Below, piece after piece: positions 1 through 64,000 of a stretch of DNA of 64,000 bases. Where the stretch lies: NCBI GenBank assembly GCA_020348445.1, contig CP070751.1, forward strand, positions 222,006 to 286,005, given 5' to 3'. The notes beneath the pieces were generated by a model. It saw nothing but the letters and a program-made list of their open reading frames with translations. It was not told where the DNA came from and ran no database searches. Each line of letters opens with the position of its first letter. Position 1 is the stretch's first letter. Made by a program: the position numbers and the translations under genes. Origin of the DNA: Thermoplasmata archaeon. GTDB taxonomy: Archaea; Thermoplasmatota; Thermoplasmata; GCA-020350865.

Positions 1-365
1 GCCGAGATAAGATCATTTACCACCACTTGGGGAGTGGAAACAATAATGTTCGCGTCTTTCCAGAGCTCGCCTCTTTTTTTCGGGCCCACTTCACCTGTGA
101 AGACCATAGGTTCTGAATCCACGAGAAATTCCCTGATAAAAGCCGCATGCTGTTCCACAAGAGGCTTTGTAGGTGCAAGAAAGAGAACCTTGCCTTTCTT
201 CTTTTTCAGAACCTCGGCAATTACCAAAAGTGCCACTATTGTTTTTCCCATTCCAGTTGGCAGTACAACCAAAGTTGATTGGGAATTCGCGGAGCTGGCA
301 ATATTCACCTGATACATCCTTTTTTCGATAGAGTTGGCTTTGATTTTAGGATGCTCTACAAACAT
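1..365 (-). CDS. hef: Hef/FANCM-like (ERCC4-like) DEAD/DEAH helicase, N-terminal part; runs off the window start
   Basis: Manual translation from ATG at 365: MFVEHPKIKANSIEKRMYQVNIA...STLVVLPTGMGKTIVA...KVLFLAPTKPLVEQH...IIVSTPQ. This contains the Q motif, Walker A LPTGMGKT and motif Ia APTKPLVEQH typical of Hef. Absent from the ORF track because it is truncated. Confidence 0.88.
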   Translation of the reverse strand, partial: MFVEHPKIKANSIEKRMYQVNIASSANSQSTLVVLPTGMGKTIVALLVIAEVLKKKKGKVLFLAPTKPLVEQHAAFIREFLVDSEPMVFTGEVGPKKRGELWKDANIIVSTPQVVVNDLIS

Positions 366-481
366 AGGAGGTTAATGGCCATAGGAACTATTCAACGTTT
401 GGGTAGGGGTTAGGTTAGGAGGGAAAAATAAGAATAATAATTTTTCCGTTGACGCTCCTATAGCCATCTTGCAAGGGGCCC

Positions 482-493
482 TAATGCGCATTA
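482..493. promoter_or_regulatory. Perfect 12-bp palindrome TAATGCGCATTA upstream of hef, possible operator
   Basis: Exact palindrome, lying between a minus-strand TATA-like run (about 529-537) and the hef start. Confidence 0.25.
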
Positions 494-616
494 CACTCCC
501 TTACAACAGATTCTTATTGGGCCATTCCATATATAAGGCTTGGTTGGTAAATACCGTGATTACACCAGATAACCGAGAGAACGTTATTTATTGATTCCAG
601 CAACCAATTGTATTGC

Positions 617-1066
617 TTAGTGAGAAAAAATTATTCTTGATAATAGGAAATATGCGAAAAAACCAATGATTAGTCCGATAAATGCACTAAATATACTTAC
701 CTGATATCCAATATCCTGGTATTTTCTCCAGTATTCGATTGAAATAAAAAGAGTGTATAGAATCATAATTGTTACAAATAATGTTAGTATTGCAAAACAG
801 AGAACCAATATTAGATGTTCTTCATTAGATAACTCGGAAGTTCCTGCAGGGCTGAGCATAAATAGTATTCCAATCAATATGTAAATTTGAATTATTAATT
901 GGGTTATTATTGTTAAATTAAAAGAGCGCAGTTTTTCGTCAGATGAATGAAGAACCTGATAAGGGGGATTTAGATAGGTTTGGGGGAGGTATTTCGCATC
1001 GCCCTCAATGGAACTCTGATCAAAGGATTCCTCATCAATTCTTGACTTTAACTCGTCTTGGGTCAT
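617..1066 (-). CDS. Hypothetical membrane protein (about 3 TM helices)
   Basis: 149-aa ORF with three hydrophobic segments; AT-rich; no family recognised. Confidence 0.6.
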   Translation of the reverse strand: MTQDELKSRIDEESFDQSSIEGDAKYLPQTYLNPPYQVLHSSDEKLRSFNLTIITQLIIQIYILIGILFMLSPAGTSELSNEEHLILVLCFAILTLFVTIMILYTLFISIEYWRKYQDIGYQVSIFSAFIGLIIGFFAYFLLSRIIFSH

Positions 1067-1096
1067 TTTGGAAATTTCCCCTTTTTTAATTATATA

Positions 1097-1810
1097 TTAT
1101 TTAAATGGACATAAAGGATCGCCTTCGAACTCTGCCACACCAATAATTGTTTGATTATAGGGTAATTTCAAAATTTCGTGTTCCCAATCGCTTCTAATGA
1201 CATCCCCTTCGTCAAGATCAACATGAAAAGTTCCACTATCGACACCAAATGTGTGCAAATGACCATCTATTACATTATCGTGTGGAAAAATCGTAGCTTG
1301 CGATATGTCTGGATCTAAAGAATCGATATGGAATTCAATTGATAAATTAATCCAACGTCCTTTACCTTTGTCTGATCCTTTTACTATTTCATCGTGATTA
1401 GCAATTTTAAGACTTATGGAGTTGCTGTTGTTAAACTCGAATAAATAATCAAACCTTACTGAGTAGTCCAAATCTGGAATTGATAAAACTAAAAAATATG
1501 TTTCATTTGTTACATTCATTCTGCTGTCTGAATCTAGTTTGTAATAAAGTTCATCTAATAATGCATCATCGAGTTGAGCTTCGGAATCGATTGTAAAATA
1601 GAACGATTTAAGGCGAACCCCAGGAAGCATACAGTAATATAACCAAGAAATTAATATAAGAGAAATAATGATAAAAACTATGGCTATTATTATCTCTTTT
1701 TTATACTTTTTTTGATACTCCTGATATTTTTCCTCTGGAGTTTTTATACCTGAGTTTCCTGTGTACTTAAGGATTCCCTTTTTATTTGTCATTTCAGATA
1801 TCCTTCCCAT
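1097..1810 (-). CDS. Hypothetical single-pass membrane-anchored protein
   Basis: 237-aa ORF with a basic N-terminus, one TM segment (IIIAIVFIIISLILISWLYY) and an acidic, probably extracellular domain. Confidence 0.6.
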   Translation of the reverse strand: MGRISEMTNKKGILKYTGNSGIKTPEEKYQEYQKKYKKEIIIAIVFIIISLILISWLYYCMLPGVRLKSFYFTIDSEAQLDDALLDELYYKLDSDSRMNVTNETYFLVLSIPDLDYSVRFDYLFEFNNSNSISLKIANHDEIVKGSDKGKGRWINLSIEFHIDSLDPDISQATIFPHDNVIDGHLHTFGVDSGTFHVDLDEGDVIRSDWEHEILKLPYNQTIIGVAEFEGDPLCPFK

Positions 1811-1890
1811 AAATCATATATTAATACATTCTATTTTTATTTTATCATATTGGTCAGTTACTGCCTAACTGAATAATAAATAAAAGGAGT

Positions 1891-2332
1891 AGCCCCGGGC
1901 CGCAGAAATAAGAGATAATTAGAGTTCCATTATATTTCTAGGTAAGTGGCTAATCTGGATGACAACTTATAAAAGAGGAAGAGTAGCCCCGAGTGGATTC
2001 GAACCACCGTCTCCGGTTCCAAGGACCGGAATGATTGACCAGCTACAACACGGGGCTATTTGATTTGAACTTGTAGAGGCCAAATAGCCCCTAGCACGAG
2101 GAAAAGCGATATCAAAACTGTCTCAATACTTTTCCTCCATGACACGGGGCTTCTATGATTAAATTCTGCTTTATACTAATCCCCTATCAGAAAAAAAAGG
2201 TTATTATGTTATTAAGATTTCTTTTTTTCTACTAAGGGGCTTTATAGCATTATATCGCAACATTCAAATCCCCTTGCAGTAAATAAAGAGTTGGGAGGTT
2301 GCTGCAATTCCTTTTTTTACTACTACGGGGCT
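1891..2332 (-). repeat. Tandem array of about 92-bp period: four hairpin units plus the tRNA-Gln gene, all bounded by A(G/T)CCCC...G(G/T)GGCT
   Basis: GGGGCT starts at 2052, 2146, 2236 and 2327 (GTGGCT at 1946); AGCCCC/ATCCCC starts at 1891, 1985, 2086, 2179 and 2268. Each non-tRNA unit has inner inverted arms around a 22-nt core. Confidence 0.8.
1984..2057 (-). tRNA. tRNA-Gln(UUG), intronless, CCA not encoded; atypical C33 and U10
   Basis: Reverse complement folds as a cloverleaf: acceptor AGCCCCG/CGGGGCT (A1-U72, typical of archaeal Gln), anticodon arm CCGGT-CCTTGGA-ACCGG, T arm GGTGG-TTCGAAT-CCACT, discriminator A. Confidence 0.85.
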
Positions 2333-2369
2333 ATTTGACACAGAGACTCCGATAAGTCATTTCTCCTTC

Positions 2370-2933
2370 TTATTTATTACTCAAAAACTCTGCTAATTGT
2401 CTAAGTGCGATGGCCCTGTGAGAATGTTTGTTCTTCTCCTCAATCTCCATCTCCGCAAATGTCTTTTCCGCACCCTTGGGAATGAATATAGGATCGTATC
2501 CGAATCCATGGTGACCTCGGGGCATAATGGCGATTGTACCATCCACCCGCCCCTTGAAAAACAAAGGCTCTGAACCCTTCTCACAATAAGCGACACAGGA
2601 TTCGAAATACGCACTTCTATCCTCCTTACCTTTCAACAATCTTAATATTCCATCAAATCCAATTGTTACAAAAAAATGTTTTGAAAAAACACCAGGGTAA
2701 TTATTCAAGGCGGAGACAAAAAGCCCTGCGTCCTCTATAATCACTGCCTCTTCGATTTTCTTCTCTTTCATGATCCAATTGATCCCAAAAGAGGCCACCT
2801 CCTCAAGATCCGAGGACTGCAACTCTGGATAAGATATATGCACTTGCTCAATCTCAAATCCTAAAGGCGCAAATAACTTCTGGGTTTCCAACAACTTTCC
2901 GGGATTTGAAGTTCCAAATTGAATTTTTTTCAT
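2370..2933 (-). CDS. rdgB: RdgB/HAM1 non-canonical purine NTP pyrophosphatase (XTP/dITP diphosphatase)
   Basis: TSNPGK, EDAGL, PG, GFGYDPIF and KNKHSHR motifs. Confidence 0.95.
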   Translation of the reverse strand: MKKIQFGTSNPGKLLETQKLFAPLGFEIEQVHISYPELQSSDLEEVASFGINWIMKEKKIEEAVIIEDAGLFVSALNNYPGVFSKHFFVTIGFDGILRLLKGKEDRSAYFESCVAYCEKGSEPLFFKGRVDGTIAIMPRGHHGFGYDPIFIPKGAEKTFAEMEIEEKNKHSHRAIALRQLAEFLSNK

Positions 2934-3550
2934 GTGTACCTACCTCTTTTTTCTATTTCTTTTACCTTAGCAATCACCTTATCAGCTTCAGTGTATTCAA
3001 TTTTATACCCTTCAAGTACGTGATCGAACATTTCAAGAATCTCAGAATGCGTGCTTTCAAAGGCCTCGGAAAGAAGATGCAGATCCACTCCCTTGGCCTC
3101 AACCTCCTTGCTCTTTCCCCCCAAACTGAAGTCTATGAAGTATATTCGATCGTTCATGAGGATCATGTTGGAGGTAGTGAGGTCCCCGTGAATCAAATCA
3201 TTTTTGTGAAACTTCCCGACACATCTTCCGATTTCTGTGCATAGTCTCTTTTGCTCCTCATCCCCTACAATGTGAAGGGCCTCTTTGATCTGCTTTCCAT
3301 CAATATACTCCATCACAATCTGGCTCTTTAAGGTATCCACATCATAAATAATTGGTGTAGACACTCCAAAGCCTCGTGCCTCTGAAATCAGCTTGGCCTC
3401 AAGCTTGGTACGGGCTTCTCTTAGTCTCCTATCTATCTCTTCATGGCGATAGGATTTTACAACCCGGCTTTTTAGAACAACATGCCTGTTTTGCCATTCT
3501 GAAAGATGTATTTCAGCTTCAGCACCGCGCTTTATGAGTTCCAATTCCAA
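2930..3550 (-). CDS. bud32: KEOPS complex kinase Bud32
   Basis: RGAEA, VLKSR, EA..L, IVMEYI, HGDLTTSN and IDF motifs; overlaps the rdgB start by 4 nt. Confidence 0.95.
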   Translation of the reverse strand: MELELIKRGAEAEIHLSEWQNRHVVLKSRVVKSYRHEEIDRRLREARTKLEAKLISEARGFGVSTPIIYDVDTLKSQIVMEYIDGKQIKEALHIVGDEEQKRLCTEIGRCVGKFHKNDLIHGDLTTSNMILMNDRIYFIDFSLGGKSKEVEAKGVDLHLLSEAFESTHSEILEMFDHVLEGYKIEYTEADKVIAKVKEIEKRGRYT

Positions 3551-3633
3551 TCACTCCTTGAGTATTGTTCCTTACTTAGTTCAATATATCCAAAGAGCTT
3601 TTTAATTACTTAAAATGTGGCCTTCATTTGGAT

Positions 3634-3900
3634 CTATCCGCTTTTCACCATATCTGAAAAGTCGAACATCCTCAGTATCCTACTGGAATCTAAGTAGATC
3701 TCGGTAAAGATCCTTGCAGTCTCCTTATCTATACCATTGGCGCGAAGCTCCTTCTCGAAAATCCTGCCTCCCTTCTGGGCTTGTTTCTTGAAACTGAGAT
3801 ACGTTCCTCCAAGTCTCAGCATAAGTGGGATAAGGGAGGGGACAAGGGATGCAGCAAGCCTTATACCCTCCCCTGACTCAGACCTATTACTTCTTTTCAT
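3634..3900 (-). CDS. Small hypothetical protein, paralogous to 3922-4221
   Basis: Shares the C-terminal F-x-KEL-x3-G-x3-E-x-A-x3-T-x2-Y motif with the upstream ORF. Confidence 0.7.
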   Translation of the reverse strand: MKRSNRSESGEGIRLAASLVPSLIPLMLRLGGTYLSFKKQAQKGGRIFEKELRANGIDKETARIFTEIYLDSSRILRMFDFSDMVKSG

Positions 3901-3921
3901 TAGACGCCATCTCCTTTCTCA

Positions 3922-4221
3922 TTATTCTGTGGGCCCGTGATTTTGGCTTGCGAACTTGCTAAACATGCCTCCAATATTCAAGGTGGACATATACTGGCGT
4001 GTCAGCTCAAAGGCCTGCTCGTCCGTCATGCCCGCATCCTTCAGCTCCTTGTAGAATGTCGCAACAGCAATTCCGAACTTCTTGGCCTGATCTGGACCGT
4101 ACAATACACCAGCAAGTTCCTTTAGGAGTCCCGGCACCTTGTCGGATACGATGTTCAAGATTTCCTTTATTTTTTCTGGGTCAGGCATTCCATGTTCTTC
4201 GTGATGATTCATTTTTTTCAC
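3922..4221 (-). CDS. Small helical hypothetical protein
   Basis: 99-aa ORF containing FYKELKDAGMTDEQAFELTRQYM; operon-like spacing with its neighbours. Confidence 0.75.
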   Translation of the reverse strand: MKKMNHHEEHGMPDPEKIKEILNIVSDKVPGLLKELAGVLYGPDQAKKFGIAVATFYKELKDAGMTDEQAFELTRQYMSTLNIGGMFSKFASQNHGPTE

Positions 4222-4247
4222 CTCTTTTTAAACCAAGGGTGACCTCC

Positions 4248-4682
4248 CTATATAGATATGCCGAGCAGTTGTGACCACTTCCTGAGCACTTCTTCTGAAA
4301 GTGAGTATGTGGACACAGCACCCTCACCCTTCTGCTCCACCACGCCTTGCTCGATCATTGTTTTGATTCTTTCCCTTACGATTCGTCTTGAAGCACTGCC
4401 TCTTTTTGTGCGGAGTGCCTCAGTTATCTGGGATATGTTCTGATCGCGCCTTTCCATCAACACCTTCATTATATCCTTGGAAATGGGGTCCTTTACCTCG
4501 GGAGTTACCATGTCAGGTGATAAACCTCCATGGCTCAGTGCCAAGTCCACAAGGCGAAGGTACTTGCCTGTGGCCTTCTGCATATCCCGTACAGGGGCCA
4601 TGAGCTGTGCTATCGCATCTTCTAGCTCGGCTATACGTTTATTCAATTCCTTGATCTGTTTGGGCAAATCCTCTTCAGTCAC
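4248..4682 (-). CDS. Winged-helix transcriptional regulator with N-terminal coiled coil
   Basis: Heptad segment IKELNKRIAELEDAIAQL, then wHTH-like NISQITEAL...SRRIVRERIKTMIEQGVVE...YSL. GTG start with a TTTTAAA box about 22 nt upstream. Confidence 0.7.
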   Translation of the reverse strand: MTEEDLPKQIKELNKRIAELEDAIAQLMAPVRDMQKATGKYLRLVDLALSHGGLSPDMVTPEVKDPISKDIMKVLMERRDQNISQITEALRTKRGSASRRIVRERIKTMIEQGVVEQKGEGAVSTYSLSEEVLRKWSQLLGISI

Positions 4683-4727
4683 AGCCTACGCAATAACCTC
4701 GACGTTTAAAATTCCTTTGGAAGGTTT

Positions 4728-5291
4728 CTACCTCTTCCAATCCTCTTTTAATATTGAAAAATATATCATGTCTATGTATCTATCTTCCCTTAATACCTCA
4801 TGGCGGAACTTGCCCTCGTATTCCATTCCTATCTTCTCCATGACTCTTTTTGATGGAAGATTGTCGTGAAAACATTTGGCAAATACCCGCTCCAGGCTCA
4901 ACTCACTGAACCCGAACTCCAATATTTTTAATGAGGCCTCGGTTGCGATTCCATTGTTCCAATGGGGTTTGCCTATCCAGTAGCCAAGTTCAGCATTTTT
5001 ATGTCTCTTATCAACCTTGACGAAAGACACGACACCAACGATCTTTAATTCAGGTTTCAATTCGATGGCGAGTTCATAGGACAATCCCTTTTCCAATAAT
5101 TCCATTGACTGTCTGATAAATATTATAGCACCGTCTCTTGGGTATGGATGTGGGATGTTTATGGTCCACTTGGCAATATCATACTCCTTAACATGCTGGT
5201 AGATACTTTCCGCATCTTCTTCCCTTAAAGGTCTTAGAATTAGTCTTTCTGTTTCAAGTCTTATTGTGTTTGGATCTACATCACTATCCAA
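4728..5291 (-). CDS. GNAT family N-acetyltransferase (RimJ/RimL-like)
   Basis: LETERLILRPL, AELGYWIGKPHWNNGIATEA and N..S.RVMEKIGMEYEG motifs. Start placed at TTG 5291 after GGAGGTGA at the kae1 stop; the ORF-track start is 5327. Confidence 0.88.
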   Translation of the reverse strand: MDSDVDPNTIRLETERLILRPLREEDAESIYQHVKEYDIAKWTINIPHPYPRDGAIIFIRQSMELLEKGLSYELAIELKPELKIVGVVSFVKVDKRHKNAELGYWIGKPHWNNGIATEASLKILEFGFSELSLERVFAKCFHDNLPSKRVMEKIGMEYEGKFRHEVLREDRYIDMIYFSILKEDWKR

Positions 5292-5301
5292 GGTCGTGCC
5301 C

Positions 5302-6285
<984 letters not shown>

Positions 6286-6357
6286 TCAAAATAGTGCTTC
6301 GAATATAAAATAGTATCATAATATTCTTGAAGAATATAATATGATTCGGAATTATCA

Positions 6358-6525
6358 TCAGGCAAAGATCTTGATATGTTCGAGATTCTCCACCATTTCA
6401 TTGATATATTCGTTTGGATTCTCCAGCTTGGTCTCATATCCGTGTGTTGGGCAGTAGTATATCCCCAAGGTCGTGTTATATTTGGCATATTTTTCGCATA
6501 CACTGCATATTACTTTCAAGTGCAT
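6358..6525 (-). CDS. Small zinc-ribbon-like protein (CxxC...CPTH)
   Basis: CSVC-x12-CPTHG. GGAGG precedes an ATG at 6525 and an in-frame TTG two codons later; lies directly upstream of kae1. Confidence 0.55.
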   Translation of the reverse strand: MHLKVICSVCEKYAKYNTTLGIYYCPTHGYETKLENPNEYINEMVENLEHIKIFA

Positions 6526-6658
6526 CCCTCCGCATAGCGGGTTGTTAGACGTTTTGTCTGACACCATATACACTTATCCCTATTTAAATATTTCGCTAAA
6601 ATTCCCGATTTACTCTTGAGGCGAAAGGTATATATAGTGTAAGCTTCATATATGTTCC

Positions 6659-8014
6659 TTGTCTGACAAAGTGTCGGAAACATTTTGGGATGGGATACCC
6701 ATGCTCTGGCGAAAAAAGAAAGATAATGTATACGGTGATTTCACTACAAGTAGACTTCTTGGCAATGGAATTTACTCAGTTAACGAGCCAGATTTCGAAG
6801 AAGGGGGCGGTTTTCTCAACCTCAGAGAACGTCCTGTTTTGGTGGGAATATGGTATGTCTTTATTTTGTCCTGTCTACTTTGGTGGCTTCCGCTCTTCGG
6901 TCCCATGATCGCTGGGTATATAGGCGGAAGAAAGGCGGGCTCTCCCTTGAAGGGGATCATGGTGGCCATAATTCCTGTCTTCATCATACTGCTTTTACTA
7001 ATAGGTATAGATGTGGGCCTTATTCCCGGGCTTGGTGCTGTTGTAGCCATTCCCTCGATGCTCATGAGCGGAATTCAATCTATTTCCCCCACAGGTGCTT
7101 CGTATCTCTCTGGAATGTATGACAGTCTCGGAGGAGTTGTGGGTGTTAATGGCAATGGTTTCTTCATCGTGGTGATTTTCGGATATATCGGAGGGATGAT
7201 GGCAGATATTAACAGAAAGGATTTGGCCCATGCAACAGGCAACAAGCATTTTTATGACGGTTTCGCCAATAAGTTCTCTGGTTGGCATATAGGCAAATTC
7301 GCTGATATGGTGGCAGAGAGGGTTTTATGGAGCCTGGGAACAGTTAGTTATGCAGGAAAAAACATCATCGCAAGGACCCACTCAGAGCCTGATACATTCA
7401 GTTTCGAGAACTTAAAAAGCCTGCCAGCCTCAACACATTCTGAACCCTATCAATATGAAAGTCGGGCCGACTCTTACGAATCCGAAAGGGCCTTCGGATA
7501 CGATGATTATCAACCCCTGGATTACGAGCCGCTACCACCAAATGACATTCGTGATGTGGATTCCTTTGAAAATTATGAACCTATAATTCCTGAAAGGGAG
7601 TATCAAGAATCTGAATGGAGTGTAACTCATCGTGACCTATCCGAAGACTCCATGATAAATTCATGGAAAGAGCATGATAGGAATGTGGGCAAGGGCCCAA
7701 ATAAACAAAGAAGCGAGCGCAATTCAAACAAAAGCAGCCCAAAAAGATCATCAAAGACAAAGACCAAAGAAAAAAGGGATGCTGTTATCTTTGATTCCAA
7801 AGAAAAAAATTCAGATAAAGACAGACCAAAGAAGAAAAACACACCTGTTAAGCGCAAACAACTGCCTCTGGTAACAAGAGCCCTTGCTGCAGTTGATGAG
7901 ATAAAGGTCAAAAAGGATGATGAAGAGGAGCAAGAAGAGCCTCTTTTAAGCGAGGTGACAGAAGTGAGTAAGCCACAGCGGGCCAAACAGGCTCAATCCT
8001 ATGAAAGATTATGA
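6659..8014 (+). CDS. Hypothetical membrane protein with Gly-rich TM hairpins and a long charged, probably disordered C-terminus
   Basis: WWLPLFGPMIAGYIGGRKAGS TM region; acidic then Lys-rich low-complexity tail; start codon uncertain. Confidence 0.7.
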   Translation: MSDKVSETFWDGIPMLWRKKKDNVYGDFTTSRLLGNGIYSVNEPDFEEGGGFLNLRERPVLVGIWYVFILSCLLWWLPLFGPMIAGYIGGRKAGSPLKGIMVAIIPVFIILLLLIGIDVGLIPGLGAVVAIPSMLMSGIQSISPTGASYLSGMYDSLGGVVGVNGNGFFIVVIFGYIGGMMADINRKDLAHATGNKHFYDGFANKFSGWHIGKFADMVAERVLWSLGTVSYAGKNIIARTHSEPDTFSFENLKSLPASTHSEPYQYESRADSYESERAFGYDDYQPLDYEPLPPNDIRDVDSFENYEPIIPEREYQESEWSVTHRDLSEDSMINSWKEHDRNVGKGPNKQRSERNSNKSSPKRSSKTKTKEKRDAVIFDSKEKNSDKDRPKKKNTPVKRKQLPLVTRALAAVDEIKVKKDDEEEQEEPLLSEVTEVSKPQRAKQAQSYERL

Positions 8015-8119
8015 GAATAGGAGGTGTTCATCTAAAATTTGAAAAAAAGAATGTTAAAACAATAAAATATGGCACCATCTGCTTCCATAATCCAACCACA
8101 ATCAGATCAACACCGAAAA

Positions 8120-8581
8120 TTACTGAATGACATCGCCAATTACATCTGCGATCTTCTCAAGCATCTTCTTATCCTCAGAATCGAATGCACAGGGATAATC
8201 GCTGTCAATGTCGATTTCACCTATTATTCTGTCTTTTGACCAGATAGGAACTACGATCTCAGATTTTGTTTCAACGCTGCATGCGAGATACCGTTCATCT
8301 GATGAGACATCGGGAACTATTACGGTCTGCTCGTCAACAACCGCGGCCCCGCAGATGCCCTGCCCAATCTTGATGCGGGTATGTTCTGTTGGCCTTCCAA
8401 GGTAGTATTTCAAAACCAGATCTTCTCCTTGGATGAGGTATATCCCTACCCAGGTGTAATGCGGTACTTCTTTTAGTATCTCAACTGCCTTTTTTACGAT
8501 ATCCTCGTTTTTCTCTACGCTATCTAGGATTTTGTCAATAATATGGTGCTCGTTTAGCCTTTTTTCCGCCATTTCCGCCAT
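8120..8581 (-). CDS. GAF-domain protein, free methionine-R-sulfoxide reductase (fRMsr/MsrC-like)
   Basis: WVGIY, GQGICGAA, YLACS..TKSEIVVP and GEIDIDS motifs. Start trimmed to MAEMAEK, because the 273-aa track ORF extends antisense into the neighbouring gene. Confidence 0.85.
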   Translation of the reverse strand: MAEMAEKRLNEHHIIDKILDSVEKNEDIVKKAVEILKEVPHYTWVGIYLIQGEDLVLKYYLGRPTEHTRIKIGQGICGAAVVDEQTVIVPDVSSDERYLACSVETKSEIVVPIWSKDRIIGEIDIDSDYPCAFDSEDKKMLEKIADVIGDVIQ

Positions 8582-8683
8582 ATTCTCGTAATATAAGAGG
8601 TAATTTATAATATTTCTGATAGTACAGTAGGAATTTTTATTAACCCTGGGAACATATCTAATTAACGTGCATAAACACACGAG

Positions 8684-9721
8684 GTGAAGAGAACGGCAAA
8701 GGATGAGATTTACAGGCTCATTAAGGAACTTTCCGATGCTTTTGGTGTTAGCGGAAATGAAAAGGCAGTAAGAGATATCATCCAAAGCCGAATCAAAGAC
8801 CATATCGATGAGATGTCTACCGATAAGATGGGGAACTTCATTTGCAAAAGGAAAGGGAAGGATAAAGACTCGGCCCTGATACTGGCAGCCCATATGGACG
8901 AAATAGGGCTGATGGCAAGGGAAGTGGACAAGCATGGCCACATCTACTTCTCAAGGATTGGGGTGCTTAGCAAACAGGTTTTGCTTGGTCAAAAAGTGCA
9001 TATTCAAGGAAAGAAAAAGGTGATACACGGGGTTATCACCCATAAGAAGCTGCATAAAGGGGATGAAGCCGAGGGTCTACCCGAAGAAACAGAGCTGTAC
9101 GTTGATACCGGAGTAGGAAGCGATGAACTGGAATCCATGGGAATTGGGATAGGTACATACATCGTGCCCGAGAAGAAATTGGATATTTTGGGAAATGGAG
9201 ACATAATCTCCGGTAAGGCCCTGGATGACCGTCTGGGTTGCGCTATTTTAGTCAAACTGGCAGAATCAGTGAAAAATCCGCCCACTGATGTTTACTATGT
9301 CTTTACTGCCCAGGAAGAGATTGGCATGTACGGTGCAAAGACCTCCATGTGGAAAATCGATGCCACCTGTGCAATTGCTGTGGATATCTCCTTTGCCACA
9401 GATTTTTCAGATTCTGGCATTATTCTGGGCAAGGGCCCGGTGATAACTATAAAGGACAGTGATTTAATAGCAAATCGTCAACTTGTTGATTTTCTAATCG
9501 AACTCGCAAAGAAAAGACGAATCCCATACCAGCTTGAGGTAAGCGATATCGGTACAACCGACGCACTTTACCTTTCCATAAGCAAGGGAGGCCTACCTGC
9601 AACGGCAGTTGGTGTACCAATACGAAACCCCCATTCCACAATATCCATGGCCTCCCTAAAGGATGTGAAGTACTGTATGCGGCTTTTAAAGGCGTTTTTA
9701 CAGTATCCACCTAATCTTTAA
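8684..9721 (+). CDS. M42 family metallopeptidase (TET-like aminopeptidase)
   Basis: AAHMDEIG, KALDDRLG, QEEIG, VD and PHS metal/catalytic motifs. Confidence 0.9.
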   Translation: MKRTAKDEIYRLIKELSDAFGVSGNEKAVRDIIQSRIKDHIDEMSTDKMGNFICKRKGKDKDSALILAAHMDEIGLMAREVDKHGHIYFSRIGVLSKQVLLGQKVHIQGKKKVIHGVITHKKLHKGDEAEGLPEETELYVDTGVGSDELESMGIGIGTYIVPEKKLDILGNGDIISGKALDDRLGCAILVKLAESVKNPPTDVYYVFTAQEEIGMYGAKTSMWKIDATCAIAVDISFATDFSDSGIILGKGPVITIKDSDLIANRQLVDFLIELAKKRRIPYQLEVSDIGTTDALYLSISKGGLPATAVGVPIRNPHSTISMASLKDVKYCMRLLKAFLQYPPNL

Positions 9722-9780
9722 TCTTGATTTTTATCAAACATTCTATATAGCCAAAAACATATTCAGATTCGGTTTTAAAG

Positions 9781-11556
9781 ATGGCAGGCAAAATAAAGGT
9801 CCTGGATGAGAGGGTAATAAGCCAAATTGCGGCAGGGGAGGTAATCGAAAGGCCAGCCTCTGTGGTCAAGGAATTGGTTGAAAACTCAATAGATGCAGAT
9901 TCCACTCAGATATTTATACAAATAGAAGACGGTGGAAAGAAATCCATAACTGTGGTTGATGATGGAATAGGAATGAGCAGAGAAGATACCGAGAAGGCGT
10001 TTTTCCGCCATTCCACAAGCAAGATCAAATCCTTGCGTGATTTGGAATCCATAACATCACTGGGTTTCAGAGGTGAAGCTCTGGCAAGCATAGCCGCCGT
10101 GGCCAAGGTCACTCTTCAAACCAAATCCCGTGAATCTAAAACCGAAGTTGGAACAGATATTCTTGTTGAAGGAGGAAAAATTAGATATGTTAGAGATGTG
10201 GCATGCAATGAGGGTACCAAAGTCATTGTCAGGGATCTTTTTTACAACACCCCTGCAAGGCGTAAATATCTCAAGAACACCCGGGCCGAATTGGCAAAAA
10301 TCACCGATATCGTCACACGCCAGGCTTTGATACACCCTGAGATTTTTTTCAAATTGGTTCACAACGGCTCTGAGATAATTAACACCCCGAAGGCCTTGAC
10401 ACCCTTGGACAATATAGTTCATATTTATGGAAAGGAGACGGCCCGGGATATGCTACCAGTGGATTATTCAAATCACGATATGAAGATAGAAGGTTACATC
10501 TCCAAACCTGCAGTCACTCGGAAATCTTCTTCTTATATCTCCATTTTCGTCAGGGGGCGCTACATCACATCCAAACTCCTTTCTTCAGCCTTAAAAGAGG
10601 GATACCACAACCTCATTATGAAGAATCGTTACCCTATAGCAGTAATATCCTTGGACATCCACCCAAGGAAGATAGATGTCAATGTACACCCAACAAAGCT
10701 CGAAATAAGGTTCGAGGACGAGAAAAAAGTATACAATGCATTTATTAGCGCCATTGAAAATACCCTTCAGTCCAAATCTTTGATTCCAAAAGGCGATTTT
10801 GTTGTTGAATCAAGAAGTATCGAGACTTTCGAAACGTCAGGGGTAATAGACCAGGAGGAATTGAAGAAAGTTATTCCGATAATCGAATCCAAAAGACAGG
10901 TAATCATTGATGATCTTGAGAAAAAGTTAGAACTTGAGGAAGAACCTGAGGGACTTTCTGAGAGAAGAACAACACAAATTCCCACAATATCACTTATCGG
11001 CCAGATACTCAGCACCTACATAGTGGCAGAAAGCCACGAGAACATCCTTATAATAGATCAGCACGCAGCACATGAACGGGTGCTATTTGAGAAATTAATG
11101 CAAGCAACTTTCGAGGATAAAAAAGAACGTCAAGAACTGCTTTCCCCCTTGACCCTTGAGTTTGATCCAAAACAAAGAGACTACATCGATTCTAATCCAG
11201 ATATCCTCGATTCCCTTGGTTTTAAAATCGAGCATTTTGGGGGCAACACATTTCAAGTAAGAGCTGTACCAGTTGTATTTGGAAAAACTGAGAGTAAGAG
11301 AATAGTGCCTGACATAATAGACGAGCTTATCTCTTTGGGCAAGACTAAACAGAAAGATGAATTAATTGAAAAGGCCAAGGCAATTGTCGCTTGTCACAGC
11401 GCAATCCGCGGAGGGGAAGAACTGACCTTAATCCAGATGAAGGATCTTGTGGAAAGTCTCTACAAAACAAAGAATGCATATAGCTGTCCACATGGAAGAC
11501 CTTCGATTATTTCAATGTCAAAAGACGATCTAGAAAAGATGTTCAAAAGAAAATAA
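9781..11556 (+). CDS. mutL: DNA mismatch repair endonuclease MutL
   Basis: IAAGEVIERPASVVKELVENSIDA, GFRGEAL, DQHAAHERVLFE, ACH and CPHGRP motifs. Confidence 0.97.
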   Translation: MAGKIKVLDERVISQIAAGEVIERPASVVKELVENSIDADSTQIFIQIEDGGKKSITVVDDGIGMSREDTEKAFFRHSTSKIKSLRDLESITSLGFRGEALASIAAVAKVTLQTKSRESKTEVGTDILVEGGKIRYVRDVACNEGTKVIVRDLFYNTPARRKYLKNTRAELAKITDIVTRQALIHPEIFFKLVHNGSEIINTPKALTPLDNIVHIYGKETARDMLPVDYSNHDMKIEGYISKPAVTRKSSSYISIFVRGRYITSKLLSSALKEGYHNLIMKNRYPIAVISLDIHPRKIDVNVHPTKLEIRFEDEKKVYNAFISAIENTLQSKSLIPKGDFVVESRSIETFETSGVIDQEELKKVIPIIESKRQVIIDDLEKKLELEEEPEGLSERRTTQIPTISLIGQILSTYIVAESHENILIIDQHAAHERVLFEKLMQATFEDKKERQELLSPLTLEFDPKQRDYIDSNPDILDSLGFKIEHFGGNTFQVRAVPVVFGKTESKRIVPDIIDELISLGKTKQKDELIEKAKAIVACHSAIRGGEELTLIQMKDLVESLYKTKNAYSCPHGRPSIISMSKDDLEKMFKRK

Positions 11557-11560
11557 AGGT

Positions 11561-11601
11561 GATTTGGTGCCGGGGAGGGAGGGGGCAGTCGGCACCAAAT
11601 C
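11561..11601. terminator. Perfect 12-bp inverted repeat hairpin between convergent genes
   Basis: GATTTGGTGCCG (11561-11572) and CGGCACCAAATC (11590-11601) around a 17-nt G-rich loop, immediately after the mutL stop. Confidence 0.55.
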
Positions 11602-11740
11602 CTCAGCTGAACCCGTTGTCTTCGCACAGGATGCATATAGTAGAGTGGGCACCGTGTAATAACAGTTGTAAATAGCGGCTATTAAGTATTTTGTGGGATT
11701 ACCCCGGGAATGCCCCTATAAAAAACCAAAGGATTTATTC

Positions 11741-13252
11741 CTAAGCCTCTTCCTCGTGCGCGCACTCGACGCATGCGAACTCGACATATGCAAAATATAG
11801 CTCGCAATCTGGGCTTCCCTCGGTTGCCTCCCTTGTATCGCACCAAATGCCGTATGCAGTTGTATTGCTTGCTGTAAGACCGATATAATCACCGATAAAA
11901 GGCGATGAACCTTGGGCATTATTGCCGTCAAAAGACTCAGTCGTTATGTTGGTTTGGTACGCGAAATTCTCTCCTCCACTTTTCGATAACGCATAGTAAA
12001 TATGCATCACTGTATTGTCGTCGTCATCCCTTCTGTCATAGAATATGAGATGTACATAACCTTGATCAGAAACAGCCACAGCCGAGAAGAACTGGTCCTT
12101 TCCGTTGCCTTCTGTGTCATTGTTCACCCTGATGGCGTCGCTCCAGGTCTCCCCGTTGTCTCTGCTGTAGATCAACATTATATCTGCATCGCCTTCACGA
12201 TAATCATTCCATGTAACGTAAAGGCTACCACTTGTGTTGGTATCGCTTAGGTCTACAGCCGACATGAGGAGGGTAGGTGTGCGGAACTCACAGTTCGGTA
12301 GTTCATTCCTCGGTATCTCCATCGTTTCACAGATGGATCTGGGTTCTGTAAATGATTGGCCTTCATCTGATGAATAGATGTACATTATTCTTTCATCTCC
12401 GGGGGCATCCGCACCAAAATTAGTCCAAAACACATGCACGGTCCCATCGGGTGTTACCTGGATAGTAGTCCCCTGCATGCTTTTTTGGATGGTGAAAAAA
12501 TCAGATATCACTTGAGGTATGCTAAAACTGTTTCCCCCATCGGTTGACCTTGATAATAGAATGTTTACCCTGCTTAGCATAGTAAATACAGCCCAGGTGA
12601 CATAAACATTCCCGTTATCCATATCAACTGCCATCCATTCTTTATCATGGAAGGCTATTGGAGTCTGGAAAGCCAATACTAGAATGCTTATTTGATTGAA
12701 GGTCTCCCCACCGTCAGTTGACTTGGCTACGAATATTCCATTATCACGGCCCGCAGCCAGGCCCAAATTCACGGGATTAGCGGGATTAGTGGCCCGCTTA
12801 AAGCATATCCCAGAAATATATACATTCCCTTCAGGTCCAAAACACACAACAGGGTCACCAGCACCGTCATAACCTGAGAGTGGAGAAATTGGTCCCAGAA
12901 AATACCCAGGAATCAAATCCCTTGACCAGTTCTTTCCCCCATCCCAGGAAACGTAATAACCTACCCAGGCATCACCATTTGGAGTACCGTAGTCGTTACC
13001 AGCTGCAACAAGGTGCAGGGGGTCATTGGGATCAACTGCTATGCTGGGCTCATTGTTGTTCTCAGGAACATCAGTTACTGCAATATTTTCGAAGGTTATT
13101 CCCATTTCCTCTTCCTCAGACCTCCTTCTTGGTCTTCGAGGTTCGTACAGCACCAATGAAGCAGCCAATGTGGCTGATAGCAAAATCAGTAGAACTATCA
13201 CAGCAAATGTCTTTTGACCTGGTGGAAGAAGTTCGTCTGAATCGGGGTCCAT
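11741..13252 (-). CDS. Membrane-anchored BNR/Asp-box beta-propeller protein (sialidase-like fold)
   Basis: N-terminal TM segment; Asp-boxes SWDGGKNW, STDGGETF, STDGGNSF, SSDEGQSF, SRDNGETW and SKSGGENF. Confidence 0.85.
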   Translation of the reverse strand: MDPDSDELLPPGQKTFAVIVLLILLSATLAASLVLYEPRRPRRRSEEEEMGITFENIAVTDVPENNNEPSIAVDPNDPLHLVAAGNDYGTPNGDAWVGYYVSWDGGKNWSRDLIPGYFLGPISPLSGYDGAGDPVVCFGPEGNVYISGICFKRATNPANPVNLGLAAGRDNGIFVAKSTDGGETFNQISILVLAFQTPIAFHDKEWMAVDMDNGNVYVTWAVFTMLSRVNILLSRSTDGGNSFSIPQVISDFFTIQKSMQGTTIQVTPDGTVHVFWTNFGADAPGDERIMYIYSSDEGQSFTEPRSICETMEIPRNELPNCEFRTPTLLMSAVDLSDTNTSGSLYVTWNDYREGDADIMLIYSRDNGETWSDAIRVNNDTEGNGKDQFFSAVAVSDQGYVHLIFYDRRDDDDNTVMHIYYALSKSGGENFAYQTNITTESFDGNNAQGSSPFIGDYIGLTASNTTAYGIWCDTREATEGSPDCELYFAYVEFACVECAHEEEA

Positions 13253-13452
13253 GTGAAATATAATATTGTAATTGGGATATTTAAGGGTTATTAAAATATC
13301 GAGTTGATTGCCTAATTTAAAGACTATGATGCACTCAATTTAAAAATCGGGGTGTAAAAAGGAGGTTCAACTAACATGTTCCCCTTCAAATCTTTGTAAT
13401 TTTAGTGGATGTTAATGTATGGGATTCAAATAATGTTGGATTAGAATTTGTA

Positions 13453-13494
13453 GGGTGGGAGGAGGGGGTGAGGAGGAGGGGGTGAGGAGGAGGG
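13453..13494. repeat. G-rich tandem repeat, GGAGGAGGGGGTGA x about 2.6
   Basis: Copies at 13458-13471, 13472-13485 and partial 13486-13494, preceded by GGGTG. Confidence 0.7.
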
Positions 13495-13559
13495 ATTAAG
13501 TTGCCATCCTCAAATAAAACATAATAAAATATAAATCCCAGTAAGAGAATCTTATATGC

Positions 13560-15527
13560 ATGACAACCCCGAAAAAAGTCCTGGTTATATTCTTTGTAGC
13601 CATATTGATTTCACTGCCGTTTGCAGATATGATCAGAAACCAGACAGAAGAGTCTTCACAGCCAGAGTTGTCAAACCTTCCTACTGTAATTTCGTTTAGG
13701 CTGCAGGATACAGATGATGACTGGTGGGAGACAACATCCTTTGATTCAGACAGAAACGGTATTTTCGATTCCCTGGACAAAAAAATCGAACAGAATGAAG
13801 AAGACTTTGTGGATGTATACCTTGATTACGAATACCCCCCCACTCAAGAAGATATCGCGTTGTTAGAAGAAAAAGGATTGTATGTAACAACTTTATTACC
13901 CACAGCTTGGGCTGTGGGCTTAAAAGATGTTCCCATTTCCTTATTGCCTACCCTAGCAGAAATAGAGGGTGTGGTGATGGTTGAGCCAAAAGGTAACCCA
14001 AAATACCTCTCTGATATTGCTACACCATCGGTCAAAGCCAAGGAGTCGGATGAATATTCTCCAGACACTGCATGGGAACTTGGATACAAAGGATTTGGTG
14101 CGGTAATTGCTATAATGGATACTGGGGTGGACAACGGTCATCCCAGTCTTTCAGGTAAGTTCGTGGCTGGTGCAGATTTTACCAAGCCCTTGCCATATTT
14201 CACATCAGATGATGGAACATATGATCCAGATGATGTACAGGGGCACGGCACAACCTGCGCAGGAATAGCCATGGGGACAGGTGCTCCCGATGGCGATTAC
14301 ATGGGCACGGGTCCTGATGCAAAGCTCGTGGATCTAAGGATAGGTACCATACTTGGAGCCTCACCTGGAGAAGGGCCCCAGTCTGTTTATGACGCTGCAC
14401 TGGACGCAATTGATTGGGCGATAAGGAACCATGCAAATAAGTGGACTAAAGTGCCAGAGGAATTCCATGGAATCGACATATTGTCTCTTTCATGGGGCAT
14501 ACCATATGAAGGATCCTCAGACGGTTCTGACCTGTATTCCCAGGGGCTAAACAACCTCGTTGATGTTGGAGTTATTGCCGTGGTGGCTGCAGGAAACGAC
14601 GGCCCAGATAACGATGGCTTTACTGGCATGGGTGCAGCAGACAAGGCGATTACAGTTGCAGCCACAGATGAGCTCGACACAATCGATAGAGGCGATGATA
14701 TAATTGCTGAGTACTCATCCCGAGGTCCGAGGATGGACGATAATGACGGCAATCCATACGATGAACTCAAGCCTGATGTGGCAGCTCCCGGAACCGGCAT
14801 CACAAATGCACAGTTCGACAGAACTGGCGATGGCTCAGGAAACGGGTACGAGCCAAGAGGAAGCGGGACATCCTATGCAACTCCCTGTGTTGCAGGCGTG
14901 GTTGCCTTGATACTTGATGCAAATTCCGAACTTACCCCCGAAATAGTGAAAGAGATCCTTCGCTTCACCGCCGAAAGAAGGGGTAATGCCACCTTCCCTG
15001 AGCTGGACCCGTTCTGGAACAAGGATTTCGGCTATGGAATCGTGGATGCCTACCAGGCTGTGAAAGTGGCTGAAAGCATTGAGGATGTCGCTGAAATCGA
15101 TGTAAATCTCCAGTGCTTCATAATGGATATCTCTAATTCTTCATCAAAGTACATCGACATTTCGGGTATCGCATGGTCAAAGAATGGAGAGGTGGAGGGC
15201 GTGGAGGTGAGAATAGACGGCGGAAAATGGGTAAAAGTAAAAGATATGGATAATGGTACATGGGCCAAATGGACATACCGCATCCAAACAAAAGACCTTT
15301 CAAAAGGCAATCACATCATAGAAGCAAGGGCAATTTCCGGTGATAAATATTCATTATTTCACGAGGAGGATGTTTTTGTGGCCCAGTCCTTCCGCGACGA
15401 CGAATTCGACGCAGCCTGTCTTCCTGGGATAGCCATTATCGTCCTTGTTTTAGGTGTTGCTGTTTACATAATTCTTAGAAAGGGGCCGAAAAATGGACCT
15501 GAAAACAAGGTTTCGGATGAAGGGTAG
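13560..15527 (+). CDS. S8 subtilisin-like serine protease with N-terminal signal/TM, C-terminal Ig-like domain and TM anchor
   Basis: Catalytic IMDTGVD, HGTTCAGI, AAGNDG and GSGTSYATP motifs. Confidence 0.93.
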   Translation: MTTPKKVLVIFFVAILISLPFADMIRNQTEESSQPELSNLPTVISFRLQDTDDDWWETTSFDSDRNGIFDSLDKKIEQNEEDFVDVYLDYEYPPTQEDIALLEEKGLYVTTLLPTAWAVGLKDVPISLLPTLAEIEGVVMVEPKGNPKYLSDIATPSVKAKESDEYSPDTAWELGYKGFGAVIAIMDTGVDNGHPSLSGKFVAGADFTKPLPYFTSDDGTYDPDDVQGHGTTCAGIAMGTGAPDGDYMGTGPDAKLVDLRIGTILGASPGEGPQSVYDAALDAIDWAIRNHANKWTKVPEEFHGIDILSLSWGIPYEGSSDGSDLYSQGLNNLVDVGVIAVVAAGNDGPDNDGFTGMGAADKAITVAATDELDTIDRGDDIIAEYSSRGPRMDDNDGNPYDELKPDVAAPGTGITNAQFDRTGDGSGNGYEPRGSGTSYATPCVAGVVALILDANSELTPEIVKEILRFTAERRGNATFPELDPFWNKDFGYGIVDAYQAVKVAESIEDVAEIDVNLQCFIMDISNSSSKYIDISGIAWSKNGEVEGVEVRIDGGKWVKVKDMDNGTWAKWTYRIQTKDLSKGNHIIEARAISGDKYSLFHEEDVFVAQSFRDDEFDAACLPGIAIIVLVLGVAVYIILRKGPKNGPENKVSDEG

Positions 15528-15612
15528 TAATTGGTTTTGATTTCAATCAAAATTGTTGTTTTCTATGTATTGTACATAATTGGCTTGCTACCCATTCATA
15601 AAAATCCACAGG

Positions 15613-16089
15613 CTAGACCATATGCTCAGATATATCCTCGATTTCCCTCTCGCAGTACCAGCATTTCAGTTTCGGAGGGTCCCTGGAGATTATATTGAAC
15701 TTACTTTCCACTGGTTCCTGCCGGTTCGTAATGCAGTTGAGATTGGCGCATTTAACTATTCCTTTAACTATCTCGGGTAGCTCGACCCTGTGTTTTTCGG
15801 CAACGTTGTAATTTCTGATGATGTTGATGGTGGCAAATGGCGCAATCAGGGCTATCTTATCAACCTCCTTGGCGTCAAGCTCCCTATCCTCGATTTTAAC
15901 GACATCCTTCCAGTCTGTTTTGCTGCTGGGAACATGCATCAAAACACTCACTGTTGAATTAACACCTCCTTCACCTATGCCAAGTATCTTGAGCACCTTG
16001 AGGGCTGTATTGCACGTGATGTGATCTATTACAGTTCCATTTCTAATGGGCGTGACCTTAAATTCCTTGACCTCTTCCCCTTTGTCCAT
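15613..16089 (-). CDS. pyrI: Aspartate carbamoyltransferase regulatory subunit
   Basis: IRNGTVIDHI, KDVVKIE, CANLNCITN and CWYCE zinc site. Confidence 0.96.
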   Translation of the reverse strand: MDKGEEVKEFKVTPIRNGTVIDHITCNTALKVLKILGIGEGGVNSTVSVLMHVPSSKTDWKDVVKIEDRELDAKEVDKIALIAPFATINIIRNYNVAEKHRVELPEIVKGIVKCANLNCITNRQEPVESKFNIISRDPPKLKCWYCEREIEDISEHMV

Positions 16090-16093
16090 TCAT

Positions 16094-16651
16094 TCACCAC
16101 CTTTCATAATGGATTTTTTTCTTTAAATCGGTAACCTGCTTGAGTTTTGGTTTTATTTTTGGCGAGCCCAGGGCCACTATTGAGGCTATTTCAATGTGTT
16201 TGGGCATTCCCAACAATTTCTTTATCTCGTTTGAATGCTTTTTGAGGGCAAATGGGGCACCCACCCATACAGCGCCAAGACCCAGGGAATGGGCAGCCAA
16301 AAGTATATTCTGTGTTGCTGCTGAGCCGTCATGTCTCCAGAAAATGGGGCTCTTTTTCGTGTTACAGGCCACAACAATAAAAAGCGGCGCCTCAGCTATT
16401 TTCTCAAACTGTTCCTTCGTATCCTTCAATCTCCTTTTTTTGCGCTCGTACAGGGAACGGGCCCCGAGATAGCCTATCCGATCCTTGACATTTTGATCCT
16501 TAACCAAGATGAACTCCCAAGGACGCCCGTTGGAGGCTGATGGTGCCCTGAGTCCACATCTTAAAATCTCGGCTATTTGCGATGGAGGTACCTCATCTTC
16601 CTCGAAACTGCGGACGCTCCGTCTTGTGTTTATATTCTCGATTGCTTCCAC
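16094..16651 (-). CDS. Nitroreductase family protein
   Basis: TRRSVRSF, APSASNGRPWEF, ATQNILLAAHSLGLGAVW motifs. Confidence 0.92.
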   Translation of the reverse strand: MEAIENINTRRSVRSFEEDEVPPSQIAEILRCGLRAPSASNGRPWEFILVKDQNVKDRIGYLGARSLYERKKRRLKDTKEQFEKIAEAPLFIVVACNTKKSPIFWRHDGSAATQNILLAAHSLGLGAVWVGAPFALKKHSNEIKKLLGMPKHIEIASIVALGSPKIKPKLKQVTDLKKKIHYERW

Positions 16652-17595
16652 TAGATTACACCGCCATCAAAATCCGGAATGAGCAGCAATCCCAGCAGGG
16701 CCATTCTAACCATAACACCATTTTTCGCCTGTTTGAAGTACACTGCATGTTGAGTAGAATCCACTTCAAATGCAATCTCATCCACCCTCGGCAACGGATG
16801 CATCACGATGAGATTTTCCTTAGCATTTTTCAATAGGGCTTTGTCCACCTTATATAATCCTGCCACTTTGAGATATTCTTCATCATCAGGAAACCGCTCT
16901 TTTTGTATCCTGGTCACGTAAAGAACATCTGCATCCGAAATCGTTTCGTATAGTGATTCGTTCAGTGCTGGAGTTTTACCCATTTCCTTTAGATTGTTGA
17001 TTATCTCCTGCGGCATTTGCATCAGATTCGGCGCAACAAAAGTCAGATTTGCACCAAAAAGAGCAAGGACATATGAAAGTGAGTGCACGGTCCTTCCGTA
17101 TTTCAAATCTCCCACCAGAACCACATTGATATCTTTGATCTTGCCCTTCTCGCTCTTTATCGTATACAGATCCAAAAGAGTCTGGGTCGGGTGCTGGCCT
17201 GCACCATCTCCTGCATTGATTACAGGTTTTGAAGAGAACTGCGAGGCCAATTTAGCAGCACCCTCGTTTGGGTGTCTTAAAACGATGACATCGGCGTAGG
17301 ACTCCGCCATTTTAATTGTGTCAGCCATGGTCTCGCCTTTTGAAAAGGATGTGTTGTCCGGCTCAGCAAAACCGATTGTACTTCCACCCAATCTGAGCAT
17401 GGCACTTTCAAAGGAAAGCCTCGTCCTGGTGCTGGGTTCATAGAATAGAGAAGCCAGAACCTTCCCCTCAAGAATATTGCTCTTCTTTTCGCCCTCTGCA
17501 ACGGGATGCATTTTTTTTGTGATATCGAGAATATGTTCTATTTCTTCCCCTGAAAAATCCTTTATTGAGACAACATCTCTGCCCATAAATTCCAT
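16651..17595 (-). CDS. pyrB: Aspartate carbamoyltransferase catalytic subunit
   Basis: FYEPSTRTRLSFE, HPTQTLLD, YVTRIQKERF and MHPLPR motifs. Confidence 0.97.
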   Translation of the reverse strand: MEFMGRDVVSIKDFSGEEIEHILDITKKMHPVAEGEKKSNILEGKVLASLFYEPSTRTRLSFESAMLRLGGSTIGFAEPDNTSFSKGETMADTIKMAESYADVIVLRHPNEGAAKLASQFSSKPVINAGDGAGQHPTQTLLDLYTIKSEKGKIKDINVVLVGDLKYGRTVHSLSYVLALFGANLTFVAPNLMQMPQEIINNLKEMGKTPALNESLYETISDADVLYVTRIQKERFPDDEEYLKVAGLYKVDKALLKNAKENLIVMHPLPRVDEIAFEVDSTQHAVYFKQAKNGVMVRMALLGLLLIPDFDGGVI

Positions 17596-17726
17596 GCTAC
17601 CCCCTCTGTAAGGGATTATAGTGTATAAAGATTTATTCTTTGTGGAAATTTAAACCATGGTTACTTCTTCGTCCCATCCATATTATTGGGCGGGCGGAGG
17701 GGGGACATGGATGGTGGGTTTAAGAA

Positions 17727-17879
17727 TTAAAAAATTCCAAGTGCCCAGAGTATAAATACGATACCACCCACCACAATCAATATCACACTAATGATTTGGG
17801 CGGTGAGAAGCCAAGTGTAGAGCTTAACCCTCTTTTCTGGGGAATTTGTCAAATCCTCGAGAAACTTGTCCCTGGGCAT
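17727..17879 (-). CDS. Small membrane protein (50 aa), not in the ORF track
   Basis: Manual translation MPRDKFLEDLTNSPEKRVKLYTWLLTAQIISVILIVVGGIVFILWALGIF*. GGTG element before the ATG and a TATTTAT box upstream; alternative in-frame ATG at 17894. Confidence 0.65.
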   Translation of the reverse strand: MPRDKFLEDLTNSPEKRVKLYTWLLTAQIISVILIVVGGIVFILWALGIF

Positions 17880-18008
17880 ATATTGCACCGTCATTTAGCC
17901 TGGTATAGTTCAGGAAAACCGATTATTTTAACAAGATAAATACCTTGCGATTTGGAAGATGAGGGATTGTAATGATTACCCATTATTGACTTAGATATAG
18001 GGCATCTT

Positions 18009-21000
18009 TTACTCTTCTTTTGTTTCTTCCTCGATATTCTCTGAAGGCGAGGGGCCCTCTTCTTCCTCCAAATTCTCTGGTGTAGAGGATTCCTCTTCCC
18101 CTTCTAGCGGAGCTTCTGGTTCCTCCGGCACTCTTGGTTCTTCTGGTCCCCCTGTCTCCTCAGGTTCACCTGAGTCCTCAAATTCCTTGGTTTCTTCCAG
18201 TTCTTCTGGTGTCTCTGGTTCTTTTGACTCCCCTGTCTCCTCAGGTTCACCTGATTCCTCAAATCCCTTGCCTTCTTCTAGGTCTTCTGGTGTCCCTGGT
18301 TCTTCTGGCTCCCCTGGTTCCTCAAGTTCACCCGATTCCTCAAATTCCTTAGGTTCTTCCAGCTCTTCAGATGTCTCTGGCTCCTCTGACTCCTCCAGTT
18401 CTTCAAATTCCTCAGCCTCTTTAGGCTCCTCTTCCTCTGTGATTGCCGCTTCTCCGGGTGGTGGAGGTAATTCCCTCTTCTCTTCGTGAGGGCCCGCTTC
18501 TTCTTCTGGTTTCTTACGTCTCGTCAACAACAACAAAACTACCAAGACGATTATAATTACGAGGACAATCAGTAATATCGTAAAATCGAATTCTTCCTCT
18601 TCAGATTTTTTCGATTTTGCAGAATCAAATGGAAAATCATCTTCCTCATCAGGAACTCCATCATTATCGTCGTCGGGATCTGTGGAGTCTGGAATGAAGT
18701 CACCATCGTTGTCTGGTGGTTTCGATCCTGAATCAAGTGGATCTGTACCCTCAGAATTTTCTACGGTGTCGTTGTAACCGTCATTGTCGTCATCAGGATC
18801 CTCAGAGTCCGGGATGCCGTCGGAATCAGTATCCAAGGGAGGTATCTCTAAAGGAACTGTCGTAAAGGTTAGGACATATTCTGATTCCATGGGATTTCCA
18901 ATTATATCGGTAACATCCTTGTCCATCGTCAACGTATAGGTTGTATTCCGCTCTAGATTGTTGGTTGCAAAGGACAAGGACAATACAGTGCCCTCTGCAT
19001 TCCACTGGTATGTGAACTCCGCTGTGGGGGATATTTCCACATAATCAGTGGCATTGAATTTAACCATGGGCTCGCTGAAGGTGATGGAAATTGTGGAATC
19101 GATTTCCACCTCAGTTGACTGGTTCGTGGGTGTTGTGGAAACAACATAGGGATGTGTAGCGTCCACAGTGATTTCAAACCAAATTCTCGCCTCGTTTCCC
19201 ACCTCGTCCTCTGCCTCAACAAAGACTGTATAATGCCCGTCATCCCAATCTGAAGTATCGATATCATACGGGTCCTCAAGATCAGTATATGTGACTCCAT
19301 CCTTCGAGAATTCCACTGATTCCGTGTCTAATGAAAGCACACTGATTTGAATGATTGTCCCTTGGAGGATTGTAGAATGATTGAGGGCAGGGTCCACTGA
19401 AATATCAGGAGGCGTGGTGTCCAATGTGAAGAAAAATGATTGGCTGCTTGGATTTCCTGCCTCATCTATCGCATTAATTAGAATCGTATAGCCTCCATCA
19501 AGCCAGCCAACAGTTGATATATCGAATGGATCCGAAAATGACTGGGCCGTCTCTCCATTTATGGAGTAATTGGCATGTAATAAGTTGGACTCAATTATAG
19601 AGAAGTTCAAATTCGTTCCAGCATGGATTACCGAGTTGTGGGGAGGTGAGTTCAGCTGAATTACGGGATCTGTGGAATCTATTGTAAAGAAATACCACTG
19701 GATCTCCACATTTCCTGCCAAATCTGTGGCTTTGATCAGAACTTCGTGGTCTCCGCTTGACCATCCTGAGGTGGATAACTCAAAGGGATCTGCGATTGGA
19801 AATTCTGTTCCGCCATCAAGGGAATAATTAACCTGCATCAGATTCAGATCCTCTATTGAAAAGTCCAATGTAGTTCCAGGAGCTATCACAGAATTATTTA
19901 GTGGGGAATCCAAAGAGATGGTGGGCTTATAAGAATCGATTTTAAAGGTGAACAAAGAGGAATTTGAATTACCAACAGAATCAACACAGTTGATTTGAAC
20001 TGTGTTCTCCCCCTCCATCCATCCTGCGGTGGAAATGTTGAATGGATCGGTAAGCGGTATTGCTGGCCCTCCATTTAACGAGTAATTTGCCCAACCAAAG
20101 TATGGATCAGAGAACGAAAAGTCCAAAACTGTCCCATTTAGAATGTACGAACCGTTACCGGGAGTGTTCAAAATTATCTCAGGTCCTGAGCTGTCCAAGG
20201 TGAATGTATACGAGCTCGTGTTTAGATTGCCTACAATGTCCAATGCTTTGATTAAAATTGTATAATCACCATCATCCCACCCTGAGGTGGTGATATCGAA
20301 GGGGTCGGTAAACGGAACATCTGTGGCTCCATTTATGGAGTAATTAATCTGTGCCAAATTATCATCCGTGACTGTAAAGTTCAATATAGTTCCTTGGACA
20401 ATGACAGAATTGTTATCTGGAGAGTTCAAGATTATCTTTGGAAGTGTTGAATCGATTGTGAAGTTGAACCAGGAAGATTTGAGATTTCCTGCCCAATCCA
20501 AGGCATTGATCTGGACAATATAATTATTGTCAAGCCATCCTGTCGTGGAAATATCGAAACCTGGGAAAAGTGGAGTTTCAGGCCCTCCATTTACCGAATA
20601 ATTCACCTGCATTAGGTTCGTATCTTCAACATAAAAGTCAAGAATGGTTCCACTCTGAATTATCGAGTTGTTGGACGGAGAATTCAACTGAATTGTCGGC
20701 AGAATTGTATCAATTGTAAAGGAGTACCAAGAAATATTCAAATGGCCTGCTAAATCAATTGCTTTTATAAGTATTGTATAATCACCATCACTCCATCCAG
20801 TCGTGGGAATATCAAATGGAGTGGAAAACGGAATCTCTGGCCCTACGTTTATGGTGTAATTGACATGATCGAGGTTGTTGTCGGTGATTGAGAAATTTAA
20901 AACAAGCCCATCACGGAAAACTGAATTGTTGCTTGGAGAATTTAAAATAATTAGTGGCGGTATTGAGTCCACAGTAAAGTAAAATGTTCTCTCTGCATAA

Positions 21001-24000
21001 TTATTATTGATATCCTTTGCCTGGACTGTAACCACGTGCAATCCGTCTGACCAGCTGGAAACAGATATATCAAATGGATCTAGAAAGAGCAGGTTAGGGC
21101 CACCATTCAATGAATAATTTGCATAATCAAAATCCCAATCTGTTATCTTGAAATCAAGAATGTCGCTTGGTGTGATAACGGAATTATTTGCAGGGGATAT
21201 CAGCCAGATTAGAGGCGGGATTAGATCTTTTAGGTCCATGAGAGGATAGTTGTCCAATGAATCTAAATCGACCCAATACTCGGTATCTCCAATACCATCA
21301 GGAGGAGGTACATCCTGTGTAGGAGTGGAATTGAAGTCGAAACCTGTGTAGTCGCTCCAGAAGTTCCCTCCTGCGGGATAACCATTATCCCATTGATTAC
21401 CATTGTTGCTATCATCGAAAGCCTGATTTGTATTATCTATGATGTTATTGTGGTAAACCAGGTTGTTTGAGGATCCTGCAAGAGATATCCCGTACATTGT
21501 GTTTGAGGATACGGTGTTGTTGGTTATGTTATTGTTCTGGGAGGCATACAGATACATCCCATGCCTGTTGTTTGAAGCCACATTGCTTGTGACATCATTT
21601 CCTGATGAGAAACCCATTAATATACCAACAGTACCATCAGTCAGGTCCTGATACTCTATAATCACGTTCGTGCAGTTGCCCAAAATCACCTCACCACCGT
21701 CTGAAGGGACCGTACCGCTAATCTGGTCCTTCCAGTAGTATACTGGCTTACCGTTCACTGTATTCGGAGTATCGATATCGTGTGTATTCCAATGTTCTAC
21801 GAGATCACCCTCGATCCAAATTCCGTTCTGAACCAAAGGATTTGAGATCAGATTATTCCCAGTGGAGTAGCCGAGATGTATACCAGATATGTTGTTGTAC
21901 GATGCAGGATTGGCAAACAGGGTATTTCCATTAGATCGATATAGGTAGATGCCATACCAATTATTCGAAGATGCATCGTTACCTAGAATGTCGTTGTTAT
22001 TTGAAAATCCCAACTCAATTCCCACGGTACCGTAGGTAGGTTCGGTAATCGAGACTTCCACATTCATGCAATTGGCAAGTATAACCTCCCCTGCATCAGA
22101 AGGGACTATGCCACTTGTCTGGTCCTTCCAATAGTATACTGGCTTGCCATTTACTGTATTATTGGTATCGATGGTGTGGGTGTTCCAGTGGTTAATATCC
22201 CCTTGTTCAATGAATATTCCGTCCCGAATCATTGTATTTGCGGTGATGTTAATGTTTAATGAGAGGTAAAGAAAGATACCACAATCATTATAGGAAGCGT
22301 TATTGCCATCAAGGATGATCTGACTGGATCCGTCGAGATTGATGCCGTACCTGTTGTACGAAACGTTGTTACTTGTCAAATTGTTATCACTAGAACTCCA
22401 CACATATATGCCATCACCAATATTTTCCATTATATTGTTGTTTGTGAGATTATTATCATTTGAAGTGCGCAGATAGATGCCGTCATCCTCGTTCATATAC
22501 GCGGCGTTGTCAGTGAGATTATTATTGTTGGCATCCCTAAGATATATACCATCTCCCAAGTTATAGGAGGCATTGTTATCGATGAGATCGTTCTCATGGG
22601 AGGATCTGAGATATATACCACTTGCCGCATTGTTCCATACAGTATTATTGATCAAGTCATTGTTATCAGAAAATTGGAGATAGAATCCATTTCCTGTTCC
22701 CCATCCAAAACCACTTCGGGTCATGGATGCAACATTATCAGTGACTGTGCAGGTGCTGACATCCCTCAGATAGAGGCCCAATGTGGTGTTTGAAGCGATG
22801 TTGTTTGTGACATCATAATCACTGATATCTCTTAAATATAGGCCCATTCCGCTGTCTGAGGCATTGTTGCCTTCAATGGTGCCATCACTGCAATATCTTA
22901 GATAAATACCGCGCTCGGCGTTTAAGGTGACGATGTTTCCAGTAATATTATTCCAGTCTGAAATATAGGCATAAAAGCCATATACCCCATTTAATGCGTC
23001 CACCTGCGAGATCGTGGTATTAAATGAATATCCAAGCTCCACTCCAACAGAAGCATTGGACAAATCTTGGTCAATAATCTGGATGTCTGTGCAATTCACA
23101 AGAAGGACCTGCCCTGCGCCTGCGGGTATCGATCCCCCCACTTGATTTACCCAGTAATAAATGGGTTTTGTATTTGCCGTATTGGAGGTGTTGATGTAAT
23201 GGCTAGCCCACTCTCCAAGGAAATTCCCGAAGATAAATACACCGTTATTTACCATAGAATTGAAAGTTAAGTTATTTGCGTTCGAGCTAGAAAGATAGAT
23301 ACCAAAGTAATTGTCTGAAATGATATTTCCTGTGAGGATGTTCATATCAGATTCCAAAACATCGATACCGTAATCATTATCAGTAATATTGTTGCTGTCA
23401 ACAGTATTTTCACCGGATTGATAAACTAAAATACCGTCAGCACTACCACCCATACCGCCTCCATGATGGTTAAATATAGTGTTGTCTATGATATTGTTTC
23501 GGAATGAGCCTTGAACATGAATGCCCTCATCAACGTTGCCCTCAATAAGGTTGCTCTCAATGGTGCTATCAACGGTATTGATAACACGTATACCGTCTCT
23601 ACCATTACCGGTAACATAATTGTCTACCACAGAACAGTTATCTACATTCGAAAGTACTATACCTCCATTACTCATACCCCCACCCCCACCGGTGACAGTA
23701 AATCCTGTCATGTTCACCCAATCTGCAGTAATTGTGACGACATCACCACTTCCGCTCCCATCGATTATCGTGCTATTCTTGTCCTCTCCAGTGAGATTTA
23801 AGGTCCTATCCACGACTATATTCTCAAAATATGTTCCATTGTAAACAAAGACTGTGCTCCCAGGACTGGCCGCATTTATCGCATCCTGTATAGTTGTGTA
23901 GTTTTCTGCTGGATTTCCAGGCCCTGAGCCGGGAACATCGTCAACATAGATCGTTGTGCCTCTCACAGGTGATGTGATCTCGACCATAAAGAAAACAATG

Positions 24001-24053
24001 CTCATTAGGATCACAAAACTTAATAAAAACGCCCTAACTTTCATAAGAACCAC
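18009..24053 (-). CDS. Large cell-surface protein (2014 aa): NosD/CASH right-handed beta-helix, tandem Ig-like repeats, Asp-rich Ca-binding repeats, TM anchor, acidic cytoplasmic tail
   Basis: Signal peptide; GIYL...N..TNN beta-helix coils; three NTxNxKPxYYW modules; repeated PxIxLxSPxNNSxI units; DTDSDGIPDSEDPDDDNDG repeats; TM ILLIVLVIIIVLVVLLLL-TRRKK; Glu/Pro tail. Confidence 0.88.
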   Translation of the reverse strand: MVLMKVRAFLLSFVILMSIVFFMVEITSPVRGTTIYVDDVPGSGPGNPAENYTTIQDAINAASPGSTVFVYNGTYFENIVVDRTLNLTGEDKNSTIIDGSGSGDVVTITADWVNMTGFTVTGGGGGMSNGGIVLSNVDNCSVVDNYVTGNGRDGIRVINTVDSTIESNLIEGNVDEGIHVQGSFRNNIIDNTIFNHHGGGMGGSADGILVYQSGENTVDSNNITDNDYGIDVLESDMNILTGNIISDNYFGIYLSSSNANNLTFNSMVNNGVFIFGNFLGEWASHYINTSNTANTKPIYYWVNQVGGSIPAGAGQVLLVNCTDIQIIDQDLSNASVGVELGYSFNTTISQVDALNGVYGFYAYISDWNNITGNIVTLNAERGIYLRYCSDGTIEGNNASDSGMGLYLRDISDYDVTNNIASNTTLGLYLRDVSTCTVTDNVASMTRSGFGWGTGNGFYLQFSDNNDLINNTVWNNAASGIYLRSSHENDLIDNNASYNLGDGIYLRDANNNNLTDNAAYMNEDDGIYLRTSNDNNLTNNNIMENIGDGIYVWSSSDNNLTSNNVSYNRYGINLDGSSQIILDGNNASYNDCGIFLYLSLNINITANTMIRDGIFIEQGDINHWNTHTIDTNNTVNGKPVYYWKDQTSGIVPSDAGEVILANCMNVEVSITEPTYGTVGIELGFSNNNDILGNDASSNNWYGIYLYRSNGNTLFANPASYNNISGIHLGYSTGNNLISNPLVQNGIWIEGDLVEHWNTHDIDTPNTVNGKPVYYWKDQISGTVPSDGGEVILGNCTNVIIEYQDLTDGTVGILMGFSSGNDVTSNVASNNRHGMYLYASQNNNITNNTVSSNTMYGISLAGSSNNLVYHNNIIDNTNQAFDDSNNGNQWDNGYPAGGNFWSDYTGFDFNSTPTQDVPPPDGIGDTEYWVDLDSLDNYPLMDLKDLIPPLIWLISPANNSVITPSDILDFKITDWDFDYANYSLNGGPNLLFLDPFDISVSSWSDGLHVVTVQAKDINNNYAERTFYFTVDSIPPLIILNSPSNNSVFRDGLVLNFSITDNNLDHVNYTINVGPEIPFSTPFDIPTTGWSDGDYTILIKAIDLAGHLNISWYSFTIDTILPTIQLNSPSNNSIIQSGTILDFYVEDTNLMQVNYSVNGGPETPLFPGFDISTTGWLDNNYIVQINALDWAGNLKSSWFNFTIDSTLPKIILNSPDNNSVIVQGTILNFTVTDDNLAQINYSINGATDVPFTDPFDITTSGWDDGDYTILIKALDIVGNLNTSSYTFTLDSSGPEIILNTPGNGSYILNGTVLDFSFSDPYFGWANYSLNGGPAIPLTDPFNISTAGWMEGENTVQINCVDSVGNSNSSLFTFKIDSYKPTISLDSPLNNSVIAPGTTLDFSIEDLNLMQVNYSLDGGTEFPIADPFELSTSGWSSGDHEVLIKATDLAGNVEIQWYFFTIDSTDPVIQLNSPPHNSVIHAGTNLNFSIIESNLLHANYSINGETAQSFSDPFDISTVGWLDGGYTILINAIDEAGNPSSQSFFFTLDTTPPDISVDPALNHSTILQGTIIQISVLSLDTESVEFSKDGVTYTDLEDPYDIDTSDWDDGHYTVFVEAEDEVGNEARIWFEITVDATHPYVVSTTPTNQSTEVEIDSTISITFSEPMVKFNATDYVEISPTAEFTYQWNAEGTVLSLSFATNNLERNTTYTLTMDKDVTDIIGNPMESEYVLTFTTVPLEIPPLDTDSDGIPDSEDPDDDNDGYNDTVENSEGTDPLDSGSKPPDNDGDFIPDSTDPDDDNDGVPDEEDDFPFDSAKSKKSEEEEFDFTILLIVLVIIIVLVVLLLLTRRKKPEEEAGPHEEKRELPPPPGEAAITEEEEPKEAEEFEELEESEEPETSEELEEPKEFEESGELEEPGEPEEPGTPEDLEEGKGFEESGEPEETGESKEPETPEELEETKEFEDSGEPEETGGPEEPRVPEEPEAPLEGEEESSTPENLEEEEGPSPSENIEEETKEE
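18149..18391 (-). repeat. 81-bp (27-aa) coding tandem repeat x about 3 in the acidic tail of the large surface protein
   Basis: CCCCTGTCTCCTCAGGTTCACCTGA at 18149 and 18230; protein units EEPETSEELEEPKEFEESGELEEPGEP, EEPGTPEDLEEGKGFEESGEPEETGES, KEPETPEELEETKEFEDSGEPEETGGP. Confidence 0.8.
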
Positions 24054-24194
24054 TGGGGGGGCGTAATGTTTAGTTAGGTAAATAAACTTTGGTAAGATTT
24101 TTTGAAAACCCAGTCATTGTACCAATTATATCTTTCTATAGCATATCGCCCCAAGTTGTGCTCTATCCACATACGCCAAAAATGTATAAAATCC

Positions 24195-24857
24195 TTAAGC
24201 AGCAGCCTCGGCTTCCTCCGCAGCCTCCATTATGGCCTTTATCCTCTTTCGTCTGAAGAAGTCCTCTCTCTCCCTCTCCTGCAGCTGCATCTCGATGTAC
24301 TTCTCTGTGGCTTTAAGCCTGGGAATGAAAATATGTTCCAGGGCATTGACTCTTCGCTTTGTCTTTTCTATCTCGATTGCCAGGCGCTCGATTGTACCCT
24401 CTACTTCCGCGAGTCTTAAAATATCGATTAAGAGTTTTCGGAATTTCTCGCATGCCTCGTCCAACTTCGCGCTGGTGTCTATATACCCATAAAGTGGCTC
24501 CCCTGTCCGCGAGGGAATGGCGTCGTATTCAACCTTGGGGACATGAACCCCCATGATGTTCACAGTTCTCATGGGCACTTTCCCTAATTCCGGAATCGAA
24601 CCCGTAGCATCCCCAACCTTGTCCTGGCCCATGATCATCTGGGCCTCCATCAAGGCTGTGTAGGACCTCTTAAGGTCGGAATTGGCCTTCTCCCTCAAGG
24701 TGTTTCTGTCCTTTATAATATCGAAGAACTGAACCACAAGGGCGTCCCTCTTCTCGCTTAAAAGTTTGTGTCCTTTCTCGGCGAGCTTCTTCCTTTTCCT
24801 TACTGAGAGAAGTTCCATGCGGGTGGGATTAATACCTTCAATTATCTCCTCTACCAT
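24195..24857 (-). CDS. atpD: A/V-type ATP synthase subunit D
   Basis: INPTRMELL, GHKLLSEKRDALV and EIEKTKRRVNALEHIFIP motifs; start placed at MVEEII. Confidence 0.95.
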   Translation of the reverse strand: MVEEIIEGINPTRMELLSVRKRKKLAEKGHKLLSEKRDALVVQFFDIIKDRNTLREKANSDLKRSYTALMEAQMIMGQDKVGDATGSIPELGKVPMRTVNIMGVHVPKVEYDAIPSRTGEPLYGYIDTSAKLDEACEKFRKLLIDILRLAEVEGTIERLAIEIEKTKRRVNALEHIFIPRLKATEKYIEMQLQEREREDFFRRKRIKAIMEAAEEAEAAA

Positions 24858-25041
24858 TGTAATCACACGCTTGGACAGGTTTGGATGTGATTCCCGAAAT
24901 AGCATGATTAATTAAATGCTTTTCTGTGGTTTCAGAAGAAAATTTAATCATCTTCCCTTTTCATGTAAAAAGAATAGTAAATGGGTGGAGGATAAGGAAG
25001 ATGAATTGACCTGAACTGATGGGGGTAGTGGCATTGTGTAT

Positions 25042-26085
25042 TCAATTGATCTTATATCTTAAAATCGCACCGATTCCTCCCAGTGCCTCGAGTTTTTTTC
25101 CTGCATCTTGCATTTCGTTGATAATCACGATTTCTGATTTCTTCTCTGATGCGAGGTTGAGCAGCTCGTTCACCTTCTTCTCCCTTACCAGTTTATCGGT
25201 GACCAACAATGTGGATACGGCTCCTGCTATTAGTGCACTTTCGACCTCGTTTTGGCCATAGGCGTAGTTGCCGTTCTTTGATATCTCTTTTAATAGCTCC
25301 TCTATCATGTTGGTTTCATATGCAACCCTTGTGTTGTGAAGGATCTTGGGTGCAAGTCCCTCCTTGAGGATCTCTTGAATCCCTGTCATACCCACATGAC
25401 CTGTCCCTTGAAGTGTGCTATTTGAAAAAAGCTCTGGATTTATGTTTTTACCGTAATTAAAAAACTCCTCTTTGGCAAACCCAGGCCCCAGAATAATAAG
25501 TGGTTTTGGGTCCATTAAAAGACCTTCCAGTTTACCAAGAACCTCCCGATAGAACCTCGTCTTGGCTTCTTTGCTTCTTTTGTATCGTTTGCCTGATTCT
25601 CCAGTGGTTATATGGGCCATCTCTTGAACACCCGATTGTCGAAGAATGGCAAAATGTGCTTCATCATAATCTATGCTTAGAAATAGGACCAAAGGCTGTT
25701 TCGTGGCAGATTGGGCTTCCGCCAAACGTTTAAGATGATGATCGCTCCACGTCTCTTTTATTATACTGATTTTATCCCCCTCTTTCAGATTCAGCGTGTG
25801 ATAGGACCCGATATCCTGGGGGCCTTCATTTATAATGCCATGAACCCTCAATCGATCCGCGAACTCATGAAATTCTATTTCTTCCACCAATATCCCCAGC
25901 CGCATGGGTTTTTTCTTTCCCCTCTCGGGCCTGAGCTTGTCTGTCTTCTTCTCCTCCCGCCGGTGGGTCATTGCCCAAACCAAATCGCCTTTTTCGAGCA
26001 TGTTAAATAAATGCCACAGATCATCCATGGACTCAATTAGCAATTTTATCTCGGTTCCCTTTTTATCTTTGTAAAGGACCTTCAA
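25042..26085 (-). CDS. pelA: Pelota/Dom34 ribosome rescue factor
   Basis: ESMDDLWHL, RLRVHGII, GSYHTLN, GPGFAKE and LGGIGAILRY motifs; TTG start. Confidence 0.95.
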   Translation of the reverse strand: MKVLYKDKKGTEIKLLIESMDDLWHLFNMLEKGDLVWAMTHRREEKKTDKLRPERGKKKPMRLGILVEEIEFHEFADRLRVHGIINEGPQDIGSYHTLNLKEGDKISIIKETWSDHHLKRLAEAQSATKQPLVLFLSIDYDEAHFAILRQSGVQEMAHITTGESGKRYKRSKEAKTRFYREVLGKLEGLLMDPKPLIILGPGFAKEEFFNYGKNINPELFSNSTLQGTGHVGMTGIQEILKEGLAPKILHNTRVAYETNMIEELLKEISKNGNYAYGQNEVESALIAGAVSTLLVTDKLVREKKVNELLNLASEKKSEIVIINEMQDAGKKLEALGGIGAILRYKIN

Positions 26086-26282
26086 TTCTCTCCCTCAGGG
26101 TATACTCAAATCTTATTTCGCCTTATAATGAACCAATATAAATAAGTTTATCGTGACTGTGAATGCCTTCAATTACTGTTTGAATTATGTTCCGAACCTA
26201 AAGTGGGATTCTCCAATAAAAAATTATATATAAATTCATTTCCATTAGGGTTATACATCTTATTCATAGGGATGGGATTATA

Positions 26283-26516
26283 ATGTGTAGGTACAGCTAC
26301 GGTAATGGCAGATGTGCAAACATCGACGTTGATGTGAATTTTTGTGTGGGCGAGAAGAACTGCAATCTATCTGATATACTGAGAAGTAGAGCCTTTCGAG
26401 GACAGCCCCAGGATAATATTTGGCGCCCCATACCATCAAATGTGTGGTCCGACAAAATGCTATTAGGCAGCAAAAAAACGAAGGCTAATTACAAAATTGG
26501 CACGGAATTTAAATGA
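26283..26516 (+). CDS. Small Cys-rich protein
   Basis: CRYSYGNGRC...FCVGEKNC; the same Cys4 motif recurs in the next ORF; ATGA overlap with it. Confidence 0.6.
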   Translation: MCRYSYGNGRCANIDVDVNFCVGEKNCNLSDILRSRAFRGQPQDNIWRPIPSNVWSDKMLLGSKKTKANYKIGTEFK

Positions 26517-26749
26517 TCTGCAAGTACGATGATGGAAATGGGTGGTGTACCTCAAAATTCGAGGGATTTGGATGTATAAAGGAAAGATGTGAGATTTACG
26601 CCCCTAAAAACGATGAAGGGAATGAATGTTCTGGTATTGCAGGGCAAGGCATCTACTGCAGAAAGTACAATCGCTTCTTTTGCGCCGGAAAGGAAAATTG
26701 CACAAACCAAAATAAATATAATAGAAAGCTAAAAATGAACTTTTACTGA
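26513..26749 (+). CDS. Small Cys-rich protein with two Cys4 motifs
   Basis: CKYDDGNGWC...GCIKERC and CSGIAGQGIYC...FCAGKENC. Confidence 0.7.
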   Translation: MICKYDDGNGWCTSKFEGFGCIKERCEIYAPKNDEGNECSGIAGQGIYCRKYNRFFCAGKENCTNQNKYNRKLKMNFY

Positions 26750-26761
26750 GAGAGATGGGAC

Positions 26762-26866
26762 ATGAAAATAAACCTTGGAAAATGGGAGTACGATCTCAGT
26801 CTAAAAGGTGCGAAGCTCGTGAGTTACAATATCTATGCTAATTCATGGGTTCGGATCATAAGATAG
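26762..26866 (+). CDS. Putative 34-aa microprotein
   Basis: MKINLGKWEYDLSLKGAKLVSYNIYANSWVRIIR*, starting 13 nt after the previous stop behind a purine-rich GAGAGAGATGGG. Confidence 0.35.
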   Translation: MKINLGKWEYDLSLKGAKLVSYNIYANSWVRIIR

Positions 26867-27045
26867 ACCTTAACATGAAATATTTGGATCTGGATCCCCA
26901 AAATAACATGGGACATTGGGTATAAGTCAATTTAAGAAGGGATTAAGGGGAAATCACCAAAGAAAATTGGAAATTGAATGCAATACAAATCCGAGAAAGT
27001 ATTAACGGAAATTATTGAATTTTAAAAGCTGAATGCCACCAATTT

Positions 27046-27345
27046 TTATCCTGCGATATGTTTTCTACATCTTGCACATATGATTTTGCACTCTTTACCA
27101 CATTTTTGACATGTGCCTATTAAAAATCGTTCAGTAACAGGTGCGCGGCAGCACTCCGAGATGACATCGACCAATTCTCCACAATAGCTGCATCTATGCT
27201 TTTTACCCTGCTTAAGCCCGTGCTTTCTAAAATAGTAAAGGTATATCAAGAAAATAATAAAAAGTATGATAGCTAGAACTATTGCGTATATACAAAGGTT
27301 CCCCAGGGGTAAATCTGTCCCGTTATCATTAATACTCAGCACCAA
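27046..27345 (-). CDS. Small membrane-anchored zinc-finger protein
   Basis: TM segment LCIYAIVLAIILFIIFLIYLYYF followed by CSYC, CC, CQKCGKEC and CARC. Confidence 0.65.
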   Translation of the reverse strand: MVLSINDNGTDLPLGNLCIYAIVLAIILFIIFLIYLYYFRKHGLKQGKKHRCSYCGELVDVISECCRAPVTERFLIGTCQKCGKECKIICARCRKHIAG

Positions 27346-27527
27346 CCTAAAGATCTATATTCTGAGGATATAAATAGACTTATATAATAAAATATCTTTC
27401 CATTTTTCTTTGGATGATCATGAGAATATGATTAACAAATATGAAGATATATACTATAAAATTTAAATGATTTAAGAATAAAAATAAGCTAAAGAACGAA
27501 AAAATTTAAAATGCATAGGATATTCGG

Positions 27528-27920
27528 GTGCTGATAACAATGTCTCTTAGGCGATTTTTCACGACTTACACCCTTCAATTCGGGTTTATTCTCTTTATAC
27601 TTGGTATTATTCTTACGATACTAGGTATTTTTGGTGTGTTCTATTACGATCAAAGCCCAGATTTTCTGAAGAGAACCCTGGATTATATAGGTAATTGGAC
27701 ATATTGGTGTATACTTGTTGGCCCTATTTTGCTCATTGCAGGAGGCTGGTATTTTTTTGATAATATAAATAAAAGAAAGGAATTCAAAGAACTTTTAGAA
27801 ACCACAAGTAAGGCTAAATTCATAAGAAATCAGGATAGGGTTGAATTTCTAGCCTGGAAATTGACTCCTGAACATCAAAACCAATTGGCAGAGAAAAAGA
27901 GAAAGTTTCATATTAAGTAG
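27528..27920 (+). CDS. DUF3198-like membrane protein
   Basis: Two TM helices followed by F.ELL.T.SKAKFIRNQD.VE.LAWKL; resembles the DUF3198 family from memory, not searched. Confidence 0.7.
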   Translation: MLITMSLRRFFTTYTLQFGFILFILGIILTILGIFGVFYYDQSPDFLKRTLDYIGNWTYWCILVGPILLIAGGWYFFDNINKRKEFKELLETTSKAKFIRNQDRVEFLAWKLTPEHQNQLAEKKRKFHIK

Positions 27921-28092
27921 TGGTTTATGTGATGAAATCCTGTAATCCAAAGAGACATTTTAAAAATTTAATGTGACAAATAATTCAAGGATTTGGGGGA
28001 ATATACGTTTAGCTGGGGGGGGCCTTTATTTCCTATGGAACTATATTTTTTATAATAAATAGATTGATATTCCCCAATCTGTTTACTAGATA

Positions 28093-29382
28093 TTGATGGT
28101 TGAGAGAAAAAAATGTATATTGATATCTTTAGATGATAATATTGATGAAATTAGTAATCTGACAACATCATTAAATTTTATTATTGAAGAAGTTTTTATA
28201 CAACATAAAGAGAAACCCAATCCAAAATACTATTTAGGTTATGGTAAAGTAAAGGAGATTAAAGAGTATTTAGAAGAGAATGATATAAAAACTGCGATCT
28301 TTAATGCATCTTTAAAACCATCTCAACAATATAATCTCGAAGGATTTTTAGAGATAACAATATATGATCGAATAAGATTGATATTGGAGATATTCTCGGA
28401 TAGGGCCCATAGTGAGGAGGCGAGATTACAGGTTGAACTTGCTAAACTACAATATGAAATTCCATTGTTAAGAGATTGGATTCACAAGGCTAGATATGGA
28501 GAGAGACCTGGATTTATGGCAGGCGGAGAATATGAGGTGGCTCAATATTATGAAATCAGTAGAAAAAGAATAAAAAAGATGAAAGAAAAGCTTAGAAAAA
28601 TAGAAAAGGAAAGAGATCTAAGAAGAAAGAAGCGAAGAAAGTTAGGATATTACCTTATAGGCATTGTTGGTTATACCAATGCTGGGAAGAGTACATTATT
28701 TAATTTAATCTCGCATGAAACTGTAAAAGTAGAGAATAGGTTATTTACCACGTTATCCACTACAACAAGAAAGATTCCCGAATTGGAAAAACCTATTTTA
28801 CTAACCGATACCGTAGGCTTGATAGATAACCTGCCACATTGGGTCATAGAGGCCTTCCATTCTACACTTGAAGAGGTATTTCTTTCAGATATTATTTTAT
28901 TAATGTTAGATATAAGTGAATCAATAGATGATATAAATAGGAAATTACAAACCAGCTTTGATATACTCCTCCCAGATTTAAATCCCTCAAATATCATTCT
29001 TGTTCTTAATAAGATTGATAAAGTAAAGGATTATGAATCTATAAATAATGAAGATAAACTACTGGATAAAATTGAAATGGATCATGAGATAAAGGATATA
29101 ATAACGATATCTGCAAAAAATGAAGATTATAAGGAAAAAGTCATTAATGTTATATTAAAATCGTTATATTATCCAATTAGTCTATCGATATTGTTACCAA
29201 ATAAATCCGAATCTCAAGGTTTTATAAGCTGGCTATATAAAAATAGTGAAATAATATCTATTGAATATGAAAATCAGATAAAGATAGAACTTAGATGTAG
29301 GAAAAGGGACGAGGGACACATAATAAAGAAATGCAAATCTTTAAATGGCAAGGTAACAAAGGATAAGGAAATAGAAACCTAA
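28093..29382 (+). CDS. hflX: GTPase HflX
   Basis: EARLQVELAKLQY, G1 GYTNAGKST, G2 LFTTL, G3 DTVG and G4 NKID motifs. Confidence 0.95.
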   Translation: MMVERKKCILISLDDNIDEISNLTTSLNFIIEEVFIQHKEKPNPKYYLGYGKVKEIKEYLEENDIKTAIFNASLKPSQQYNLEGFLEITIYDRIRLILEIFSDRAHSEEARLQVELAKLQYEIPLLRDWIHKARYGERPGFMAGGEYEVAQYYEISRKRIKKMKEKLRKIEKERDLRRKKRRKLGYYLIGIVGYTNAGKSTLFNLISHETVKVENRLFTTLSTTTRKIPELEKPILLTDTVGLIDNLPHWVIEAFHSTLEEVFLSDIILLMLDISESIDDINRKLQTSFDILLPDLNPSNIILVLNKIDKVKDYESINNEDKLLDKIEMDHEIKDIITISAKNEDYKEKVINVILKSLYYPISLSILLPNKSESQGFISWLYKNSEIISIEYENQIKIELRCRKRDEGHIIKKCKSLNGKVTKDKEIET

Positions 29383-29485
29383 CCCCCCTATCATCTCCAC
29401 CTGAAATAAAGGGGTCCCCTCCCAATAATATTTATAATTCCCTTTTGAATACTGATTAATCACAAATCGATCAATCTCTTCTTCT

Positions 29486-30352
29486 TTATTCATATACCTT
29501 GACCGCACTGATGTTCATAGGGAGATTCATATCTTTTGCCACAGGTTCACATTTTGTTCTTAGGAGATAGGCAATGGGTCTGTAATCTGTCTCAGAAAAT
29601 GTCTCGTAGTTGCCCATGCCCTTTGATATGATGAGATCAACATTCTCTAAAGCCTTCTTCAAATCCTCCCCCATATCTTCGAAATTCACTCCCACAGCAT
29701 AACAACCCGTGGTCAGGATCTTATCAGTCACATCCCCTATTTCAAATTCTTGAGCATCCTCCAAGGTTGCATCAGTAAGTATGGGCTGTCCCCTTACTAC
29801 AAAAGTCAGATGAACATCAAACTTTTTAATTTCCTGACACAATAGTTTGTCAAATACAATTTCACCACAATTATCTGCAAAATAGAGCACCTTTCCCCCT
29901 TTCTCAAGATATTCCCTTACCTTATCTGTCTCGTCCTTATTAAGACCCTCAGCCAATAATGTATCAAATTGCTCTGTAAGTTTCTCGGGGCTTTCTGGGC
30001 TTGAAGATATACCAAAATCAAGTACGTTGCCGATGATGGAGCAAAGAACAGCTGCCTTGAATCTGTCCTTAGAGTTGTTGATCACTTCTTGGGCCTTGGG
30101 AAGTAGTGAGACAGCAGTTTGGTTGCATCTATCCTTTATTGCTTTGTAAGGATCCCTTGTTCCAAGGATATCGTAGGTAGCATCGTGAACTTCTGTTGCA
30201 ACCACTGCGGAACATGATTCTTTTAGGTCGTACTTACTTATAATCCTACAAACCTCATTAAGAACCTCCAAAGCCTTGGAAGGGTCGATGAGGTTGGTTT
30301 CATACAATATTCTGTTGAGAAGACAGGGAACGCAACTTGGATAGATATTCAT
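29486..30352 (-). CDS. DUF89/ARMT1-like damage-control metal-dependent phosphatase
   Basis: CVPC, RDPYK..K...N, GNVLDFG, ADNCGEIVFD and SKGMGNYE motifs. Confidence 0.9.
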   Translation of the reverse strand: MNIYPSCVPCLLNRILYETNLIDPSKALEVLNEVCRIISKYDLKESCSAVVATEVHDATYDILGTRDPYKAIKDRCNQTAVSLLPKAQEVINNSKDRFKAAVLCSIIGNVLDFGISSSPESPEKLTEQFDTLLAEGLNKDETDKVREYLEKGGKVLYFADNCGEIVFDKLLCQEIKKFDVHLTFVVRGQPILTDATLEDAQEFEIGDVTDKILTTGCYAVGVNFEDMGEDLKKALENVDLIISKGMGNYETFSETDYRPIAYLLRTKCEPVAKDMNLPMNISAVKVYE

Positions 30353-30398
30353 GGATAGGGGGAAAAGCAGTGGTAATTAAAAAGATTATCCTCAAAAT

Positions 30399-31310
30399 TT
30401 AATCCTGCCTCCCAATGGCCACCATTTTGTCCAAAGGGGCCCTTGCCTTTTTAATTACTTCATCTGGTAAAATGATCCTGGGCTTTAGGTTTCTTAGGGC
30501 ATCCAACGTATTCTCAAGGGTGATCTTCTTCATGCTCGGGCAAATGGCATCTGAGATAGCGTAGAAGGTCTTATCTGGATTCTCCTTCTTAAGTCTGTGA
30601 ACCAGGCCTTCCTCTGTTCCGATAATAAACTCTTTTGAATCAGATGAAGCACAATGCTTGGCCATGCCCTCAGTGGAATACACAAAATCCGCGATATCTA
30701 TTACATCGGGACTGCATTCAGGATGAACAAGAACCTCAGCAATGGGATAAGAGGCCTTCAGATCCTGAATCTGCGCCACTGAGATATCCTGATGAACATG
30801 ACAATAACCAGGCCAGAAAATGAACTTCTTATCTGGTAAAAATCTTTGAGCATAAAGGCCGAGATTTGAATCAGGAACAAATAAAATGGTATCTTCCTCT
30901 ATGGATTTGATGACCTTCACGGCATTGGCAGATGTACAGCATATATCGGTTTCGGTTTTCACCTCAGCTGTTGTATTCACATAGCTCACCACAGTTGCCT
31001 CAGGATTCTTTTTCTTTGCCATCCTCAGCCCCTCAACATCAACCATGGCTGCCATGGGGCATTTTGCCTTGGGATTTGGATGAATTATGGTTTTTTCGGG
31101 ATTCAAGATAAGGGCAGACTCGGCCATGAAGTCCACACCACAGAAGATGATGAGATCCGATTCCACCTTGGTGGCCTTAACAGCCAGGGCTAGGGAATCA
31201 CCTACAAAATCCGCGAGGTCCTGAATCGCAGGGATTTGATAGTTATGGGCCAGTATAACGGCGTTTTTTTCCTTTTTTGCGTTTATTATATCCTCCACGA
31301 TATTTGACAT
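30399..31310 (-). CDS. nadA: Quinolinate synthase
   Basis: LAHNYQ, FCGVDFMAES, CPMA, YVNT, CHVH, HPEC and CPSMK motifs. Confidence 0.96.
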   Translation of the reverse strand: MSNIVEDIINAKKEKNAVILAHNYQIPAIQDLADFVGDSLALAVKATKVESDLIIFCGVDFMAESALILNPEKTIIHPNPKAKCPMAAMVDVEGLRMAKKKNPEATVVSYVNTTAEVKTETDICCTSANAVKVIKSIEEDTILFVPDSNLGLYAQRFLPDKKFIFWPGYCHVHQDISVAQIQDLKASYPIAEVLVHPECSPDVIDIADFVYSTEGMAKHCASSDSKEFIIGTEEGLVHRLKKENPDKTFYAISDAICPSMKKITLENTLDALRNLKPRIILPDEVIKKARAPLDKMVAIGRQD

Positions 31311-31407
31311 TAAAAGAAGGTAATCTGAGGGTTGTATAAAAGGTTTTTTGGACCTTTTTTATGATAACCAAAACAATATATAGAAACGAGTGCAATAAGG
31401 GAAAAGC

Positions 31408-32184
31408 ATGCCTGAGGCTGAAGAGGAAGAATTGAACGCTGCTGGCGAAAGCAGGTGCATCACGGGCATCGATGGTCTTGATAGGATTTTAAATGGTGGG
31501 ATACCAAGGGGTAACACCGTTCTAATTACAGGAAGCTGTGGCACTGGCAAAACAACGTTGAGTTTCGAATTTCTACTTCATGGGGCAATACACGACGAAA
31601 ACAGCCTCTTTATCAGCGTGACCGAGAATTGGGAGAAACTCCTAAAGAACGTGATTCCATACGATTTTTTCGACGACTCGCTCCTTAAATCGAAAAAACT
31701 CATTATGATAGATTTGGGTGCCATTTACAGCAAATTGGGCCTTGAAAAGGCTGAGTTCACAATGGAGGACATCGACATCATTGTAAGGGCGATAGGAGAT
31801 ATCGTGCGAGAGTGGAGCATAAAAAGACTTGTAATAGATTCAATAACCTCCATTTGCTTCCAGCTGAAGACAAAGGAAAAGATCAGAGACTTCATATTGA
31901 GTTTGGGGAAGAATCTCTCGGAAGCGGGTTGTACATGCATTCTTGTTTCAGAGATATCACCAGGAGAGCAGAGCTACTCCATGTACGGTGTCGAGGAAGC
32001 CATAGCGGACGGAATTGTTCTCATGGCGAACCTCCAAAGAAGAGGTGATCTGCTCAGAACCTTGCAGGTTGTGAAGATGCGTGGGACGATGCATTCCAGG
32101 GCAAAATATGTGCTGGATCTGACATCCGTTGGCGTGCTGTTGGTTCCCCTTTTAAAAGGTGGAAGTGTCCCAGGAGGGATTTAA
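31408..32184 (+). CDS. KaiC-like/RAD55 family ATPase, intact motifs
   Basis: Walker A GSCGTGKT, Walker B RLVIDS, EEAIADG and VVKMRG. Confidence 0.9.
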   Translation: MPEAEEEELNAAGESRCITGIDGLDRILNGGIPRGNTVLITGSCGTGKTTLSFEFLLHGAIHDENSLFISVTENWEKLLKNVIPYDFFDDSLLKSKKLIMIDLGAIYSKLGLEKAEFTMEDIDIIVRAIGDIVREWSIKRLVIDSITSICFQLKTKEKIRDFILSLGKNLSEAGCTCILVSEISPGEQSYSMYGVEEAIADGIVLMANLQRRGDLLRTLQVVKMRGTMHSRAKYVLDLTSVGVLLVPLLKGGSVPGGI

Positions 32185-32205
32185 ACGAGTTTAGCCAGTG
32201 AGATA

Positions 32206-32754
32206 GTGGGGAAATTAAGGGATTTACCCGAATCCTCAGCAGTGGCCATGGTCATAAAAGTCGATGACTACCTGGACGCTATGAGGGGCACAATGGACGC
32301 CTTCCTCTTGGAGAAGGATCTATCAGCCATATACATAACATCCACAATCCCTTCACAATCAATAAAAAATGTTCTGACCATACTGGAAATAGAAATGAGC
32401 AGGATCTACTTTGTCGACTGCATCTCCCATATAATGATGGGAACTGCTGTTAGGTCAGAACATGTGTCATTCGTTGAAAGCCCAACCATGCTTGAAAACA
32501 TCATGCTCAAAGTCGAGTACCTTATGAGAAGTATAGAAGGTAAGAAGCTCGTTCTATTGGATTCCATCAACTCCCTTGCTATCCATAATAATACCAAGAT
32601 CCTCTCGGAATTTCTACATATTCTGGTGAACAACTTGAGGGCAAAGGAGGCATATACACTTATTCTTTCAGTAGAGGAACAGTCTTCTGAGGAGATAAGT
32701 AACATGCTCGGATTGGTATGTGACGAATCACTGAATTTTACGGAGACCAAATAG
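32206..32754 (+). CDS. Degenerate RecA/KaiC-fold protein without a P-loop
   Basis: AIYIT, IYFVDCIS, SPTML and LVLLDSINSL resemble RecA-core strands and Walker B; no Walker A; GTG start. Confidence 0.7.
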   Translation: MGKLRDLPESSAVAMVIKVDDYLDAMRGTMDAFLLEKDLSAIYITSTIPSQSIKNVLTILEIEMSRIYFVDCISHIMMGTAVRSEHVSFVESPTMLENIMLKVEYLMRSIEGKKLVLLDSINSLAIHNNTKILSEFLHILVNNLRAKEAYTLILSVEEQSSEEISNMLGLVCDESLNFTETK

Positions 32755-32764
32755 GTGAGCTCCC

Positions 32765-33508
32765 ATGGCAGTATACAGTACAGGTGTAAAGGTCTTGGAT
32801 GAAACCCTTGGAGGCGGCCTACCTGTGGGATTCACCGCATTGGTTTCTGGTTCCCCAGGTGCAGGAATGGAGCTTCTGGCAAAACAGTTCGCCTCAGGGG
32901 GTAAGGATACCAAGAACATAGTCTATGTGTCCACAACTGAACGAAACGAGGATGTGCTCGCCACAATGAAACGACTTGGATGGACACAGGATCTGAACAT
33001 CATCAATGTGGGCACACGCTACTATGAGAACGTACTTGCCAGGAAATTGGAGGTCAGCAAATACAGGTACGAAGGCCTTACCAGGGAAGATATCGATGCC
33101 CTCATTCACGGAGCAGAGTCTGAAAGGACTGAGAATTTTCTCAGTAATTTGACGTACGAGGTTTCCAGACTAGAGCCGCCTTTTAGACTGGTAATCGATT
33201 CATTGGATTTCTTTTTAGAGCAGCATCAACACACAGATGTGATTTCTGCTCTGAGAATGATCAAAGCCCATGTTCAGCACAGCGAAAGTGTGGCTTTCTT
33301 CACACTACAGAAGGATGTGTATGAGAAAAGAACGTACAGTGGAATAGAAGGTGTGGTTGACTGCATCATGGAATTGGATACATGGATCGAAAAGGCGGCA
33401 TTCAAACGAATCCTCGTAATCAAGAAACTTCGAAACCATCCTGAAAGAACCGGTGCCTTCCATTATACCATTGGTGATCAGGGTATAGCGATTGTTAAAT
33501 CTGTCTGA
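32765..33508 (+). CDS. KaiC-like/RAD55 family protein with degenerate Walker A
   Basis: LDETLGGGLP, GSPGAGME (GKT replaced by GME), RLVIDSLDF and KKLRN. Confidence 0.85.
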   Translation: MAVYSTGVKVLDETLGGGLPVGFTALVSGSPGAGMELLAKQFASGGKDTKNIVYVSTTERNEDVLATMKRLGWTQDLNIINVGTRYYENVLARKLEVSKYRYEGLTREDIDALIHGAESERTENFLSNLTYEVSRLEPPFRLVIDSLDFFLEQHQHTDVISALRMIKAHVQHSESVAFFTLQKDVYEKRTYSGIEGVVDCIMELDTWIEKAAFKRILVIKKLRNHPERTGAFHYTIGDQGIAIVKSV

Positions 33509-33554
33509 TATCTTCTCCATAACTTTTATAACTACGCAGAGATTTTCATGTAGC

Positions 33555-34406
33555 ATGAAAGTCGTAATTCCGGCTGCGGGATTGGGTACAAGACTTTTAC
33601 CTGCGACAAAGGCACAACCCAAGGAGATGCTTCCTGTTGTGGACAAACCTGCAATTCAGTATGTTGTAGAGGAAGCAGTGGCATCTGGTATCAAAGATAT
33701 CTTAATCATAACAGGAAGGGGAAAAAGGGCAATCGAGGATCATTTCGATAAATCTGTGGAACTGGAACAGATTCTTGAAAAAGGGGGCAAATCCTCGGAG
33801 TTAGAGGAGATTAAACAGATTTCAGACATGGCGAATATATTCTATATAAGACAAAAGGAGCAGCTTGGACTGGGGCACGCTGTTCTCTGCGCCAAGAACC
33901 ACATCAACGAGGAAGCCTTTGCAGTAATGCTGGGTGATGATCTGATAGTCAATGATAAACCTGCAATCAAGCAGCTGCTCGATGTTTTCGCGCGTCTGAA
34001 TTGTTCAATAGTTGCTGTAGAACCAATCCCAAAAGATAAGGTACACAGGTACGGGGTGATCAAAGGTTCACAGGTTGAAGATGGGTTATATGAAATTGAG
34101 GATATCATCGAGAAGCCCTCAAAAGAAGAGGCTCCATCCAACATAGCAACTATAGGAAGATATGTGTTTACACCGAGAATCTTCGAATGCCTTGAGAACA
34201 CGAAGCCTGGATATGGCGGTGAGATCCAGCTTACAGATGCAATCAAACTTCTTCTCTCCTCTGAAAAGGTATATGCCTATGAATTTTCGGGAACAAGATA
34301 CGATATAGGAACAAAAGAAGATTGGATTCGGGCGACTGTGGAACTGGCACTTAAACGCAAGGATCTTATGGCTAAAATCTGTCAATTTTTAGAAGAGATT
34401 GAATGA
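33555..34406 (+). CDS. galU: UTP--glucose-1-phosphate uridylyltransferase
   Basis: VIPAAGLGTRLLPATKAQPKEMLPVVDKP, QLGLGHAV and IEKP motifs; start trimmed to MKVV. Confidence 0.95.
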   Translation: MKVVIPAAGLGTRLLPATKAQPKEMLPVVDKPAIQYVVEEAVASGIKDILIITGRGKRAIEDHFDKSVELEQILEKGGKSSELEEIKQISDMANIFYIRQKEQLGLGHAVLCAKNHINEEAFAVMLGDDLIVNDKPAIKQLLDVFARLNCSIVAVEPIPKDKVHRYGVIKGSQVEDGLYEIEDIIEKPSKEEAPSNIATIGRYVFTPRIFECLENTKPGYGGEIQLTDAIKLLLSSEKVYAYEFSGTRYDIGTKEDWIRATVELALKRKDLMAKICQFLEEIE

Positions 34407-34418
34407 GTATGGGCTGTG

Positions 34419-34922
34419 TTATTTACTAATTTCGTAAACTATGTGCCCTAATTCAGGTAAGATCAATTTTTCCATGGCCAGTCTACATGCATTCGTGGAA
34501 CCAGGTAAGCAGAATATTATTTTCCCCTTACTTACGCCTGCAATGGCCCTGCTCAAGATTGCGGGACTGTCAACCTCCTTGTAGCTGAGGTGTCGAAACA
34601 ACTCACCGAATCCCACGAGCTCCTTTTCCAAAAAAGGCTTTAATGCTTCAATTGTCACGTCCGATTTACCTATACCTGTGCCCCCATTAAGAATAATGGC
34701 CTGTACGCCCTCTTTTTCAATTGTGTGTTCCAGAGACTGTGAGATCAGTGAGATATCGTCTGGAATAACCTCATAGTATAAAACAGTATGTCCATTACCC
34801 TCAAGAAGACTGATTATTGTTTTTCCTGAGCCATCATTTTCTTTTGTCCTTGTGGTGCTTACTGTGATCACTGCACAGTTTATGGATTTGAGTGCATGTT
34901 TTTTATGTTCTTCCACTCCCAC
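34419..34922 (-). CDS. moaB: Molybdopterin adenylyltransferase, MoaB/Mog family
   Basis: ITVS, DGSG, VIPDD, GGTGIG..DVT, GFGELFR and LPGS motifs. Confidence 0.93.
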   Translation of the reverse strand: MGVEEHKKHALKSINCAVITVSTTRTKENDGSGKTIISLLEGNGHTVLYYEVIPDDISLISQSLEHTIEKEGVQAIILNGGTGIGKSDVTIEALKPFLEKELVGFGELFRHLSYKEVDSPAILSRAIAGVSKGKIIFCLPGSTNACRLAMEKLILPELGHIVYEISK

Positions 34923-34926
34923 ATAA

Positions 34927-35361
34927 TCACAACTTCTGCTTTGATATTACCCTAATTTTACCTATATTTGTTGTGGGGTACTGACCATGTTCATCCTTTT
35001 CAAGATATTTTACCATGTCCCATATTGTGAGAAGGGCCACGGAAACACCAACCAAACTTTCCATCTCAACACCTGTGGTGTAATGGGCCGAAACCGTACA
35101 TTCGCATACAATGATATCCTCACCCAGATCAAGCGATACATCCACAGAATTTATTGGTATAGGATGGCATAATGGTATGAGATTGGGAGTATTTTTTACA
35201 GCCAGTATAGCAGATGTCTTGGCTGTGTTTAACACATCCCCCTTTTTTATGTTATTTTCTTTTATAGCGGATATCGTGTTCTTCTTCAGCTTCAGTTCAC
35301 CTTTGGCCTTGGCCATTCTAGGGGAAGCCTCCTTATCGCTTATGTCCACCATCTTTGTCAT
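34927..35361 (-). CDS. moaC: Cyclic pyranopterin monophosphate synthase MoaC
   Basis: MVDIS.K, KGDVL, LIPLCHP, TGVEME and IWDMVK motifs. Confidence 0.95.
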   Translation of the reverse strand: MTKMVDISDKEASPRMAKAKGELKLKKNTISAIKENNIKKGDVLNTAKTSAILAVKNTPNLIPLCHPIPINSVDVSLDLGEDIIVCECTVSAHYTTGVEMESLVGVSVALLTIWDMVKYLEKDEHGQYPTTNIGKIRVISKQKL

Positions 35362-35363
35362 AT

Positions 35364-35813
35364 TTACTGGCCCCCTGTCCTTCCCTCACCAACCCAATAC
35401 TCCTTTTCTTCAGTGACCTCTTTCTTCCATATGGGAACGATCTTCTTAAGCTCGTCTATTGCGTACTCGCACGCAGAAAACGCCTCCTTTCTATGGGAGG
35501 CAGAAACAGCGATTAGAACGATTTTTTCTTTGGGTGTTAGGGTACCGGTTCTATGTATGATATGCATATCTTGAATGTCGTAATTTGAAAGGGCATGTGC
35601 CCTGATTTCTTCCATCTTTGAAAGGGCCATTTTATTGTAGGTTTCATATTCTAGTTGCTTAACCTCCAATAGTCCCTTATTTTGATTCGCCAAAGTATTG
35701 TCAGTTACACCTCTTACTGTTCCAATAAAGGACACCACAGCTCCCACATTCTCGTTTCTCAATCCCTCTAATATCTCGTTTACATCGAAGTCCCGCTCTC
35801 TGATTTCAATCAA
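35364..35813 (-). CDS. moaE: Molybdopterin synthase catalytic subunit MoaE
   Basis: GAVVSFIGTVR, LEYE, HRTG, SHRKEAF and VPIWKKE motifs; TTG start. Confidence 0.95.
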   Translation of the reverse strand: MIEIRERDFDVNEILEGLRNENVGAVVSFIGTVRGVTDNTLANQNKGLLEVKQLEYETYNKMALSKMEEIRAHALSNYDIQDMHIIHRTGTLTPKEKIVLIAVSASHRKEAFSACEYAIDELKKIVPIWKKEVTEEKEYWVGEGRTGGQ

Positions 35814-35816
35814 TTC

Positions 35817-36062
35817 TCAACCTCCGCTCACAGGTGGCAAAAGGGCCACCTCATCCCCATCTTTTAACTTCGTGTCATAAGTTGCATATTCCCAATTTAC
35901 TGAGATCACAAGGGTTTCAGTTAACTCCCCCAATTTTGGATGCTTCTCTTTGATCACATCCAACAAAAAGGACACATCTGCCCCTTCCTTTAGCGAGATA
36001 TCAACCTCATCTATACCTATTGCCTCTTTATAACCTGCAAAGAATTTTACTTTGACATTCAG
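35817..36062 (-). CDS. moaD: Molybdopterin synthase sulfur carrier MoaD, apparent CTG start; not in the ORF track
   Basis: Manual translation (L/M)NVKVKFFAGYKEAIG...LKDGDEVALLPPVSGG*, 81 aa, ubiquitin-like with C-terminal GG; GGAGG 7 nt upstream of CTG. Confidence 0.92.
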   Translation of the reverse strand: MNVKVKFFAGYKEAIGIDEVDISLKEGADVSFLLDVIKEKHPKLGELTETLVISVNWEYATYDTKLKDGDEVALLPPVSGG

Positions 36063-36063
36063 G

Positions 36064-37005
36064 TTAAGCCCTCCAGTAAGGTTCTTTTAAGAGTATCGCT
36101 TTTTTGAACATATTCATAAGTTCTTCATCTTCAGCACCATTTCTAATGGAATCGATTATGTTTATATGATTGTCGTTTATCAGAAGGCAGGGTTTCAACT
36201 CTCCAGTTGATGTTACCCTAAGTCTTGTGCAGTTTTCACAGAATTTGGAATTGTGCATACCGCGCACGATCTCAACCTCGGCTGTGCCGTTGTTCTCAGA
36301 AGGTAAAATGTACTTCTTTCTCCGCTGCATATTTCTTTGTCTTACCTCGCAGGCCCTGTTGTTCAGTTCTTCTTCCATTTCACACAAATCAAAGTGATAC
36401 CTTTTGAAAAAAGAACTGTTAGCACCTTCGCAGGAGCTTTCGAACTCGATAAGTTGGAGAATTGCCCCAACCTTGGATGCAAACTCAATTGCCTGGGGAA
36501 TATGATGATCGTTTATTCCTTTCAGAACGACCATATTGAGTTTAACTGGAGTTAAGCCGGCATTTTGCGCTGCACAAACGCCATCTCTCACATCATCAAA
36601 CACATCGCTTTTAGTAATTCTTTGGAAGGTATTTGGCTCTGGCGCATCAAAGCTTATGTTCACCCTGTTTAATCCCGCTTTTCTTAACTCATCCGCGTAC
36701 TCACTCAAAAGGACTCCGTTTGTGGTCATTGAAACCTCTTTCATATGTTTTGCAGTCCTCCCTACAATATCTATTATGTCCCTTCGCAATAGAGGCTCTC
36801 CACCAGTGATCTTCAATTTCTCTATTCCCACTTTACTTGCTATCTCGGCGATCTTTCCGATCTCCTCGGGTTTCATGTGTCCATTTCCAATAAAATGCCC
36901 ATCCTCACCCTCATGATGGCAGTAGAAACAGTCCAGGTTGCATTGCTGGGTAACTGAAATCCGCATGTTGTTTATCTGCCTCCCGTACCTGTCGAGCATC
37001 GACAT
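36064..37005 (-). CDS. moaA: GTP 3',8-cyclase MoaA
   Basis: MRISVTQQCNLDCFYCH radical-SAM motif, TGGEP, TTNG and CENCTRLR...LKPCL second cluster. Confidence 0.96.
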   Translation of the reverse strand: MSMLDRYGRQINNMRISVTQQCNLDCFYCHHEGEDGHFIGNGHMKPEEIGKIAEIASKVGIEKLKITGGEPLLRRDIIDIVGRTAKHMKEVSMTTNGVLLSEYADELRKAGLNRVNISFDAPEPNTFQRITKSDVFDDVRDGVCAAQNAGLTPVKLNMVVLKGINDHHIPQAIEFASKVGAILQLIEFESSCEGANSSFFKRYHFDLCEMEEELNNRACEVRQRNMQRRKKYILPSENNGTAEVEIVRGMHNSKFCENCTRLRVTSTGELKPCLLINDNHINIIDSIRNGAEDEELMNMFKKAILLKEPYWRA

Positions 37006-37032
37006 GTATATTGAAGCATAACGGTTTAAAGT

Positions 37033-38313
37033 TTATGGTTTTTGATTGTCCATACGTTCTTTGGGTTCTTTTTCTGATACCACATCGTCTTTCTTTCTGA
37101 AGAAGATATAAAAGGCTGCTGTTCCAACAACATAGAGACCAGCAGTGATAAAGAATGGGAGCTGCAGGTTCATTTCGAACAAATAACCTGCAATCAATGG
37201 AGTAAGTGCCCTTGTCCCGTTGAAGCTGAAATTGACGCTGCTTAAAGTGAAGCTCCTATGCTCATCTGGCATTTGACTTAGGGAGTAGGACTGGGATACA
37301 GGCCAGGTCATATTCATGAGAATCATACGGGTCATATAAGGGATGGTAACAAAGAGAAAGTTCGGGGATACAGGAATCCCGAGCAAAGCGATTATCGCGG
37401 CAACCTGGACAGTTGTAATGGCCCTGACGCTGCCTCTTTTTTCGGCGATATTTGGCATTACCAGGTATGAAAACGCCCATATATATTGCGTGACAGACCA
37501 TAATATACCGATGTCCTCCACTCTTGTGTCGAAGCGCCATTGGAACCAGACCTGGAAAAACGGTACTATAAGGCCAGCTCCTAGACCAAATAGCGCCATT
37601 GGAATGCACAACTTAACGAGGGTGAGCTTGGGTAATTCTGGTTTATCATTGTCCTTTTGGACGTCCTCGATTGGGCCATCCTTCTCCTCGAAAGATGTTT
37701 TCTTAGTGAGAACGATGGGAACAAGCTGATACAAGGTGAAGGCAAGGCCTATGAAAAACACCAATCTATAACCGTTTTGAACTGTCACACCAAAAAAATT
37801 GCTGAGGGCCTCGGGCATGAATCCATAGAAAAGCACGGCTGAAGCAGAGGCAAGCATGCTGGCAAACATCTGAAATCCAAAAAGAAACTTACAGCGCTTC
37901 ATCTCTGTCTTCTCTGATAGAAAACTCATAAACGCGGGTATGTAAAGTGCATGACCAAAACCCCAAACTGCTGCACCTACATAGAATTCTGAAAGGGTAT
38001 TAGCTTGGATTAGCAACCATATTCCTGCAGAATATATACAAATGCCCAAGAAGATCATTTTCCTTCTTCCGAAACGGTCACCCAGATAGCCTGCCGGAAG
38101 TAGTGGCAATACCTGAAAAATACTCATGATAAATATTAGAGTTCCAATTTCTGATCTTGAATATTCAAGATGATTGACATAAAGCGTAAGCAGAAACCAG
38201 AGGGTGGCATCGCCTACAGCAGAAAGAAATGAGGCGTAAATCAGCTTCTTAGCGTCTGGTTCGAAGCCACGAAAGTCTTTGAAAAACTCCCCTACCCTGC
38301 TCGCCATGTCCAT
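37033..38313 (-). CDS. MFS transporter
   Basis: About 12 TM segments; motif A GYLGDRFGRRK. Confidence 0.9.
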   Translation of the reverse strand: MDMASRVGEFFKDFRGFEPDAKKLIYASFLSAVGDATLWFLLTLYVNHLEYSRSEIGTLIFIMSIFQVLPLLPAGYLGDRFGRRKMIFLGICIYSAGIWLLIQANTLSEFYVGAAVWGFGHALYIPAFMSFLSEKTEMKRCKFLFGFQMFASMLASASAVLFYGFMPEALSNFFGVTVQNGYRLVFFIGLAFTLYQLVPIVLTKKTSFEEKDGPIEDVQKDNDKPELPKLTLVKLCIPMALFGLGAGLIVPFFQVWFQWRFDTRVEDIGILWSVTQYIWAFSYLVMPNIAEKRGSVRAITTVQVAAIIALLGIPVSPNFLFVTIPYMTRMILMNMTWPVSQSYSLSQMPDEHRSFTLSSVNFSFNGTRALTPLIAGYLFEMNLQLPFFITAGLYVVGTAAFYIFFRKKDDVVSEKEPKERMDNQKP

Positions 38314-38355
38314 GGGGTAAAATGTAATGACTAATTAAGGTTAGCCAAGAGAAAA

Positions 38356-39252
38356 TCAAAGTGACTTCGTGAACTCCTCCTTTTTTAGAAGAAGCTCCCA
38401 CTCCTTGTCTATATCTTTTTGGAATTTTTCCACCATATCAGATGGCATGTGTTTGAATCGCCCCTGAATCTTGAGATATTCTGTGATGGGTTTCTTTTTA
38501 GGCTTCTTGGAAATATTGTAAACTCCGTTTTCCACTTCATACAGAGGAAAAGCACAGGTCTGCACCGCAAGCTTCGCAACCTCCACGGATTTTCCCGGGG
38601 GCATTCTCCATCCTGTTGGACAGGGGGCAAATACATGAATGTACTTCGGGCCTTTGATTCCTTTTGCCTTCGTCACCTTCTTAATAAGGTCCTCAGGGTA
38701 GCCAACTGAAGCTGTGGCTGTGTAGGGAATTTTATGGGCAACCATTATCTCCACCATGTTCTTCTTGGGTCCTTTCTTCCAGGCTTGTGTGTCGCCAACA
38801 GGTGTTGTGGTGGTCCATGCCCCTTCAGGGGTTCCAGAACTTCTCTGAATTCCGGTGTTCATGTAAGCTTCATTGTCATAGCAGACATAGATGAAATCAT
38901 GTCCCCTTTCAACTGCTCCGGACAGGGCCTGTATTCCAATATCAAGCGTACCTCCATCGCCTGCCCAACCAAGGACATTCACATCCTCGATTTCAAGTGC
39001 GTCTAGGGCCGCTCTTATTCCGGAGATCGAAGCACCTGTAACCTCGAAGGCGGTATTGACCATGGGAACTCGAAGGCAGGTATTTGGGAAGATACCGCTT
39101 AGAATGGCCCAGCAGCAAGCAGGAACGCTGACGATGGTTCTCTTACCAAGGCCCTTAAGAACATACCTCATGGCCAGGGCGCCTCCACAGCCAAGGCATC
39201 CCATGTGCCCAGGGATCATTAATTCCTCTTCAGGTATTGTGAGCTTTGCCAT
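38356..39252 (-). CDS. porB: Pyruvate/2-oxoacid:ferredoxin oxidoreductase beta subunit
   Basis: GHMGCLGC, GDGGT, YDNEAYMNTGIQRS and CPTGW motifs. Confidence 0.93.
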   Translation of the reverse strand: MAKLTIPEEELMIPGHMGCLGCGGALAMRYVLKGLGKRTIVSVPACCWAILSGIFPNTCLRVPMVNTAFEVTGASISGIRAALDALEIEDVNVLGWAGDGGTLDIGIQALSGAVERGHDFIYVCYDNEAYMNTGIQRSSGTPEGAWTTTTPVGDTQAWKKGPKKNMVEIMVAHKIPYTATASVGYPEDLIKKVTKAKGIKGPKYIHVFAPCPTGWRMPPGKSVEVAKLAVQTCAFPLYEVENGVYNISKKPKKKPITEYLKIQGRFKHMPSDMVEKFQKDIDKEWELLLKKEEFTKSL

Positions 39253-40440
39253 CTAGTCACCCCCTTCCTTTAGTTCGATCCATTCGATCTCCTGGTCAAG
39301 CTCTCCCTTGTCCTTGAGACTTATGGCATTGTTCAGAATTCCCGAAACGGTGTCTGGTGTTACATCCCTGCCTCCAATCCCAACAACATAATTCTTAATA
39401 AGTGGCTTGTCAGGAACGTTGTACAAGGCTCCCGCGGTTTCTGCAAAGAAGGCCCCGCCATAACCAAAGGAATAGCTCCTGTCAAGCACACCAATAACAT
39501 CCACGCTCTCTGCCAGCTCCCTTACCTCTTTCACTGGAAACGGTCTGAAAACCCTCAGCCTGGCCAGACCCACTTTTACTCCCTTGTCTCGATACCAATC
39601 CACAACCTCTCTAATGGTTGAGGCCATGGTACCAGCTGCAATCAAAACAACCTCTGCATCGTCGCAACGGTATGTATCTAAAAGACCGCCGTGGCTTCTT
39701 CCAAATATCTTTTTGAATTCTGCTTCAGTCTCGAGGATTTTCTCCCTAGCTTTTTCCATGGACAAGGAAATCTGGTATCTCCATTCCATGTAGAACTGAT
39801 GCGGAAAGGATAATGAGCCAAATAGATGGGGATCTTCAACATCGAACTTGTACGGCGGGTCAAATGAAGGAAGGAATTTGTCCACCTCATCCTGATCTGG
39901 AATGTCCACAGTCTCGTAGGTGTGTGATAGATAGAACGCATCCAGTGTCAGAAATGAAGGTAAAAGCACATCCCTGCTTTCTCCAACCTTATAGGCCGTG
40001 ATTATGGTATCAAGGACCTCCTGATTACTTTCACAGTAGTACTGGATCCAGCCAGTATCCCTCTGTGCCACTGAATCCAGATGATCTGCCCAAACACTCC
40101 AGGGTGGTGCCATGGCTCTGTTGACATTCGTCATCAAAACAGGGGTCCTGGCCCCAGAGGCCCAAATCAGCATCTCATGCATTAGTGTAAGCCCGTGAGC
40201 CGATGTTGCTGTAAAGGTTCTGGCTCCTGTCTGAGATGCTGTGATGCATGCCGCCATTGCAGAATGTTCGCTTTCAACCTTGATATACTGGGCTTCCATC
40301 TCTCCTGATGCCACGAACTCGGCGATTTTTTCCACAACACTTGTTTGTGGGGTAATGGGATATGCAGCTATAACTTGGGCCCTGGCCAATTTTGCACCGT
40401 AAGAGGATGCGTAGTTGCCTGTAATTACCTTTTTAACCAA
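39253..40440 (-). CDS. porA: Pyruvate/2-oxoacid:ferredoxin oxidoreductase alpha subunit
   Basis: AAYPITPQT, ESEHSA and RVFRPFP motifs. Confidence 0.93.
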   Translation of the reverse strand: MVKKVITGNYASSYGAKLARAQVIAAYPITPQTSVVEKIAEFVASGEMEAQYIKVESEHSAMAACITASQTGARTFTATSAHGLTLMHEMLIWASGARTPVLMTNVNRAMAPPWSVWADHLDSVAQRDTGWIQYYCESNQEVLDTIITAYKVGESRDVLLPSFLTLDAFYLSHTYETVDIPDQDEVDKFLPSFDPPYKFDVEDPHLFGSLSFPHQFYMEWRYQISLSMEKAREKILETEAEFKKIFGRSHGGLLDTYRCDDAEVVLIAAGTMASTIREVVDWYRDKGVKVGLARLRVFRPFPVKEVRELAESVDVIGVLDRSYSFGYGGAFFAETAGALYNVPDKPLIKNYVVGIGGRDVTPDTVSGILNNAISLKDKGELDQEIEWIELKEGGD

Positions 40441-40459
40441 TTAGATGCCTCCATAAGAG

Positions 40460-40744
40460 TTAATCCTCAATTGATTCCTCCACCATCTCGATGGCCTCTT
40501 TTGGACATTCGTTGGCACAGATGGCGCAACCTTTGCAGTGATCATAATCGATCTTCGGAACCTCTTTTAATTCATCATCGACGTCAATTGCGGCTTCTGG
40601 GCAGAATTTCCAGCAGATATAGCATTTATTGCATTTTTCCTCATCCAATATCGGTTTGTAGGTCCTCCATCCGCCTGTCATGTTCACCAAAGTGGTATCC
40701 CAGGTCATGGGAACACAGGGCAGGTCCTTATAACCCTTGAACAT
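40460..40744 (-). CDS. porD: 2-oxoacid:ferredoxin oxidoreductase delta subunit (2x[4Fe-4S])
   Basis: TGGWRT, CNKCYICWKFCP and CKGCAICANECP motifs. Confidence 0.93.
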   Translation of the reverse strand: MFKGYKDLPCVPMTWDTTLVNMTGGWRTYKPILDEEKCNKCYICWKFCPEAAIDVDDELKEVPKIDYDHCKGCAICANECPKEAIEMVEESIED

Positions 40745-41299
40745 CTATTCTCCCCCCATTAATACGCTTTCATAGGCCTCTTTTGCAGCCTCGGCATTTT
40801 CGTCTTTCTTGGCTGGAGCACTGTCGAGGATGCTTTCAACCAGTGATTCGATTTTTACAATCCCAGTGGCCTTGGCAAAGGCACCCAAAATGGCGGTATT
40901 CACAATCGGTGCTTCCCTGGAACCCAGGCCGTGCTTTACTGCAATTGCAGTTGCGTCCACGGTGGCGATTTTCCCTTTGATCCCATGAACCTCCTGGGGT
41001 TTTTTATCGGTGTTTATAAGGACCAAACCTCCCGCTTTTAGACCCTGTGTTACATCCACGGCCTTCAGAAGCGAGGCATCCATTACGATGACATGATCGG
41101 GCTCGTAGATCTGGGACTTTATCCTAACTGGTTTATCGTCCAATTTCGTGAATGCGGTCACTGGGGCTCCTCTTCTTTCTACTCCAAAGTATGGGAAGGC
41201 CTGAACGTCCTTGCCTTCTCTGAATGCCGCCATGGCCAGAAGATTGGAGGCAACGACGGCGCCTTGTCCTCCCCTACCGTGAAACCTAATTTCGATCAT
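40745..41299 (-). CDS. porG: 2-oxoacid:ferredoxin oxidoreductase gamma subunit
   Basis: [22 protein letters not shown] and NTAILGA motifs. Confidence 0.94.
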
Positions 41300-41533
41300 C
41301 CAGCAGTATTCCCCCCTTTTTCGATGGGGGTATAGTCGAAGTAACTAAATAGTTTTCGTGTGGTAACCATTGATTGGAGGGCCAGATAAAGGTTTCTGTG
41401 GCATGGATTAAAAACCGAAAATATTCTATTCATTTATTCAGAGTAATACATTTTACATACCATTTGTAATTTAGTATATATTGGGTTCTCATATAAAGAA
41501 AAACATAGTTGTTGAAGTTTCTAACGATAATTA

Positions 41534-42274
41534 CTATTTCTTACCCATTAACATAAAACCTTTTGCCCACAAAAGATGTAACCAAGTTGCCCCCTTTGTA
41601 AAACTATTAACATGAATTCTTTCCATGAAGGGGGTAAAGCTATAGGGTCTTATTGTAACATCAGAAACACCAAGATCTCTCAATCTATTTCTAACAAAAT
41701 ATGGATTTACAGGACTTTCATCTATCTCTCCTTTCATTCGGTTTTCTTTCCAACATCTATATAAAATCCTTGGATTAGCACCATTATTAAAGTCCAAAAC
41801 AAAAATCCACCCCTTCTTTTTAAGAATTCTATTGAGTTCTTTTAAAACCTGATATTGATCATTCACATGACTTAGCGACTCTATTACGATTACACCATCA
41901 AAACTCCTATCTGGGAAATCTATCTGGGTTGCATCACCAACAATCCCTTTTATATTTCCGAGATTGAATAATTCAATGATCGCATTCATACTATCAATCT
42001 TAGTTTTCATAATATCTATACCAAGAATAGTATCAACTTCTTTGCACATATCTGCCATATAAATCTCATTTAAGCCATGCCCACACCCTATGCTGATGAC
42101 CTTTCCTTTTGGATTAGTAAAATGACATATATCTTGAATATATTGTTCAAATTTCCTAATTGTGTGGTTTTTATAATAACTCCAAAAATATTCATCAATT
42201 GAATCAGTATGCCGATTTAGTAGGGTAAAAACATCCTTTCCTCTAAGTTGATCTAATTCGTAATATGCTTTCAT
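41534..42274 (-). CDS. Class I SAM-dependent methyltransferase
   Basis: ISIGCGHG, GDATQIDFPDRSFD and LSH...VLKELNRILKKKG motifs. Confidence 0.88.
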   Translation of the reverse strand: MKAYYELDQLRGKDVFTLLNRHTDSIDEYFWSYYKNHTIRKFEQYIQDICHFTNPKGKVISIGCGHGLNEIYMADMCKEVDTILGIDIMKTKIDSMNAIIELFNLGNIKGIVGDATQIDFPDRSFDGVIVIESLSHVNDQYQVLKELNRILKKKGWIFVLDFNNGANPRILYRCWKENRMKGEIDESPVNPYFVRNRLRDLGVSDVTIRPYSFTPFMERIHVNSFTKGATWLHLLWAKGFMLMGKK

Positions 42275-42434
42275 GGTTTTATCCAGCTAAAAATATCCGT
42301 ATGGTATCTATACTAAATTATCTGTCAAAATATTTGGAATTGATAATTTTAAAATCATTAAATCGGACAGAGAGAATTATTTAATATTTGTCGAATGCTC
42401 AAAATATTTATACCCAAAGGCTTATTTAACAAAG

Positions 42435-43361
42435 ATGAGCAACACAGAAGCCACCACAATCATCGACATTTTTCGGGTAATTCTCGGTATTGCCCTTCTG
42501 TGTTTTGCATCCTATACTGATCTTAAGACTAGACGAGTAAAAAACGAGGTATGGATGCTAATGGGATTATGCGGTGCTATTTTGCTTATAATCCAGATGT
42601 TTTTTGAAAAAAAGGCCTGGGAGTACTACTTGATTTTCTTGCCAGTGGGTATTCTTTTCGGCTCCATGTTTTTCGAGCACGAGCCTCTTTACGATACCGA
42701 GAAAAAGAAGTTTAATTTCATATTGTTTGCGTTGTATATAATCGGGATTTTAGCGTTATTTTACCAAATTTATGCATTATGGGGGGAAAACTATTTCTTT
42801 CGATTGCTAATCATTCCTGTTCTGATCATATTTTTCTTTATTCTTTATCAGATGGGTGTTCTACATGGCGGGGCTGATACCAAGGCCATGATGGCAATTG
42901 CTATTTTGACGCCCTTTTACACGCATTTCTTTGGATTCCCCATCCTCCATTTCTCATCTGAGAGACTTGCAGAAGCAATGGAACTATTCTTTCCCTTTGC
43001 CTTTTTGGTCCTGATGAACTCCGTGCTTTTTGTGGTGTGGGCACTTCTGGCATTTCTTGTTCTCAACACTGCAAAAAGGGATACTGCCTTTCCAGAGATG
43101 CTCCTCGGCTACAAGATGGATATAGAGGAGGTCGGGAAAAAATTCGTATGGTCTATGGAAAGGATAGTGGATGGGGAGAGGGTTATTGTGTTATTTCCAA
43201 AGAGGCACGATAAGGATAGCCTCGAGAAACTGAAGGAAATGGGTGTAAAAAGGATATGGGTAACTCCCAAAATCCCGTTTATCGTTTTTATTATGGCTGG
43301 TTTTATAATTTCTGCATTTTTGGGAAACATATTTGCGGCGATGCTGGGGCTACTCGGCTGA
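42435..43361 (+). CDS. Archaeal prepilin/preflagellin peptidase (A24, FlaK/PibD-like)
   Basis: ASYTDLKTRRV and GGADTKA aspartate motifs; C-terminal IWVTPKIPF. Confidence 0.92.
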   Translation: MSNTEATTIIDIFRVILGIALLCFASYTDLKTRRVKNEVWMLMGLCGAILLIIQMFFEKKAWEYYLIFLPVGILFGSMFFEHEPLYDTEKKKFNFILFALYIIGILALFYQIYALWGENYFFRLLIIPVLIIFFFILYQMGVLHGGADTKAMMAIAILTPFYTHFFGFPILHFSSERLAEAMELFFPFAFLVLMNSVLFVVWALLAFLVLNTAKRDTAFPEMLLGYKMDIEEVGKKFVWSMERIVDGERVIVLFPKRHDKDSLEKLKEMGVKRIWVTPKIPFIVFIMAGFIISAFLGNIFAAMLGLLG

Positions 43362-43406
43362 GAGTAACTAGTAAAAGAAAAGATTTAAAAAAATGGAGAA
43401 AAGCAT

Positions 43407-45428
43407 ATGCATGCTATTATAAGAGCGCCATATGTGCTAATAACGAAGGTCTTCACAGAGATAAAGTCCATCCTTGGGAGCTTCAGGCTCAGTATTATGG
43501 CTATTTCAAAGAGAGATTGGTTGATTATAATTTCATTATTTATTATCGTTTTATTTCCGAGGGGTCTGATGTTGGGCCGATGGACATATATTGAAGGGAC
43601 TACCTGGATTGAAAGAAGCGATAACTTCAGAGGGGGATTAATAAGTGGTAATTTTGAAGAAACTTATCAAATGACCCATCCCGGAGTAACTACGATGTGG
43701 ATTTCCACAATATTCTATTCACTAGGGGTAATAATCACTGGTAATAACCTCTCATCTGTTGATATCCTGGTAATTGAACAGATGGGCCATGTTCTTGTAG
43801 TTTCGATGTTGACAATTCTAATTTATGCTTTGTTAGTTAAAGTTTTCAATAGGACTGTTGCGATTCTCTCAATACTTTTTATTGCATTCGATCCATATCA
43901 CATATTACTATCCCGTCTCATTTATCATGAAGCCTTGGTTGCTAGTTTTCTAATGATCAGTATCCTAACAATTTATTTATATTTAAAAGATGGAAAAACC
44001 AAAGGATATCTGGTGTTATCTGGTATGTCTGCAGGTTTAGCGTTTCTTTCAAAGATAACCACGTTCCTTTTAATTCCCTTTATTCCTTTGCTCATTCTCA
44101 TTTTTCGTATGAATCTGTTTTCTAAGAGAAGGAATATAAAAAAGAAAAATATAAAGAAGGTAATAAAAGAAATTGTAATATGGATTTTATGCGCCTTTTT
44201 TATCTTTTTTGTATTATGGCCTGCTATGTGGGTATCCCCGCAAAATACGGTATCAAAGTTGGGTTCTGCCTCGGTAGGTGTAATGTCGGGTTCCCTTTAT
44301 GTATATAATGAAACACTGTCAACCCCCTCAATTTTCTATTATTTCACACGTCTACCATTTTTAATAACTCCCATCGTTCTCATTTATGCAGTTGTAACAT
44401 TCTTATATTTATTGATATCACTTAAAAAGAAAAAAAATTCATTTGGCCTGATTCCAGCATTAATTATATTGATATTTACGCTTTATTTCGTGACAATAAT
44501 GTCATTTTCACCAAAGAAAACAACATGGTATATTCTCATATATAATGTCGTTATGGATGTGGTTGCAGGTTTAGGTCTGTATTTATGTGTGGGCTATATA
44601 TTCTCAAACCTCAAGTCAATCTACACTCATCTCAACTCTTTTATAAGTAGCAAGAAAGTACAAAAAATCTTTGCATTGTCGTTAATATTTCTATCCATTA
44701 CTCCTCAAGTCTATTCATCGTTGCCATTATGTCCGTATTACTCGCTTTACCATAATCCAATAAAGGCCACCTTTTTTGGGACAGGGGAAGAGTATTATGG
44801 GGGTAATGGTGAAGGTCTTGGTGATGCCGCAAGATATCTTAACAAAAAAGAAGATGCAAGAAATTTGACAGTTGCATTAGGAGAGGGATGGGTAAGCAAC
44901 CTTGACATTTTTTTTGATGGAAACACTACAACTGTAGAAAATGCAATGTCTCCAAATACAGATTATATCATTTTTTATAGGAAACAGTATTTGAGAGGTT
45001 ATGATCCTGAGCTAGTACATAATTATATTGAAACAATGGAAGCTGAGTATATCGTGCGCATCCGAGGGATGATATTTGTTTGGATTTATCCAAGGTCTAC
45101 TATATCTTTCTCAAATAGAGATATTTCTGTTTCTAATCGGAACCCATTAGCTGGTGAAAATGTAACGATAACAGTTCTAATACAAAACTTAGGTGACGAG
45201 AGCGAAACTGCAATAGTCAGAATATATGATGGTGATCCAAACGAAGGAGGTGAAGTTCTGGCTCAAGATATTACCATTACGATAGATCCTTATAAAAGCT
45301 CTACCGTCTCCACAATTTGGAATGCCACACCTGGGCAACATAAAATATTTATCACGGCGGAGAACGTCGACCCTATAAAAGCGGTAACTTCATTCGATAA
45401 TGCTGAAATAGAACTAGATGTTAAATAA
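43407..45428 (+). CDS. GT-C fold (ArnT/PMT, GT39/83-like) membrane glycosyltransferase with C-terminal CARDB-like Ig domain
   Basis: HPGVTTMW, DPYHILLSR...EAL and GLAFLSK motifs; many TM segments; tail NPLAGENVTITVLIQNLG...WNATPGQHKI. Confidence 0.8.
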   Translation: MHAIIRAPYVLITKVFTEIKSILGSFRLSIMAISKRDWLIIISLFIIVLFPRGLMLGRWTYIEGTTWIERSDNFRGGLISGNFEETYQMTHPGVTTMWISTIFYSLGVIITGNNLSSVDILVIEQMGHVLVVSMLTILIYALLVKVFNRTVAILSILFIAFDPYHILLSRLIYHEALVASFLMISILTIYLYLKDGKTKGYLVLSGMSAGLAFLSKITTFLLIPFIPLLILIFRMNLFSKRRNIKKKNIKKVIKEIVIWILCAFFIFFVLWPAMWVSPQNTVSKLGSASVGVMSGSLYVYNETLSTPSIFYYFTRLPFLITPIVLIYAVVTFLYLLISLKKKKNSFGLIPALIILIFTLYFVTIMSFSPKKTTWYILIYNVVMDVVAGLGLYLCVGYIFSNLKSIYTHLNSFISSKKVQKIFALSLIFLSITPQVYSSLPLCPYYSLYHNPIKATFFGTGEEYYGGNGEGLGDAARYLNKKEDARNLTVALGEGWVSNLDIFFDGNTTTVENAMSPNTDYIIFYRKQYLRGYDPELVHNYIETMEAEYIVRIRGMIFVWIYPRSTISFSNRDISVSNRNPLAGENVTITVLIQNLGDESETAIVRIYDGDPNEGGEVLAQDITITIDPYKSSTVSTIWNATPGQHKIFITAENVDPIKAVTSFDNAEIELDVK

Positions 45429-45436
45429 TCCATAAT

Positions 45437-45694
45437 TTGATGAATTTTAACTCCTATTTGATGCAATTTTATCCGAACTTTTTTGGAATTTTCATCCTTC
45501 AGTCCTCACCGGCGAGGCTTGCCGAAGCAATGGAGTTATTCTTTCCCTTTTCCTTTTTAGTCCTGATGAACTCCGTGTTCTTTGGGATATGGGTAACTCC
45601 GAAGATACCGTTTATGGTGTTTATTATGGCTGGTTTTATTATCTCAGCATTTTTGGGGAACATATTTGGGGCGATGTTTAGCCTTCTCGATTGA
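45437..45694 (+). pseudogene. Truncated, internally deleted duplicate of the prepilin peptidase 3' end
   Basis: RLAEAMELFFPF.FLVLMNSV and IWVTPKIPF.VFIMAGFIISAFLGNIF match 42435-43361, with 73 codons missing between them. Confidence 0.85.
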
Positions 45695-45799
45695 AGGTAA
45701 TGAGTAAAAGGCAAGTTTTCGGGAAATCAAACCAGGATATCAGAAATAACCACAGGAAAAAGGTTATTTAAGATAATCTCGATAAGACGCCCGGTTCCG

Positions 45800-46765
45800 A
45801 TGAGCAACGAAGATGGGAATATAAGCTACTCAGTGGTAATACCAGTATTCAACGAGAAGCCGAACATCTTACCGTTATACAGGGAACTGAAACCAGTAAT
45901 GGAGAAAATCGGTAAGAAATATGAGATCCTGTTCATCGACGACGGAAGCAAAGATGGCACCTATTTCGTGATAAAAAGGTTGCATGACAAGGACAAGAAA
46001 GTCAAGGCTATAAGACTGAGAAAGAATTTCGGACAGACCGCGGCTATCTCTGCTGGATTCGATCATGCGAAAGGGGAAGTAATAATTACAATGGATGGGG
46101 ATTTGCAAAATGATCCCAGAGACATTCCCAGATTACTTTCAAAGCTCAACCAGGGCTATGATGTTGTATCAGGCTGGAGATATAATCGAAAGGATCCAGG
46201 ACTATCAAAAAAAATCCCCTCAAAGATATCCAATAGACTTGCCAGCAGAATGACAGGCCTAAAATTGCACGACTACGGCTGCACACTTAAGGCATACCGC
46301 AAATCAGCACTTTCGGACTTGAAACTGTATGGAGAGATGCACAGATACATCCCAGCGGTATTGCACTGGCAAGGATTTAAGGTAGCCGAAATCAAGGTAA
46401 GACATCATCCCAGGACCAAGGGCCAGACAAAATATGGTGCTAAAAGGCTTTTTCGTGGGCTATTTGACCTATTCAACTTTAAATTTTGGTCTGGATACTC
46501 CACAAGACCTCTGCACTTCTTTGGAGGCATAGGAATAGTGTCTTTTCTTGCGGGATTCTTTATTAGCCTTTATCTTGTGATATTGAGATTTCTATATAAT
46601 ACCCCATTGGAAGATAGACCCCTTCTGCTTCTGGGAGCTCTTTTCATAATATTGGGAATACAATTGATCATGTTCGGTTTCTTGGGAGAGATGATAGTCC
46701 GGGTATATTACGATAAAACCGGGAGAAAGACATACGTCCTGGCTGAAGAATTGGGGAAAGAATGA
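45800..46765 (+). CDS. GT2 polyprenol-phosphate glycosyltransferase (ArnC/DPM-synthase-like)
   Basis: SVVIPVFNE, DDGSKD, RKNFGQTAA, MDGDLQNDP and two C-terminal TM segments. Confidence 0.93.
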   Translation: MSNEDGNISYSVVIPVFNEKPNILPLYRELKPVMEKIGKKYEILFIDDGSKDGTYFVIKRLHDKDKKVKAIRLRKNFGQTAAISAGFDHAKGEVIITMDGDLQNDPRDIPRLLSKLNQGYDVVSGWRYNRKDPGLSKKIPSKISNRLASRMTGLKLHDYGCTLKAYRKSALSDLKLYGEMHRYIPAVLHWQGFKVAEIKVRHHPRTKGQTKYGAKRLFRGLFDLFNFKFWSGYSTRPLHFFGGIGIVSFLAGFFISLYLVILRFLYNTPLEDRPLLLLGALFIILGIQLIMFGFLGEMIVRVYYDKTGRKTYVLAEELGKE

Positions 46766-46795
46766 CTGACCTTATCCAGAAAGCGAGGCCATCCA

Positions 46796-47284
46796 ATGAA
46801 AAAAATAATAACAGATTTTTCCAAATATACTTTGATAGGGGTAATAATATCCATAATGATAATTTTCTTTACCTGGTTATTAATTGACATTATCCATATA
46901 CATACATTTATCGCTACTGCATCTGTAGTTGTGGTCTTCCATGTAATTAAATTTCTTCTCTACAGAGGTAGCAATTTGTTCGATAGAGAAATGATGGGTA
47001 GAACTCAGTTTATATTATATACCATAATTGTTGTCTTTTCATCAATTTTACATATTCTGTTGGTTTGGTATTTAGTTGACATGGCACACTTACCCACCCT
47101 ATTCAGCGTAACTGTAGTCATTGCAGGATTGTTTGTGATGAGGTTTGTATTGTTCAAGTCTTTGCATCTGATTGGAAATAATTTAAAAAAAGAGAAGAAT
47201 CTATATAAAGATTTAAACCACAAAACATTAATATTATCATGGCCTCTTTTAATGGAAGAGAAATGGAGAAGAAAAAAGCTTTAG
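46796..47284 (+). CDS. GtrA-like small membrane protein (lipid-linked sugar translocase family)
   Basis: Four TM segments, FSKY..IG pattern, directly after the GT2; C-terminus runs into the next gene. Confidence 0.7.
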   Translation: MKKIITDFSKYTLIGVIISIMIIFFTWLLIDIIHIHTFIATASVVVVFHVIKFLLYRGSNLFDREMMGRTQFILYTIIVVFSSILHILLVWYLVDMAHLPTLFSVTVVIAGLFVMRFVLFKSLHLIGNNLKKEKNLYKDLNHKTLILSWPLLMEEKWRRKKL

Positions 47285-47838
47285 CCCCCAATAAAACCCT
47301 CTCAGAAATAATGGCCCTTAAAAGAAAATCTATACCCTATGTAAGATATGGTCATTATTTTACAATATATGGATTAGTCAAATATATCCCCCCCCCAGTG
47401 GGAGATTTACTTAGGTACGGTGTCCTAAAATTCTATCTTAAGGGTATTTCTAAAAAAACATGGATTAAAGATGGAGTAACAATATCATATCCCGAAAATG
47501 TCTCTATAGGATCGAACTGTACACTCAACGAATTTGTATTCATAAACGGATATGGTGGAGTAGAAATCGGTAATTGGGTTCGTATTGCTCATCGAACCTC
47601 GATAATCTCTGAAGACCATGGGTATAAGCGTCGTGACATACCTATAAGTCTTCAGAAAAAAAAGGGCAAAAAAATAGTTATAGGGGACGATGTCTGGATA
47701 GGGTGTGACGTAAAAATATTGAAAGGGGTCAAGGTAGGAAAGGGCGCAGTAATTGGAGCAGGTTCAGTGGTCACAAAAGACGTACCCAATTTTGCGGTAG
47801 TGGTTGGAAATCCCGCAAAAATAATCAAGTATAGATAA
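47239..47838 (+). CDS. Hexapeptide-repeat (LbH) O-acyltransferase
   Basis: IGDDVWIGCDVKILKGVKVGKGAVIGAGSVVTKDVP...VGNPAK. Confidence 0.92.
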   Translation: MASFNGREMEKKKALAPNKTLSEIMALKRKSIPYVRYGHYFTIYGLVKYIPPPVGDLLRYGVLKFYLKGISKKTWIKDGVTISYPENVSIGSNCTLNEFVFINGYGGVEIGNWVRIAHRTSIISEDHGYKRRDIPISLQKKKGKKIVIGDDVWIGCDVKILKGVKVGKGAVIGAGSVVTKDVPNFAVVVGNPAKIIKYR

Positions 47839-47881
47839 AATCAAATGAATTCCTCAATCATAAATATATTTAATCAAAAAT

Positions 47882-48679
47882 ATGAGGCGATGTTTGGTGG
47901 AGAAGAAGAAATCTTTTGATTATGTAGAAGATCATTATTTCAAATTGAAAGATCAAGAAGAAGATTTTAGAAATAACAACCTAACCGACCTATTATTGAC
48001 ATATTTAAAAGGTGGAACTGTGTTAGATATTGGTTGTGGTGTTGGATATTTTTTATCCAAAGCCGAAAAAAGATGTTCAAAAGCCTATGGCATTGAACCC
48101 AATAAGAATCTATCTCGGTTCATAAGAAAAGAATTCAACAGTTCGGTTATAATTTTTGAAATCTGGGCACAGGAATTGGACACTTTAAAAGAAAAATTTG
48201 ACAATATTACGATGATTGATGTTTTGGAACATATCGAAGAGGATGAAGAACATATAAGAACAATTTTTAATCAATTAAACGATAAAGGACGCTTCATTCT
48301 TGTGGTCCCCGCTCATAAAATCCTTTTTGGGATCAGGGATAAGAAAGCAGGGCATTATAGAAGATATGCTAAATATGAGTTGATTACAAAATTACAAAAA
48401 AATGGATTCAATATCATGAAAATAAGACATTGGAATATGATTGGTTTTTTTCCGTATTATGGGACCGAAAAAATCTTGCATAAAGAATTATCCTCTCGGA
48501 TAAGGTTTGACAAGGAGAAGGGAACAGTTAGGAAAATATTAAATTCTTTTTTTAATCTGTGGTTTAAATGCATTGAAAATAATGTCAATTTTCATTTTGG
48601 CCTTTCTTTAATAGTAGTTGCAGAGAAAAGTAATAATCTAAAAAAGACCAAAACCATAATAAGAGGGAAAGAAGATTAA
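47882..48679 (+). CDS. Class I SAM-dependent methyltransferase
   Basis: VLDIGCGVG, DVLEHIEED, VPAH and HYRRY motifs. Confidence 0.9.
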   Translation: MRRCLVEKKKSFDYVEDHYFKLKDQEEDFRNNNLTDLLLTYLKGGTVLDIGCGVGYFLSKAEKRCSKAYGIEPNKNLSRFIRKEFNSSVIIFEIWAQELDTLKEKFDNITMIDVLEHIEEDEEHIRTIFNQLNDKGRFILVVPAHKILFGIRDKKAGHYRRYAKYELITKLQKNGFNIMKIRHWNMIGFFPYYGTEKILHKELSSRIRFDKEKGTVRKILNSFFNLWFKCIENNVNFHFGLSLIVVAEKSNNLKKTKTIIRGKED

Positions 48680-48806
48680 TAAAAAAAAGGGTGATAGCCA
48701 AGATATTAAATTAATTCTGATATTACAATATATAATATATGGCCTCAGAACAACCCAAATATTCATAGGAAAATAAATCATTCAAATTAAATGTTTGGTG
48801 AATTAA

Positions 48807-50450
48807 ATGCCAGTAAAAATGTATAATTCCTCAAGGTTTTTTAATATATTAAAAAAATTATTAAATAAAGTCTCAATGATACCATTAAATAAAAAAGTAT
48901 TATGCATAAGGCTTCTCCTTATATCTTTTATCCTTTTAGGTGGTGGTTTGAGGTTATTCGAACTTACATCAAGACCTTTTGTGGCAGATGAGGGGATATC
49001 AACAATGGCTGCAATTGATATCTATAAAACAGGTTACCCTCCAACCACACCTGGTGATGTGGTGTATTGGAGGTCAGTATTTCATACCTCATCCATGGCA
49101 ATATTCTTTCAATTTTTAGGTATAAGTGTTTTTGTTGCAAGATTGCCAAGCGTTATTGCCGGAACGCTAACAATTTTGTTAATCTATTATTTTGGAAAGG
49201 AACTGATGAACTGGAAAGTAGGTCTTATTGCTGCATTTCTTTTATCTGTTAATACCCTAGCTATAGATTTAAGCAGGGAGGCTAGAATGTACGCATTCTT
49301 CCAATTCTTTTACCTACTATCCTTATATTTCTTTTATAAGGGTTTTGAAGTTAAAGAGGGAAAAACCCTTCGCCTTTTCAATGACAGAATAAAAATTGAG
49401 AATATAAGGCCGTTTTACATTGTTTCTTCATTTGGAGTATTCTTAATTTCATTCCTATGTCACCAAGGTACAGCTGTTTTAATACTAGGAATCATTGGTT
49501 ATGCAGTTGTGATGAGTGTAATTTTGCGTAAAAAAGATCCCACATCAGTGGTGTATTTAGATAAATACTTATTACTACTTCTACTTTCGATTATTATAAT
49601 CATAGCCGGTATTTTAATGATTACTCTTACTGATTATGGTCAAAAATTTCCTTCTTTAACATCTTATCTAAGCATCAATTTAGGGGCAATTAAAACCAGC
49701 ATTGTTTATAATGGTTTCTATTTCATCCAAAACTTTCCAATTGAATGGTGCTTTGCAACGCTCGGTTTGTTTTTGATTTTAAGAAATAGGAGAAAGAACG
49801 AGTTTTTCCTTATGCTCTCCTTTTTAGTTCCTCTAGTCTTTCAATTATTGTTTTTCCATTTCACTTTTATTGGCTATAAATATATATTCCATTTAATTCC
49901 ATTATTCATTATTCTTAGTGCCTATGGTATCTATGAGGTAGCTAGATATCTTAGAGCCTTTGAATATCTGAGAGTTCACCTAAACATTATACCTAGGCTT
50001 TTCTGCATCTTTTTATGTGTATTGATCATTTTCGCCGGCTTTTCTTATGCCTATTTTTCCACTCATAGGGGTAAGATGGCATCGCCTTATTGGCGAGAGG
50101 CCTGTGAATATGTGCTTATTAATTCCAAGAATGACACATCATTGATTGCCTCCGTTGGTATTATTCCCTATTTCTTTCTGGAATCTGATGAGTACGGGTT
50201 AAGACCGGAATATCCAGAGTATGCTCATAAAAATATCACGATCTATGACAGGCCTTATCTACATACAAGAGAGGATCTTGAAAACTTTACTAGAACACAT
50301 GATAACGGTTGGATATTGATAGATATGGATCGTTGGAATTGGGAAGAAGTTATAACCGAAGATGCAAAAATGTATCTCCAAGAAAATATGACCTATCATC
50401 CTTATAAATACCATGGATATTTGTTTATATATTCATGGGGATACGATTAG
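48807..50450 (+). CDS. GT-C fold (ArnT/GT39-like) membrane glycosyltransferase
   Basis: ADEG, ARLPSVIAG and SREARMYA motifs; many TM segments. Confidence 0.85.
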   Translation: MPVKMYNSSRFFNILKKLLNKVSMIPLNKKVLCIRLLLISFILLGGGLRLFELTSRPFVADEGISTMAAIDIYKTGYPPTTPGDVVYWRSVFHTSSMAIFFQFLGISVFVARLPSVIAGTLTILLIYYFGKELMNWKVGLIAAFLLSVNTLAIDLSREARMYAFFQFFYLLSLYFFYKGFEVKEGKTLRLFNDRIKIENIRPFYIVSSFGVFLISFLCHQGTAVLILGIIGYAVVMSVILRKKDPTSVVYLDKYLLLLLLSIIIIIAGILMITLTDYGQKFPSLTSYLSINLGAIKTSIVYNGFYFIQNFPIEWCFATLGLFLILRNRRKNEFFLMLSFLVPLVFQLLFFHFTFIGYKYIFHLIPLFIILSAYGIYEVARYLRAFEYLRVHLNIIPRLFCIFLCVLIIFAGFSYAYFSTHRGKMASPYWREACEYVLINSKNDTSLIASVGIIPYFFLESDEYGLRPEYPEYAHKNITIYDRPYLHTREDLENFTRTHDNGWILIDMDRWNWEEVITEDAKMYLQENMTYHPYKYHGYLFIYSWGYD

Positions 50451-50518
50451 TACCAATACAATATCTAATACATCTCATTTCTGAAGTTATATATATGGGA
50501 AGGATTATGGGGGAATAG

Positions 50519-51721
50519 GTGCTCATGAAGATTCTGTTTCTCGCGTTGGACGTGAATATTAAAAGCAAAACCGGGGATGCTGTGCATGTCCGTGAAGAGG
50601 TTGCGTCTTTGGCGAAAATTGGGAACGAAGTAACCTTGATTGCTCCGCAAACAGATGGTCCTGAGGATGAGTTAAAATCTTTACAAAACCAAGACAATAT
50701 CAATTTGTATTTCAACAAACCCAAGAAATATTTTCGGAATCTTAAAACGGTTTTATTCTGCAGAAAAATTGCCAAAAAACACGGATCGATTATTATCTAT
50801 GAACGAAGGTTCACACCAAAGATAGGTTACACTTTGAGTAAGATATTGAGAATTCCATTGATCGTTGAGATAAATGGATTAACTGATAAGGAAGCTGAAA
50901 TCCAAAATATTGCTAAAACACGGAACATAATTCCAAAAACTCTAAGAAAGAGAATATGGAGGCATATGTTCAAATCAGTAAAGCGGGTGGTGGTGGTTTC
51001 TTTGGGATTGAAATCTGGACTCACAGAGGAATACGGTTTAAAAAAAGATAAAATAGATGTTATTTACAACGGGGCGAACACTGAACTATTCAAACCCATG
51101 GATATTGTAAAATGCAAAGAAGATCTTGAATTGAATATAAAGCATAGATATGTAGGATTTATCGGTAATCTAGCACCATGGCAAGGTGTGGAGCAGTTGA
51201 TTGAGATTGCACCGAAGGTAATTGAAAAGATCCCTGAAGCGAGATTTTTAATTGTAGGCGATGGACTAATGAGGCCTCAGTTAGAAAGTTCCACAGAGAA
51301 ATTAGGCATCAGGGATAAAGTCATTTTCACAGGATTCATTCCTTACGCAAGTGTTCCAAAGTACATAAACACGTTTGAGGTATGTGCAGCGCCCTTCAGT
51401 GGAATAGAAAGGAACGTAAAGTACAGTTTTTCTGCTATTAAACTATATGAATATATGGCATGTGGAAAACCTGTTGTGACAACTGATGTGGTGGGAATTA
51501 AAGAGGAAATTAACCAGCTTGGTTTAGGCAAGATTGTTAAGGCAGATGATACCCATGCTTTTAGGGAATCAATAATCGAAATATTAGATAATCCAGAACT
51601 TCAGATTGAATATGGAGAAAAAGCGAGAGATTGGGTATTAAAGGAGCATAGTTGGCAAAATGTGGCAGAGAGGGTTCAAAGGGTCTGTCTAAATGTGATA
51701 TCTGGTACAGCAACTATTTAA
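50519..51721 (+). CDS. GT4 glycosyltransferase
   Basis: VIYNGAN, GFIGNLAPWQGV and KLYEYMACGKPVV motifs; GTG start. Confidence 0.92.
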   Translation: MLMKILFLALDVNIKSKTGDAVHVREEVASLAKIGNEVTLIAPQTDGPEDELKSLQNQDNINLYFNKPKKYFRNLKTVLFCRKIAKKHGSIIIYERRFTPKIGYTLSKILRIPLIVEINGLTDKEAEIQNIAKTRNIIPKTLRKRIWRHMFKSVKRVVVVSLGLKSGLTEEYGLKKDKIDVIYNGANTELFKPMDIVKCKEDLELNIKHRYVGFIGNLAPWQGVEQLIEIAPKVIEKIPEARFLIVGDGLMRPQLESSTEKLGIRDKVIFTGFIPYASVPKYINTFEVCAAPFSGIERNVKYSFSAIKLYEYMACGKPVVTTDVVGIKEEINQLGLGKIVKADDTHAFRESIIEILDNPELQIEYGEKARDWVLKEHSWQNVAERVQRVCLNVISGTATI

Positions 51722-51756
51722 TACAGGTACACGATTCTAATGGCGAGAGTTTGATT

Positions 51757-53109
51757 ATGGTTGCCTTAGAAGACCTTCTTGGAAAAATCTCCAGCGGTTC
51801 AGCAAAGGTGGGTATTATTGGCTTAGGATATGTTGGCTTACCCCTGGCCATGACAATGTCAAGGAGATTCAAAGTTGTGGGTTACGATAAATCCAGTGAA
51901 ATAATCAAGTCACTGAGTGAAGGAAAATCACCTGTAACAGATGTAAAGGACTCGCTTTTGGCTGAACGTCTGGGGGAATTCTTTTCCCCGTCAGGAAATG
52001 AACAGGATTTGGAGGATTGCGATTTTTTAATAATCTGTGTTCCGACACCTCTTGATACTGAGAAAAAACCGGATTTATCTTATATCAAATCCGCTTGCAA
52101 TGATATTAAAGAATTCTTAAAAAAAGGACAGTTTATAATACTAGAGAGCACAACATATCCTGGGACAACAGAGGAAGTAATGGTTCCCTTGCTTGAAAAA
52201 AGCGGCCTTAAAGCAGGTACTGATTTTGGAGTTGCCTACTCACCTGAGCGCGTTGATCCTGGTAATAAGAAATATTCGATAGAAAAGATACCAAAAGTTG
52301 TTGGCGGAGTCAATGAGACCTGCACTGAAATAGTAGCAAAGTTGTATGAAAGCGTTTTAGAAGTCGAGGTAATAAAGGCCAGAAATTGCAGAACAGCCGA
52401 AGCCTCGAAGATAGTTGAAAACATCTTTAGGGATGTGAACATAGCATTGGCCAATGAGCTGGCCCTTGTTTTCGAGAAGATGGACATAGATGCCTGGGAG
52501 GTTATAAAAATCGCCTCTACAAAGCCCTTTGGATTTATGCCGTTTTACCCAGGACCAGGTGTTGGTGGGCACTGCATACCAGTTGACCCATACTATCTCT
52601 CCTATCAGGCCAGAAAATATGATATCATACCACGCTTTATTGAGCTAAGCGGTGAAATAAACGATTTTATGCCTGTGCATGTAACCAATCTTTTAAGAAA
52701 TGGTTTGAAGCAGGTTAATAAGGAAATGGCAAAGGCAACAATAGCTATTCTTGGAATCACATATAAAAAAGATGTGAATGATACAAGGGAATCACCTGCC
52801 CGAATTGTTATCGAGCAGATTGTAAGCTCAGGTGGGAATGTAAAAATATTCGATCCTTTTGCCAAAGAAATCGAAACAAAACATGGAATAATCGGATCCG
52901 AAAGCAGTGCTGAGGATGCTGTAAAAGATGCTGATGCATTGGTGATCTTGGTGGATCATAGTATTTTTTCCAAGGAAATGTTATCCAATCTCATAAAAAC
53001 GATAAAAAGGCCAATAATTGTGGATTGCAAGAATATTTTAAAAGATGGCCTTGAGGGAATCTGTGAAGATGGTCTATATTTTGGAATTGGCAAGCCCAAA
53101 TTACAATAA
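51757..53109 (+). CDS. Nucleotide-sugar dehydrogenase (UDP-GlcNAc/ManNAc 6-dehydrogenase, WbpA/WecC-like)
   Basis: GLGYVGLPLA, ICVPTP, ESTTYPGTT, YSPERVDPGN and GGHCIPVDP motifs; start trimmed to MVALED. Confidence 0.93.
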   Translation: MVALEDLLGKISSGSAKVGIIGLGYVGLPLAMTMSRRFKVVGYDKSSEIIKSLSEGKSPVTDVKDSLLAERLGEFFSPSGNEQDLEDCDFLIICVPTPLDTEKKPDLSYIKSACNDIKEFLKKGQFIILESTTYPGTTEEVMVPLLEKSGLKAGTDFGVAYSPERVDPGNKKYSIEKIPKVVGGVNETCTEIVAKLYESVLEVEVIKARNCRTAEASKIVENIFRDVNIALANELALVFEKMDIDAWEVIKIASTKPFGFMPFYPGPGVGGHCIPVDPYYLSYQARKYDIIPRFIELSGEINDFMPVHVTNLLRNGLKQVNKEMAKATIAILGITYKKDVNDTRESPARIVIEQIVSSGGNVKIFDPFAKEIETKHGIIGSESSAEDAVKDADALVILVDHSIFSKEMLSNLIKTIKRPIIVDCKNILKDGLEGICEDGLYFGIGKPKLQ

Positions 53110-53245
53110 AAATAGATTGAATCAAAATGGTTAATTATTTGAATGTAAATCCAAAAATATGAAAATACAGGGGTGGGGCAAAAAAGAGCTTATGTAGTAA
53201 ATTGATCGATCTAGCAAACAAGAAAAAAGTTATGCCACATTTATC

Positions 53246-54601
53246 CTAGACATATCCCTTTGGCGAATCGATAATAATAAACTTCCGAATCATGTCATAA
53301 AATGTTTTGTTCTTTTGTAGCATATCTCTTGATATCCCCACTTTTCGCCCCTTCAAGGTCTTTGATATCTCATATGGGACAGAATATTTTTCAGGTAGAA
53401 ATTTCTTGGTTAAGGGATATTCTGTAAGAAAAACATCATTTGGGGGATTTCTTTTTAGCATGATTTTATCTTTATTTCGTGTGAAATCATAAATTGGATT
53501 GATTATTGGATTCTGCATCTTCTTAATATATTGATCTAAATTCTCATATTTACCAATCAACTCATCATCCAATGTGCCAGCTATCGAAATAGCATCTGCA
53601 TTGTTAATAATCTCGTCGTTGTATTTTTTTGTTAAATCAAGCTCGCTTTTTTGCATGAAATCTTCGATCAAGTGACTCTCTGGGACGATGCAAGTATTTA
53701 AATCTTTAAAAAGCGCACTCCAGGCAGAGGGTGATAACGGGTATCCCCTGCTGATATTTTCTTTAAGAGCGTTGTGAAGATGTAGCAATAACAGAGCGCC
53801 GTTTTGTTTCAGGATACGTTCGCATTCCCTTGCAAGCTGGGCCCGATTTGATACATAGTGAAACGAATCCATCATGATAATCGATGAAAAAGTATCTTTG
53901 GAAAAAGGCAGGGGGTTATTGGCATCCATACATATGAAATTCGCATCTTTCACCATTATTTTTTTAGCAAGAAATAACATGGTGTAGTTCTCATCTGCAC
54001 ATACAAGATTTTGAGGTTTGATGTGCTTTGAAAGAATAAAAGAGGCGTGACCTGCACCGCAGCCAAGATCTAAGACTCTATCGTCTTTTCTCTCTATCAT
54101 GTGGATAAATGGATAAAGAGACCAAAGGGTTTGAGATGAAAATCGATGTTTTAAATAATCACCCCATGTGTTAGGCTCCATCATGTCTATAATGTCAAAA
54201 AAAGACAGTTTATTGGTTAATTTATCGTATAATCTTCTTTTCCTCCGCCGAACTAGTGTTAAAATAGGGGAAATTGATCTTCGTAAAGGTCCTAAAGATG
54301 AAAGAAATATATGTAAATTCAATAGGGAATTTTCTATACTTTCACGTTTGAGTGGAAGGGCTTTCGCATCCTTTGGATATCCAGCCTTCATTCTCTCAAT
54401 AAGATAGGCTGTACTTGACATCCCATCGTGAGAAGAAGGTTTCTTATAAATGAGAATGCCATCTAAAATCGGATATTCGGTACAATCGCAACCCACAACA
54501 GCATCTATATATTCATTATCTATTTTGTTATATACCTTCCTCAACTCGATGGCTGAGTTGCAATCAGGGCAATGTAAAAGGTTCAATGTATCCTCTTTCA
54601 T
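53246..54601 (-). CDS. SAM-dependent methyltransferase with N-terminal Trm112-like zinc ribbon
   Basis: LHCPDC...CDC.EYPILDGI, VLDLGCGAG and DSFHYV motifs. Confidence 0.85.
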   Translation of the reverse strand: MKEDTLNLLHCPDCNSAIELRKVYNKIDNEYIDAVVGCDCTEYPILDGILIYKKPSSHDGMSSTAYLIERMKAGYPKDAKALPLKRESIENSLLNLHIFLSSLGPLRRSISPILTLVRRRKRRLYDKLTNKLSFFDIIDMMEPNTWGDYLKHRFSSQTLWSLYPFIHMIERKDDRVLDLGCGAGHASFILSKHIKPQNLVCADENYTMLFLAKKIMVKDANFICMDANNPLPFSKDTFSSIIMMDSFHYVSNRAQLARECERILKQNGALLLLHLHNALKENISRGYPLSPSAWSALFKDLNTCIVPESHLIEDFMQKSELDLTKKYNDEIINNADAISIAGTLDDELIGKYENLDQYIKKMQNPIINPIYDFTRNKDKIMLKRNPPNDVFLTEYPLTKKFLPEKYSVPYEISKTLKGRKVGISRDMLQKNKTFYDMIRKFIIIDSPKGYV

Positions 54602-54699
54602 AACAGCTTTCTCCTAACCTTTCCTTCCCTATATATATTGTGATGCCTGATTCTCAAAAAATGAATTAGGGATTTCTAATAAAGAGATCGATTTACTCA

Positions 54700-55488
54700 T
54701 CACATCAATCTCCAGAAGCTTTCGGTATCATTGAAGTAAACACTTAAGGGAACAAGAAGATGCTCCTTGGTTTTATACCTCCTTATGCATTTTTTCTTTA
54801 CATCCTTAGTTTCCTTATCTAAAGTTATTTCCCTCAGTTTTCTTGTAGCCTTAAGAAAACGCTTTTGTTTTGCTTTTAGTTCAATACTTTTTCTTACATA
54901 CGAGACATAATAACCGTAAACAGCAAAAGGTTTTTTCATATCCTTGACAATGTCTCTAATAATCATGCCAGAGGAGCGATGATCACCATCACCATCCTTT
55001 GGATGGGTTATGTAAACCCTCTTTGGATTATATTGCGATAGGATTTTATCAATATCGCCGATAAAACTAGCCCTGCAGTAAGGAACATTTTTACTGTAAG
55101 AATTCTCGTATGCTGTAAAGTTCAATCCCGTGAAACTCGATTTAAAGGGATTGATATCTGAGTACTCATCGGAGAGAAGGATATCCGATAAAAAGTTCTC
55201 CGGGTATCCCAAAAACAATATATCATTCCCGTTTAAGCCCAATAAGTCCATAGCATCCATGGTTTTCTTCTGTCTTTTGTAGCCAAGTTCTATCATATCC
55301 TCATTTCTGGGTTCCCGATGATGTAATTTCTGCCAAGACTCCCAATCAGAATCTCCATTTGTTATAAGTACCAATTTAACGTTTCGGCCTTTTTTTATTT
55401 GGGCATATATCAAACCGGCACATCCAAGGGCTTCGTCTCCTGGATGAGGTGCAAATACAATGATATCACATTTTCTTTCCGAAGGCAT
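54700..55488 (-). CDS. PIG-L/LmbE family N-acetylhexosamine deacetylase-like protein (HPGD variant)
   Basis: FAPHPGDEALG, ITNGD, FLGYP and D.DH motifs. Confidence 0.82.
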   Translation of the reverse strand: MPSERKCDIIVFAPHPGDEALGCAGLIYAQIKKGRNVKLVLITNGDSDWESWQKLHHREPRNEDMIELGYKRQKKTMDAMDLLGLNGNDILFLGYPENFLSDILLSDEYSDINPFKSSFTGLNFTAYENSYSKNVPYCRASFIGDIDKILSQYNPKRVYITHPKDGDGDHRSSGMIIRDIVKDMKKPFAVYGYYVSYVRKSIELKAKQKRFLKATRKLREITLDKETKDVKKKCIRRYKTKEHLLVPLSVYFNDTESFWRLM

Positions 55489-55677
55489 ATTGGGTACAAA
55501 ACCCCCTTTTTAATGGTGCATTTTAAAGAAGGCTGTACGATTAACGGCATATTTAATTATATGGGAAGCCACACCAACGACATATTGATATTCGCATCCA
55601 ACATAATAATCCATAAATAGGAAAAAGCAATGTTGCCTTGATAGATGGATGCGATTTAGAAAGCAGGAGAAGAGTTC

Positions 55678-56805
55678 ATGAAAATTGCCTTGGTGACTCC
55701 GTACTATTTCCCCGTTCTTGGAGGTTACACATTAATCACTTACGGTTTATCAAAGGCATATCATGAAAAAGGGCACGAAGTTATTATTCTTACCCCCAAA
55801 TGCGATCCGTTGCACAAGAATGAAAACATAATCACATTCGATATGAGTTCATTATCGCGAAAGGATAAGTCCCAAATCCAAAAAGGCCTAAATTTCTGGG
55901 AAAGATTGTTCGGATTCAAAGAAATGACCAGCATTCAAAGGGATATGGTATTGGAGATTGAGAGGATCAAACCAGATATAGTTCATACTTTTGGAGCAAT
56001 ACAGTTTGCCTTCATTGGTACTATGAGCTCGGCAAGGAATTATCATTGGGTTCACACATTTATTACCCAGCCACCTAAAAAATTATCCTCCGTAAAGAGA
56101 ATTGTGGCCAAAAAGATTTTTTCCAGGGCCAATTTGATTACCGTAACCGCAGCAAATCAGGTAAAGGATATTAAAGAAAAAATCGGTTTGGATGTTAACA
56201 AGGCGATAAAGGTTGGTGTTGACACAACATTTTTTACACCACCTGCTCAGCTTCAAGAATCCCCCATCATTGGGACAGTATCTAACTTCGTCTGGAAGGA
56301 AAAAGTGGAGGGTTTGTTGCTGTTGATCAGGTCATTTAAAGGAGTACTTAACGCACATCCTGATACTGAACTTGAAATCGTGGGTGAAGGAGAATTTCGA
56401 AATCTTGTTGAAAAAACCATTAAAGCTCATGGATTGGAAAAGAAGGTGAAACTCCTCGGAAGAATGGAAAGAAAAGAGCTGAGTAAATTCTATCGGAGTA
56501 TTTCAGTCTATACTCATATCAGCTATCAAGATACATTGCCGCTTACGGTGCTAGAAGCGATGACATCAGGTATTCCGATCGTGGCATCAGACATAGGTGA
56601 TATGCCTAATGTTGTAACGAAAGATATTGGGATTGTTACCAACTTTAAGGAGGAGACCATCTCAAAAGCAATTTCCAAATTATTGAGTTCATATGATTTG
56701 AGATTAAAGCTAGGGAAAAATGCAAGACTCAAAGCAGAAAAGGAATTCTCCTGGCCTCATGTGGCAGATAAATATCTGACTGCATATGAGGATATACTCC
56801 GATAA
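55678..56805 (+). CDS. GT4 glycosyltransferase
   Basis: KIALVTPYYFPVLGG and DTLPLTVLEAMTSGIPIVASDIG motifs. Confidence 0.92.
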   Translation: MKIALVTPYYFPVLGGYTLITYGLSKAYHEKGHEVIILTPKCDPLHKNENIITFDMSSLSRKDKSQIQKGLNFWERLFGFKEMTSIQRDMVLEIERIKPDIVHTFGAIQFAFIGTMSSARNYHWVHTFITQPPKKLSSVKRIVAKKIFSRANLITVTAANQVKDIKEKIGLDVNKAIKVGVDTTFFTPPAQLQESPIIGTVSNFVWKEKVEGLLLLIRSFKGVLNAHPDTELEIVGEGEFRNLVEKTIKAHGLEKKVKLLGRMERKELSKFYRSISVYTHISYQDTLPLTVLEAMTSGIPIVASDIGDMPNVVTKDIGIVTNFKEETISKAISKLLSSYDLRLKLGKNARLKAEKEFSWPHVADKYLTAYEDILR

Positions 56806-56830
56806 AAAAGAGAAAATTGAGGTTAAGATA

Positions 56831-58120
56831 ATGAAAAATATCGCTGTAATGGGAGCCGGTGTTACCGGTCTTTACTCATCCTTAGAACTTCTAAAAAGGG
56901 GCTACAAGGTAGTATTAATCGAGGCCAAATCCAAAGTGGGTGGAATGGCAAGAAGTGTGATAGATGAGGATTTTACCTTCGATGTTGGCTCCCATGTGAT
57001 TCATACAAATGATCCAAAATATAAAAGATTTATTTCTGATTTATTGGGTGATGATCTTCTTGAAAAAAATATAACAGCCAAAACCTATTTCGACGGGAAG
57101 TTTCACAATTTCCCGCCTATTATGAGGGATATTTTCCATTTCCGGAAAAAGAAAGCTCTTAGAATCTTTTTTGCCCTATTAAAGGGGCGGGTAAATCAAT
57201 TTAGAAGAAAGAAACCGTCCTTTGAGGAGCAGTTGATGTTCCTGGCTGGAAGGGATCTATATGAAACATATTTTGAGGGTTACACCGCCAAGTTCTGGGG
57301 AATATCGCCGAAAAACCTCTCTTCAGAATGGGTGCCAAAACGGGTGATACCACGATTCACAGGAAGGTCAGCTTTAGCAAATGAATGGCAGGCCTATCCA
57401 AAACATGGCGGTATCGAGGCTATCCCGCAAAAAATGGCAAAAAATATTGAGGAGAAAGGAGGGATAATACATCTGAACGCAAAATTGAAATCTGTACAAG
57501 AAAAAGATAACAAGGTCACTATTATTGCCATCGAGACCAATGGCGGAGAACAAAAAATAGCTTGCGATGGCGTGATATTCACAATTCCTTTACCTCTCAT
57601 TTTTGAAATATTTGGTAAGAAGTTCGATTTAAAATATCGCTCGATGATATTCGTGTTTCTCAAACTCAAAGGAACGGAAATATTACCTGATACAACCATA
57701 TGTTTTTTCCCATCGAGTAAATTGCCCTTTACGAGATTGTATGAAATGGCAAAATACAGCCCCCTAACATGTCCTGAGGGTTACACCTCGTTGGGTGTTG
57801 AAATACCGTGTTTCTATCAGGATAAATCGTGGAATAAGAAAGACGATGATACTGCCGAAGAGGTGGTAAATTATTTAGAAAATGAGAAGATAATTAAAAG
57901 AGAGAATTTGAAGGGATATATTGTACAAAAAGAACGATATTCCTATCCAATACCAACCATTGAATATTATCAGAAAATTGAAAAATTGCGGGCCTCACTA
58001 AAAATTTCTAATCTACATCTTGCTGGAAGAATGGGCTACTTCAAATATCTAGATATGTGCGATGCAATGGAGAGTGGTGAGAGAGCGGTGAACTCTCTTA
58101 TATCTTCACATGAGAAATAG
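56831..58120 (+). CDS. FAD-dependent oxidoreductase of the UDP-galactopyranose-mutase/HemY-like group
   Basis: GAGVTG, GGMARS, FDVGSHVIH, YTAKFWG, YPKHGG and GRMGYFKYLDM motifs; start trimmed to MKNIAV. Confidence 0.8.
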   Translation: MKNIAVMGAGVTGLYSSLELLKRGYKVVLIEAKSKVGGMARSVIDEDFTFDVGSHVIHTNDPKYKRFISDLLGDDLLEKNITAKTYFDGKFHNFPPIMRDIFHFRKKKALRIFFALLKGRVNQFRRKKPSFEEQLMFLAGRDLYETYFEGYTAKFWGISPKNLSSEWVPKRVIPRFTGRSALANEWQAYPKHGGIEAIPQKMAKNIEEKGGIIHLNAKLKSVQEKDNKVTIIAIETNGGEQKIACDGVIFTIPLPLIFEIFGKKFDLKYRSMIFVFLKLKGTEILPDTTICFFPSSKLPFTRLYEMAKYSPLTCPEGYTSLGVEIPCFYQDKSWNKKDDDTAEEVVNYLENEKIIKRENLKGYIVQKERYSYPIPTIEYYQKIEKLRASLKISNLHLAGRMGYFKYLDMCDAMESGERAVNSLISSHEK

Positions 58121-58138
58121 AACATATAAATTATAGTA

Positions 58139-59254
58139 TCATTTCTTTTGAATACAGCTTTTATATACATTTAAATATGACTCGACCATCTGGTCAAAGT
58201 TAAAATTACTTTCAACGGTGTTCCGAGCATTCTTTCCTAGGATTTTACTTGCTTCTTGGTTGTTGATACACCATACTAATTTTTCGAGGATATCCTCTAC
58301 ATTCCTTGGTTTTATAAGAAAACCATTTTGTCCATTTTCAATAACAGCGCTTATGTCCCCAACATCGCTTGCTATCACTACCATCTCACTTGCCATTGCC
58401 TCAAGCAACGCGTAGGGCAATCCCTCGGTATACGTGGGTAGAATAAAAACATCGCCCATATTATAGAACCCAGAAATATCATTTTGTTGTTGAACATTAA
58501 TTATATTTTGCTTTAGATCTAATCTTTCCACTGCCTCTAAATAACTATCTATATCTTGGTCTTTAACTAAGCCTACATTTACAAGCCGAAAATTGATAGA
58601 TTCGGACTTTTTCAGTTTGCTAAGGGCCTCAAGTAGCTCATATATGCCTTTTGTGAACGTAAGACGACCAACAAATAGAATTATAAATGAATTTTCAACA
58701 TTGTACTTCAGCCGCATTCTTTTTCTTTGTTCCTTGTCCAAGTAGTATTTAGCTATATTCACACCATTTTGTATCACTAATCCCCTTTTTTTATAGTATT
58801 TGTATGTGTCTTCGCTCACGTAAACTATTTGATCTGAAAAAGTCAGTATTACCCATTCCCCAATAATTGTGACCTGTTTCAAGGGGAATGATTTACCATA
58901 AGGAATCTTACCATGAATAGTTGTAAGGATTGGGATTCTTAGAATCTTGCCAATGATCACAATAGGTGCAAGAAGGTGATTAGATGTCTGTAAATGTAAA
59001 ACATCAATTTGCCGTGAATTTTTGAAAATAAAAAGAATCATTTTTAGTGTAAATATTAAGCTCCTCACATATCTTAGGTCGGATATTGGTATCTCAATAA
59101 TCTGCTCAGTTGAATTGTTATTTTTATCATAATCCTTGGTCAATATTACATAATCAATACCCCTTTTTTTTAAACGCTGACACAATTCTCTAATAAAAGT
59201 TCCTACACCACCAACAACTTTAGGAGAATACGGAGTAACGAAGCAAATCCTCAT
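58139..59254 (-). CDS. GT4 glycosyltransferase
   Basis: MRICFVTPYSP..GGV, LFVGRL and EGLPYALLEAMA motifs. Confidence 0.92.
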   Translation of the reverse strand: MRICFVTPYSPKVVGGVGTFIRELCQRLKKRGIDYVILTKDYDKNNNSTEQIIEIPISDLRYVRSLIFTLKMILFIFKNSRQIDVLHLQTSNHLLAPIVIIGKILRIPILTTIHGKIPYGKSFPLKQVTIIGEWVILTFSDQIVYVSEDTYKYYKKRGLVIQNGVNIAKYYLDKEQRKRMRLKYNVENSFIILFVGRLTFTKGIYELLEALSKLKKSESINFRLVNVGLVKDQDIDSYLEAVERLDLKQNIINVQQQNDISGFYNMGDVFILPTYTEGLPYALLEAMASEMVVIASDVGDISAVIENGQNGFLIKPRNVEDILEKLVWCINNQEASKILGKNARNTVESNFNFDQMVESYLNVYKSCIQKK

Positions 59255-59292
59255 TAGATTCAAACTCCTTCGTCTTTTTCTAAATTCATAAG

Positions 59293-60957
59293 CTATGGAT
59301 GATCGAAATACCATACCTCATATGCACCGTTATCGTATATTTTATATCTCGCCTCGATGGAAGATGTTAAAAACCGCGAATAATAAGACCGTGCAAAGGC
59401 CCAATATCCAGTTAACCAATTCTTATCGACTACTGAGTACTGCAATCTATATTTAATTATTAATTGGTCAGAAACATCATCACACTGGGTTTGATGAATA
59501 GTGGTCCAATCCTGTTCGACGTTACCTGCACCCTTTGCTTTATATAAAGCATCTGAACCAACAGTAATTTTATCGATGGCAATCGGGATTATTTGATAGT
59601 CCTCCTCATGAAGATAATCGTAAATGAGCTGTTCCGGTCCGTTATCAACTAAAGTGGCCCCACCTATCGGTAAGCATGATTTCCCTGATATAGCACTTAT
59701 CCTCGCAGCTTTAAGCCCGTTGTTTGCGATATAGGTATTGTTAGTGTTATACTTCACATATATTGCACAATCATAAGTTGGTTCAGTCATGGTGTAATCG
59801 GTCACCCTCCAGTGACTCCACATGTAGCTGTGAAATCCAACAGAAGCTATAAGGGCAGCAGCCATTATTGCCAAGGCAAGGCCAGTAACCTTTTTTCTTT
59901 TTAGAAATTTAAAAATTTGGAGGAAAGAATAACCCGCTAAAAGAGAAAAGAATATGAGAAAGAAATAGGATGAATATGTTCTCATGCCTATTGTTGGAAA
60001 GATAAAAATCAAAGATACAACTATAAAAACTTCGTAAAGTCCCTTGTTCTTTTTCCAAATCAGGTATGCAAATCCGATCATTGCGAACAATATCATAAAG
60101 CCTATCCTACCGATCAAGCTCACGAAAAGATTGAGTAAAAGGATGGGGATCGACCTCCCTGTAAAAAACACGGTCTCTTGATAGACCACGAGGCCTTGAG
60201 CTCCTTGAAGGGGATTGTTGCCTGAAATTAGCATACCCAAAAGAGCAACGAATATCCCCGTTATTATCAAAGGTCCCGCAATCCTGAAACTCCGATTTAA
60301 TTTCTTGGACTTTATTGTCATTGGAAGAATCTGTTTGTATAAAGCAAACATAATCACGCCGGTGAGATACGCTATTAAGATAAATATCATGAACACGCCA
60401 AGCCTATGACTGGTTCCCACTGTGAAAAGGGTGATTACGAACAGAATGTTGAGCCTGTTTATCGCAAATCCCCTGGTTTTGAGAAGAAGCAACATACAGG
60501 ACGGGGCCAGTGCTACAAACAGATTTCTTGTGGAGGCCTGCCAGAATGTCGTTCTGACGAAAACAGGGGATAAAGTGAAGGTCAATGCAGCCACAAAACA
60601 GAACAAATCATCCTTCTTTATCTCCCTTGCAAGGAAGTAGGTTCCAAAAACCCCTATAAGACCAAGGGCAATTGAGATTAAGAAAATTGAACTCTCAACA
60701 TCCAAACCGGTGCTTACTGAGACATCTGCAGCTAGGAATGGATAGGCACTTGGATAAGAAAAGGGGTATAGTCCAATATACGATAAAGGATGAAGAATCC
60801 ACTTTGCATAATGGTGCCTTGTTATCGAGTCTCCAAGTATATGGATGACAAAAGAATCTGCACCGAGTTCATGCTGAACTGTGGGGTATCTGAGCGCTAC
60901 ATTTAACGTAATTAAAAAGGAAAGTAATAGGAAGTTCACCCTTTTTGAGAATTTCAT
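59293..60957 (-). CDS. Polytopic membrane protein, possibly GT-C or polymerase-like
   Basis: About 12 TM segments, ELGADSF..H and SPVF..RT motifs, extracellular C-terminal domain; family not firmly recognised. Confidence 0.6.
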   Translation of the reverse strand: MKFSKRVNFLLLSFLITLNVALRYPTVQHELGADSFVIHILGDSITRHHYAKWILHPLSYIGLYPFSYPSAYPFLAADVSVSTGLDVESSIFLISIALGLIGVFGTYFLAREIKKDDLFCFVAALTFTLSPVFVRTTFWQASTRNLFVALAPSCMLLLLKTRGFAINRLNILFVITLFTVGTSHRLGVFMIFILIAYLTGVIMFALYKQILPMTIKSKKLNRSFRIAGPLIITGIFVALLGMLISGNNPLQGAQGLVVYQETVFFTGRSIPILLLNLFVSLIGRIGFMILFAMIGFAYLIWKKNKGLYEVFIVVSLIFIFPTIGMRTYSSYFFLIFFSLLAGYSFLQIFKFLKRKKVTGLALAIMAAALIASVGFHSYMWSHWRVTDYTMTEPTYDCAIYVKYNTNNTYIANNGLKAARISAISGKSCLPIGGATLVDNGPEQLIYDYLHEEDYQIIPIAIDKITVGSDALYKAKGAGNVEQDWTTIHQTQCDDVSDQLIIKYRLQYSVVDKNWLTGYWAFARSYYSRFLTSSIEARYKIYDNGAYEVWYFDHP

Positions 60958-61037
60958 TGATATCCCCTATATGACAGGCTATTTAAATATTTTTTAGGTG
61001 CATTATGGCCTAAGATAACCTAATTTTAAAATCTATT

Positions 61038-61790
61038 TTATAGGTTCTCGAGCTTTTTTATCAAAATCTTTTCCAAATAATGATTCATAACAAAATATTG
61101 CTTTCCATCGTCTTTATCTTGTCTAATTGGTTTATGTTTAATCTCTTTAATTTTTAAAATCACCTTGGTAAAAGCTGAACTGGTATTTTCTTGGCATTTC
61201 AATCTAATGCTTTGCAGAGAGTCTCCTTTCTCAATTTGGAATTTTTGGAGGTGTAAGATATCGCCCATATCCACTCCAGGTGAAACGAAATGTATGGTAA
61301 TACCTGTTTCCTGCCCCATTAAGATGGCCCACTTGGTTACATCCATTCCCCTGATTTTTGGGAGAATGGCATAATGGCTGTTCAACGTTCCAATTTTTGG
61401 TATATCCAATATTCTCTTTCGGATTATTCCTGTCCCCCATAATAAAATCAAGTCAGGTTGCATTTTATTAAGGATTTTAATGCATTTTTTACTATTATGG
61501 TCTCTGACATAAAAGACGGGAATTTGCAATTCTTTTGCTACTTTACTGATTCTTCTGGAAAACATTTTACTTTCTATATCCATTTCATTTCCATTATTAC
61601 CCATGATTTTTTTCAGAGTTCCCTTAAAACCATAGGTCTTCATCCCCCACTTGAATGAGTCGAAAAGGCTAGTATTGCCATATATCAAAGCCACGGGTTT
61701 GACACCCATTGCCGTTAAATCACGTAATGTTCTTTCTTTCCATGCTAGTTTATCAAACCTAGGATATCTAGAAAAAATGACGATGTTCAT
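61038..61790 (-). CDS. Formyltransferase (Fmt/PurN-like N-terminal fold), probably acting on a sugar
   Basis: GTGII, TLNSHYAILPKIRG and GITIHFV..GVDMGDI: catalytic N/H/D pattern of 10-formyl-THF enzymes. Confidence 0.85.
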   Translation of the reverse strand: MNIVIFSRYPRFDKLAWKERTLRDLTAMGVKPVALIYGNTSLFDSFKWGMKTYGFKGTLKKIMGNNGNEMDIESKMFSRRISKVAKELQIPVFYVRDHNSKKCIKILNKMQPDLILLWGTGIIRKRILDIPKIGTLNSHYAILPKIRGMDVTKWAILMGQETGITIHFVSPGVDMGDILHLQKFQIEKGDSLQSIRLKCQENTSSAFTKVILKIKEIKHKPIRQDKDDGKQYFVMNHYLEKILIKKLENL

Positions 61791-63124
61791 GGCAGCCTTT
61801 CCTCCAGATCTTTTGTAATTTTCAGCCGCAGCATAAGAGCATCAACAAAAAATTTTGTTGCCCAGTTTGGATATTGGAAAGGTGCATATATGCCCCAGAT
61901 TGGGTGAGAGCCTGAAATGGCTCCCCTGATATCTTTAGATCGTGAATTTATATTCTGTAAATAACAAAGAAGATCTGTTGCATCCAAACCAGCATTTAGA
62001 TATCGAATATCATCTGTTAATTCATAGATTTTAAACCAAATAAAGCTGTGTTGAGCAATCCCTGTCAAGCATTCGGTATCAACTATCGGCTTCCATTTCT
62101 CGTTATAGGATGTTTGTAAAAACTTCTTAATCTCAAATTTCCTCATTAAAACCTCGCTAGTTTTTATAACAGATTCTAAATATCTGTTATCATGCAGAAT
62201 TTTATATCCTTCCAATAACCCTCTTAGGGTATAAGCAATGCCATGTGTATTACAGGTACGATAATCCTTTTCAAAACAACAATTTTCAAAATAGCCATTT
62301 TCCTTTTGTTGTGACAAAACCCATGAATAAATATCCAATGCAGTATCTAAGTAGCCTTGTTTTTGACTCAATGAATGCAATTCCAAAATCGCCCAAGCAA
62401 CCCTTGAATGATAAGTATGCAAGATATTTTGGTAGCAATGTTTTAGCCACAGGCGATCATCCTTTCTAATTTCTTCAAGAAAGTCCCCGGCTTTGGTCAA
62501 GGCCTTCATGTACTTCATATCGTTGGTTCTCTTATATGCCTCAATCCAGCCCAACATAACCATGCCAGTATTGAATATTACTGAAGGTTTCCTGCTCCTA
62601 TCTTTTATGGAGCCTTCATTTATTCCCCCATCTTTCTTTTGAATCTCAATCAACCAATCGCACATGGCGATGGCCTCATCAAAATACTTTTTTTGTGATG
62701 AAAAGTCCGAGTATTCGAAGAGTGATTTTGCTATATATCCAGTGGTTTCGGGATATGCTGGTTCCCACCCCTTGGAATATCTGAAGGCAGCAGCAGAACC
62801 TCTATAATTTGTAACCTTATGAGTCATATGCAACCACATAATTGCATGCTTGAGATTGATATCAATTGATTGATTTAATTCCGGGAATGGTAAATATTTC
62901 CTCTTTAGATTGGTCCAGGGGTCTTTAATTACCTGGTATGAAAGTCTTAATGCCCTCGCAGCAGGATTCATTATATTCTCCTTTAGTAATCCATTATGAA
63001 ATACATTTTGTTTTGGGACAAATGGCGTTGAAGTTAAAAGTAATCTTACATAAAATATTTTTCTAATCATTCTTTTAATCGGTATTTTCTCCATAAATAT
63101 TATTATATACTTTACATATCGCAA
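61787..63124 (-). CDS. Alpha/alpha-barrel hypothetical protein with a YPETTGYI motif
   Basis: WEPAYPETTGYI, WLIEIQKKDGG, FNTGMVMLGW, HGIAY and CLTG.AQ helical repeats; GTGA/ATGA-type 4-nt overlap with the formyltransferase. Confidence 0.7.
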   Translation of the reverse strand: MRYVKYIIIFMEKIPIKRMIRKIFYVRLLLTSTPFVPKQNVFHNGLLKENIMNPAARALRLSYQVIKDPWTNLKRKYLPFPELNQSIDINLKHAIMWLHMTHKVTNYRGSAAAFRYSKGWEPAYPETTGYIAKSLFEYSDFSSQKKYFDEAIAMCDWLIEIQKKDGGINEGSIKDRSRKPSVIFNTGMVMLGWIEAYKRTNDMKYMKALTKAGDFLEEIRKDDRLWLKHCYQNILHTYHSRVAWAILELHSLSQKQGYLDTALDIYSWVLSQQKENGYFENCCFEKDYRTCNTHGIAYTLRGLLEGYKILHDNRYLESVIKTSEVLMRKFEIKKFLQTSYNEKWKPIVDTECLTGIAQHSFIWFKIYELTDDIRYLNAGLDATDLLCYLQNINSRSKDIRGAISGSHPIWGIYAPFQYPNWATKFFVDALMLRLKITKDLEERLP

Positions 63125-63170
63125 AGCAGACTAGAAAAAAGACCGTAATGCTAAATTGGAAGTAATTGAA

Positions 63171-64000
63171 ATGAAAAAAGAGAATCTTGAATCAAATATG
63201 AATGAAGATCCTGAGTATTATGGTGCAGGTTACTCGATATTCTTTAGGGAGGACAAACTGCTTTCTTACTCAGAAATATACAACTGGTGGAAATTGAAAC
63301 GCATGATATCCAAGATGATAGAAGGAGAACGATTCAGTAAAAATAGAGAATACAGTCTTTTGGATATGGGCTGCAGTAGGGGTCATGATCTCTTCAGAAT
63401 TAACAGTGAATTTAATAATTATAATCTAAAATTAGTTGGCTATGATATCATCCCACAGGACATAGAGTATGCCAACAGGATATTGAAGCAAAAAGGTTTG
63501 AAAAATATGAGTTTCAAGGTGGCAAACGCGGAAAATCCAGGTTTTGAGGACAATTCCTTCGATGTTATCACGTGCTCAGAAGTGATGGAACATCAAGAAA
63601 AACCCAAACAGGTCTTAAGGGAGTGTCATAGGATTCTCAAACCCAACGGTATTATAATAATCACAACTCCGAACATAGCTTATAATGACATGTTGCCTAA
63701 GAGGTTGAGAAAAAGATTGAAGTCAAAGGTCCATGCTCAAAGCGATCAGACGCATACGAAAAAGCACAAAGGAAAACAAAAAGAAATGCCCTATGAAAAG
63801 CACGTTTTTGTCGCGAATGTGGATGAATGGATTGATACCCTAAATAAAATCGGATTCCATGTGGAGGAACTGAAAAGGGGAAGTATCGTTTATGGTGGCC
63901 CTTTTTTTGATAGACATGTAAAACTAATGGGTTTTCTGCTGTTTTTCGATGATATATTAGACCATCTCACATATGGATATTCCTGGAATATCATAATAAA
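63171..64000 (+). CDS. Class I SAM-dependent methyltransferase, truncated by the window end
   Basis: Manual translation from ATG 63171 includes LLDMGCSRG, ANAENPGFEDNSFDVITCSEVMEHQ and ILKPNGIIIITTPN; no stop before 64000. Confidence 0.85.
   Translation, partial: MKKENLESNMNEDPEYYGAGYSIFFREDKLLSYSEIYNWWKLKRMISKMIEGERFSKNREYSLLDMGCSRGHDLFRINSEFNNYNLKLVGYDIIPQDIEYANRILKQKGLKNMSFKVANAENPGFEDNSFDVITCSEVMEHQEKPKQVLRECHRILKPNGIIIITTPNIAYNDMLPKRLRKRLKSKVHAQSDQTHTKKHKGKQKEMPYEKHVFVANVDEWIDTLNKIGFHVEELKRGSIVYGGPFFDRHVKLMGFLLFFDDILDHLTYGYSWNIII

Follow-up and report, generated by a model that had tools for sequence, protein, structure and literature searches.

Putative tRNA-linked hairpin repeats around a tRNA-Gln gene and across one genus of Thermoplasmata

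The tRNA-Gln(UUG) gene of a Thermoplasmata archaeon is flanked by short hairpin units that copy its own ends, and these units appear to be the local members of a family of tRNA-linked hairpin repeats that is spread through the genome and restricted to a single genus of uncultured Thermoplasmata. We analysed the window, a stretch of 64,000 nt of contig CP070751.1 (positions 222,006 to 286,005), together with the rest of the genome (G000) and the genomes of its relatives. The reading we favour, at a probability of roughly 55%, is that the units are archaeal tRNA-linked cassettes, which have been duplicated at tRNA ends, are kept palindromic and lie in tRNA leaders and trailers. Judged by their sequences, the cassettes would be neither tRNA-Gln decoys nor guide RNAs. 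Literature searches did not find a description of such repeats in archaea. New here are the Gln variant with its 22-nt loop, the test for a one-strand origin of the outer stems, the census of the genus and the comparison of orthologous loci, as well as composite copies without a tRNA and an inverted copy inside the E. coli repeats known as TLRs. The TLRs have been known since 1978 and are still unexplained. The archaeal genus carries the TLR design far more pervasively, at both ends of most tRNA genes, with covariation and measurable turnover, and this pervasive version brings two questions within reach of a test, the origin of such repeats and their possible expression as RNA.

The array at tRNA-Gln(UUG)

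The array lies on the minus strand, immediately 3' of the rdgB/Ham1-family NTP pyrophosphatase gene (2370-2933, same strand; from the ORF list, with Pfam PF01725 at E 3e-50), and runs, after a gap of 37 nt, through U4, U3, U2, tRNA-Gln(UUG) and U0. A sequence-only reading of this DNA had described five such units with a period of about 89-101 bp, beginning 33-38 nt after the rdgB stop; the layout and the gap are as described, and the start-to-start spacings are 89-101 nt.

U4 (2268-2332) and U3 (2179-2241) are upstream-type (A) units and score 76.9 and 66.4 bits, respectively, with model R1, a covariance model of the Gln upstream units. U4 begins with a copy of the tRNA-Gln 5' end and has an A-rich/T-rich inner stem around an A/C-rich loop of 22 nt; in U3, a T8 run lies on the tRNA strand within the 3' arm. 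U2 (2086-2151), the upstream-type unit adjoining the tRNA, was recognised from its fold, from its ortholog in a congener (G003) and with model R1, and begins with the first 10 nt of tRNA-Gln(UUG) itself. At the junction of U2 and the gene, a repeat search found a perfect 11-bp inverted repeat with an 18-nt spacer (2052-2091), which pairs the U2 3' arm plus 5 nt with the 5-nt leader plus the first 6 nt of the tRNA. The palindrome runs past the mature tRNA end, joining the U2 end and ATTTG to CAAAT and the tRNA start, and this 5-nt extension covaries between species, being ATTTG/CAAAT in the window and GTTGG/CCAAC in G003.

The tRNA-Gln(UUG) gene (1983-2057, minus strand; ARAGORN, Rfam tRNA 50.4 bits) is of the archaeal type (A1-U72) and encodes no CCA. 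U4, U3 and U2 sit 5' of it, and U0 (1891-1951) sits 31 nt 3' of it, beyond a T-rich spacer (1952-1982) that contains the TATA-like TTTTATAA and was delimited from the sequence and the downstream-module alignment. U0 is a diverged copy of a genus-wide downstream module, as its alignment with 18 downstream modules shows; it is made up of an inverted copy of the tRNA 3' end, an inner hairpin whose loop is homologous to GTTAT...TCTTAAGC, and a direct copy of the 3' end. Its 3' arm belongs to a direct repeat of the tRNA 3' end and 3' flank (1878-1897), which is identical to 1972-1991 at 16 of 20 positions and exact over the last 8 nt of the tRNA and 3 nt of flank. Likeness of the units to tRNA-Gln is limited to its first 10-13 nt and its last 6-8 nt.

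Two familiar kinds of array were considered and rejected. The units are not tRNA pseudogenes, as the tRNA alone scores as a tRNA within the array; nor do they form a CRISPR array, as no tandem repeat was detected and what recurs is a pair of inverted arms, with homologous loops as the 'cores' between them. On the 3' side of the array, the minus-strand ORFs at 1097-1810 (237 aa) and 617-1066 (149 aa) have no Pfam match.

The five-unit layout stands far above chance. The 64-kb window contains four copies of the start motif AGCCCCKTRK, all on the minus strand between 2048 and 2332, with 0.67 expected and the count of four reached in 0 of 100 shuffles. The pattern AGCCCC-N50-62-GGGGMT matches the tRNA, U2, U3 and U4 only (0.19 expected in the same 64 kb). 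Tandem-repeat detection found nothing on the array. Folding, proposed earlier as a check, bears out three of the units, U4, U3 and U2, which beat their shuffles (z -3.05, -2.45 and -4.45), but not U0, which folds no better than its shuffles (z -0.66).

U2-U4 align with 12 further Gln upstream units. Across 12 of 15 Gln upstream-type units, 89% of cells are paired and double changes occur at 3 pairs; the arms indeed differ from unit to unit and stay complementary through compensatory changes. The distance between the arms is 22 nt in all four window units and, measured from AAAAG to CTTTT, in 13 of 15 upstream-type Gln units from five congeneric genomes. Structured, covarying arms and this fixed spacing support the earlier view that the units are not simply decayed tRNA duplicates. 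The ends read as GGGG(C/A)T are present; on comparison of the units, however, the GGGGAT that ends U4 and U3 has the appearance of GGGGCT-ATTTG with 2 nt deleted.

In the curated alignments, G.U pairs outnumber A.C pairs (20 vs 6 in the Gln upstream units and 47 vs 19 in the downstream hairpin), an excess that in each alignment stems mostly from a single inherited position. A strand-asymmetry test of G.T against A.C in stems, run with a symmetric stem finder over all tRNA flanks, found no asymmetry; it is uninformative, since its positive control, the genome's rRNA and RNase P RNA, was also flat.

The worry that the array is an assembly artefact can be set aside as unlikely, because the window lies within an N-free 154-kb stretch and orthologous units occur in four other assemblies. 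As a whole, the 'single contig' of this genome contains 353 runs of exactly 100 N, which marks it as a scaffolded or partly masked assembly.

Repeats at other tRNA genes of the genus

About 27 of 36 dispersed tRNA genes have their own first/last 10 nt copied in their flanks (at most 1 mismatch, within 600 nt), the first 10 nt being sought upstream and the last 10 nt downstream in a set of 36 that omits the tRNA cluster at 4.64 Mb. A common layout is visible at the 16 tRNA loci that were read. Going outward, and mirrored at both gene ends, it consists of the gene terminus (10-13 nt), an AT-rich spacer (18-28 nt), an inverted copy of the terminus, an inner hairpin and a direct copy, and it is often iterated. 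The window units show the feature by which we recognise a tRNA-flanking hairpin module, namely the end of the neighbouring tRNA copied once directly and once exactly inverted, on either side of a family hairpin. The sequence-only reading had tied the units to tRNA-Gln and GatDE, a specificity that does not hold, as the same architecture is found at Ala, Ile, Leu, Ser, Thr, Arg, Gly, His, Phe, Asp and other tRNA genes.

The inner hairpin of the downstream units has invariant GTTAT and TCTTAAGC motifs, a conserved T.G irregularity and stems that covary freely. A pattern search for this hairpin gave 39 matches, about 35 of them real and most of them 3' of a tRNA once intron-containing tRNAs are called. 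The inner motif is fixed, yet stems and outer arms vary by locus; the nearest relatives of U0 lie behind another tRNA-Gln and behind tRNA-Ala, and in the latter the outer arms are those of tRNA-Ala. Upstream units have a common GTGG...CCAC hairpin, of which U4, U3 and U2 represent a long-loop variant. The clustered tRNA genes at 4640571-4643566, at least 20 in number, have no flanking hairpin modules, and neighbouring genes fill their flanks; this cluster is possibly a mobile or viral tRNA island.

Not all copies keep the usual relation to a tRNA. At 3 loci, the inner hairpin of the downstream unit is inverted with respect to the tRNA. In addition, seven composites of about 113 nt (at 395424, 924461, 2621089, 3219289, 3473574, 3486843 and 4029784 of the same contig) consist of two joined hairpins, one of the GTGG...CCAC type with a loop of 22-23 nt and one of the GTTAT...TCTTAAGC type, and are preceded by C/T-rich sequence. 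Six of the seven have no tRNA detected within 600 nt, and the exception, at 3219289, is 295 nt away from tRNA-Leu(GAG), on its upstream side. Flipped hairpins and composites without a tRNA point to behaviour at the DNA level rather than to a function of the tRNA transcript.

The outer stems had been read as mimics of the tRNA acceptor stem. tRNA-Gln cannot separate a mimic from an inverted copy, because its acceptor stem is fully Watson-Crick; the test sites were therefore tRNAs with G3.U70 or another non-Watson-Crick acceptor pair. At these genes, 7 units have an inverted arm that is exactly reverse-complementary to the adjacent strand, and 0 units have an arm copied from the other strand of the tRNA. 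This 7:0 outcome means that the units copy the gene-end strand and not the identity of the acceptor stem, and mimicry is given up. From this pattern, the outer stems would not carry identity pairs and would be unlike clean RNase P/tRNase Z substrates. The wider lesson is that a hairpin that looks like an acceptor stem can be an inverted copy of one strand of a gene end, and decoy or mimic readings therefore need a control with tRNAs that have a G.U pair.

The tRNA-Gln(UUG) of G003 (locus L002, G003:C364, about 1330-1503) has a C4.A69 mismatch (5' AGCCCC, 3' GGAGCT). Its upstream unit is the reciprocal hybrid (5' AGCTCC, 3' GGGGCT), and the arm adjacent to the tRNA matches the tRNA start perfectly. 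What is homogenised at this locus seems to be the short-spacer palindrome rather than the acceptor stem.

The family is confined to one genus. Model R1 matches in 5 of 5 genus genomes and in 0 of 36 other genomes of the class, one weak partial match excepted. Each of the five genus genomes has 11-28 copies of the strict downstream motif; each of the 246 other genomes of the class has 0-1, which is the level of the reversed control. Among 185,579 species genomes, repeated matches to the downstream motif were found in four Thermoplasmata/'Methanomassiliicoccales' MAGs only.

Within the genus, unit number varies and the 22-nt spacing is mostly kept, as the comparison of relatives had been expected to show. 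At the orthologous rdgB-tRNA-Gln locus of G003, U2 is present and U4, U3 and U0 have no counterpart. U2 is 83% identical between the two genomes, with identical stems, against 67% for the rdgB coding DNA and about 48% for the linkers. Unit number thus turns over, and at least U2 is under constraint or homogenisation. Synteny between the window and G003 stops at the tRNA.

A second locus in this genome (3896427-3899902) contains three more tRNA-Gln genes around the gene for GlnRS, interleaved with the same kinds of units, and such units are also present at the syntenic loci of four congeners. The GlnRS gene itself (G000:C1:3897031-3898605; locus L024:1014-2690, minus strand) matches the NCBIfam glnS equivalog at 755 bits; GlnRS is present in 17 of 61 sampled class genomes. 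This genome also has two gatE genes (2877665-2879575 and 3727626-3729503). The tRNA-Gln genes around GlnRS fall into two sequence types, both of which include CUG as well as UUG anticodons, an arrangement suggestive of two tRNA-Gln sets in parallel. Elsewhere, a bacterial-type tRNA-Gln (U1-A72; G000:C1:1131962-1132035) lies directly after a GroES-like small ORF and before a Q-rich ORF, in what is possibly a viral or foreign segment or a contamination of the bin.

Possible origin of the cassettes and the alternatives

We propose that the cassettes would arise and spread at the DNA level, through duplication at tRNA ends and homogenisation of palindromes, with single-stranded hairpin intermediates as a possible route. 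As parts of leaders and trailers in which the end of the tRNA is formed anew, the cassettes are probably, at least in part, transcribed and then trimmed at these ends by the enzymes that process tRNA ends, by analogy with the E. coli TLRs. RNase P RNA is present in the genome, and in several arrays the outermost unit is preceded by a TATA-like box. A scan for TTTAWATA (at most 1 mismatch) found no box within 60 nt upstream of the window tRNA or of U2, and its matches are too sparse to place promoters.

One proposal of the sequence-only reading was a co-transcribed array, cut by tRNA-processing enzymes into RNAs that carry 22-nt guides. The guides do not stand; the idea of cassettes that are co-transcribed with the tRNA and cut by tRNA-end enzymes survives in a generalised form. 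A single long co-transcript of the array is doubtful, because of the T8 run on the tRNA strand of U3 and because oligo-T is a stop signal for archaeal polymerases. This run, together with the weaker T-rich arm of U4, probably stops read-through from rdgB.

Some observations count against the tRNA-linked cassettes as we propose them. Within upstream-type units, T7-T8 runs speak against transcription that continues into the tRNA; the helix frequently runs on past the mature ends of the tRNA, unlike a substrate of RNase P/tRNase Z; and the flipped hairpins at 3 loci and the composites without a tRNA point to a DNA-level element. No enzyme was linked to the repeats.

The main rival, which we consider possible though rather unlikely, is a selfish, REP/MITE-like hairpin element. 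It would insert 3' of the ends of tRNA genes, on either strand, in the form of a single-stranded cassette made up of spacer, guide-like inverted copy, hairpin and direct copy. The inverted copy would pair with the target, and a Y1 HUH transposase or a tyrosine recombinase would mobilise the element in trans. The order of target, linker, complement, hairpin and target resembles the topology of IS608-type ends. Tandem iteration, turnover of copy number between congeners and multicopy spread restricted to one genus all fit such an element, as do the flipped inner hairpins, the composite copies away from tRNAs and the conserved T.G irregularity. Indeed, the HUH/RAYT-like transposase that the sequence-only reading would look for has candidates in the genus, as Y1 transposase genes are present in 5 of 5 genus genomes, with 5-17 in each. 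However, the Y1 genes inspected (2860419, 3339079 and 4214534/4215093) have no such hairpins nearby, unlike single-copy RAYT genes, which are flanked by their cognate REP hairpins. Y1 genes are also found in 13 of 36 relatives that lack the repeats. Conservation of U2 above the neutral level at an orthologous site likewise speaks against a selfish element, and no copy was found in viral contigs, where the downstream hairpin motif gave one chance match without a stem. Moreover, we know of no element that re-tailors a 10-13 nt arm for each target. The REP/MITE-like repeat first suggested here was one that targets tRNA-Gln; a general form of it survives, and its restriction to tRNA-Gln does not. 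The selfish element and the tRNA-linked cassettes are not mutually exclusive. Identical IS200-like copies in this genome abut runs of N, so that their boundaries cannot be set.

Another possibility is unlikely. In it, a new kind of self-propagating element at tRNA ends would re-template its arms for each target, via a folded single strand or via tRNA-end processing and re-integration, and the Gln variant with the 22-nt loop would be a processed, functional small RNA, for example one that bridges leader and trailer hairpins by pairing of CCCAAC and GTTGGG loops.

The loops themselves bear on whether the array encodes guides. They had been described as unrelated and unique to each unit. In fact, the U2 loop is identical to that of its G003 ortholog at 16 of 22 positions, the U3 loop resembles one in G001, and the paralogous loops have a common make-up. 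On the tRNA strand, the Gln upstream loops are A/C-rich and G-poor (9.5% G vs 27.5% C), and many contain CCCAAC, which is complementary to GTTGGG in the downstream-unit loops of the GlnRS locus. Complementary runs of at least 7 nt between upstream and downstream loops occur in 10 of 25 pairs, compared with 5.5% in shuffles. Specific pairing between cognate upstream and downstream loops was considered and rejected, as the complementarity is family-wide and, within the window, only U4 shows it.

An array of RNAs of about 65 nt with 22-nt guide or antisense loops is therefore very improbable. The 22-nt spacing in 13 of 15 units, the G-poor loops and the CCCAAC/GTTGGG complementarity speak for it, but the loops are homologous, the complementarity is non-cognate, and the search for targets that had been recommended came back empty. 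Whole units gave only chance-level matches of 14-18 nt in the genome, related units apart, and the U4 and U2 loops, the two cores searched as exact 20-mers in the viral contigs of IMG/VR, had no match. A guide function of the loops is thus unsupported, as they are homologous and no target was found in the genome or, for U4 and U2, in viral contigs. Nor did the array match a known RNA family: Rfam over 1700-2500 gave no family besides tRNA and no match to RtT (RF00391) at E up to 10, there was no C/D box or H/ACA signature in the form of a snoRNA-type Rfam match near the gathering score, and no unit contains TGATGA.

Equally little probability attaches to remnants of att sites and to partial tRNA duplications, as integrases and the later decay of mobile elements would leave them at tRNA genes. 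Such integrations typically produce direct repeats of tRNA 3' ends, and true tRNA 3' halves do lie downstream of the GlnRS-adjacent tRNA-Gln(CUG) in G000, G001 and G003. This origin leaves unexplained the inverted copies, the covarying inner hairpins, the mirrored units at 5' ends and the constant spacing, and no integrase gene was seen at these loci; the architecture largely refutes it.

Decoys for tRNA-Gln-specific enzymes (GatDE, GlnRS) that present an A1-U72 acceptor stem are hardly credible: the outer stem does equal the acceptor stem of tRNA-Gln, and the genome encodes GatE and a GlnRS gene surrounded by such units, but the same cassettes flank most other tRNAs, acceptor identity pairs are not kept where this can be tested, pair 2-71 is a G.A mismatch in both U4 and U3, and one-strand outer stems with a palindrome that extends beyond the tRNA ends deprive the idea of its basis.

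Relation to known repeats and elements

Among known systems, the units share with REP/BIME/REPIN-RAYT repeats and IS200/IS605 palindromes the form of short, multicopy, intergenic hairpins with conserved motifs and covarying stems, restricted to a lineage. They are unlike REP/REPIN in that the outer arms are copied from the neighbouring tRNA and are not borne by the element, and in their strong preference for tRNA ends. In IS200/IS605 elements, guide sequences at the ends pair with the cleavage sites.

Integron attC sites and the attP(+) site of CTX phage provide a second parallel, as a hairpin stem there reproduces a double-stranded target site; the order after insertion of such a folded site would be target, rest of the element, target. 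Unlike attC and attP(+), the units have target-specific arms that differ from locus to locus, and they carry no cargo. Archaeal att sites of the SSV/pNOB8 type likewise have direct repeats of tRNA 3' ends near tRNA genes, and differ from the units in having no inverted copies, conserved hairpins, copies of 5' ends or periodic units of 60-100 nt.

Closest in layout are the TLRs of E. coli (rttR/RtT of tyrT-tyrV and rrA/rrB/rrF; Egan and Landy 1978, Rudd 1999), reviewed in PMC8144298. By the definition given there, a TLR ends in an 18-19 bp copy of the 3' end of the preceding tRNA and directly follows a tRNA or rRNA gene of its operon; E. coli has 22 at ten loci, which are transcribed and processed and have a mostly unknown function (PMC8144298). 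The archaeal downstream units follow a tRNA, U0 at a distance of 31 nt, and like TLRs they occur in tandem and end in the tRNA's own 3' end. Unlike TLRs, they are archaeal, are 60-100 nt long instead of 178, and copy 8-13 nt without CCA instead of 18-19 (8 nt plus 3 nt of flank in U0 and 10-13 nt in the other downstream units). They also accompany about three quarters of the dispersed tRNA genes here, compared with ten loci in E. coli, and the mirror-image upstream units, which copy the 5' end, fall outside the published definition of a TLR.

The likeness extends to the inside of the E. coli repeats. At tyrT-tyrV of MG1655 (locus L093, 1286200-1287900), each 178-bp TLR includes the 10-nt GGGGAAGGAT, which copies part of the tRNA-Tyr 3' region in inverted form; the definition in PMC8144298 does not mention this inverted copy. 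In the predicted minimum-energy fold, GGGGAAGGAT pairs with the terminal direct copy around internal hairpins. The tyrT TLRs and the archaeal units therefore have the same layout of inverted copy, hairpins and direct copy, without similarity of sequence.
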